Positions 1-64,000 of a DNA stretch of 64,000 nucleotides are shown one piece after another (the first letter of the stretch is position 1; each line of letters starts with the position of its first letter). The stretch is taken from positions 2,170,001 to 2,234,000 of the forward strand of contig JAMWBK010000005.1 of assembly GCA_029953675.1 (NCBI GenBank), read 5' to 3'. This DNA is from Rhodosorus marinus CCMP1338. Taxonomy: Eukaryota > Plantae > Rhodophyta. The translations under genes and the position numbers were made by a program. The notes beneath the pieces were generated by a model. It was given only the letters and a program-made list of their open reading frames with translations. It did no database searches and was not told the origin of the DNA.

Positions 1-770
1 TGACACCCAGGTTGAACAGGATTTGGTGAGCGGCGAAGACCGGACCAGTTACTCAAAAGTCGACACCGAGATCTCGTCGCGGTGTGAACCAGATGGACTT
101 TCGTCTTGTTAACCGGTGGTCCATTGTAGATTCCACAGGATTTCCTAGCTCGTCAGCGGAAGCATCGATCGGTTCCTCGGTATACTGGCTGAGGACTGGG
201 CCGGCTTCGGTGGCGTCAAAACGGCTGCGACTCAATGCCTGCAGTTGTCCAAAGTCGTGTTTATACCAATATCACTCTTGGCCAGCGACAAGATTTTAAG
301 CGTCTTCCATCTAGGTAGACCAGTGTTACTTTCGGGCTAAGGTCAAGCATTTAAAGAACGAAACCAAGAAAATTATTTACTTTATCCAAGAACAACAATC
401 CCAATGTTCTCTGTTTCCGGTCTTCCAACTCGAAGACAAGATTTTATTGTTTTTCAATATTGGCCCTACTGGTACTAGAAAGTACGAAATTTCAACGCGA
501 ACGAATCTCGCATTGGCGAATGATACTTTCATCCATGAAAATTTAGTGTTTTTCTAGAAATCAATGATTCTAATCTGATGTGCTGTAGTACAACATCAGA
601 GACAGTAGTCTCTGATGTTGGTCGATGAGGGTGAGCTGAGGAAGGAGAGGATTGGAGCTAAGGGTTGGCAAGGTGAGGGGTGAAAAGTACGAGAGACGAG
701 GTCTTTGTAATTTTGGTTTGACTGGTTGGAGATTATCTAATTGAAGTTGTTGATTCAGCCCCTGTTCGAG

Positions 771-3700
771 ATGTCGGTTTTTAGTCAGCGGGAGAAACAG
801 GTAGAGGAGTTACACCAAGCGGTCGTGCAAGTTGAGGCGAGCGTGAAGGTTCAAGATGGAGAAACTTCGAAGAAAAGGGTAGATGAGATACATGAGGGTA
901 CTGAAAAGCTAAAAATGGCCGTTACCGGATACCTGAAGAAAGTTGCTGTGGGGAAAAGTGACCCGAACAAGAAGATCTACGGATCGGTAATGGAGGACAG
1001 GATCGAGAAAATGGACAAGTCACTAAAAGACTTGGATGAAAAGCTTCTGACCGTCAAAGAGGATTTGCAGGTTGTTCTTGAGCGAGAGGCAGTGGAGAAG
1101 GCGAAGCTTGAGAAGGAGGAGAACGAACGAAGGATCAGGCGGGAGGACGAAGAGAAAAAGAGGCGGGAGCAGGAGGAACTCGCTGAACAGAAGAGGAAGG
1201 CCGAAGAGGAGGAAAGGGTCCGCATAGAGTCTGAGAAGAAGCAGCTTGCCTTAGGTGAGCTGAAGTGCGAATGATTCTGACCTGCACTGAGCTTACTGGT
1301 ACAAGACGCTTACCCGATTACTGAACATTTCCTCTGCTTTTTCCTTCCCTGGTACTACTTGGGCTTTTACCAACAGAAGCAAAACAGAAAGCTAAGAAGG
1401 AGAAGGAGAAGAGAAAGCTGGAGGAGTGTGCGAAGGACACGCTGGAAGCGGACAAAGGAAAACCCGAAGGAAATTCTGTACAATCCATGATCAAGCTTAA
1501 AATTTCCGGCTATGCAGGAGAAGCCGTTCTCAGCGCTGACTATGGGCCAGTACCCACCACGTGTAACGTGCTCTCGGTAAAGGAGGCGATCCTAAATAGT
1601 GGAGTCCCGTTGTGGGGCCCGGTTGAAACCCAGAGGCTGATCTACAAGGGCCATTTCCTGGAAAACGATCGATCGCTGGAGTCCTATGGCTTGTCTGGTG
1701 AGGATACACTCTATTTCGTGGTATGTCAAAAAATTTGGATCACCGCTTAGCCCGGCACCGAGAGCTGGTTCCATGGGACTGGAAGGCCGAGGTGCCCTAA
1801 CATTGCTGTTCTCCTCCTATGAGATAGAAACTTCCCGACGGTTACGTTGCGTCTGAATCTAAAACCGCCCCGAAACCGATGGAGGATGTTGTGCAAGGAT
1901 CCGAGGAAGTTGTCTCTACGAAAGCGCCCGAGGTTTGATCGCCCGCCCTGCCCAGGTGTTCGCGGTCAATCGGCAGGCACCTGCTAGACTGTGTGCGTCT
2001 TAAAAAAAAAAGAGCTAACGTCGCTTTATTTCTGTTACAGGGAATGATTCGCGTCTCACTCAAGAACCGATCATCAACGGTTTCGTATTCCGTGGAGCCA
2101 AGTTGGACTGTGGCAAAAGTGAAGGAGCTTGTACACGAAAAAGAGGGCTCGAATCCAGATGATTTGTCCTTGGTTTTCCAAGGAAGAGTTCTCAAGAATG
2201 GGGACGTGCTAGAGTCGTCCGGTATCAAAGACGAAAGTGTGATTTATTCCATGGACAAGAAGCGTAAGTCTCTTGCTACACACATCTACCAGATGGCTAT
2301 CCGAGAAGTGATTGGGGAAAATTAACGGGGTTTAACTGGGAGTTTGCTTCTCACGAAAGGGACCTCGGAGACAGCAAACGCGTCCGCAGTACCAATGGAC
2401 ACTGACACCACTAGCAAGAGCACTGCGCCGATCTCGAGTTCAGGTGCTGTGCAAAGCGCTCCAGCGAGTAGTGCGCCTGCTGCGCCGTCAATACGGAGAG
2501 TCCCTCCACCAAGCGGGACCATTCATGAGGTCACAAGTGGCCGCGAAGAATTTGACGAAATCTTGAAGGATTGCGGCCCAACGAGACTTTGCCTCGTTGA
2601 CTTCAACGCTTCCTGGTGTGGTCCGTGCAGAGCAATAGGTAACCAGATGAACAATTTAGGATTTGGAGTGTACTGGAGGTTGATCATTGAGTACTAATCG
2701 CTCCGGCCTTGCTCATGACTATTATCTAGCCCCTAAGCTGCAAAGACTAGCTCAGGAGAACCCGGATATTTCGTTCGTCGGCATTGACTCTGAGGCGTCA
2801 GCTCAAAACATGTCTTTGTTCAGGGACCTTCAAATCACTTCAATGCCAACCTTTTGGTTTTATGTAAACGGGCGACAGATTATGTCCGTTGTCGGTGCTC
2901 GCGAGGCATCACTTGTGCAGGGTGAGTACAAAACGCGTGATCCTTGCTTAGTATTGAAGAGCTCCTGTCGTTTTCACCGGTTTTAGTTGCTTAGGAGTTC
3001 TTTTCACGATTTCACAGGAATTCAACAATACAGGCAGGCCAGTGGTGTTCCGGCTCCTCCTGCTGCTTCTTCTGCTTCTTCTGCTTCTTCCGCTCCTCCT
3101 AGCATGACCGTAACCGTGATGGCGTCACTGCAGAAGCTCAAATCATCATGCTCGGAGGCTGACTTTATCACGGCCGTGAGGACAATTTCGACTTACCTCT
3201 CAAAGATTGTCACGAACCAGGAGAATGAAAAGTAAGCGCCAACTAGTACAGCCCTGTTGTTTCTCATTGCTCAGTGTTCATTGCTTTTGGGGATTGTACA
3301 ACACAAGGTTTCGAAAGATTCGAATTAAGAATCCTGCCTTCGAGGCACGGGTCAACCGACATCCGGGAGGAATAGACTGCCTTCTTGCCTTCGGATTTAA
3401 AAGAGAAACTGCTGACGGCGAGGAGTACCTGATTATGAGCGAGGCAGACGCGAAGAGGGGCGAATTGAGGCAAGTTAATGGAGACCTGCAGGCCGCGTTT
3501 CAGCCAGGTAAGACTATCTGGACCCCCTGGGAGAGCATTAGAAGGCAGTTTTTTCTCCTTTCGTGGATGGATGGATGGATACTCTTAGGCTGGTTGATGA
3601 GCTAACCTGGAATTTATGATTATCCTCAGTTCTGTCAACTAGCGCAGGTGCGAATTCGAGCACAACAGGCTCTGTCCTCGTCCCTTCGCAGGAAGCCCCA

Positions 3701-3829
3701 GCGGCAAGTGAAAACAACCAAAGCAACTCCGAGGAAGATGCGCAGAGGCTGCTTGAAGAAGCGATCAGGCTTTCCCTTCAGGAAGACGAGGAGAGAGAAA
3801 ATACCAGGGACGGAGGGGGCTCATCATAG
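771..3829 (+). CDS. Multidomain protein: coiled coil - UBL - UBL - thioredoxin (WCGPC) - PUB - UIM-like; 9 exons, about 740 aa
   Basis: Hand-spliced exons 771-1254, 1377-1720, 1828-1932, 2041-2263, 2360-2638, 2730-2921, 3018-3231, 3308-3507, 3648-3829. All introns are GT-AG and phase-consistent, total 2223 nt (741 codons). UBL motifs QRLIYKGHFLENDRSLESYGL and LSLVFQGRVLKNGDVLESSGI; TRX VDFNASWCGPCRAIAPKL; PUB KFRKIRIKNPAFEARV...CLLAFGF; UIM-like LLEEAIRLSLQE. Confidence 0.85.
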
Positions 3830-4933
3830 GAAGAGATTGAGGAACATGGACTGCTACCTTGGAACTTAGCTCCTATGCAAATGGGCTCCCGTGCTAAAAT
3901 ATTACCTGGAACTTTGTTCTGATGTCATCGGCTCCATGTTATAAAAAGCGGTCATGTACAAGTGTTTTGGACTCCAACTTGCAATCCTCCATAGTCGATG
4001 ACAGACGGGTGAGGCGCTCCTCCTCACCATGAGGAGTAGCCTGGGAGACGACAGGAACCCGAGGCAACAGGGCAGCCTGGATACCTTGCTTTGTCAGTTG
4101 AGAATGAACCCAATGTACGAATCCTGCAAGATTGCTCGTTCTCCATAGCGACAACGTCGCCGAGCCCTTACGGACTATGCGATATTCTGAGATCAGCGGT
4201 TCTTTGACCTCTGGAACTCCTTCTTCCCAGGAGAAACAGAATAATCATGGCTGTACACAGGTCCAGAAAAGTTTTCATTGTCGAGGCTACCATGCTAGCA
4301 ACAACCCCGCCCCCTCCCCCCACCCATCGCCTACCTATGGCGGAGTTTTTGACAGAATAGCTTTGTGTATATTATTTATTAGTTATTTCTAGATGTAATA
4401 TCAGTTTCTTTAAAGCGAATTGAACGGAATATTTTTGTTTATTTGTAATATTTAGATGAAGCCATACAATACGGTTAAAATATTATTCTATTTCATACAT
4501 TAAAATTCGAATATTTTAAACGTATTTTTGAGTTCGATTTTTGCTTACGATTTGATCGCCAAATGCTATGTTGTTGTAGAATGCGAAAGGGATGAAAGGA
4601 CAGAAACGGTCGGGAAAAAATAGATCCAGCCGATGCGCCTTCACGATTTTCCCACATAGCAAGCCTTTGCCTTCAACGGGTATACTTCTCGAAATCCTGC
4701 AACCACAACAGAAATTCGGAAATGAGGACGAGCGCACTGGACTTGGTCTTTCCTATAGTTCTCGATCGACTTGACTCTCGATGGACAAACTATGGACCAA
4801 TGACGTACTAATGGGTTTGCATCGACACTCTCATTTCATGCTCCTTCCTCCTCCGGTTTCAGGTTTTGGTCGTCGAGGGTATCGACGTTGGCGGAAGTGA
4901 TGGAATTTGAAATGTCCTGATCTTTGGTTTGGG

Positions 4934-5728
4934 ATGTTGAAGAGGGTTGCTGCGAGGGTTGCTGAAGTGTATCGTGACGCGACTGGACTGCATCTGGTAG
5001 AGCTGAGTCACAATGAAGTTGCAGCGGCTAGGAAGCGACTTGGTGTTGCAAGAATTCGGTCGTCTGAGGTGAGGGCAAAGGTGGCAGATGCTCGATCTGA
5101 AGTTCAGGTAGTCCGATCCCAGGCGGAATCGATCGATCGGATTGATCCGAGGTTTCCCGCGCTTATTCAGAAGGAGCACGAGGCCCTTAAATTAGCGGCA
5201 GATGTTGAGCGCCAGGCCTCGGAGTGCGAGGAGCTGGAGAAGATCGAGTTCGAAAGGCTCTCTAGCGCGCTCGAACTCTCACACGCTCAGGAACGGGACT
5301 ACGCAGAGAGGACCAAATGGTACTCCGTTATTTCATCTGCCGCAGGTGCCGTCCTTGGTTTGCTCGGTTCCTCTCTTGTCGCGAGGTCCAGAAATCAAAG
5401 TGTGGAAAAGCTGGCCGACTCTCAAAGCCAGAAACTAATCAGCATCCTTGACCCCTCTTTACGTCGTCTGGAGAATGACATCCGTTCCCTCACGCAACGG
5501 GGAAGCCAGAATGAAGACGAACACGGATCCGAAGACGGGGAAGATGAACATACCCCTGAGCTCGGCGTTGAAACCTCGCCGCCAGAGTCTCCGTCGCAGG
5601 ATCCTGATCTCACCATCGCTCTTGAGGAGCTGGAACACAGAGTGAGAGAACTTCAGTTCATCATAGGAGGTACTACAGCTCTACTGATGTCCATCACGAT
5701 CATCTTGTCCGTCAATGGAAGTCGTTAG
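4934..5728 (+). CDS. CCDC51/MITOK (She9/Mdm33-related) mitochondrial coiled-coil membrane protein
   Basis: Intronless ORF with ATG at 4934. Long coiled coil, then LELSHAQERDYAERTKWYSVISSAAGAVLGLLGS, which resembles the animal CCDC51 signature (ESHEKERxRAERTKxWSxIGSVLGALIGV). A second hydrophobic segment lies at the C-terminus. Confidence 0.75.
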   Translation: MLKRVAARVAEVYRDATGLHLVELSHNEVAAARKRLGVARIRSSEVRAKVADARSEVQVVRSQAESIDRIDPRFPALIQKEHEALKLAADVERQASECEELEKIEFERLSSALELSHAQERDYAERTKWYSVISSAAGAVLGLLGSSLVARSRNQSVEKLADSQSQKLISILDPSLRRLENDIRSLTQRGSQNEDEHGSEDGEDEHTPELGVETSPPESPSQDPDLTIALEELEHRVRELQFIIGGTTALLMSITIILSVNGSR

Positions 5729-6229
5729 CATTCGCTTCTTCGCAAGCGTTTGGTGATGCGGAAACTAAGCAAACTTGGGCTTCTGGGTCCCCCCTGTGCA
5801 CCCAGAAGCTTTATGAATAGACTTGTCACTTTTGTGAGAGAAGTTTTTCTTCGTTTGTGTTTAATTTACAAAACTCCTCTTTGCTTCTCCTGCTCTTCGT
5901 GCTCCTCTTTGAACAAGTTTTGTGGAGGATGGAATGCAAGGGAAGATCAGCTCCTTACGTGAAAAAAAAATTAATACAAAAAACTCTTTCTATGACCTTC
6001 CAGTCTTTCAGCTTTGCTGAACACAACTCAGCCCATAGCAATCGAAAAAGCCTCTTCTTCGTCAACAAGTCAAAAGTGCCCTTTGCTTCTCGGTTGTTCA
6101 CGCGCTCCAAAAGCAAGTGCGGTTTGGCTTCAACTAGTTCACAACCGGATGGTGTCCTTCCGCTTTATATGTTGAAAACTTATCTCAAAGTCTTCTTTCA
6201 GGGTTCCTCGTCCCGGTTGAGGAGGGAGA

Positions 6230-7177
6230 TCAACACTTTTGCGGAAGCCCCACGGTTGTTTTCTCTTCCTTCATCGGCCGCTTCGTTGGAGGGGCGATGG
6301 TATCTTGTCGGTTCTTCGAGTTAGCTTCAGGGTCATCGTCTTTTCGTTTTATACCCTTTTGCCTCACAAACGTTGAGTACTCGCTAATCTGGCGGCGAAT
6401 AGTTGTGTTAAATCGATTCTTCACGGAGTTATCCGTTCGACCTTTCAGTCGCTTAGCAATCTCGGACCACTTATTTCCGATCTCGTGGTGTGCCTCCATA
6501 ATTATCTGGTCCTCTTCCAGCGTCCATTGCCTCTTTGAGAGGTCCGGGTTGAGATGGTTTAGCCATCTTTCTCTAGATTGCTTTCCAGTCCGACCGTTGA
6601 TGAAGCTCGCAATTGCGGTCCATCGCCTTGGACCAAACTTCTTCACAAGTTCACACAAAAGCTTGTCTTCTTCCGCCCTCCAGGGTCCCTTCACTCTGGT
6701 CTCCGTGGGGCTCAAAGGAGCAAAACTCTCAGACTCGTTCGAGTGAGCCTCCTCTACTGCCTGGCACAACAGGTTCAAGCCTGGGTTTACTGGGCGCACT
6801 AGATTCGGCGCAGAAAAGTCGGAATGGCCACTACTGCAGAGACTCAGCACTGGTGAACCCTTGCTGCCCATTGTCGTCGGTAAGGGTTGTACTCGCTGCA
6901 TGACCGGAGACTGCTCAGGGCCGCCGTTGCCGCGATGTCGCGCTTGTTGCACTTGCTGGAAAGGCACGTGGTAGTAGCCATTCTGCGGACTCTCCCGGAC
7001 AACTTGGCGGGGACACGAAACGCATGGGTAAGAGGACATCACTGGACTCATCATTGGGAGCTCATGCCTAGCATGCGGCAGGTGATTTGCAGGCGGAAGT
7101 ATGGTTGTCGCAGGGCCCCGCCGAAGAGGGAAACCCGGGCTGAACTCCGAGCGAGCCCAGTTCTCCTCTACATACAT
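6230..7177 (-). CDS. Two-repeat (R2R3-type) MYB transcription factor
   Basis: Repeats KGPWRAEEDKLLCELVKKFGPRRWTAIASFINGRTGKQSRERWLNHLNP and KRQWTLEEDQIIMEAHHEIGNKWSEIAKRLKGRTDNSVKNRF. First in-frame ATG at 7177; no intron needed. Confidence 0.92.
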   Translation of the reverse strand: MYVEENWARSEFSPGFPLRRGPATTILPPANHLPHARHELPMMSPVMSSYPCVSCPRQVVRESPQNGYYHVPFQQVQQARHRGNGGPEQSPVMQRVQPLPTTMGSKGSPVLSLCSSGHSDFSAPNLVRPVNPGLNLLCQAVEEAHSNESESFAPLSPTETRVKGPWRAEEDKLLCELVKKFGPRRWTAIASFINGRTGKQSRERWLNHLNPDLSKRQWTLEEDQIIMEAHHEIGNKWSEIAKRLKGRTDNSVKNRFNTTIRRQISEYSTFVRQKGIKRKDDDPEANSKNRQDTIAPPTKRPMKEEKTTVGLPQKC

Positions 7178-7560
7178 CTCTCCACCCTTCTCTTTCACCC
7201 GTACCTGCAAATCGCAAAACAACCGCGTAGCCTCTACCTCAACCAAGTCCTGCGCAAACTAAACGGGACTCAACCTCAATACATACAACGGCCCCAGGAA
7301 AACAAATCCCGTTCTTCCACTTTCGGATCTGATCCAACACAAAGCCCAGCAAAGCACAAACTTGCCCAAATCCAGTCCCTACCTTACCCAACCATCCACA
7401 ACCGCCAACACATACACCTCAAATTCCCTCAACCAGTTTTCGTCCAAACCAGCCCTTCGCTACGCAGTACACAAAGCGGAATATATATATAGAGAGAGAG
7501 TTCTTGATCACGACGTCCAGTCAACCGCCCTCAAGCAGCACCAAAGTACACCGTTGCGCA

Positions 7561-7593
7561 TTGTGTGTGTTTGTGTGTGTTTGTGTGTGTGTG
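7561..7593. repeat. TG-rich microsatellite (TTGTGTGTGT x3) upstream of the MYB gene
   Basis: Read directly from the sequence. Confidence 0.8.
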
Positions 7594-8740
7594 CCCTCCC
7601 ATGTTGTTTTTTTTCTTGTTTGTTTGTTGTTGTTTTTTTTTAAACCACAACGACCACCTTGTCCAATTCCATTCTTCCACTTCCGATGGAACGAAAAACG
7701 CTTCGATTCATCCCAACCCCTGAGGACAAAGTTTCAAATTCATCTAACACCACTGGATCTTTCTTTGCAACTAGTCGTACCTCAATAAATATTTCTTAAT
7801 ATAAATATATTGCGTATCCCTACCCCTCGTAGGGGAACTAAGGGCGAGCTGTTCGTGGAAATCTACCCTACCCTCCTCTTTATGTCTTAAGATTTGATTG
7901 CTTCTTTGCAGAAACGGGCTTTGCTCCTCGAGCGGAAGATACTCCTTTTTTTAAAAAAGGTAAGCTTGTGCTTCCTGGATCAGTATGTGATTGGTCATAC
8001 ACAAATCTTTTTCTTTCGAAAAGCAGAATTGGAGATAGAGCGAGTCCAATTCAAATGGCACCCCTAGCTTTTGGCAGCAAGGAAGATCCATTCTAAGGGG
8101 GGTTTAGTTTTGTATAAGTATTGAATCCAAAATAATACAAAATAAATAGTGTTCATTACATTGAATCTAATAATCTTGCTGAACCCCTACACAAATGTGT
8201 CAGGCAGGGGTCAGTCAAGGATATTCACGGGGGGTATCTGATTGCATAGCACCCGGGGTTTCCACTCGAGGTTCAAAAAAAGAAAGCATATCTTATATCT
8301 CGACAACCAATTAAGCCTACCCACCTTCATTCGCGCGAAACTATTGATTGACACAATAACCAATCATCACGCGTTTTTTGTTACCGGAAGAATTTTGGTC
8401 CAATTATTAGACATAGTTGTAACGAGGTACGCTAACGGGTTTATCTGGGAGTATCTCATACGATCTCCCATAGGAGCGTCTGGAGGATCCGGATTCCCAT
8501 TGGTGAGAAAGATGGCTGGAAACATCAACCCGCCCAGTTTTAATGCTTATCAGCAGATAGAAAAAAGTTGTCAGCACGGCAGCCACCGTTAGTCATCTCC
8601 AATAGGAAACCCCCCAAAAAAGAAGCTGAGCTAGAATCCCAAATATATTCCTCTAACACGACTTGATCTATATTTGTCTTGTTTCTCCTCAAAAAGAGAC
8701 TTTATCCTTCAATAATCAGCTATTATCCTAAAATTCATGG

Positions 8741-10850
8741 TCATCGGCTTATTTGTACGCGGTTCGTGGATCCTGAGAACACGAAATCCCCACCCTGTCC
8801 TGTTTTTTTTAGCTTTTTGCGGGTTTCGATACCCCCCCCCGCCCAAGACAATTGAGTTGGCTGGAATTCTCCATCTTCAAGATACTTTTGCTCAAAAACA
8901 TTCACATTTCTAGACTTGGCCGATGTCAACGCATGCCGCGAACTAGCATGGAGGCCTTCCATTCGAAGAACCCCGAAAACGTCTAGTTTCCAGGCAGCCT
9001 TTGCAAGAGGCACTTTTGGACAAATGAGGAACAACAGCCATTATTGATCGTCTAGGGTCTCAACGCCTTACTAAGCCATTCTCCACAACAACGACGGAGA
9101 AAGTGAAGGGGGGGGGGAGGCAACTTCGACACCAAGACCAAAATGGCCCGTGCAACTGTTTTTGGTAAGCACGGAACTGTTTGGTCGCTAATGACGGAGG
9201 GGCCAGTGGAAACGCATTGTCTATGATCCTCCAGTCCGCGCTAGAGGTATTTCGTCTTTGATTAATAATTTTCTCACCGGACAATATCGCAATTGTGATT
9301 GGCGTGTTTGTCACGGAGAATTTGCGTCTATAAGATTAAATATGAAAGTTTCTACAATGATCTGCCCCCAATCCCAATCCAGAAGAGTAAAAGGCCTATC
9401 TCTTCCAGCAGATTTCCTTGTCGCTGATACTAGGCTAAAAAGAATATGGAGCTGCATTTTCGATTCGCGGTGTACAGCTAGCAAGAGAGCCTCAAGAAAT
9501 CTGCCTTCCGACTCGAACCGACTATAGTAAGAAAAAAGAAAGAGTCCGTTTGCAACTTTGTTTTGAAAACTAGTTGGGCGCGGCTGGTGGGCGCTCACTG
9601 GAGATGTTTTCGTCGTATTGTATTGTTTCCCTATCTTTCCTTGTTTTTGCTTTCGTGCAAATCGTTTCTCGGTGCAGTTGGGCTACTACCATAGACGCCC
9701 TGATAAAAGGATTGGGGAATGGATTAATGGCTTCCTGGACGACCTTGTAATTGTATGGGAGGAATTTTGATGCGGTGGAACCGATCAAAACTCCTAGTGG
9801 CTTTGATTTTGCCACCATCCAGCTAGTCTTTTTGATATCTTCGTTCAGCAGCTGATCGACAAAGTACCCTCTTACTGCAAGCTTTCAAAGGTGTGCAAAA
9901 AAAGGAAGCTCTCCTTATCATGAGCGCGCCTAGAGCGCTATCTTCAGTGTCGAGTCGCCCAGCGATGGAGTGCAAGATGCCATTTCTGATCTCCAGCGCA
10001 TCGATATCGGTGGCATCCGAGTCAGTCTTTGTACTAGCTGTCCCATTGCAGGGATATTGTCTAACACCCCCATGTCATCTGTGCTGATGGGCCAGAGATC
10101 GGGCTTCCTCGATGCGAGAGCGATCACTTAGGCAATAGCTCAGGGAATACAAAACACAAACTTCCAGCACCCGGTGTTTGCTGTTTGCACAAGCCATTGC
10201 CACTTGGCACTATGGAGTTTGGGCTGTAGCAGAGGATGCTGAGAGGAGCCATCTTAGTTCCTACCTCCTTGGATTCCTGAAAAAACCCGATTAATTGCAT
10301 GAGGCGTAGCTCCAAGTTAAGTTGGATTTTGACAGGGAGAACCGAAGCAGTGCGGTGAGTAAAGGTATGACCGGACCTAGTTCCCGTCGGAAACGATTGA
10401 AATAAACAATTTTACTCGGAAGAGACTCCAGAGTGTGACCAGGGCCAAAGCCTCAGATATACCTCTTCCAAGTCATGCTTGAATTCTTTCAAAGTAGCCA
10501 GGCTTTGATTTGAGTCCTGCTCAATCCCGACAGATCAAGTGCAGCCGCACACTTCCCGCAATGACTTTGATCTAAGGTCAGGTCACAAGTACCTGGCTGT
10601 CACAATCACCAGAATGCAGGGGATCCATCCGTCCCACCAATACACTAAATGGGCGCACTCCAGAGACCGGAATGTTGGCGTTGGGATCATTTCAACCCTT
10701 GGCGACGTCAAAGCAGGAGAGCTCTACCCCGAACCTTCCTGAACTTCGAACTAGCTTCGTACTCTAGGTCTGAGCCTGTGAAGTTCTTTTCCAGCTGCGA
10801 AAAAGTCTCGTTTCTTAACCAGACCTCTTCAAGCCTTCTACGACCAACAA
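8741..10850 (-). CDS. Possible multi-exon hypothetical gene; structure unresolved
   Basis: A chain of minus-strand, protein-like open segments (e.g. TKTDSDATDIDALEIRNGILHSIAGRLD; GYFVDQLLNEDIKKTSWMVAKSKPLGVLIG; RFLEALLLAVHRESKMQLHILFSLV), some with GT/AG borders. I could not build a phase-consistent model or recognise a family. Confidence 0.3.
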
Positions 10851-10852
10851 TC

Positions 10853-10861
10853 AAAAAAAAA
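10853..10861 (-). terminator. Pol III oligo-dT terminator of tRNA-Ser
   Basis: A9 on the + strand (T9 on the tRNA strand), about 10 nt downstream of the tRNA 3' end. Confidence 0.8.
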
Positions 10862-10871
10862 GAAGCAACGC

Positions 10872-10953
10872 CGTTGTCGGCAGGATTCGAACCTGCGCGG
10901 GCATAGCCCAACAGATTTCGAGTCTGTCGCCTTAACCACTCGGCCACGACAAC
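10872..10953 (-). tRNA. tRNA-Ser (anticodon CGA), intronless, long variable arm
   Basis: GTTGTCG/CGACAAC acceptor stem, TGGCCGAGTGG A-box, ACAGA-CTCGAAA-TCTGT anticodon arm, GGTTCGAATCC B-box, discriminator G. Confidence 0.97.
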
Positions 10954-11827
10954 CGCCCCAGTAACAATGAAATTTAATGCTATTAGTCTTAAATATGCTA
11001 GGTATCTTGTCTGGCCCTCTGGATTGTTGTTTCACTACTCCGGAACAATTTAAAGAGCAACTGACTGCGACAAATTCGTTGCTAACCTACAACATAAATG
11101 CCTAGGAAACAAGCCATGCAGAAGATGGACGGGCTGAAGCCCGGGGAGAAGCACTTTCGGGCGGAACTTGTCTCCATTGCTCCTCGACCCTCGGGCTTGG
11201 TCGTACCTGTGGATAGAGGATCTAAGCTCAACAGCGTCTGAGAAATAAGCATTTGGGGACGCCCAGTTTAGCCGTCCAAGTATTCCACGTCCGGGCGAAG
11301 AGGTCAGCATCAGCAGAAACCAGTCTCGCCGAAGCTTGAATCTTCATTGCACGTCAGCGCCAGTGGCGACTGCTCGATTTCTCTCGCAGAACCAGTTTCA
11401 CAGCAAAGTCCACGACAGAAAGTACAACTCATCAACGCGTCTTTTCAAGAAGCATCTGCTCTTCATAAATCCTACCCGAAAATCAACCCCTCGGCCAAAC
11501 TCGCATCGCCCACGTCGGGATCGCCGTCGACAGAACAAAATCAAGTACGTGGGTTTCTAAATTTGTGTATATATCGTCTATATTATATTCATAATATTCA
11601 ATAAGATCAATATATTCATAATGTAGAATTTCATATTCCTTAGTTTCATAAATTAGGAAATCGGATGTATTCCAGGACGTTGGTGAAGAAGACGTCAAGG
11701 ACAGAGTCGGAGTCTAGGGAAAGGCGTGGAGGAGTGCGGATAAGGATCTAGCATATTCTAAAGATAAGAAATTAACTAGGAACTTTGTTTTTGCCTTGGA
11801 AAGGAAAGAGGAAAAGGAAAAGGAAGG

Positions 11828-12610
11828 ATGATTATCTACAAGGATCGTTTTACGGGTGAGCGGTTTTGTTTGTTCATTATGTTTTGTCGTTTCCATAGGG
11901 GGCAGGCTGTTGTGTTCTGGTTTCTGAAGACGTTTTCTTCTTTTCTTTTAGGAGATGAGGTTCTCTCTGATGCAATGAAGCAGGTACGCGTTGAGGAGGA
12001 TGGACTTATCCTCGTCAGTGAATCCTACAATGTGAGCAAGGGCGGTGAGGACTTTGGGTTCGAGAACAACGACGAGGAGGGTGGTGATCTTGCGGATGCG
12101 GTAAGTCGCTTTGCTAACTTCTCTGATTGTCTTGAAGTCGTCGATAGTGGCTGACGTGTTGTATCGAAATTCTCACTTAAATGAACCAAAGGCCGAACAA
12201 GTGAACATTGTCGTAGACAGCTTCCAGCTCGTACAGACGTCCATGGATAAGAAGTCCTTCCAGGGGTATATCAAGATCTATCTTAAGAAGGTCAAGGCCG
12301 AGCTTGAGAAGAGCAATCCGGATCGTGTAGAGCCATTCATGACCGGGATGAAGGCGTGGGTGCCCAAGATGCTCAAAGAGTTCTCCGAGTATGATTTGTA
12401 AGTCTATTCCAACTGCGATTCTGGGCTAGATCCCCCTCTTCATTGGATTTCGGCATATACTGAAAGAACTGAAATGCTTCACGCCTGTGCAGCTACATGG
12501 GGCGCAGCTGCGACGGTGAGGCTGGATACGTCTACGGAAAGTTCGGGGAAGGTGCCTCCTACCCCACTTTCTACATCATCAAGGACGGTTTGTCGGAAGA
12601 GAAGGTCTAA
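11828..12610 (+). CDS. TCTP: Translationally controlled tumour protein (TCTP), 4 exons
   Basis: Spliced N-terminus MIIYKDRFTGDEVLSD; VNIVVDSFQLVQTSMDKKSFQGYIKIYLKKVKAEL; C-terminus PTFYIIKDGLSEEKV*. Three GT-AG introns. Confidence 0.95.
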
Positions 12611-14342
12611 GCACATCGAGTTTTGAAGTGAAGAAGTGTGCTCATCCCCGACGAGATAGCTCCCCCCAAATCCAACCAAACCAAAAAATTACCCTCCGCG
12701 CTTGGAGAAGGACAAACTGGCCGCGTCCTCAGGGACCCCCCTATCTGGTTTTTGATACAGAGGATACCAGCAGTGGCTTGTTGCGGACAGCCATTCTCTA
12801 GTTTCCAACGAAGAGGAAAATGTAAACCAACATTAGCTCCCCCGAAGTCCACTGCCGGCTGTACTCAGAACTGCCAATGCTGCTTAATGATATCCGTGTC
12901 GTACTTGATACTAAGCGTCATTTGCTTATGATCCTCCGGACTATCTGTTCACCTCTCAACCTTAGTCCGGTGTCACCACAGAATCTCAAGCTCCACCAAC
13001 TAGACAGCGGCGAGCTATTACTCAGTTGGCTGCAATGAGGGAGTCAACTAGCTTTAATTCCGAGTCTAAGAAGAGTAGGTCAGTCGCTCCGTCTTGCCTG
13101 GTCTGACCTAGCGCTTCTGCGTTGCCAGAACGTACTGAACCTATCCTTTGGGTAATCGACGATCGTTTGCTCTGGTTGGAGGACCATGTACCTCCTTTGT
13201 GCTGCTTCGTAGTGCTTGTTTCCCAGTGAGCTTTGTCCAGGGCTTACCCTTCAAGTTCGTTTGTGCTGCCCTTTTTCCGTCTTGACCAAGGAGACAAGGT
13301 CCAACTTCGTGTCGCTTAAACCGTCCAAAACCTCATCTGCCGTAGAACACTTGAAGGAATGTACGGGAGGGATCGAGGCCATGCAACGAGCACTCACCAC
13401 GCGGATTCGAGCCAATCCTCGATGAGCGGAGCTGCGTCCGTCCCGGGGCGAACTCGCTGAAATACCGAGGTCTATCGTCAGCGGAAACATGTTCCCGATC
13501 TGGAAAGGAAGAGTCCACATCTGAGCTATGGAAACAACAATTGAGAAGATACTCTTGATATGAGGAGCAAATCTGCGTAAGTTCCGTTGAACTTTTAGTT
13601 CTTGAGTCCTTTTCCGGATGGACGATTGCAACGGCACACCAAAGAGGCCTTGGTGCTGAGCATGGACGTTCTCTAAGATATTAGACTGACACGTTGACGC
13701 GGTAGGAATTGGATCGCGATGAATGCAACCCACTGCACGAGCACGATGCCATCCATCTGGTACATCATCGATCCAGACTCCACAGTTTGTGAGTATTCCA
13801 TACGCGCGGCCGTCGCTTCCTATGGCCTCACCGCAAGGGTGCGGCTTCATCGACAGATTTCAAAAACGCTCTCTTTTATTGAACCTTGGAAAAATCGACA
13901 TAAAGAGAAGGCGGGAAAAAGACAAAATACGGAAAACCATGAAAAGTGGTAGGGCAAGTCATATACTTGACTGCGCACAGTAGAGCCATCCAGACTGCGT
14001 TCACGGGATTCCTTCGAGCTCAGAGCGCCTGGACAAAAAAAAAAGAGTAAACGACCACGAAAACAAACAAAAGGCGACTTCAAAGGAAAAAAGCGTAGGT
14101 GAAACGCACGGACAAGGCAAGTATGCTACCCTACGCAACGCTGAAACACGGTAACGGCTGCACGAGAGTGCCAAAAAGAGCGGTGGAATGCGTAATCGGA
14201 CCAAAGATTTCCCAATTGAAGCTGATTGTAGCCAATTCCAGCTCCTGCAGTTCTTGGTTTTCTACTGCGAAAAATTTCTATTCGCACTAAGGCACGACTC
14301 CTCGCTATCATCCAGCGCGTCAAGGATTCCAGGTCAGACGCA

Positions 14343-15746
14343 CTACGCAGCGAGTTGCGCCGCACCGTCACTGGCGGCTTCTACTACGTCATCAATTGCG
14401 CCGCTCGGGATAGGATCCAAAGGAATCTTGGTTTCCTCGCGCGAGATGATGGTTCCGTCCTTCTTTCTCTTGATCTTCACAACCTTCTTATAGCGAACTA
14501 CGGTTCGCTGCTTGGGAGCCGCCGCAGCAGCAACCGGGACGGCCGCTGCCACAGCGGGGACTTCTGGAGCACCTGCTTCTACAGCGGGAGCGTCAACCGC
14601 CATTGTCGGATCAGGAACCTCACCGGTTGGAACCTCGACGGAGGCTTCAACTGGCTCAACAGCCCGGGTATCAACGGTTGTGTCGTCACCAGACAGTCCG
14701 ACTGCTGCGGCAGTTCCTGCAGCAGCCGCTGTCACGCCTCCGATCGCAGCTGCCGCCCCTGCTGATAAGCCTTCACCTTCAGGCTCAGCAATTTCAGGTT
14801 CAGCGATTTCGGCAACTTCCGCGTCAAATGGTTCAACGGCTTCCACAGCTGGTACTTCAACGGTTGCCTCGTCACTCGACAGTCCGACTGCTGCGGCAGT
14901 TCCTGTAGCAGCCGCTGTCACGCCTCCGATCGCAGCTGCCGCCCCTGCTGACAATCCTTCACCTTCAGGCTCAGCAATTTCGGCAACTTCCGCATCGACC
15001 GCCGGAACTTCCACAGCGGCTTCAACTGGCTCAACGGCTTCCATATCCGGTGTTTCAGCCGTTGCCTCATCACCAGACAGACCGACTGCTGCTGCAGTTC
15101 CAGCAACAGCAGCTGTGACGCCTCCAATCGCAGCTGCAGCCTCTGCCGATATTCCATCATCATCACCTTCGACAATCGGTTCAGTTGGATCCACATCGGC
15201 AGTTTCTTCAGTAGGTATCTCCCGAGATGCCTCCTCAACATGAACCACTCCGGTGAGTGCATTCGCATCAGCTGCCGCGGCAGTTTCAATCTCAGCAAAA
15301 GCAGCAGCACTTGGATCCATATCTGCTTCCGCTGCAACAGCTTCTGGCTCCTCTGGAGCAACTGCTGGGACATCGAAGAACTCCTTTGGTGCTTCCTCTA
15401 CGGGGTTCGAAATATCGACAGGCTCATCGGTTGCAACGGCAGGTACCTCGATGAGTACAGGCTCTTCTGCCTCCGCCGCAGCGACACCCGCTTCCTCAAC
15501 CTCACCCGTCGCCTGATCTTCCGCAAGGGGATCAGTAGCTTCTGCCGCGACCTCCCCGACCTCAGCAGTTTCCTCCGCAACTTCCCCGACTTCGGCAGTT
15601 TCCTCCGCAACTTCCGCCGGCGTTTCTTCCTTCACCTCCGCTGCCTTCGGGGCCACAGCCTCGGCAGCCTTCGTCGCAGTAGTCTCTGCGGCCGTGGCAG
15701 CCTTCGTAGCCGTCGCCTGCTCCTCCTTCCCACAACAGTTACCCAT
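14343..15746 (-). CDS. 467-aa Ala/Glu-rich, predicted disordered protein with N-terminal MGNCCG acylation motif and internal repeats
   Basis: Single ATG-initiated ORF. Has Gly2 and Cys4/Cys5, three Gly/Ala hydrophobic repeats and a basic segment RYKKVVKIKRKKDG near the C-terminus. No family recognised. Confidence 0.8.
   Translation of the reverse strand: MGNCCGKEEQATATKAATAAETTATKAAEAVAPKAAEVKEETPAEVAEETAEVGEVAEETAEVGEVAAEATDPLAEDQATGEVEEAGVAAAEAEEPVLIEVPAVATDEPVDISNPVEEAPKEFFDVPAVAPEEPEAVAAEADMDPSAAAFAEIETAAAADANALTGVVHVEEASREIPTEETADVDPTEPIVEGDDDGISAEAAAAIGGVTAAVAGTAAAVGLSGDEATAETPDMEAVEPVEAAVEVPAVDAEVAEIAEPEGEGLSAGAAAAIGGVTAAATGTAAAVGLSSDEATVEVPAVEAVEPFDAEVAEIAEPEIAEPEGEGLSAGAAAAIGGVTAAAAGTAAAVGLSGDDTTVDTRAVEPVEASVEVPTGEVPDPTMAVDAPAVEAGAPEVPAVAAAVPVAAAAAPKQRTVVRYKKVVKIKRKKDGTIISREETKIPLDPIPSGAIDDVVEAASDGAAQLAA
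14692..15155. repeat. Three-copy coding repeat (periods 186 and 198 bp) inside the Ala/Glu-rich gene
   Basis: Copies begin gacagtccgactgct / gacagaccgactgct at 14692, 14878 and 15076. The 14692 and 14878 copies are nearly identical for about 100 nt. Confidence 0.9.
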
Positions 15747-15905
15747 CGCAAAGTCCGATCAAAACAACTCCCCCACCAAAAACTAAAATTTTCTTCTCTC
15801 GCAAGTCCTGACGGTCCTGCCCCTTCACCAACCTCTCCACTAACTACAAATCCACACCTACCCTCAACCCTCCCCCAACCCACCGGTGTCAACCTCCTCC
15901 CCTAT

Positions 15906-16083
15906 CAACTAGAAGTCGCCAATCCCAAATCTTTACACAGCCCACTCTCCTCACCACCGTCTCCAGCAGCCGTCGCTCACACCCGTAACGAACAACTAGG
16001 TCTCCAATCCCAAATCTTTACATATCCCGCTCTCCCCACCACCATCCCGAACAGCCGTCGTTCCTACTCGTAACGAACAACTA
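15906..16083. repeat. Imperfect tandem duplication (87 + 85 bp, plus a third partial start)
   Basis: caacta...ccaatcccaaatctttaca...cagccgtcg...cgtaacgaa repeated from 15906 and 15993, with a third caacta at 16078. Confidence 0.85.
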
Positions 16084-18243
16084 ACAGCCGCCAAAAAGAG
16101 TTAACTACCACCCGTCATCAATTAGAAAAGAACTCTCAGCAATCTTTTTACCCCCCCCCTTAAAGCCTACACAACTAGAGTTGAATATTATAATTAATAC
16201 CAAAACTAAATATATCTAGTCCTACGATATTGTTTACCAACCCCCTTGCCATCCATTAAAGAAGGAACATTGGGCATCATATGATGATCCAGTAGGTATT
16301 ACGGAGCTTAAAAGCATTTTCCATTTTTTGAGAGGGCCCAAATGTGAGGGATATACTTCGAAATTTAAATATCGTACAATAATCACCCGTTTTTCTTTTC
16401 GAAGCGGTTGATTGGTGGAAGATAGTTTCTTACCTGCTCTGCTTCCCCCCTCCTTTCCGTTCCCTTCCCTTTATTGCAAATTTCTGGATTCTTGTACGTA
16501 AACTTTTCATTGAAAGAGCTCCCTTAAGATATTTTTTGAACGTCCTAGTTCCCACTTTTGCCCTCACCCCCCCCCACCCACCTCCACTTTTTTCCTACTA
16601 AACCACCGTTTTCGATCAGTCGTGGACGATCCGGCAAGGTCGATGGTAACCACGGAGAAGAAGGTCGGGGAGAAAAGAGCGTGATGGAGCTAAATTTAGA
16701 CTTTCTAGGATCTACTGAGTTTATTTTAGAGAAATGTATGTTTTCAGGTTATTACGGACGGGAACTATCTAAAACTAGATGTTCTTTGATACCCACAAAC
16801 ATTTTTTTGGAACGGGGTTTCTTGTTAGATCTGGGGTTTTTTAAGGGGTCTTCAAGAGCTCCGAGAGCCCGATACGAAGCCATTGAATGAGTTTTATCTA
16901 GGTTTAGAGCTTCGTTTGGCTAGATTTCCTTAAACCCCTAATAATTGCCATCCATACACAGTCAGGGACCTAGATGAGTGCGTCAGAGAACAGGAAGCCG
17001 GAATAATTGGCTACAGGGTGATAGACTCTAACCAATTGAACTAGAGCAAGTTTCTGTAAGCATGACAAGTATGCCTAGAATCAATGGGCTATTGATTTAT
17101 TCTAGTATTTCAATGAACAACCACCAATCATTTTCATCCAATTTGAATATCCAGAAAAAAATCTCATTAGCTCGATTTTCTTCAAAATTCTGGGATATGG
17201 AATCAGTTTTTTCGCTCGATCGGAAGTGGGACATCGACGCTATGTCCCTCGTGGGTGAATGAAGATTTTCTCCACAACGCGACTGCCGCAGACGGAAAGA
17301 GCGGATCTGAAGGTGGCGAGTCGGCTAAATCTAGATGCTTTGCTTCGCGAGCCTCTGTGTCAAATGGGGTGTTCCGCCAAGTCCAATCCACACGGTAACA
17401 GCGATGGACAATCATGTACTACATGGCCAACTTCCAACGCGCGAACTTGCGGAACATCCTGGTTGGGATTGTGTGCTTTTCGCTACAATCACAACACTCT
17501 CAGCGCTACGACCTCAGCATCCTACCTTGGATAAACTTTTAAGTGACTAGTTTCTTAACCTTTCGTTCCCAGGAAACACAAAGCGGATTGCGTGAGTACA
17601 ATCCTCAGCACACGAGATAACTCGACGATTTCGCAAGCCACCTCCTCGGAGAGGAGCAGCTACAGGGGCAACAAAAGTCCTCCCAGGGAATCAGCCCGTT
17701 CGCCTGCTTCTATCTCCCGAGATGATGACCCCAACTGTCCATCCTCGTGAGTCCGACTTTCTGGAGCCACTCATCCTCCTCCGATCATGAACGAACAGCT
17801 GCGAATCCTCCGTTCGAGGTGGATATCTAGACGAACTTGCTACTACAACCTGGAACGCGAATTAAGTGACTGTGCACCCTGACCCCAAAATGCCATGGCC
17901 GAGGTTCGATCTACCATCTGAAGTAACAGCAGTCCCTGTCTGAACGAAACGCAGGCGTACTGGGCTAAAGCACTTCTGGAAGGCTGAAACTTTTAGTAGA
18001 TGTTGAGCTGCAGACATAGTGTAGAGCAGAGCCATTGAATCAGCGGGGAATGAGCGCGCAGACAGTCTTTTGCTTTTTGCGCAGTCAGCAGTACAGCACT
18101 CTTGTTTTCTGACTTTTCGTTTGTCTTTGGCAGGAGTCGCTTTCTGCGCTTTCTGCCTTTCTTGTTGCAGCTGAACAGTCCGGGCGGGGTTGTGTAAGGT
18201 GTTGGGAGAGTATCCTCTGGGATAAAGATCCCAGGGGGTTACG

Positions 18244-18889
18244 ATGGTTGAGAATGGGTCCTCTGGGACTCCACCAGTTGAAGAAGATAGGAACTTTGAG
18301 AGAGCGCTAAACGTTGAGGAGGAGAACATTGAGATTGGTCGAGCTGAGGCCGATCGCCTGGCTCTGGCGAGTGGTCGTGCTGAAGGATATGAACTGGGAT
18401 TGAAAGCCGGGCTCGTGATCGGATCAGAGGCCTCGTTTCACAGGTACGGGAAACGCTTCTGCAACAAGGTTGGTTCATTTCCCGGCGAAACTCACTCTCT
18501 GTCTTCTACTGGTTTCTTGCTGTTCTGGCTTTAAGAGGATTATCGTGCGCTCTAATCTCTATCAATGCTAAAGGCATCTCTGCAAGGTGAGCGCGTCGTT
18601 GCAAGGCACTCAAAAGAGTGCAAGATAACACCCCTTCCGCGAAGCCTTTGGTTTACTTCAAGCTTTTCTCAATTCGTTGAATTTTCCGCAAACCACTAGG
18701 GCGTTGAAGACAGCTCGGTCTCTAGCTAATGAGTCAGAAAAGGGCATATCCAGGGACGACCCCGAAGTTTCACTTACAGCGATGCGATCCAAAGCGCGCC
18801 TATTGTCCCAACAGCTTGGTTGGGAGGATGTTGCTCTCACGTTGCCTGTCAAAGACAAACCCATGGCCTCAAGCTCCATGGCCTTCTAA
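18244..18889 (+). CDS. LTO1/ORAOV1-like protein (Yae1_N-type GxxxG repeat), 3 exons
   Basis: FERALNVEEENIEIGRAE...GRAEGYELGLKAGLVIGSEASFHR shows the G-x3 periodic motif. C-terminal LTAMRSKARLLSQQLG resembles the family's R-x-K-x-R-x-L motif. Donors gtacgg and gtgagc. Confidence 0.7.
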
Positions 18890-19510
18890 TGCGCTAACCT
18901 AGAGTAGGAAAACGATCCCCACCTGGGCCGGGTATGACGAGCAAAGAAATCTCAAAAATCAAAATTTGGGCCCTTCTTTATAAACTTTGAAAGAACAAAC
19001 GGATCCATCTAGTCAATGAACTGTAAGCGTCAAAGTGCTCTTCCCTCCCAAAGCTCTCTGCTCGCCGGGCTGGAACGTACGTAGCGTGATTCTCCATCAA
19101 AAAAGACAGCCCCAGTAGGAGAGGTAAATCTCAACCCGATGCGTAGAGCGAACCTTGAACCCACCGTTGTGATCCTTAGGACAACGCCCCTCACAACAAG
19201 CTCGATGGAGAACTTTCACAGGATCCCATACTATAAACAAGTACGCAGACATTTGCTTCCGCGGGCGAAGCATCGGAGAGGTTGATATGATGTTAAACAA
19301 AATTCCCGGGAACTATGGTCTCGGATTGAGCAAACCCTTTGAACCTCCTACGCAAAGGTTCGCCCTCGTCGGACGGGCTTGCCTCCCCGGGATAAATGAA
19401 GAGACTCTCTGTCCGGTTTCACCATACACGTAGTCATGGCCAGAAAAGCTGGAGAGAAAAGTGCTAATCACATATCTCCCTTTCCTCTTCTGTTGTGTCC
19501 GTCTGTTCAC

Positions 19511-20402
<892 letters not shown>

Positions 20403-21619
20403 TCACTCGATACAGCCTAAACACGTTCAAGAGTGGTCAAATCAGTTCGTTCAGCACAGGCGCCCAAAATTCTGTATTCTTCGTATCCCTACCCTTGAGC
20501 GTAACTCCTTCAACGTCCCAATCCACCTCCTACAACGACCGCATCTACACAGCACCCACGCTACCCCGAAAACCACTCCCTTTGTGGTTCCATCGGACAG
20601 AGCGAGCAATGTGTCCGTGTGACGAAAACGGTTTCGTTACAACAGGAAAGTGTCAAGTAAAACTATTAGTACGTCGTAGTATGTCAGGTGTTCTGTTTAA
20701 AACATATTATATCCTACTAGTGTACGATCGTAAAAGTATTATTTCATGATCAGCGTCATCGACGTCTGTAGGACAGTTGTCAAGATGACGGTTTGATACT
20801 ATTAGTATGTTCTCGTACAAAGTATTTCGAATTTAGACAGAGCTGTTTGACCATATATTCGCTTCTTGTAAATCCGGGAACAACTTTTAACTGTCATCCA
20901 AGATCGAACCATTGTCCTATTTGAAGAAATTATGATGTGCGGGCGGAAATCTTGCTTTTTGTTGGTCAGCGGTTGGAGTTTTCGTTTTAGTACGTTTACT
21001 ATGATGTAGGAATATTCGAGTTTTGTATATTTTGCAATGCAAACATTCGATCTAGTACAACGATGACGCTTAAATTGTACTTAGATTACAGGTGATTGAC
21101 GTTTTATTTGTATATGAGAAACTATTCCCAATGTACATTCGAACTGCCTGGGGAAAATTTCTCTTTCACTGTCATTGAAATCAGCGCTGTGGCATGTGCA
21201 CTCGAATTTTCTATAAAATAGGACAGGTCTCTATAGCCTTCGCCAATCCTCATCGCAACCCCTCAACCCCAGACGTTTAATTGTCACTCGAGGGATTTCA
21301 GCCGACGCCTTGGTCAAAGGAAGACTTCAGGAATGCGGTCATATCATAAGATGTTCTTATGGTAGAGGTTTGCACGGACTCGGGGAACAACGGACGCACT
21401 CCCTAGTGTTCTGTAAGGTTAACGGGGATGCCAAGGGTGGCTGCGCCTGAGATTGAGATGATAAGCCTAGAATATGACGAGTGCGAACATGCCTGTTGAA
21501 GGAGTATGTGCTGTTGGTTCTGAGGAGTCAGACGCGGAAAAGCAAAAAACTTTAGCACTCCCTTCTATGCCCCAACCCCCCAAAAGCGTGGTACTCTTAT
21601 AAGCAGCATCCGAGGACAG

Positions 21620-21895
21620 CCAGAGGAGTTTTGTTCAGCTAGCGAGCGATTTCAGCTGCTAATAATCTCATGCATACCACAGAATAGTTCACGCTGCATG
21701 TATGGGCACCTCCATTGACGCACTTTGCTCAGATTTCTACCCCTCTGAACAACCACCTGAGTGACAGCGTCCGAGTACAACCAGAGGAGCTCGCTCAGCT
21801 AGTGAGCGATTTCAGCGGACAAGTATCTCATCCATACCAAATTAGAAAAATCCACGCAGCGTGTATGGCCACCTTCGCTAGTTCACTCTGCTCAG
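21620..21895. repeat. Degenerate direct repeat (about 113 bp, period 161 bp)
   Basis: ccagaggag..ttcagctagcgagcgatttcagc...tctcatgcatacc...gtatgggcacc...actttgctcag versus ccagaggagc..ctcagctagtgagcgatttcagc...tctcatccatacc...gtatggccacc...actctgctcag. Confidence 0.8.
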
Positions 21896-22345
21896 CGTTG
21901 TCGTGCACTGAACTTGTTGCTTTATCCAGTCGCTTCTTCAGTCACTAAAAAATCCTCGAGCCACCGGCTAACGCAGAGTTTTAATTAATATCCATTTCTC
22001 AATTGCTTTGTTAATATATAAAAACTAATTTGGACGACTTTCGATTCATTTTTTTTCATGGCTATAATAGATAGCGATGCCGTTCTTGAGCTGTTTTGAA
22101 GGGGATTTTAGTAGAACGTGGTTAGGAATGAAGTGGACATTGGGGGAAAAGGTGGAAGTGGAGGTAAGGAGTTGTTCAGTGAGTCCTTACGTCTGATTTC
22201 TGAGTGAAGAGGTAGGATATGTAAACATACGGACTGGAATGATTGGTTTCCTCATCTGAGAGAGTGTGTTTGGGGTGGGGCTTGGTTTCGGCTCAGCTCG
22301 TGTCGTGTTTGGGAAGGCTGTATTTGTTCGTTTTGAAGGGAGGAT

Positions 22346-23767
22346 ATGGATGATTTTAGGTTGGGTGGGTTTGTTTATTCTCCATTCTCGTCTGTTTTGA
22401 GAACTTCTAGCAGGCCCAGGGTCACAACAAGAAGGTGTCGGCAAATGAGACGCTCCAGGGTGGCGCTGGGTGGCGATGAGGAGGCTGGCATGCAGAGCAA
22501 TGAACATGAGAAGGGAGCGGAGAACCAAGCTCCGGAGGAAGAACAGATACCAAGTGACGAGGAGGTTTCCAAGGAGAAGGAAGGATCGAATGGACTGCCT
22601 GCTGATTTTGGTGCGGATAATCCATTGTTTTCGTTGCTGAACCAGTTTAAACCGTCGGAGCTAGTCAGCAGGTACGCCGCGGTTCTGGCAGCAACTCTTT
22701 TTTAGCCAAAATCCAGGGTTGCTCAGTCAGCTTGTCTTGCCTTGGTACTACTTTCAACACCCACACCAGGTTTGAAGAGTCAACTGGATCAGAAGTGAAC
22801 ACGGCATTTCGAACAACCCTGCGGAAGCTTTTGGGATCGATGCCCTCGACTGTCTACGGAATGAGCATTCGAACAATAGTAGGCAACCTGGTGTCCATTA
22901 TGCAGACCTGTATTATGACCGGATATCTCATGAGGAACGCGCAATACCGCTTGACGCTGACAAGGAAGCTCGATTCGGCACAGAGCTTGCTACCGAACAT
23001 ACCCTCCAACGTGAGAGTGAAGGGTGGACAGGCCATTCTTACGCTTAAGGACGGGACAATCAAGGAGGTGGGTAGCCCGCCTTTCACCCGCATCTCGCTC
23101 AGTCTCAAGAGGGCCTCAAGACGGTTCTTCTTTCTGGCGCACAGGTCAGCGCGGAAGAGTACGTATCGGAGCTGAAAATCGAAGCTCAAGCTTTGAGAGA
23201 TGAGCTCAATAGACTCAAGAAGGGCGGTCCAGCAAGTGGAAATGAACTTTCAATGATTTTTGCATCTTACGACCAGAAGCAAGTTGAGATTCTAACACGT
23301 GAGGCGGGCCCAGAGGCAACCGCTGCTATGAAATTGCTCATTCAGAACGTCCTGGGGACTAATTCTGATGCCGTAGATCCCATGATACCAATTGAGACAA
23401 CTCGAGATGATCTTGGTACTGCTTTCATCCAATTTTCATCGATTATCCATGCCGGACAGATACCAACTTTTCCAGTTCAGTCCGCGTTCACGAGATGCGT
23501 TCCGCGGGAGACGGGACAGAAGAAATGGTCCTCACACAATTGTCGGAGTTCTGAACTGTTGTGTTCATTGTCCTCTGTGCTTTTTCAGGACAACTGCTCT
23601 TCTACAGTCTTGTATCAGGATACTTCCTCCGTGAAGCCGAAGTTCGCATGTACATGCAAGAACAGCTCATGGAGGGCGGTGAACTTCATATCCCGGCTCT
23701 ATCTATGGACGTTGAACCAGGAGAAAGCAGTGATTCAAAGAATGGTAGCTCACTTCCACAGGCGTAA
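22346..23767 (+). CDS. Tandem DUF760 protein with probable plastid transit peptide, 4 exons
   Basis: Ser/Arg-rich N-terminus with an early Phe. NPLFSLLNQFKP...LLGSMP...SIMQTCIMTGYLMRNAQYRLTL and a second repeat NELSMIFASYD...GQLLFYSLVSGYFLREAEVR. Phase-consistent GT-AG introns. Confidence 0.8.
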
Positions 23768-24064
23768 TAAGCGTGTCGATGACCAACCGAGAAACAAACG
23801 TCCAGCCCCCGCGATCGCGTACTATGTTCTTTGATCTGCGGGCAGACGAGCCCAGACAAAGCCTCCATAGGAGAGATGTAGAATACTTCGTGAGTTGTCT
23901 ATGAAACTCTTGTAGGTTAAGTCAGAAATTACGTTGTCGCGGGCTTGTTTTTCCAAACCGAAAGCTGCAATGTCGAACAATAGAAGAAGCGAGTAGAAGA
24001 AGCGAGTGTAAACTGAAAACCCGGGGGGATTCTAATTTTGTTTCTGTCGCTCAGCACTGGGTTG

Positions 24065-24913
24065 TTACGGTGGTTTCGAATCGCCCGTCTGAAATCGGTC
24101 GCCGAGCCCTAATCGATCCTTGAACGCCTGCATTCTCTGCCTCTCCTTCTCTTCAAGCGCTTCGATTCTCTCATCAGCTGCAGCTTTTCGAGCTTTGTTC
24201 TTTCGATCGCGGCTGGCTTTCCTCTTTGCGATGACCTCCTTCAGGTCACTGTGGTTTGTTCCGTAGAGAGTGGAATCCGTTACTTCGGGGGGACTGTCAC
24301 CACCGCCACCCTGCGGTTTCCGGTAAAAGTAGTCCCCGTGAGTTTCAGAAATCGATATTCGTGTAGATTGGAGAGTGACTGCTTACCCGTTTCCGTCTCT
24401 TTTTGTCCATTCGAGCTGCCTGGCTTCCAGGATCGGGCTTCGGAACCAGCTCATCCAATACATCCTTCTCTCTCTTCCGCCACTTCTATATCGGAAGACG
24501 CAACACGGCATGCAGGATCAATGGGTTTCGAATCAGCATGAAGTCGTTTGGCATCCAGGTCCTACCTTAATCTCCCATCGCTCTGGTCGGGACGACTCAG
24601 CCTGGACTACCTCGGTGATTTCGTTCCTCAGCTGGCCTTGCTTCTTCCGTTTCTCATCTACACTCGACGCAGGTCCGCTGCCATTGGAATCAGCTCTTTT
24701 CCGTCGTTCATGTGCAAGCTTGTAGATAGATTCCTCAACCCGGTCGCCATTCCATTTGTCCACGAACTTCCTGAAGTGCTTCCTCGCTTTTCTCTCGTCT
24801 AACCTCTCCAACGAAACATCATGTCGATCTAAGAGCCAGACGCGAAACTCGTGTTGATACTGCCCGAAATCATCCTCAGAAATCTGGAATGGAGCTTTCC
24901 CTCTCATCGCCAC
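24065..24913 (-). CDS. SCI1 (style cell-cycle inhibitor 1)-like conserved nuclear protein, at least 3 exons; 5' end uncertain
   Basis: QISEDDFGQYQHEFRVWL...ARKHFRKFVDKWN matches the SCI1-type core. Spliced downstream exons give DVLDELVPKPDPGSQAARMDKKR and SPPEVTDSTLYG...EEKERQRMQAFKDRLGL. Confidence 0.65.
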
Positions 24914-25683
24914 TCTAGTTTCCTCCTCTTCATTAGTACCGAGGCTGCTACTTAGTCATCAACCCAAGCCCTCATGGAGAACACTCGTCCATAAGGGAGA
25001 ACCTGGCCTGTCGGGATGAACGTCCAAGTAGGGGATTCCCAGCCCCCTTTACCTTTACGTTCAGAGTACGACCATTGAGTGGTTGGCAGTCGCAACAAGA
25101 CATTGGCTTGGGGGATGATTTTCGGCCAGTCTGCAGGAGAGCATTAGCTTCAGGGAGGAATTGGCCTATCTGTTAAAGAAATAGTGGCTTCGAGGAACCC
25201 TAATTGCGCCTGGAATTTGTAGCATTTGATTTGAGAACTGAAAAGTATGACACCCACAGCCATTTTTGTTCAGAAACCACTGGCTGAGAGGTCCATTTCA
25301 GCCAGTTTTCATCACACTGCTGGCGTGGTACTGCGCGCTTGGCGATCCATGCTCCTTACCTAGCCTTGATTAATTTGCTTTGCTCTTTGCTCTTTGGCGC
25401 TGCGTTCTATACTGTTGGTCGAGCACAAGTGCGCTTGGGTTTCGCGCCACTTTAGAAAGGTTCGTTAGCTCATTGCTTGGAACACTGGAACCTACGGCGG
25501 TCTCGCCCCTCTTTGTAATCAGAACACATGCGCTTGGAGCACTTTTTGGGCCCGTCCACATTTGGCCCGCAATGTCACATGATCGGAACACCATGGGGTC
25601 GCTGGACCATATAAATGTTTACGGGGGGTTTGTTGCGTCGGGTGAGAGGGGAGAAACTTTGGTTATATTGTTGTAGACGGATC

Positions 25684-26249
25684 ATGGAAATGAAAATGCT
25701 GAGCAGGATTCTGAGACCTTTACGGTCGTCTGGATATGTCTTTGCTCGATCTCTTCTTATAGATTATGGATCGAGTAGGAGTAGCGGCTTGGGACGCGGT
25801 TTGAGTAGTTTGTGTGGAGGCTCTGGACTGCACTCCGACCGATCGATTTTGGGCAGCTATGGTATTGCTGGGATCTACTCCAAATTGAATCGGACGGGGA
25901 TCCAATTCAGGGAGTACAACCAATCGAAGAAGGTTCGTGGGGTGTCGGCAGCAATTCGTATGCGGTTTAAGATTACTCCCACGGGAAAGATTTTGCGGAA
26001 GAAGGTAAGCTTGGTTGTCAAAGAACTTTTTTTTCCCAAAGTTGAAGTTGTTATACCTGATTACCACAAATGGAGGACTCGTCATAGGCTGGCCTGGTGC
26101 GGAAGCTAATGAAGAAGAGCGGAAGGAGGAAACGCCACATGCGCGGTTGGCACGAGGTCCACAAGAGTGATCTAAGAAAGGTTAAAAAGATGTTTAGACT
26201 TCGAGGCAAGGGCCCATGGAAAAGAGTCAGGCGATCGTGCGCGCTGTAG
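25684..26249 (+). CDS. Organellar (probably mitochondrial) ribosomal protein bL35, 2 exons
   Basis: Arg/Ser/Leu-rich presequence, then AAIRMRFKITPTGKILRKK | AGLVRKLMKKSGRRKRHMRG...KSDLRKVKKM, which is the bL35 pattern. One GT-AG intron. Confidence 0.75.
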
Positions 26250-26999
26250 ACTTTTTTTTTTTTCCGTAGGAGCTTATGCGCCGAACTCCACCAGTACCTG
26301 ATGTGGTCCGTTTGAGCACGTTTGAGCTCCGTCGAACACAGGCTCCGAATGGCCCTAGGGAGCTGAGGTCGAGGCGTGCTAGTGCTCTGGAGAGCAGACG
26401 GAAGCTGCGTGCGTCGTTAATCGCAGGCGGAGACTCAATCGGAGAACGAGGGCGAGGGCAGGATGAGCCTGTTTCGACTTATACACGATTTCACGGTTTG
26501 CGGATGATTAAGCTGCTATATTTAAACCTCTAGTTATCCAGTATGATGAGTTGCGACTTTACGTCGGCGGGGGCGCAGCTACGAGTAAGGTCGCTGAACG
26601 CCAGCTCAGGAAACGGCTTTAACGAAAGGTTATGCGAATGCGCCTGCCCCATCTTCACGTGCGCCTCTTCCAGCTAGCAACTTATTAGAACTCGACTCTG
26701 TCAGCTCTCGAGACCGATCTGACAGCTTGCTACGCACGTCCCCGTAAATCTGCTTTACGTGCGTTCCTAATCAGTGATTCAGAACTCTGGTGACCCCCCC
26801 CCCACCAATCCGGTCGAGGCTCTCATACAAGTCAAAAGTCTCCACACGGGCAGTTTTCACTAATCTAGGGTTCAACGGCTTTTTTGAGCTTTGTTTTTCT
26901 AAATATAGACATTACGATCTAAGTTAGAGATGAGCTGGGGCGGTCAGAACAAAACTAAACAATACGAAAATCACGAAATCAAAAGGGTCGTCGCCCAAA

Positions 27000-27044
27000 C
27001 CCACAATAGGAATTAATATATGATCGTTCGATTGACTATAAATA
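27000..27044 (+). promoter_or_regulatory. Candidate snRNA promoter elements (CCCACA USE-like core and TATAAATA)
   Basis: CCCACA at 27000-27005 and TATAAATA at 27037-27044, upstream of U1. Their spacing resembles plant USE/TATA spacing, but the TATA is further from the start than expected. Confidence 0.3.
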
Positions 27045-27085
27045 GGGGTTTGGAAAATCGGACACTTCCTCTCATCCTAGAAGGC

Positions 27086-27276
27086 ATACTTACCTGGCCG
27101 GGCTGATCGCTCCTCACGTAAGAGCATCTGCTTGGATGAGAGTGAGCATAGCACGTCACTTTGTCTTTTCGGACAACTGTGGCAGTCTCGCTTGACTCCT
27201 ACGAAGTCACCTCTGTGTGACTGTCGACGGCTTAATTTCTGACCATGGGGAGATTCGCGTTCGCGCGACCTCCCCT
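27086..27276 (+). ncRNA. U1: U1 spliceosomal snRNA (about 191 nt, lengthened)
   Basis: 5' ATACTTACCTGG; helix H GCCG/CGGC; SL1 GCTC-CTCACGTAA-GAGC; SL2 loop containing ATAGCAC; Sm site AATTTCTG; terminal SL4 GGGGAG...CGCGTTCGCG...CTCCCC. Confidence 0.93.
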
Positions 27277-27438
27277 AACTCCCCCTGCGGATTGAAAGAA
27301 ATTTCTTTGTGTCTACTGATTATTCGGCTGCTGACATAGCTGCTGCGGAAGGACTGCGCCTACGAAAGTAGAAAACCCTAAGAACCAATCGTGTTTCGCC
27401 CTTGCTTGATGCACAGAGGAAAGGAGATAGCACGGATG

Positions 27439-27472
27439 CTCAAGGAGCGAATCCTCAAGGAGCGAGTCCTCA
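27439..27472. repeat. 15-bp tandem repeat (ctcaaggagcgartc x2 plus a partial copy)
   Basis: Read directly from the sequence. Confidence 0.7.
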
Positions 27473-29381
27473 TCGCGGTGACCTCTGTTGTGCCGATCAG
27501 TCTCAGTGCCGATAGTTTAGGAACCACGGGGGAATTGCGGGGGAAGTCTATCTGTTAAGCTTGGCGTTGCAGAACGTCTTAAGTATTCAAAGAGCTAGCA
27601 AAGACCATTGAGCCATGACCCCCCCCACCCCGGGGGTCACTACCGGAGACTACGTAGATACAAATTGGCAAACAGCATCGGAGAAGGATCTGTACTACAC
27701 GTTCGCGCTCTGGGCAACGGTAATTAAGAACTCGAGAGCCAAGCGAAGCGAAGTTTAGCTGTACGTTTCAGGTGCCGACTTTGACAAGCTGCGTATGAGG
27801 GGTGATTTTCAACGGATTAGGCAATGCAATGTATGCGGTTAGTCCAATCCGGAACCGCGCTCAGGACACCAATTCTCAAGTGTGTGTTGACATAGTCGGA
27901 TTCTGCCAAACACTGCCCAGAGTTCAGATGCAGACCTGAATCCTGGTGGATTGCCTACCCCATGCTCTGCTCAGAAAGGAGGCTAGACTAGAAATCTACT
28001 GGGAAACAGCTGACTAGTTCAGGCAATGCAGGCCCATGCTGATGTGAAGCAGTAGAGGGCCGCTACGTAAACACAGCTGAAAATCCTATGATTTTTCATT
28101 CTGTCTAGAGTTCAGTTGAGATGACCTAGAGAAGGCTAACCTTTCATTCGAGACATGTACTTTCTCACTGCCCCTACCGTTGAATACCCATACAGCTCTG
28201 ACCTCCTCCCCACCTCCCCCCCCGCCCCCGGAAGGACGCTGAACGGGGGGTGGGTGCGGGTTTTTCTTTAAACCTGGCAATGTCCTCCGTAACGGTAGCT
28301 CAGCATTGCATTCTAACAAAAAAAACAGCCGATAGTGCATAATCATCAAAGAAGCCCTCGTCCCATTCGCAACACATATCAGGACATGTCCTTGAGTCCG
28401 GCAGCTCATAAACCAGACAAGGGCTTTTTACACTTTCCCTCACTTGCGAGATTTGTTTTGAAAATAGTATGATGTGATGTGTATCGGAAGACGATAAAAC
28501 CGTCAGAAGACACGTTTTTGCATTTTTTGGGTGTGGTAAGATTGAAGCGAAAAACAAAGTCTGAACAGAACAGCCTCAGCTTACCTGATTGATTTGGCTG
28601 CTGCTGATCATCGTTGCATGGATAGTCAGGAAGAACCTCAGCCATGGCAACAAGGAGTTGCTCTTACACGGACGTCATTCGTCTTGCTCATCTGTTGAGC
28701 CTTTCGACAGGGTGTGCGGGATCTCTTGCCTGACGAAGGCTCCCAATTTTCCTGGCTAGATCATGGACTCAAGAGGGCTATGTTTGTTGCCAATTCACTC
28801 GGTGCATAATGATGGGAGAGACCAACTTGGGAGCAATAGGAATCTGATAGACTTAGGTCCGGACTCAGTACACGCCTACTTAATCTAAAACACGATTGAG
28901 GAAAAATGTGGCGCTCTACGCGACTCTCTAGTTTTTATGGAAACGAGTTATTTCAAAGCGGAAAATCTACCTGCGCTAACGACGAGCAAGTGGTTAGTCC
29001 AGGTCTTCAGCACTGATTGGTACCACAGTGACATCAAGGGTCCAAGTCCGCAGATTTCTCTGCCCGCGAAGACTGTTTTTTTTTTTGTGAGGATGGGGAA
29101 ATACAGTCCTAATGCTTTTGGTCAAGAGAGCCACATGCTTTGCTTGTCATTGTTCTTAGTAAACATTTGTAGTCTCGTCTTCAAGTTCAGCCTGGAAACG
29201 GTGAAATCGACAAATCTGATTGGGAATTGCACCAAGATTTGATTCAGTGATGGTTGTCGAAACCCGGAAAAAGGAGGTTTAACACCAGCTTCCCGCACCT
29301 CCACCCCCCCCACCTCGCGTGCACATCGTGGGCCCACATCACTAAACGTTGTGATTACTTCTCCGTTGGCCAACACGTTGG

Positions 29382-29552
29382 CCATCTTTGCAATTTTCAC
29401 AATCTTCGCAATCAGCCCAATCTTCGCAATCTTTGCAATTTTCACAATCTTCGCAATCAGCCCAATCTTCGCAATCTTTTCAATCTTCACAATCTTCGCA
29501 ATCTTTTCAATCTTCACAATCTTCGCAATCTTCGCAATCTTCGAAAATGGCT
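29382..29552. repeat. 9-bp minisatellite (consensus CAATCTTCG), about 18-19 units with higher-order 45-bp and 27-bp blocks
   Basis: Units parsed by hand: ccatctttg, caattttca, caatcttcg, caatcagcc, caatcttcg, caatctttg, caattttca, caatcttcg, caatcagcc, caatcttcg, caatctttt, caatcttca, caatcttcg, caatctttt, caatcttca, caatcttcg x3, aaaatggct. Confidence 0.95.
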
Positions 29553-32500
29553 CATTGGCAATTCGCACCAAAGGGAATGTCCTTAAAAAAAACAAAAAAA
29601 TCCTGGAAATCTTCTCGAAATCCAAGCCCCTCACCGCGAAGAATTTTCACATTTGTATTTGAAAAAACAAGGCTCTTTGATATTCTTATTAAATTATTCA
29701 ATAAAAAATAGTTAGGATTATTTCATAAAAAAATAATTCCGCATCATGCCCTCCCCATCGAAGACGTTCAGCTACGACCCCCTTAGCTTCTGACTACCGC
29801 GAAACGATGATATTCAGCCTCTTGCAATCTAGAAATTTTAGGGAGGCTGAGAGAACCCCGACGTTTTTCTATCCCTGCTGATTTCTTTAGATAGACGCTT
29901 TTTGACCAATGATCGTTAACTTCACGTCTTGATGATCATTAATATTTTTGCACTATGTCTTAGGAGAAACTTATTGGATAATCATGTGGCTGGAAGTGGA
30001 ATGATTGGAGGATTGTTTTTCTAGATTTTCGAGGGTGCCGGCCGAAGTGAAAAAACTCCATTTATTCAGGAGCGGGGGGGTTACGTTAAGGGGGGCGGTG
30101 CGTAGTCAGAATGGGCGGGGACGAGTATCTAGAAATATTTTTCCGTTCGGTAGTTGGTATCTGGCTAGCCCAGAGGTTGATGCGTTTTTTCTCTTCTTTT
30201 TCGGGCTGTAAATTGGTTGTCTTGGGAGGGCGGCGATACTGGGCTTGAATGAAACCCTTTTCCCGCAGTCTCGAACAGGGTGTTGATTATTAGTTACTAT
30301 TTTGCGCAGGTATTTGAAGATTGCTTATTTTTTGGCTTCTGATTTTTGACCAACATCTGGTCAGTCCACCTGCACGGGGTGAGTGTGGCGACTTGATCGA
30401 TGGGTGATGATGCCGCTGAGCTCCCTCTTTCTCCCTCTCCCTTTCCCCCTGAAAGTGTCGGTGATCCTCACGCAAATTTGTATTGGACGCCTGCGTGATG
30501 ATCCTTGAAAATCACAATCAGAAAGACTGTGACGCTAATGAAAGCAATAGAGCGGGGGTGGGCAAAAGGTTACCTCCTCGAATGATCTTGGGAACAGAAT
30601 CATGAGACTCAAGCGAATCAGAATTTGGGCCCTTTTGTATTTGCGCAGTCCTGGCATCAGCGTCAGCTGTCGGATTTCTCCTTGGTCAATGTACATATCC
30701 ATGCGTCCGCCTTGCAAGGCGGCTCACCGGCTCCCCGGCTCACCGCTTTGGAGGGTACAGTAGATGGTGTTTCTCTGGGCTACGGCTCCATGGGTGCTGA
30801 CTGTCTTGGTCTATGATACGCATTGGTATTGGTTGTTTTGCTGATACAAGAAGACAAGAAGCGATATGTCCACGTCTCTCAACTCAGTGAGGAGTAGTTA
30901 CTAAACTAAGCTCGCCCCTGCTGCTATCTTTTCTTCGGGATTTCTATTTTCTGCACCTTCATAGCCGATGCCGAACGAAACCACACCAAATTTAGCGAAT
31001 ATACGAACGCATCAACCCTCGTGCAGATTAAGACCGTCCTCCGTTAGGTTGAAACAAGGAGCACATACGAAGGCCCTTGCAAGGGTGCGTGTCGGGTTTT
31101 CCATATATTCAGATTCAAGAGTTCCTACGCACATGTTCCAAGCAAGATATTCGAGAATCTTTGTAATCGATCATTGTAGCATAAAGGGACTATGAACTCG
31201 ATTGTCAACCGATGCTCTCGATGTTGACCTGTGCAGCTGATGTACTCTCAAAATAGGTTTTTACCTCCATACGCATGTGGCTGAGTCTTGTTTTCTCCGT
31301 TTTCTGCTTTCATCTCCTCTTGTTTCTATCTGCAAACCGTTGAGGGAGTTGCGAAGAGCGGCCCACATCTCACTCCGCCCGTGAACGGAGCATGTTTTAT
31401 TGTTCTATTCCTATTATTTTCAGCAACGACCTGCATAGTCAATCAACCAGTTTGAACCGTGAATAGTAGCGGTACATATACGAATTCTGTTCATCATCAT
31501 CCAAACCCTTTGCTGGGGACAAACAGATTGTTGAGGGATGTCATTCATGAATTCTATTACTGGTGCCCCAAACACGGATGTCTAAAACAGGAGAACATTA
31601 GCAGACTCCCCGAATACTTTCCCCCTACTCCATAATGTTTTTTTTTCGGACGCTTTGCGCAGTAAATTCCTAGTCCTAGAGACAAAAGTCCCTCCGCTCA
31701 ATCTGCTCCAACGCTCTACGTACAAATCTGCGCCTGTCCATTTCACTCGAGACTAGGTTGTTATTCTGGTCGCTGCTGAAAATGATAATAATAGAATATC
31801 AATTCAGTCGGCGAATTGCTGCTGTCGAGGAAACCCTTTCTGAATTTTCTATTGAATTTGGCTTCCACGAAACATGGCTAGTACAACTTTGTGAGTGGGT
31901 TATGCAGTGGATGCACTTACGTACATAGAAAAGACTGGCATTCCCCACCCCCCACCCCCGAGTATTGTTAAACGCAGGCGGCCTTGCGATTGAATTCTTG
32001 GTCGGCAGCTTGGAAACAAACTTCTCAAGAAACATGGAAAACGTATCCGCAATATAGCTTCATCTGAATTCCGCCGAGCAGACAGCACCCCCCTCGAATT
32101 CTGAGAAAACAACCCCTCCTTTGTACTTTCCACTCTTCTGCATAGTATTTTCTCGTAGAAATGGAGGGGGTCGGGGGGGAAGCTGTGGAAGGGCAAGGTT
32201 GGAACAAGGAACCAAAATAAGAAAACGACCAGCAATATTTAGAAACAGTTCTACCTCCAACGGCGAGAACTAATAAATTCCTTTGTACCCGAGGTGCATA
32301 TCTCTATTTTGGGCTGGTTTAGATTCTCCGTTGCCTGTACCTAGTACCTTTTTCTTAAGAAGGTTGGAAGACATCAGGCCCTCATAAATTTATAGAAAAA
32401 CATTTAATGTCTCTTTTTAGTTTGAAAATCGTCTTGGTCCATGGTTTTGCCCATGTGGCCAGTAAATTAGCAGCTGTCTGCAACGTGGAGGAAAGCACTC

Positions 32501-34553
32501 ACGTTCAGAGGGCACCGCCCGCGGCCTGGGGGGGGGGGTAGGTCGACGCCACGGCGTCTTCAGTTTAGAGGGGGTGAGTGAATACTGAAAACTTATCGTG
32601 TCCACAACTCTACCCATAATTATTCGTTTCTTTAAATAAAATGCGTCATTTTCTCGACATGGGTATCAAGCGACAAAGCTAAGGAGGGGTGTCAACCATA
32701 CAAATTCGTTTGCAACTCATTCTTCTTCAATATCATGGAAGAAATTTATCGATGAAAGTTAATTCGGAACTTACTTCTCCAATTATCGCTATTGGGTTCA
32801 ATTAAGTAATATATATATTTGTGGAGACTATTCGAAGTCATTACAGAAGGATACACGTGAGCGACCCCACCCTCTTCGTTTTACATTTTTTCGGTAGAGA
32901 CCATTTCATTGCTCAAGAGTGCCGACGGGCTCAATTCCACAACATGAGAACGGCTCAGAAATTATTTGCTTTTTCTTAGATTTACCACCTTCGAGAAAAA
33001 ACCGTGAAAGGGAAAAGCCCCTTGTTTTATTCGCAAGCAAGGATCTCCCACACTCTGACCGAATAATTCAGGAGGGACGGTTACGCCCAGGAGGGAGTGG
33101 GGGGTTGGGCTGGGTTGGAAAATTGATGACAAACTTGAAAAGTGAATGTTTATTTCTTACTCATTTACGTGAAAAACGATAAAGATTCATCAACAATGAG
33201 AAAGAACTTTATGTATAAAACAATCATGTGAAGCCTTAGAACAATTCCCGAACGGTTAAGAATTTACCATTATTGAAAACTTTACCATGACTTGAGAATA
33301 CACGTAAAGGACAACACCCTAACTGCATTCTCTTCCCACACATATACGTCGCCTCCCCCACTCTCCCTCCCCGTTTCCAGTGAGTTTTATTCGCCTGGAT
33401 ATAGTTTTCTGCGGGATCCATAATCTACACGGCTCGAAGCTTTTTATAACCTCCTTTCTGGCCCTGTAGTTAAGGATTGAGTAACTTGTATGTATGGCCG
33501 GGCCGTCCAGTGTAACATTCGCTGACCAGTTCCTTATAAATTGAATTTTGCAGAAGAAAAAATCCATTCAATTTTTGTGGGTGGACATGGACCATATTTG
33601 TTCTTAACTACAATTCCCCCCAGCACCCTCTTCTAAAACATCCAAAAACTTACTTCCTTTCCAATCCACTAAAAACGCTAATATAGGGGTGCTGTTTCCA
33701 AACTTGTAGGAACCATCATCCATGATCAACATTGGAATGGATAAAATACAAAAAACACTGTACTAACCTGCTGTGGCCCCGGAAGGGCAAAAAAAGAAAA
33801 AACAGAGGGATGTTCCGACGCCCTTTCACCGAAGAAGAAAATAGGTCTAAGAATACACCACCCTATTTCTTTCTTTTTTTTGGTAGAACGACCTGCTCAG
33901 CACTGTTTAACTAGAAACAAAAAAAAAAATTTAGGCCGTGGGGGGGGGTGCGCTGAAATTTGTATTGGTTTTTGCTTTGTGGGTTCTTTTTTTTCTTTTG
34001 GAATTTGGATTTTTTGGAACATTCCAGGACGGGAACCAATTTCTTAAGAATTTGTTTTCAATACATGGTTGATAAATTACAATCACTTTTAGGTATATGT
34101 CTGCAATTTTGTTTGGGTTTTTTTTTCAAAGAAGAAGAAAAACGAGAGCAAGGGCAGGAAAAGAGGAAGGGGAAAGGAAGGGGGGGGGGGGGCCAACGTA
34201 AAAGAAACTTGAGATTCTTTTTTTTTCTGACTCGAGAAGTGTCATAAATATAGGTGTCGGGAGGCTTTCGAGGAAGTTTGGAGGGGAAGGAGAAGTGAGG
34301 AAGGAGGGGGGAGAGAAGAGAGTGAAGCAAGTTGAGGTGTATTGTCGGTGTTTGGAAGGGATAGGTTGTTTTTTTTTGGTTTTGGTTTAGGATTTGAGTT
34401 TTTTGAGGGGTATATTAGGAGGAGAGGAAGAGGAGAAGTTACACGGAGTATGTGGGGAGGAAAGAGGAACCGGATGGTGGTGTGGTTTTGAGGATAGATG
34501 TGTGTGTGTGTGTATAAGTTGTTTTGGAAAGGAGCTTTTTTTTGGGAGTAGTG

Positions 34554-35021
34554 ATGGCGATGGATCTAAGGATGGATATCAAGAATCTGTGCACCTCTCG
34601 GCCGGATAGAGAGGAGGTTTCTCGGAAGGTCGATGTGTTTACGACGACCTTAGTGAAGGTTGGTAGGGTGGAAGAGAGTAGAACCGCCGAACCGTTGAGC
34701 AATGTGACGTCAATCGAGAGCAGTCTTGGCAGCGGTGATGAGGCTAGGAGTCACGAGGCGAGACCTTTCAAGTGTGAAATGTGTGACAGGACGTACTCGA
34801 CGAAAGGAAACTTGGTCGTGCATTTGAGAACGGTGCATTTCGGTGAAAAGCGCTTTCCGTGCGAGCACTGCAAGAGAGGCTTTGCAACCAAGTTTGGAAG
34901 AGATCGTCATATGCACATGGTCCACTTGAACGAAAGGCCTTTCAGGTGCACTTCTTGTGAAAAGACTTTCAAGACTAAGAACTGTGTGAGAAGGCACATG
35001 CGGCTCTCGCACGACTCGTGA
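34554..35021 (+). CDS. C2H2 zinc-finger protein with three HX4H fingers
   Basis: FKCEMCDRTYSTKGNLVVHLRTVH, FPCEHCKRGFATKFGRDRHMHMVH and FRCTSCEKTFKTKNCVRRHMRLSH, with GEKRF / NERPF linkers. ATG at 34554. Confidence 0.93.
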   Translation: MAMDLRMDIKNLCTSRPDREEVSRKVDVFTTTLVKVGRVEESRTAEPLSNVTSIESSLGSGDEARSHEARPFKCEMCDRTYSTKGNLVVHLRTVHFGEKRFPCEHCKRGFATKFGRDRHMHMVHLNERPFRCTSCEKTFKTKNCVRRHMRLSHDS

Positions 35022-36964
35022 TGGGTCTCTTGCAGAGCATTGTCTGCAAGATACTGTGTGGATATCATTTGTGAATTAGCCTGAGGATATTTTAAATTTG
35101 CATGTCTATAGTTGAAGATAGATTTTCTATCTTTTCCATCGGTTTTGCATCTGTCGTGTAGAAGAGCCTGTGATTAGATCCATCGTGGAGAAACGCGTGT
35201 CTATAAACGAGATGATTGATTTGATTTGATACGGAACATGACTTTTTGAGGGTCGCGCTGGCAACGCACTGGAAAATACAGTCATCAGCCCAATGGGAAA
35301 CACAGACCCAGCTTCTCCTGAGACGCCTGAATGGACTGGAGCAAGGACGAGTTGCACGCCGGCCCGAGCATAGGAGATTCGTTTTTTGTGCTGTGAGAAA
35401 AGAGAAGATTCGCGGCCTTCATCCCACGAATCGAGAACCATTTCATTGTAGATAAAAATTCTACAAGGTAGGCTCGCGCGCGTATATAAACTGCCGGCAG
35501 CTCATCTTCAGGGGAGAGGCAGGGCACAGTCCGATGCGCCTGCTGCTACCAAAAAGGAGGAAACCGCACAACACAGTTTGCCAACGTTCAATCAGTCAGC
35601 GTTCTGGAGGTTTCATATTCAAGACAAGCTCACATGCATCCAGTCAGATCAGGAAGCATTATACCGGAAATTATTCCTTTTCGTTTTTCTTTTCTTCCAG
35701 TTTCTAGCTTTTTCCCCCATTCAATCTGCTGACGTCGGCCCAGCAGTATTCACAGTACGTAAATATTCTCAGAAGACATGGAGTGTCTGTTTTTGGGACA
35801 GTGCCCTGCCCCAATCGTCGAACCCAGAAAACTTAGAGACAGGGCGGTAGACCACCCCAGGGCCCCCCCCCCCCCGGAGTAATCAAGACAAAACTACCCT
35901 CGGACAAAAGTTGACTTTGTCCCCATAATAAGAAAAAATAAAGAGCAAAATTTAATTTTAGCATCATGAATTCCCCCTCCTGAACAAAATGCCGAATTCA
36001 CGTAAGGGGGGTGCGCAGTCAGCACAGTGATCATATGAGCATCAGAAGAAACAAAGGCAATTTGGGTATATATATATCCTTACGCCAAAAGTATTCCAAC
36101 CAGTATTTTGAAAAACGGGAAAAAAGAACCATTTCTAAATGCCGCGGGGGGGGGAGGTTTCCGCACTTTGCTGAGGAAAGTGCTTCTCCTTCGTTGTCTG
36201 TCTACGTACATAGCGTAAGTAGGTATTGCTTGAGCAGAAAATGCGTATCTCCGAGTTTCTCGTCCCCTTGGGAGCCGTTTCGAACATCCTCCCCACGGCC
36301 TCCTCCTCCTCCCCCGAAATTCCGACAACGCCCTCTATGGATCCACATGGAGATGTCTGGACGATAATGCTAAATTGCCAACAAACATCCTTTTATCATT
36401 GCTGTGCTACCAATGAAAATGCTTAAGATCGAATTGGGATGCTTAAGATTCTTATCGAGAATTAAAAGCACGTTGCTGATAGCTTATGGCGTCGTGCAGT
36501 GACAATAATGAAGTGGTAGCTGATAATGGTGTATCCAATAAAGTATGAATATCTCACATAGTCGAACATATTATCCAAGCAAGCTTAGAAACACTGGATT
36601 GGAGGAATGTCAAATGAGGGAACTCTAAACCGATGAAGGAGTTGCTCAATGGGGTCAAAAAGCTTGCGGAGGTTTGCGCTCGTGACAAGGTATTCAGAAC
36701 CTTTGATTTCCGCGTCTGCTACTTGTCAAGTTGTACAGGGAGATGATAAAACCTAGAGCTGTAATGCAGCTCGCCCTATCGTCTGTTGACTACTATGTGA
36801 CCGGTCTGACTGGTACAGCGTCAGTGTCCATACCCGGGATACCCTTTCTTTTCAGAATAACCCTCAGTGCTTGATGATCAAATTCATTCAAAGTCTACCG
36901 GGCCAAGACTGCACATGGCTTCCTCAATCAATCCTTTCGTCACCGGCAAAATCATTACAAACGT

Positions 36965-49858
<12,894 letters not shown>

Positions 49859-50846
49859 GCCATGAACAGATGCATCCGCACGAATCTCACAAGACAGATC
49901 TGCGCGTTGAGAAAAAAATCTGTGAACTGATATTTATCGCTCTCTTCCACTCATATAAATAGCATTGTAATCCCCGAAACTCATGTTTTCGCCCAGCCTC
50001 AAGAACACCCTGGGTCCTCTTCAAGCAGTCATAGCTGCCCAATTATGGCCCGCAGCTTGCCAATATCCTCCTCAAAATGTGGAATTCTAGATTCTTCTCA
50101 TCCAGGTCAGAGTGGAGTTCCGTTCTGAAGATGCAAGCAAACCTTGGCCTCCAGATAACGCAAGGATCAATGGAGCCACCTCTTAATCGTCCTATGTCCA
50201 CCTCCGTCCGATTCTCAACACATCCTAAACACTTGTCCGAGTGACAGGCTGTCATTAAATCTCGTTGAGGTGCTGTTATCTGCTCCAACTGCTCGGAATA
50301 GATTCTCTGGGGAGACATGACTAAACAGGAGGTCGCGAGGTGGATATGGGGCGATGAATCTGTCCGCTTCTAAATCGTGACTCTCCCGGTATGTCCCAAG
50401 CTCGCAGCTGCTCTCCACCAACGTATCTGAGTGACAGGCTGTCCATTTCTCGCATACGGCTGTTGGGCTCCTGAAATCTGTATCAATGGCTGTCGAAAGC
50501 CCCAATTATTGTGTACATTTTTCGTTCAGTACCACAGGGTTCTTCTCCTCACTGGGCGAAGAGCCTCTCAGTTGGAACTACAGAAAGCTTCTTTTTTTAG
50601 CTAACGACGGATGCTGCGATTAGAGAGGGCTTCCCGGAACGAGTAGAAACGACCCGAGCGGTCGCCCCCTGACTGTGTTAAATACGTTTCATCGAGACTG
50701 GTTAGGTCTCAGATTTTCTAGTTGAAATCCATAGTCCATAGTCGTTGATCTGATCTAGCTCCCCTGGATGCGATTACGCCTTGGCCTCGGGCCCATGAGC
50801 TCATTAGGGTCTTTTTTCCCCTTTCCAATACTCTTCCCGCCAAGGA

Positions 50847-52571
50847 CTACGCATCCAGCCTATCTTCAAATCGGGAGCAGTACGTTTCAATTCTTCTCAG
50901 CAGTGGGCTGACATCGAACGGCCATAGATGGTGCGCCCGCAGCCGCTGAAATGCAGATATCAGGTCCCTGAAGAGGGCGACAACTGATCCGTCGGGGTTG
51001 ACCGAATTCCTCAGATACATGAGGAGCAATCTGAGCGTTTCAGTTTCGTTTGAGAAGCACCAATCACATACCAGACTTGTATCAAAGTCGATAAAGTCGA
51101 GGAATCGCGCGATCATCACGTCGGGATCAAAACACTGATATTTCTGTTTGGTTCTGCGGATTTCCAGAGAGCATCCTACTTTAGCCAGATGAAGTGTTGT
51201 AGAATACGACCGGTGGCAGATATGTCCGCGATATAATACCTCACGAGCTCCTCACTGTCTGGCAAGTTACGTATTAGTATCCAAAGCTGCATTCCGATTA
51301 GGATAGATTCGACCAGCTGATCGTCTTGCTCCGAAAAGACCTCGAAAATGTCTGTACTTGTAACAACGTCTTCCTCAACCTGTGAAGTTGAAAAGAAACC
51401 ATTTCGCATCCGCATTTTAGAGCGCTTTGGTCTTGTCTTCTCTGTCGCGGAAACCTGGGAACTAACACTGTCTTGCTTAGCTCACAGTCAAGTCCAGCTC
51501 CTGATGTTCATGAAAGCTGTAGTAGATTTCGACCATTTTGAAAAGAACTAATAGCCAAGTGCGGTATGCGATGCGATGGGCAACCTCTTTCGGGGCAGCA
51601 GCAAAGTAGCACCGAGGGTGGTCCTCTGCTTGTATGGCGTATTTCTGCGGTAGGGTTCGGACTTTCCCCGGCAATACAGAGCATCGGTTGAGAACGAGTC
51701 GAAGCAACTCCATCGACCTCTGCCGTACCCATAACGGCAGATCCTCAGAGTCCGTCCGAATGCACAGTTCGCCCAATCTCGTGGCCGTATCTTGATCGCT
51801 CGTGTACGTTAGCGCTTTTCGTCCAAATCGGAACATCGCGTAAAGGCAGAGGCTATCTGGAGATGCTGCAAGACTATGGCGTTCATGGATGCAGTCCGAG
51901 AGAGGATGAACGTAAGTGGTGTTCTCCATTTTCTCTAGGGCTGAAGCGCAGATAGTACCTCACGAATAGAGTTTCAGAACCCATCACACTGCCAACGATT
52001 TCAGATCCGAAAATACACGGCTCTGGGGAGCTTCGAAGGGCCTCCGCCAGAACAAGGGCACGATGTCTGCGTATGATACCTGCGTTTAGTGAGTCATCAC
52101 GTTCAGGCTTTGAAAGTCTCTTTTGCACGAGCTCATGGTCTATCGGCCTCTAGGGTGCTGATGAAGCGTTTTCTCAAAACAAAATTTGGAATGCTCCGCC
52201 GCATGAAAGGCCCATCGCAGAACAAGATACCAACCGAGGCATTCTGTACACCTACTAGACGTTGAGTTTCGCAGAAACTCATCGGGCAGGCCGAAACCGC
52301 TCCTCAGCAGGTACACATGAGCTCTCCTCACCGCGTACTCTAGCAGGGGGTCGGCGACGTCGAGGTGAATCTTGGAGATACGGTCCCTAAGGACAGATGC
52401 GGGACTTATCTCGCTCCGAACGAACTTGTCGAGAAGGACAACTACCTGACAGCGGGGTTTCAAAGCACGAAAGTCTTTCTCCTCAAGGCCGCCTTCATGC
52501 AGCCCTAAAATTGGATCAAGAACCTCCAACGTCCCAGCCAGCGCCTGGTCAGATGGGCTCACCAGGTCCAT
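50847..52571 (-). CDS. Lines (LINS1)-like protein, multi-exon; 5' end uncertain
   Basis: Last exon FLDFIDFDTSLVCDWCFSNETETLRLLLMYLR resembles the Lines_N core, and FQRLRAHHLWPFDVSPLLRRIE resembles Lines_C (RL...LFPYxxxPLLR). Confidence 0.65.
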
Positions 52572-53417
52572 CCCTGGACATCAGTTCACGGCGTCTTCTT
52601 GTCAGTCCTCAACAAAAGCACGCGTTTCGGATCGCAGGCACATTGAACATATAGATTACATTCTCAGGTAACGAGCCCAGCAGTGAACACAGGATATAGG
52701 CGAAAGTGGGTTAGAGGGTCTCAAGGTTCAATACCCATCACTGAGCACTTCCACCCCCTGAAACGCGGGAAACAAGGAGGAGGAATCGGTTGTCAAAGAC
52801 TTTAAGAAGCAATTAGAAAAAAACAGATAATGAGGAGTAACGCTACGCTTCAGAGCAAGCAACTCTAGTTTCGTAACTCTTTCAGCTTGCCTTCCCCAAA
52901 AGCTGTCGATTGCAGTCCGAAGCTTACCTAATGTTCCAGAGCGAGCGCACACACAAAATACGATAAATCAATCGTTTTATGTATAAAATAGTTGTTTTGC
53001 ATAAAAACGAGGAATAATAGTGTTATTTACAATACGACGATCAATTTAGGGCTACGAGTGGGTTTCAGGGACATCCGGGTAAATCTAGGTTTTCAACGCT
53101 TAATCGTTAAATATGATATATTGATTAATAATTACGATATGTAGGTGAAAGTTATCGTGCTTAATGGTTTTTTTGACGGGATACGTGTTGGACGCGGGAT
53201 TTTGATAAGTTCTTAAACGAGCGCATGACGAATGGAGGTGTCGGGAGATAGATGGGATATCAATGGAGATTTTTAGATGGCTGCCGAGGAGGAGGAAGCA
53301 GATGGATGTATTTAATGTGAGACTGACAGCATTTCGGAAGAAGATATGGAAACTGTAGATCAGTGAAGGATCTAAAACAGGAGTCCACAAGCTGCTGCTT
53401 TCAAACCGATCTGGAGT

Positions 53418-56400
53418 ATGAAACCAGTAGGATGGGGAGCGATTTTGAGGATGTCCAGACTAGGGAATGTACCGCTTAGAGGCAGCGCTTCAGCGCTATT
53501 TGTTGCTAACACTCCGATTTTGTATAGAGGGTATCTTAGAAGTGTGTCCACGGCTCGGATTTGTCAGCGTGCGCAGGCCAAGGAGAGTACAGGGTTCTTC
53601 GATGACATAGCGAGGCGGAAGGAACTTGATAGGAAGCCCTTGGCTGATTTTACGAGGGAGGAATACGATTGGTTAGCGAGGAAAGTGAAGCATCTGGATC
53701 AGTTGTATTACTCGGATAACCCAGACCCCGAGGTCTCTGATGTACAGTACGACAACATGCTAAATCGGGTGGAGAGGCTTGAAAAACTTCGCCCCGAGTG
53801 GATCATTGCAGATTCACCTACTAACAGGCCCGGTTATGCTGAGCCCAGCAAAAATTTCATGCAAGTGGAGCACGCGCGTCCAATGTTGTCTCTCGCGAAG
53901 ACCTATTCGGAGAGGGATCTGGAAGCTTTCGTGACGAGAATCGAGGATGAATCGGTGAGGCTTTCTATCCGATTCCCAGTAACATCTTTTCGATAAACAA
54001 ATAATAAAACCCTCACTCAGAATCTGCGGCAATCGCATTACTCAACAATTTTCAACAGAGCTCACCCCTTTGCGTAGAACTGAAGATCGATGGGGTTGCT
54101 CTGAGATTGACGTACCGAAATGGAGAATTGTACCAAGCAGTAACTCGCGGAGATGGCACATTTGGAGATGACGTTACTCGAAACGCGATACGAGTTCAGG
54201 GTATTCCAAAGAACCTCCCCACCGGAGTTGATAATATCGAAGTCTCTGGTGAAGTTTGCATTTTGAGAGAGGTGGGGATATGCCAAGCGCTGCGAGGCAA
54301 AAGAGGAATTGAAAAAACAACTCAGCTGCTCAGATGTCGGCTTCTTCACCTTTCGTTGTTGCAGGATTTTGAGCTGTTGAAGAAGGAACACAAATCGATC
54401 TCCAATGTACGAAACTCGGCGGCCGGTGCACTCAAGCTTACGGATCCAGATATGGTTGCGGCAAGAAGATTGACTTTCATCGCGTACGATCTGGCGCTTG
54501 CTAGGGGACTGGACGGAAGCGATCCTATCGTCGCGAGAGGATTCCCGACGTCCCAGTCAGAGGCGCTCCATCGGATGATTCCGTGGGGATTCAATACTAG
54601 CACCGAGTGGCGGGTTTGCAGGACCTCCCAAGAGGTATGCTCACTAGTTTCAAGTCCAAACAGCTGGTACTCGGCGAATACTGAACGAACTATCCGACCG
54701 TGTTGAAATAGATCCTTCACTTCGTTCATGAGATCAACAAAAGGCGAAGCAGCCTTCCAATGGAAGTGGATGGTATTGTCGTCAAACTCGATGACTTCCA
54801 AGCTCAGGAGGACATGGGCTACACTAACAAGAGCCCAAAATGGGCAGTGGTACGAATTTGCGAAAAGAAGAAGTGGGACGATTTCGCGCGCTCGAATGCG
54901 AACAGATGAGGTCGTTGATGACAAGACCGACCTCGATTCTCTTCGATGTTTTTCATTCTTGACGTTCCAGGCGCACAAGTTTACCAACCTGCAATCAATC
55001 ACAACCGTCAAAGACGTTGTTTTCCAGGTGTCACGATATGGGGTGCTAACACCCGTGGCTCTTCTGGACCCTGTCGGGATAGGAGGCGTCACCATAACTC
55101 GAGCCACCCTGAACAACTATGGGTTCATGGAGGAAATGGGCATAAACAAAGGAGACAGTGTCTATATAGAACGTGGAGGGGATGTCATTCCAAAGGTGGG
55201 CAACCCTCCCATTCCTAAGCAGTTACTGAACGTCGGAACGGATTCATACGCTAAACTGTATACTCTCAAACCGATTCAGATAGTAGGTATCTGTGAAAAG
55301 AAGATCAAGGGGTCTAAAGGCCCGAAAGTCTTCCCAGCTCCGAAGGCATGCCCGTCATGCAGTTCTCCAGTAGGTCTGGACGATCGTATCCTACGTAAGC
55401 AATACATCGCTCCTTTGACGAAAACCGTTGTGAGTTTGAAAAACAGGGTCTGACCACAAACCGGGCCGCATCTACCCGCAGGCTGTCGCAATAAGAAATG
55501 CCCCGATCAAGTGTTGCAGAAGCTTATCTTCTTCTCATCAAAGCAGGCGATGAATATCGATGGGCTTGGGGAGAAAACCATTGTCCAACTCGTTGAGTCA
55601 AACATGATCTCCAAGCCCTCCGATATCTTGGAGCTGACTCCAAGTGACCTGGTGAAGGTAGAGAGAATTGGTCAAAAAAAGGCTGAGAAGATCGTGAAAT
55701 CTATTAAGGAAGCAGCTTATACTGCGACCCTTGCGCAAGTGATTCATGCAATGAGTGTACCCAGCTGCGGAAAGAAATGCGCTGAGGATTTGGCTGACTA
55801 TTTTAAGTACCTGGAGCATCTACTGCTGCTGGACGAAGAGGATCTTGCCAGTGAATATGGTAGGCATTCGCAGACCTGCGATTTACCTTGGTGCCACTGA
55901 CTCTGACCGAATATGCTTGATAGGGTTCGGGCTTGGCAGCGTCCAGGAAATTGCGGCCTACTTTTCAGATCCTGACGTGGTAGCGGATCTTATCCGCTTG
56001 CGGAACCTTGGTGTCAAGGCCCTCCAGGAGCGTGCTCCCAGGGTAGTTGGACACGGCTCGCCAGAGCAGATCGAGCAGTTCGAGACTCCGGTCGATAAAG
56101 GTTCCGGTGAGGGATCTTTTCAGAATATTTTGAAAGGTTTGTACTCCCAAAACACAGTTTTCAAATGAGGTGGAGACGCTGTGGGGAACTTAACAGTTCT
56201 GATGCTGTCCATGTCCATTTGTCAGGAAAAAGGTTTGTCTTCACCGGAACTCTGGATGGTCTATCTCGGGACGAGGCTGCAAAGCTCGTCAAGGTGAAGC
56301 AAGGGAGTGTCGGAAATACAATCTCCAAGAAGGTTGACTACATCGTAGCAGGTGAAAATGCCGGGAAGAAGCTCCGAGAAGGACAGGAGCTCGGATTGAC

Positions 56401-56440
56401 GATCCTCGATACCAAGGAATTCCTGGAAATAGTCCGATGA
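53418..56440 (+). CDS. ligA: NAD+-dependent DNA ligase (bacterial LigA type) with N-terminal organelle-targeting extension, 9 exons
   Basis: Ia motif LYYSDNPDPEVSDVQYD; HARPMLSLAK; active site ELKIDG; AVTRGDGTFGDDVT; EVSGEV; EVDGIVVK; PKWAVAHKF; OB fold; C4 zinc finger CPSC...CRNKKC; HhH NIDGLGEK; BRCT FVFTGTL. Eight GT-AG introns traced by hand. Confidence 0.95.
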
Positions 56441-59012
56441 TTAGAGAAGGATGTGCTTTTTTTGTTTCTACGCTTGGTCTTGTGAGACAAGGCTCAGCTT
56501 ATGGTTGGCGACCTGTTCCCACCAGTTTGCAGGCCCGCGCGAAGTGCAAGGAGCAACGTAAGCGATAATGAACAACTGCTCAATTTTGAGCAGTATCGGT
56601 CTCCCCAGTAAATTAAGAAAAAGGAGGAATTTGTCCGTAGAATGTCTTGCTGCTGAATAAGCTATGGAATTGCTGAGGGTTGAATCCGCACGTTCATTCG
56701 ACAGGCTACTCTGCAGTCGCGGCGCCACTCCCACTCCTCACGGACAGGCGGTAAACCGTTGGCTAGTAGCATGTACTAAACTCGCAGATTAGTCCATCCC
56801 AGCCATGGAAACTCATGGGGCGCCTGAGAACACGCAGAATTGGTGGCAATATCGGCACGCAAACATGTGGATAAGGTGGGTCCGGTATGCACCCCTCCCC
56901 CTTTTGTGCCCTGGGCCTCGTCTCAATCTTTGACGTGGAGCCTCTGTCCAGCCTAATTATGGTTCACTTCTTCAAGCGAGTCGCGTTCCGCACCACAACT
57001 CGCAAACTGTACAAAGCTGTACAATCGAATGTCGTAGCTCTCCTTCGATTTCCGAAAGCGAAAGGATATGAATATCTCGGAGCGTTAACCAATCGACATG
57101 TCGAGTATCCAGCATGCTCATTAATATCCCTTAAATAAGTTAACTAGAGGATATAATTAAATAACCAATGCGAAATGAATACGAGAAGGGGTTTCTAGTT
57201 TTATTACAAAAAATGGTTTTGTTCCAACAAACCAAGAAACTTCAACGCTGCGGACCCTTCGATTGAGTTTTTGCGGGCGTTGCCAGCTATCGTTCGCAAT
57301 AATTACTCGAGTTTTTGCCTTGGTAAATATATAAAAATACTTGGTTATTCTGTTCTCCGACTGGCAACCTTTTGTCCAATGGAAGCTTTCTTTTCTGCTC
57401 TTTAGCCAATCATACCATGCAATGTCGACCGTTCGCTAACGTCGTGGCCTTTCACTTGTTTTCACATGACGTCGCTCTGAAAACTAATCAATCCAAGGCT
57501 AGCCACGAAAAGAGGGCTATTTATTTTTTGGGGAAATTGGAGGAATTTTTGTTTTTGGTACTATTTAGCTTCCCAAAACTCCCGGACAACAACAAAATTT
57601 CCATATCATGAAAATTTGTTTTTCTAAAGCACCGGCAGAATCAATCTTGGAAACGGGGACGAGAAAACCTTGAGCTTTCTAGGGGTGGCAGACACTGAAA
57701 GAAAAAAGAGAAAAGGAAAAAAAACCAATTGGCAAATCTGGGAGCTTAACGATGAAAAACATTTGTGGATCTGACGGAAAAAAGGAAATTCCTTGGTCCA
57801 CTCACACCTCACCTCCTCCTCCTTTTTGAGCTTGCATGAACAAAATTTCCTCTACCCATACTCCCAACTTCAACTATCAAATGTTTGTGGACTTAAAAGT
57901 TTGTAGCAATATTCTTCGGGCTAAACAATTTCATTCGTTTTTCCAGCCCTTCGTAATTAAAATTTGTGTTTGCCATAAACGAGCATTTTACAAACCCCCC
58001 CCCCCCCGTCCCCTCGAGAACCTCAAACAGGTTTTTCACGATGCCGCCGGACTCAGCCAATGCCAGAATTTCGTTTCTCAGAGATCACTGGTACAAAACT
58101 TTCCACTCGTCGTCCGGGGGCAAACTAAGCCAGCGACAAACACCTTTCCGTAAATAAAAAATAAAATAAAAAATGTAGTAAAGTATTTCATACTGATCTC
58201 ACCCCCCAGGAAATGTTGTATGAGATAGTACGAAACCCACGAAGTATAAAAACAAATTGAATAATGAAAATAGCGCGCTTCCGCCAATCAATTTATCTTA
58301 AACTGTCCAATCTTCGTTATTGAACATCGTTTCAATATATCCCGTTTTCATTTATCCATAAATTTAAGAAGTAGTTTATCGCTTCCCCCCTTCATTTGAT
58401 CATGTGGAAACCCTGAACCTCCGCAAAGTATTTAACAATACGATTATTTTTAAAGCCACACGCGGGGTGGAAAAAGTTGTCAACGTTGGCACAATCCTAA
58501 AAGACGGTGTTCTCATCATATATATGTTGGAGCGCGGTTCGAAAATACTGTCCACGTGAAGTCCATACCGTTTAAAGTCGTTGATGAAAATACTAATAAT
58601 TATTTAATAATTACCTAATACGACGAGCGACAGGTCGTAAAAATTGCAACGTTTAGATGGTATGAATGCTGGATATTTGTAATTTGAAGTACTATGTGGT
58701 ATCGATATTTGAAGAGGTTTTTGCCATTCTTGGCGTAAGTACATATTTGTGATGAGGCTGGGTGACGACTGGATTTTACGAAGGTAAACGAAGTTAAAAA
58801 GGAAAATGGGTTGAGGGGGTGTACTGCCTCGCGCTTGGCGGAGTAGAGGGAGGAGTAGGGAACTTCTCTTTTGCTGCAAGGTTGAAGAAGGTGGAAGTTG
58901 AGGGTTCTGAAAACCTGTCGAGTATCGAATTAGGGTGTCTTGGGTTGCTTTGTAGAAGATTACTGTTTTCTTGAGGAAGGGGGGATTGGAGCTTGAGGTT
59001 TTACGAGAAAAC

Positions 59013-61602
59013 ATGGTGGGTTTCTTACCGCCACCTTTGCCGTCTCGTGTGAAGGCGTCGAGCGTGTCGGTGAACCCATCGAACACTGGCACGGCACCGG
59101 CTGGAGGTGCCGCACGAGTGCTCGACGCCAATGCTGCGGCGACGGCTGCGGCCTGGAATCGTCGGAGCATCGAACCGATTTCGAATCCGTACGATATGTC
59201 ACTGTGGTCCAATGATGGTCATTTCACAAAAAGGAATTGGTAAGTGCTGGCTGATTTTGCCGTCGGCCGGTGCAGCTTTGGGAAGGTCTTGGGAAGGTCT
59301 TGCCGAGCCGGTTGAACTACGGCTTCTTAGTGTCCCAAACCAAGCTCTGAGGACTGAGGTCGTCGGTGCTGCAGCGCGGAATGTATCGCCTTGTGAAAAC
59401 TAAGCACGGTTGTCCATGATTTTTTTTTAGGGTTGAGTCTGAGCAGATTCCGAAGATTGCGCAGACTGCGAGGTATGCTCTCGATGAGAGCAAGCAAGGC
59501 ATTTTGGTAGAAGGGCACGTGGCTGGCGTACAGCCTAGACCCTTTCAACCCGGTTCGAGCGTGCCCACTTCGGCCAAGTATCCGACCGCCACAGCAGCAG
59601 GTGAAACAGGGATGAGATCAAACCAACGTCACCGGACCAACAAAGCACAAGGTCAGAGGCCGAAGGGGAACAGCCGCGAGCTTGAGGGGATGATTCGCGA
59701 ACGAAAGTACGTACTTTTTTACATTCTTGACTGTCAAGCTGTGCAATTGCCGGCGTTGTTCTGGATATGTTTTCACTGACAAAACGCGGTCGCTTGCATT
59801 CAGGTTTGCCGAGGCGCTGAAAATAATAGAGGAGACGCGGGGTCGCGGGATGTTTGGACAACGACAATTAAACGCTTTGCTAAACGCCGCTGGGAAAGCA
59901 GGAAACTTAAAGCTTGCTGAGCGTGTTTTTGATGAGTTTACCCTGAGCGGACTCAGACGCGACGTAGCCACATACTCAATCATGGTGTCCATATATGGCA
60001 AGCTCGGGGCAATGGAAAAGGCCGTGCACTGTTTTGCGCAGATGGAGTACGAAGGTAGGTTTGCGTAGGTGTCATTGAAGACTTTGGTCCCTTAGCTTCG
60101 GTGTTAAGGCAGTGTATACTTTCTCTGCTCGTTCGCGTAGATGTCAAAGCCAATGCCTTTACATACTCTGCTCTGATTGAAGCTTACGGGAGGAAAGGAA
60201 TGGTGAAGAACGCAGGAAAATCGTTCCAGAAAATGAAATCAACTGGCATTGAGCCCAACGTAGTGGCGTACAATGCTCTGCTAAAGGTGTTCGTCAACGC
60301 TAGTCGATTAAATGACGCCTTCGAGCACGTTGAGGAGATGGAGCGAAGTGGAAAGAAGCCTGATGTGATCACGTATGGAACCCTCATTGACGCCTGCTCT
60401 AAGGCGAGGGACGTGGAGAGGGCTTTCTTAGTATTCAACAAGATGAGGCAGATGCGGGTCAAGCCGAACAAGATCTGCTATGCGAGCCTCATCGACGCGT
60501 GCAGCAAGGCACGACAGGTCGATCGAGCGTTCACCGTAATGGCGTTGATGAAGCAGGACAGGATACTTCCAGACATCTTTGCGTATAATGCGCTCATCGA
60601 CGCGTGTGGGCGGGCCAAACTCGTTGACAAGGCCTTTGAAGTCAAGGATGAAATCGTCGGCAGCGGCTTGAAACCTGATAAGGTGACATTCAATGCGTTG
60701 ATCTCTGCTTGTGGTCGAGCTCGGGATCTTCCCCGCGCGTACGAGGTACTGGATACGATGATTCAGGAATACGGCTACGTGCCCGACAGACATACGTACA
60801 ACGCATTAATTGATGCTTGCGGGAAGGCCAACAGAATCGATCAGGCGTTTGAGGTCTACCGAAGAATGAACGAATCCGTAAGTCGGCCGGACGATTGCGA
60901 GTCGGGGGGTGGATGTGTTTTCTCACGTGAGTTTCTTAATCGTTTTAGGGAACGCGAGCGTGTGCCGTTACATACAACGCACTGATTGATGCATGTGGCC
61001 GTGCGAAAAAGCTGGACGTTGCTCTGAACTTGACGAAAGAAATGTGGAAGAATGGTATTCGCCCGGACAACTACACTTTAAATACGCTTGTTGCGGTGTG
61101 CTGTAGGTGCGGAGATACCAATGCTGCATACGACATTATCGCGAGAATCCAGGCCTTTGGAGTGCAACCGGATGACGTTACGTACAATATTCTCATTGAT
61201 GCGACCGGGAAGAGAGGGGACTTGGAGAAGGCGTGGGCGCTGTTTGAGGATATGGGTCATCGCAGTAAGTTGTTCACACCGCACCACTGCAAGCTAGTAA
61301 TGCTTTCCAGCGATCACGCTACGAAAATGTTGACCTGGTATTGATATCTTTACCTAGATTTGGAACCGACGAAGATTACGTTTAACGCCGTTGCCTCCGC
61401 CTGTGCGAAGGCCCAAGACGCCGAGAGAGGTATCAAGCTGCTTACAACGATGGTCGAAAGGCGACATGATATTGACCCAGCAACGTATTGGGCGCTTGAC
61501 GAGGCCAGCGTTGGTGACAGTGAGCACGCCACCGCCCTGCGCTCGCAGTTAAAAGTTTTGCGAACGCCGGAAAGTCCGGCCAAGGTGATGAATGCATCTT
61601 GA
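59013..61602 (+). CDS. P-type pentatricopeptide repeat protein with 13 motifs and probable plastid transit peptide
   Basis: N-terminus MVGFLPPPLPSRVKASSVSV. Tandem 35-aa motifs such as VAYNALLKVF...KKPD, ITYGTLIDACSK...VKPN and FAYNALIDACGR...LKPD. Introns inside motifs splice to restore 35 aa. Confidence 0.92.
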
Positions 61603-62234
61603 AGAGCCTGACCCTGAACGCCGTTGGCGACGCATTGGCGTTGGGCGCTGGAAGCAGATAAAGTCTCATTGATTGCCGTTTGTGGCGTTTGGGGTGTGGA
61701 ACACCGCGATGTACGAATATGGTGTATGTGTTTGTATGTTTGTCTCTTTGCAATTCATGTATTATATATATTAAGCCGATATGGCGTAGTATTATGTGTT
61801 GTATTTTCTTTAGTGTCAGTTTTGGTTGCTTCACAGATACCCAGAGGGGGGAAAGCGAAGCAGAAAAAATAGTTCGGTAAAATTAATGTCTTTGAAACCT
61901 CAATTCGAGGCAGCCTGCTCTGCTTCTCAGCAGTCAACCCCAAACCAGCTACCGATGGTGGCTTCCCAACCGCATCGCGCATCAGCGATTAGGCTTTTTG
62001 CAAAGCCCACCATCGCGAGTCGTCACGAGCAGCAACTGTACAGGCGATTTGTGGACTTTCCTCGCATCCATGCGAAAGGGCTTTACTACAAGCTCTTTCC
62101 GGGGGAACGCCATCACCAGCCTCTCAAGGCACGCCAATGGTTGCGAGTTTTATTATGAACATAGGGTTACATCGCGCGCTCGCCGCGGAGCACGTACTGT
62201 GCACACAAAACCTTGCTTTCGGTTATCGAATCGG

Positions 62235-63725
62235 TCACCTGAGCACACTCGCCTTGGGTGCGCTGCTTGGTATATTTTTCGGCTCAATGAGCATGTCACT
62301 ACCAGCAATCGGCGCGTCGTCGAGGAGGGGCTTAAAACCTTCATTTGCCAGCTGAATATTGTGAAGTACAGCGGCTGGGCGAATCCTGGTGTCTGAACAC
62401 ACAAGCATGATGCTGGTGCATACGGTGAAATCCAAAATCAGCACTGTGGAGTTGGCATTTTGAACCTGCAGGGATTCCAGTCCAGCTCTCTTTTTGTTGC
62501 AACTGAGTTTGAACTGCTTGATAATGTTGCTGATCTTTTCGAATCGGTGTATGTCATCATGTGGCCTAAATTGTCGAAGAAGTAGAGCAATGTGAGGTAA
62601 ATGATCTGTCGTGCATCGGATACTCCGCGCAGTTGCGGTACAAATTCTCACTCAATAACCGCATGGGCAATGACAAGGAATGTCGCTCTTTCAAATATGA
62701 CGACCTCGTCAGCCTCGCACACTTCACATAACGCGCGCAACTTAGCCTTCAAAGTGTCCAGGTTCGAGATAAGGCAACGAACGATTTCCGACCAGGCTTT
62801 GTACAAAGTTTCGTCCCATATTGATGTCCAAAAACACGTCAAATCTAAGCGCTCCCCAATCTTTTTCAGTTGTGCCTCACGTACTTTACAAAACTAAACA
62901 GGGTGGGTGCCCCGGTCAGCATTTGAGAACTCATGGAATAGACGAATCTATGGATATATCTACTCACCTGTTCTCGCTCATTCTCATTTATCAGGTCCAT
63001 CTTGTGCACGAGGCAGAAGATTTTTGCGCCGCGACTGTTAGTATAAATAGCATCACACACTCGACGAAAATAGTCAGTATCTTTGGTTTCCATGCTCTCC
63101 GCATCGAAAACATAAATTAGGACTGCAACATCCTTGAAAACATTCTCCTGCTCGGCTTCCAGAAAGTTGTCGATGAAATGATCCTGCCTTCGGGATTGGA
63201 CACCCACCAATGTTGAATGAAAAAAACGAGCGCAGCTTCAGGACGAGGAATTGATTCGTGCTAGATGACGCAGCTAATGCCACCAGGTTGCCCAACAGGG
63301 GAGCAAGTTTCAAGCCTGGTATATTGTGCTCACTATGGCTCTACAAGGCGCGGAATCTTCGTCAGTGGCCAACGTATGTTGACTTTCTAACAATATTCGT
63401 CTCATTCGGCAAACTGCCGTCTGAAGGTGTCCTAAGATTTGTTATAAATCATCCCCCGAAGCATTCCAAGATCAAGATCGAGCAGTCTATCCTAGAGAAA
63501 ACGAACCATCTTGCATGGACAGAGAATTCATACTCACCCTCCACAATCCCAGAGGCTTAGTGTGAGGCTTCCAAGGAACCGAATGTTCGAATGCTCGACG
63601 TCGATAGTTGCACCAAGTCGCGAAGTCTCCCTCGGTACGTAATTCGCGAAGATGATCGATCTCATTGAAGTCTTTCCTGCCCCGCTCTTACCCATCAGCA
63701 GCAACTTTTGTTTTACCGCCGCCAT
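62235..63725 (-). CDS. GTR1: RagA/Gtr1 GTPase (TORC1 amino-acid signalling), multi-exon
   Basis: [23 protein letters not shown]...[10 protein letters not shown]; LWDCGGQ; [10 protein letters not shown]; [18 protein letters not shown]; FERATFLVI; [17 protein letters not shown]. Confidence 0.96.
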
Positions 63726-64000
63726 GATCCACCACCACACTCAAGATCCCCAGGCAAACGACAAAATCAAGAACAAAAAACAAACTGGCGGCAAGATCCT
63801 CCACCCCTTCCAACTCATCCCCAACACAGCTTTCTCAACAGAAAACAACTTCCTCTCTTATCCTCTATTTCACTAGTTGTCCAGCTTCAAAAAAAAATCC
63901 ACAGGCGTTTTTCCACATCAAACGTTCCCTGTCAACCCAAACCGATGTGAAACGCACATCCCTTTCTGAGGATCTACAAGGGAAATACTTACCTCTAAAG

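Follow-up and report, generated by a model that had tools for sequence, protein, structure and literature searches.

Does the locus at 771-3829 on the plus strand of the window (the whole stretch of 64,000 nucleotides of Rhodosorus marinus DNA that was analysed) encode a single polypeptide in which UBL, thioredoxin (TRX) and PUB domains are joined, and what may such a protein do? A preliminary description of this DNA had proposed a redox-coupled p97/proteasome adaptor. Here we consider the gene, its domains, its relatives and the functions that these would allow.

One gene of nine exons

We found that 771-3829 is one nine-exon gene coding for a soluble protein of 746 aa, which confirms the polypeptide of about 740 aa and nine exons previously described. 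When spliced, the model gives an open CDS of 2241 nt.

771..3829, plus strand: whole CDS, nine exons, 746 aa, stop TAG at 3827-3829
771-1254, 1377-1720, 1828-1932, 2041-2263, 2360-2638, 2730-2921, 3018-3231, 3308-3507, 3630-3829, plus strand: exons of the CDS
3232..3307, plus strand: intron 7; if retained, AAG/TAA gives an immediate stop at 3233-3235

All of the introns (8/8) are of the GT..AG type. The product is identical (100% identity over 100% of the length) to the NCBI entry hypothetical protein NDN08_001634 of Rhodosorus marinus, and the gene annotated in GCA_029953675.1 (contig JAMWBK010000005.1) occupies exactly the same 3059 bases. That the long protein is an annotation artefact joining neighbouring genes is extremely improbable. 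In its favour, a bacterial-style ORF list splits the locus into fragments, and no single Rhodosorus transcript runs across all eight junctions. However, the eight junctions are all backed, with no indels, by overlapping transcript-derived proteins of a related strain (junctions 1-6 by P0002, 4-8 by P0003 and 6-8 by P0164), and another, related species yields a complete 746-aa transcript product with the same architecture and domain order. Orthologues in the intron-poor genomes of red seaweeds are single intronless ORFs, as in P0005, where one uninterrupted ORF spans 2412 nt. Moreover, the AT content along the locus revealed no AT-rich intergenic break within the gene, whose AT-poor coding sequence is flanked by AT-rich spacers at 201-800 and 4201-4800. 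Given the intronless orthologue, the 746-aa product of the same architecture and the junction-spanning transcript products, a gene-fusion artefact was rejected.

Retention of intron 7 would lead to a product terminating inside the PUB domain. The MMETSP transcript product P0002 ends in ...NQENEK, exactly at the boundary of this intron, and in the relative P0173 an insertion is found at this very point.

Domain architecture

From the N- to the C-terminus, the R. marinus protein comprises a helical N-terminal domain, an ER/K helix, two UBLs, a thioredoxin (WCGPC), a PUB domain and a UIM-like helix. Two UBLs, the thioredoxin and the PUB were called by Pfam on the 746-aa protein, in agreement with the domain list first drawn up for this locus.

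771..1082, plus strand: conserved N-terminal domain, aa 1-~104, antiparallel three-helix bundle
1083..1432, plus strand: ER/K-rich long helix, aa ~105-180, crosses intron 1
1487..1720, plus strand: UBL1, aa ~199-276, extra UBL of the Rhodosorus-type variant
2041..2263, plus strand: UBL2, aa 312-385, orthologue of the family's single UBL
2521..3034, plus strand: thioredoxin domain, aa ~440-548, crosses introns 5 and 6; WCGPC at 2614-2628
3104..3637, plus strand: PUB domain, aa ~572-683, crosses introns 7 and 8; Lys605 codon at 3203-3205
3731..3787, plus strand: UIM-like helix, aa 715-733, EEDAQRLLEEAIRLSLQED, conserved at the C-terminus of the family

The N-terminal part had been taken for a coiled coil; its helical nature held, but the label did not, being replaced by a three-helix domain followed by an ER/K-rich helix. 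An alignment of 20 family members gives the hallmarks of the N-terminal domain, an MS[LVI]F start and a DPNK[KR]IYG loop, and its AlphaFold2 model has a pLDDT of 95.5. The N-terminus itself (MSVFSQREKQVEEL...) is hydrophilic and constitutes helix 1 of the conserved bundle. Pfam analysis of the 20 members returned no recurrent family for this domain, its profile matched only designed helical bundles among PDB sequences (E >= 0.0016), and a Foldseek comparison with the PDB gave no significant relative by fold (best E 0.087). The non-significant Foldseek matches include SNARE Habc-like, CorA and spectrin structures and one BAG-complex chain; Habc and BAG were rejected as names for the domain. In the following region, aa 105-180, 68% of the residues are E/K/R/D and 12% are hydrophobic (counted by hand), aa 72-180 are predicted as one unbroken helix, and the homologues contain an equivalent charged region. 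By this composition and the continuous predicted helix, aa ~105-180 probably act as a spacer of the single alpha-helix type and not as a classical coiled coil.

Pfam ubiquitin (PF00240) matches the protein over two stretches (2.9e-23, 81.8 bits). UBL1 alone reaches 5.5e-08 and 32.9 bits against a cut-off of 25.4, and its model is of moderate confidence (pLDDT 62-78). A second UBL is found within the family only in Rhodosorus and the P0030 group. UBL2 contains the best Pfam ubiquitin stretch (aa 317-382), aligns to ubiquitin in the PDB and is modelled with a pLDDT of ~90. In structure comparison the tandem pair resembles linear di-ubiquitin and ISG15. A conjugatable C-terminal Gly-Gly is absent from both, UBL1 ending in ...LYFVKLPDGY and UBL2 in ...VIYSMDKKR, and for this reason we consider them built-in domains and not modifiers. 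In the alignment to ubiquitin, UBL2 has Asn at the position of Leu8, so that the Ile44 patch is kept only in part.

At the C-terminus, a helix is predicted at aa 714-740 and the motif LEEAIRLSLQE fits the UIM core, with an acidic run and then hydrophobic-x-x-Ala-x-x-x-Ser-x-x-acidic (SEEDAQRL-L-EE-A-IRL-S-LQ-E); the family alignment shows no variation at A725 and S729. The UIM first proposed here thus persists as a conserved C-terminal motif but not as a Pfam call, given that neither the Rhodosorus C-terminus nor its 23-mer peptide matched Pfam UIM (PF02809), and that the orthologous motifs of relatives score 14.8-20.3 bits, all under the cut-off of 21. Family relatives also have a Met/Gln-rich region with sub-threshold matches to STI1-HOP_DP, UBQLN1 and XPC-binding; this STI1-like region is absent from the Rhodosorus protein.

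Thioredoxin domain

The thioredoxin of R. marinus looks active as judged from its residues. Pfam PF00085 matches aa 447-545 with 2.8e-20 and 72.7 bits (cut-off 23.5), and in Foldseek the predicted model superposes on human and yeast thioredoxins with TM 0.93-0.95 and rmsd 1.0-1.4 A, the value for human thioredoxin being 0.95. The catalytic set is complete, comprising LVDFNASWCGPCR (aa 464-476, with WCGPC and the buried Asp in VDF) and the cis-Pro in SMPTF (aa 516-520), and the WCGPC, buried Asp and cis-Pro columns are invariant in the family alignment. CGPC is retained in every complete family member. A loss of CxxC in some members was considered and rejected, as the apparent exceptions are TCGPC or N-terminally truncated fragments.

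It could be argued that the domain is not so much a client reductase as a holdase working independently of redox chemistry, or a redox sensor through which oxidative stress activates the adaptor. TXNL1 indeed has a redox-independent chaperone activity besides its reductase activity (PMC10570131). However, the strict family-wide retention of CGPC, buried Asp and cis-Pro makes this explanation quite unlikely, and the algal 'PUB' selenoprotein family listed in PMC7539508, if it is the same family, would also argue for catalysis.

PUB domain and its tail pocket

The canonical C-terminal tail of Cdc48 ends in ...DDLYx. The PUB domain of R. marinus is matched by Pfam PF09409 at aa 591-663 (9.7e-19, 67.5 bits, cut-off 34.3) and aligns to the PUB structures of PNGase (2HPJ/2HPL, 1.6e-08), its best alignment partner, and of UBXD1 (6SAP, 6.3e-08). 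The study of UBXD1 defines the pocket for the tail tyrosine as YxxN(x)9Y plus K/RxxN; in PNGase, residues Y38, N41 and Y51 form the Y-x-x-N-(x)9-Y core, and N41, Y51, R55 and N58 mark positions shown to bind the p97 tail (PMC6995525). The pocket Asn (N41 in PNGase, N184 in UBXD1) hydrogen-bonds the p97 tail tyrosine, and its mutation in UBXD1 strongly impairs tail binding (PMC6995525).

In a census of the family, the N41 position is Asn in 59/62 sequences, Y51 is Y/F in 61/62, R55 is R/K in 60/62 and N58 is conserved in 61/62. Lys at the N41 position occurs only in the two Rhodosorus sequences among the 62. The Rhodosorus PUB has Y602, but K605 stands for the Asn and, conservatively, F615 for the second Tyr, so the Y-x-x-N-(x)9-Y core is not present as such. 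R619 and N622 of the K/RxxN element are there and the GF motif is intact; also, a nearly invariant Pro is replaced by Gln610. Both Lys605 and Gln610 are agreed on by independent data sets of the genus Rhodosorus, and the sister variant P0030 keeps the canonical Asn. With Lys in place of the tail-binding Asn, p97 binding by this PUB is therefore not simply to be assumed, and the residue, as read from the alignment, weakens the Cdc48 claim for the Rhodosorus protein in particular.

These replacements raise another explanation, in which the Rhodosorus protein is a ubiquilin-/Rad23-like proteasome shuttle for oxidised proteins that acts without Cdc48, its PUB pocket having drifted towards another partner or none. 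Two nearly invariant pocket or loop residues are changed in this genus only, the variant has acquired an additional UBL while its STI1-like region is gone, and PUBs can bind partners other than p97, as HOIP does with OTULIN/SPATA2 and SPATA2 with CYLD (PMC6995525). We nonetheless regard this shuttle as improbable: Y602, F615, R619, N622 and the GF motif are intact, the PUB is clearly still constrained according to its Pfam score, and P0030 retains the pocket Asn.

Several traits of the Rhodosorus protein speak against the adaptor reading in this genus, namely Lys605, Gln610, a UIM under threshold, an Ile44 patch of UBL2 that is only partial and the missing STI1-like region.

Relatives and known systems

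The architecture, which the preliminary description did not recognise from characterised proteins, turned out not to be an orphan, since a family extends across red algae, green algae and an ancyromonad. Family breadth was defined by a full HMMER search and cluster look-ups, which gave ~60 clusters (50% identity) with a contiguous TRX-PUB module. A word-index search with a 28-sequence TRX-PUB profile and a PUB-only profile added almost nothing new, as plain thioredoxins swamped the candidates or too few words were shared. Pfam-confirmed members come from Porphyridium, Timspurckia, Gracilariopsis, Compsopogon, Micromonas, Myrmecia, Auxenochlorella and Fabomonas. The usual form, N-terminal domain-UBL-TRX-PUB-STI1-like-UIM, is found across red algae (the STI1-like part not in all), with related forms in green algae and the ancyromonad. 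Short members consist of TRX-PUB alone, lacking ubiquitin- or client-binding parts, and P0142, from metagenomes, is a natural TRX-PUB-PNGase fusion. Within this conserved family without assigned function, the R. marinus protein represents a lineage variant that has an additional UBL and lacks the STI1-like region.

By its domain composition, the TRX-PUB core is already known from diatom sPUB. This periplastidal SELMA accessory of Phaeodactylum tricornutum is a published TRX+PUB protein, with a Cdc48 paralogue as its presumed target or partner (PMC3101018). The likeness, compared by description of the domain pair, lies in a thioredoxin and a PUB in one polypeptide; sPUB is described as TRX+PUB only, whereas Rhodosorus adds the N-terminal domain, the ER/K helix, two UBLs and the UIM. 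Unlike sPUB, which has a bipartite plastid-targeting signal, the Rhodosorus protein has none and starts with the hydrophilic helix 1. To our knowledge, red algae have no periplastidal compartment. Furthermore, the sPUB thioredoxin was reported to be closest to the YbbN type (PMC12412216), while that of Rhodosorus resembles classical cytosolic ones.

TXNL1/TRP32 likewise has an active thioredoxin tethered to an AAA+ unfoldase machine, the 26S proteasome, presumably for client disulfides, and demonstrates that tethering a thioredoxin is a workable principle at the proteasome (PMC12700798, PMC12700817, PMC10570131). Its tether is a PITH domain on Rpn2/Rpn10/Rpn11 and not a PUB, and it lacks UBL and UIM; in the Rhodosorus protein, Pfam found no match to PITH (DUF1000). 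In PNGase, the PUB serves as the tether of an enzyme by which clients of Cdc48 are freed of a modification acquired in the ER. NGLY1 has the order PUB-transglutaminase-PAW, whereas the Rhodosorus protein is without the transglutaminase core and has thioredoxin as its enzyme module. In C. elegans PNG-1 (thioredoxin-transglutaminase-PAW), a thioredoxin takes the place of the PUB (PMC9102325). UBXD1/UBXN6 (VIM-PUB-UBX) is also a PUB-containing Cdc48/p97 cofactor; it has no enzyme domain and binds the p97 N-domain through VIM and UBX, neither of which Pfam found in the Rhodosorus protein. Ubiquilin/Dsk2 and Rad23 (UBL-STI1-UBA) share with it an N-terminal UBL and a C-terminal ubiquitin-binding element. 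The latter is a UBA in ubiquilins and Rad23 and a UIM-like helix in Rhodosorus, where Pfam matched no UBA; ubiquilins have no counterpart of the TRX-PUB core, and Rhodosorus has no STI1-like region. PNGase, with PUB-tethered action on Cdc48 clients, and TXNL1, with a 19S-tethered thioredoxin, may be considered the nearest working analogies.

The existence of short members also bears on a further explanation, that the tethered thioredoxin acts on Cdc48 itself or its cofactors and keeps oxidation-sensitive cysteines of the D2 ring reduced, giving a redox-regulated Cdc48. A PUB would place the enzyme beside the D2 ring and the C-terminal tail (PMC6995525), a redox regulation of sCdc48 by sPUB has been put forward by Moog et al. 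(PMC3101018), and members made of TRX-PUB only have no ubiquitin or client binders. However, the long form adds UBL, STI1-like and UIM modules typical of client shuttles, and the TRX-PUB-PNGase fusion points to client processing; we consider this kind of regulation unlikely, though worth keeping in view.

Proposed function and evolution

The architecture is read most economically as that of a redox-coupled p97/proteasome adaptor, and a Cdc48/p97-proteasome cofactor that reduces client disulfides would be the most likely function of the Rhodosorus protein, an assignment that we make tentatively and at slightly less than even confidence. The adaptor reading is strengthened because the CGPC site and the PUB pocket are conserved over ~60 clusters and a TRX-PUB-PNGase fusion exists. 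In such a cofactor, the PUB would anchor the protein on the C-terminal Cdc48 tail, which lies on the exit side of D2. Clients, ubiquitinated or unfolded, would be held by the UIM and, in relatives, also by the STI1 region of ubiquilin type. Client disulfides that hinder unfolding and degradation would be reduced by the tethered thioredoxin, and the UBL(s) would dock the complex on proteasomal ubiquitin receptors. The fusion P0142 and the thioredoxin of PNG-1 connect thioredoxin activity with the same step of Cdc48-client processing. The TRX-PUB-PNGase fusion suggests that removing glycans and reducing disulfides are parts of one processing step for clients that come from the ER.

A 2025 statement restricts TRX+PUB to stramenopiles and chromerids; the occurrence of this combination all across the red algae, among green algae and in an ancyromonad contradicts it and reopens the origin of SELMA's sPUB. 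It is conceivable, although rather doubtful, that the N-terminal domain-UBL-TRX-PUB-STI1-UIM family represents an ancient cofactor of eukaryotes, a counterpart of TXNL1 for disulfide reduction at the exit side of Cdc48, and that the red-algal copy was the progenitor of SELMA sPUB. If true, a red-algal progenitor would overturn the published view of TRX+PUB as a stramenopile and chromerid innovation.

How cytosolic unfoldases handle disulfide-bonded clients is only now emerging for the proteasome, from structures of TXNL1 published in 2025. A conserved protein combining an intact thioredoxin with a Cdc48-tail-binding domain, a UBL and binders of ubiquitin or clients would make the same question directly testable for Cdc48. 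Additionally, with Lys for Asn the Rhodosorus pocket is a naturally occurring variant, in which a co-evolving Cdc48 tail or a switch of partner might come to light. The R. marinus protein is well suited for examining whether disulfide reduction is coupled to protein degradation.

Gene structure and transcript evidence

The thioredoxin-PUB (TRX-PUB) gene comes from the red alga Rhodosorus marinus (GCA_029953675.1, contig JAMWBK010000005.1). Spliced together at canonical GT..AG introns, its nine exons form an uninterrupted 2241-nt CDS that codes for 746 aa.

Exons of the TRX-PUB gene, from the spliced ORF
771-1254, +, exon 1
1377-1720, +, exon 2
1828-1932, +, exon 3
2041-2263, +, exon 4
2360-2638, +, exon 5
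2730-2921, +, exon 6
3018-3231, +, exon 7
3308-3507, +, exon 8
3630-3829, +, exon 9

From end to end, the encoded protein matches the NCBI 'hypothetical protein NDN08_001634' at 100% identity, and the annotated gene occupies exactly 771-3829, where the preliminary description had placed it. The ATG at 771 is the first of the ORF, the MS[LVI]F start is common to the aligned homologues, and AT-rich spacers occur at 201-800 and 4201-4800, none lying within the gene. A wrong fusion of neighbouring genes during annotation would also produce such a long protein. We consider this very unlikely because proteins predicted from transcriptomes of a related strain (86-88% identical) bridge the exon junctions without indels, P0002 spanning junctions 1-6, P0003 4-8 and P0164 6-8. 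Also, the domain order recurs in P0030, which is complete at 746 aa, 40% identical and derived from a transcript of another species. In intron-poor red seaweeds each orthologue is encoded by one unbroken ORF, that of P0005 measuring 2412 nt on a 27-kb contig. With all 8 junctions covered, the proposal of one gene encoding one polypeptide is borne out.

If intron 7 (3232-3307, +) is retained, the reading AAG|TAA at 3230-3235 places a stop (TAA, 3233-3235) inside PUB. P0002 ends in ...NQENEK, exactly where this stop is predicted, and P0173, a relative of P0030, has an insertion at the intron 7 position. This suggests recurrent retention, yielding an isoform with the N-terminal domain, both ubiquitin-like domains (UBLs) and thioredoxin, and lacking a working PUB or UIM.

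Neighboring genes

Positions in locus L003 were converted by setting its base 9231 as window base 1. Just beyond the window (L003 8634-8867, -) lies a NEDD8/RUB1-like ubiquitin-family gene of 77 aa ending in ...LRGGH, head-to-head with the TRX-PUB gene and about 1.1 kb upstream of its start codon; the arrangement may be a coincidence or reflect a shared bidirectional promoter. Downstream, the 264-aa product of 4934-5728 (+) gave no Pfam match; its charged helical region and hydrophobic C-terminal stretch ...IIGGTTALLMSITIILSV suggest a tail-anchored protein.

Other features of the window
6230-7177, -, two-repeat Myb DNA-binding protein (annotation, converted from L003)
10872-10953, -, tRNA-Ser, anticodon CGA (ARAGORN and Rfam)
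11828-12610, +, TCTP homologue (annotation, converted from L003)
27086-27275, +, U1 spliceosomal snRNA gene (85 bits against a gathering score of 69.5)

Domain organization

The N-terminal part had been described as a coiled coil. A long helix is indeed present, but the region is a conserved domain (aa 1 to about 104) followed by a highly charged helix. The domain opens with MS[LVI]F and contains the loop DPNK[KR]IYG; in the alignment G71 is invariant and A58, P65, Y70 and M74 are nearly so. It is modelled as an antiparallel three-helix bundle (pLDDT 95.5) whose third helix extends onward, and no significant relative was found in the PDB by sequence or by fold (best E 0.087), nor any in Pfam. 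By manual count, E/K/R/D make up 68% and hydrophobic residues 12% of aa 105-180, a composition characteristic of an ER/K single alpha-helix spacer, the likelier reading here, and not of a heptad coiled coil; the homologues' counterpart is equally charged.

The two UBLs, thioredoxin and PUB of the preliminary description are all recognized by Pfam: ubiquitin family over two stretches (2.9e-23; UBL1 by itself 32.9 bits), Thioredoxin at aa 447-545 (2.8e-20) and PUB at aa 591-663 (9.7e-19). In the AlphaFold2 model pLDDT is about 90 for UBL2, thioredoxin and PUB, and moderate for UBL1. The tandem UBLs structurally resemble linear di-ubiquitin and ISG15, and neither has a Gly-Gly end. Superposition of the thioredoxin domain on its human and yeast counterparts gives TM 0.93-0.95, and the motif WCGPC, the aspartate of VDF and the cis-proline of MPTF are all present. 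That the domain acts mainly as a non-catalytic holdase or sensor seems improbable to us.

For the UIM, the C-terminal EEDAQRLLEEAIRLSLQED matches the core pattern with a predicted helix, but Pfam reports none in the Rhodosorus protein and the orthologous motif of relatives scores 14.8-20.3 bits, under the cut-off of 21; we therefore call it UIM-like.

The PUB pocket

The p97-tail pocket, experimentally defined in PNGase and UBXD1, reads YxxN(x)9Y plus K/RxxN (Y38, N41, Y51, R55 and N58 in PNGase); its Asn forms a hydrogen bond with the tyrosine hydroxyl of the p97 tail, and mutating this Asn strongly impairs binding (PMC6995525). Of 62 family sequences, 59 have Asn at the N41 position, 61 have Y or F at Y51, 60 have R or K at R55 and 61 have Asn at N58. 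Only the two Rhodosorus sequences have Lys at the N41 position (Lys605, codon 3203-3205), a residue also seen in independent transcriptome data, and they have Gln where 55 of the 62 have Pro. Since the pocket is kept family-wide and its Asn is replaced in Rhodosorus, the family overall looks like a Cdc48-tail binder, whereas binding by the Rhodosorus protein itself is uncertain. Lys605 would favor a Cdc48-independent shuttle in Rhodosorus, which we regard as rather unlikely.

Family and distribution

When 1.84 billion cluster representatives were searched in full by HMMER with a TRX-PUB profile, about 60 clusters proved to contain the contiguous module. By local HMMs, the commonest long form is NTD-UBL-TRX-PUB-STI1-like-UIM (NTD, N-terminal domain; 15 proteins plus partial versions); TRX-PUB alone accounts for 44 proteins, further members are UBL-TRX-PUB, and only Rhodosorus and the P0030 group have a double UBL and lack the STI1-like region.

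Named members of the family
Porphyridium purpureum, red alga, KAA8493058.1, 'Thioredoxin H2-1', 869 aa
Porphyridium aerugineum, red alga
Timspurckia oligopyrenoides, red alga
Gracilariopsis chorda, red alga, PXF47114.1, 783 aa
Compsopogon caeruleus, red alga
Micromonas pusilla, green alga, in a family cluster
[Myrmecia] bisecta, green alga
Auxenochlorella, green alga, short form
Fabomonas tropica, ancyromonad

In all of them Pfam places thioredoxin and PUB above threshold. Between PUB and UIM it also gives STI1-HOP_DP, UBQLN1 and XPC-binding matches that stay below threshold. CGPC is retained in every complete member; apparent losses are TCGPC or truncated fragments. TCGPC replaces WCGPC in P0042, P0048, P0050 and P0083, and the P0048 cluster includes a Micromonas pusilla protein. 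P0142, a 901-aa JGI metagenome protein, is a natural fusion in which thioredoxin and PUB are joined to the transglutaminase core of PNGase and to a lectin domain; its make-up is intermediate between those of mammalian PUB-PNGase and worm thioredoxin-PNGase.

In 2011 the TRX+PUB combination was reported for sPUB of the diatom periplastidal compartment, whose role in redox regulation of sCdc48 is a presumed one (PMC3101018). A 2025 study derived sPUB from stramenopile YbbN-like thioredoxins and restricted TRX+PUB to stramenopiles and chromerids (PMC12412216); this restriction does not hold, since the two domains are also joined in proteins of red algae, green algae and Fabomonas. An algal selenoproteome survey includes a selenoprotein family named 'PUB domain-containing protein' (PMC7539508), which may or may not correspond to the present one. 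The architecture, initially thought unfamiliar, thus belongs to a widespread family whose core is already in the literature; for the full architecture, our literature search found no paper characterizing it. The Rhodosorus gene is a lineage variant of this conserved family, present in databases without a described function.

Proposed role

A redox-coupled p97/proteasome adaptor had been proposed. We find it partly supported: domain order and the family-wide CGPC and pocket agree with it, while Lys605 and the sub-threshold UIM weaken it for Rhodosorus. Judging every step from domain identity and conservation, we tentatively favor, at somewhat below even chances, a Cdc48/proteasome adaptor that reduces client disulfides. 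In this scheme PUB would anchor the protein on the Cdc48 tail, and the UIM, joined in relatives by STI1, would retain clients that are ubiquitinated or unfolded. Reduction of the client disulfides would be the task of thioredoxin, and docking on the proteasome that of the UBL(s). That the protein instead regulates Cdc48 itself by redox is unlikely, though not negligibly so. The closest functional analogies are PNGase, an enzyme that works on Cdc48 clients while tethered through PUB and whose worm counterpart PNG-1 carries a thioredoxin domain (PMC9102325), and the thioredoxin TXNL1, which docks on the 19S proteasome (PMC12700798, PMC12700817, PMC10570131).
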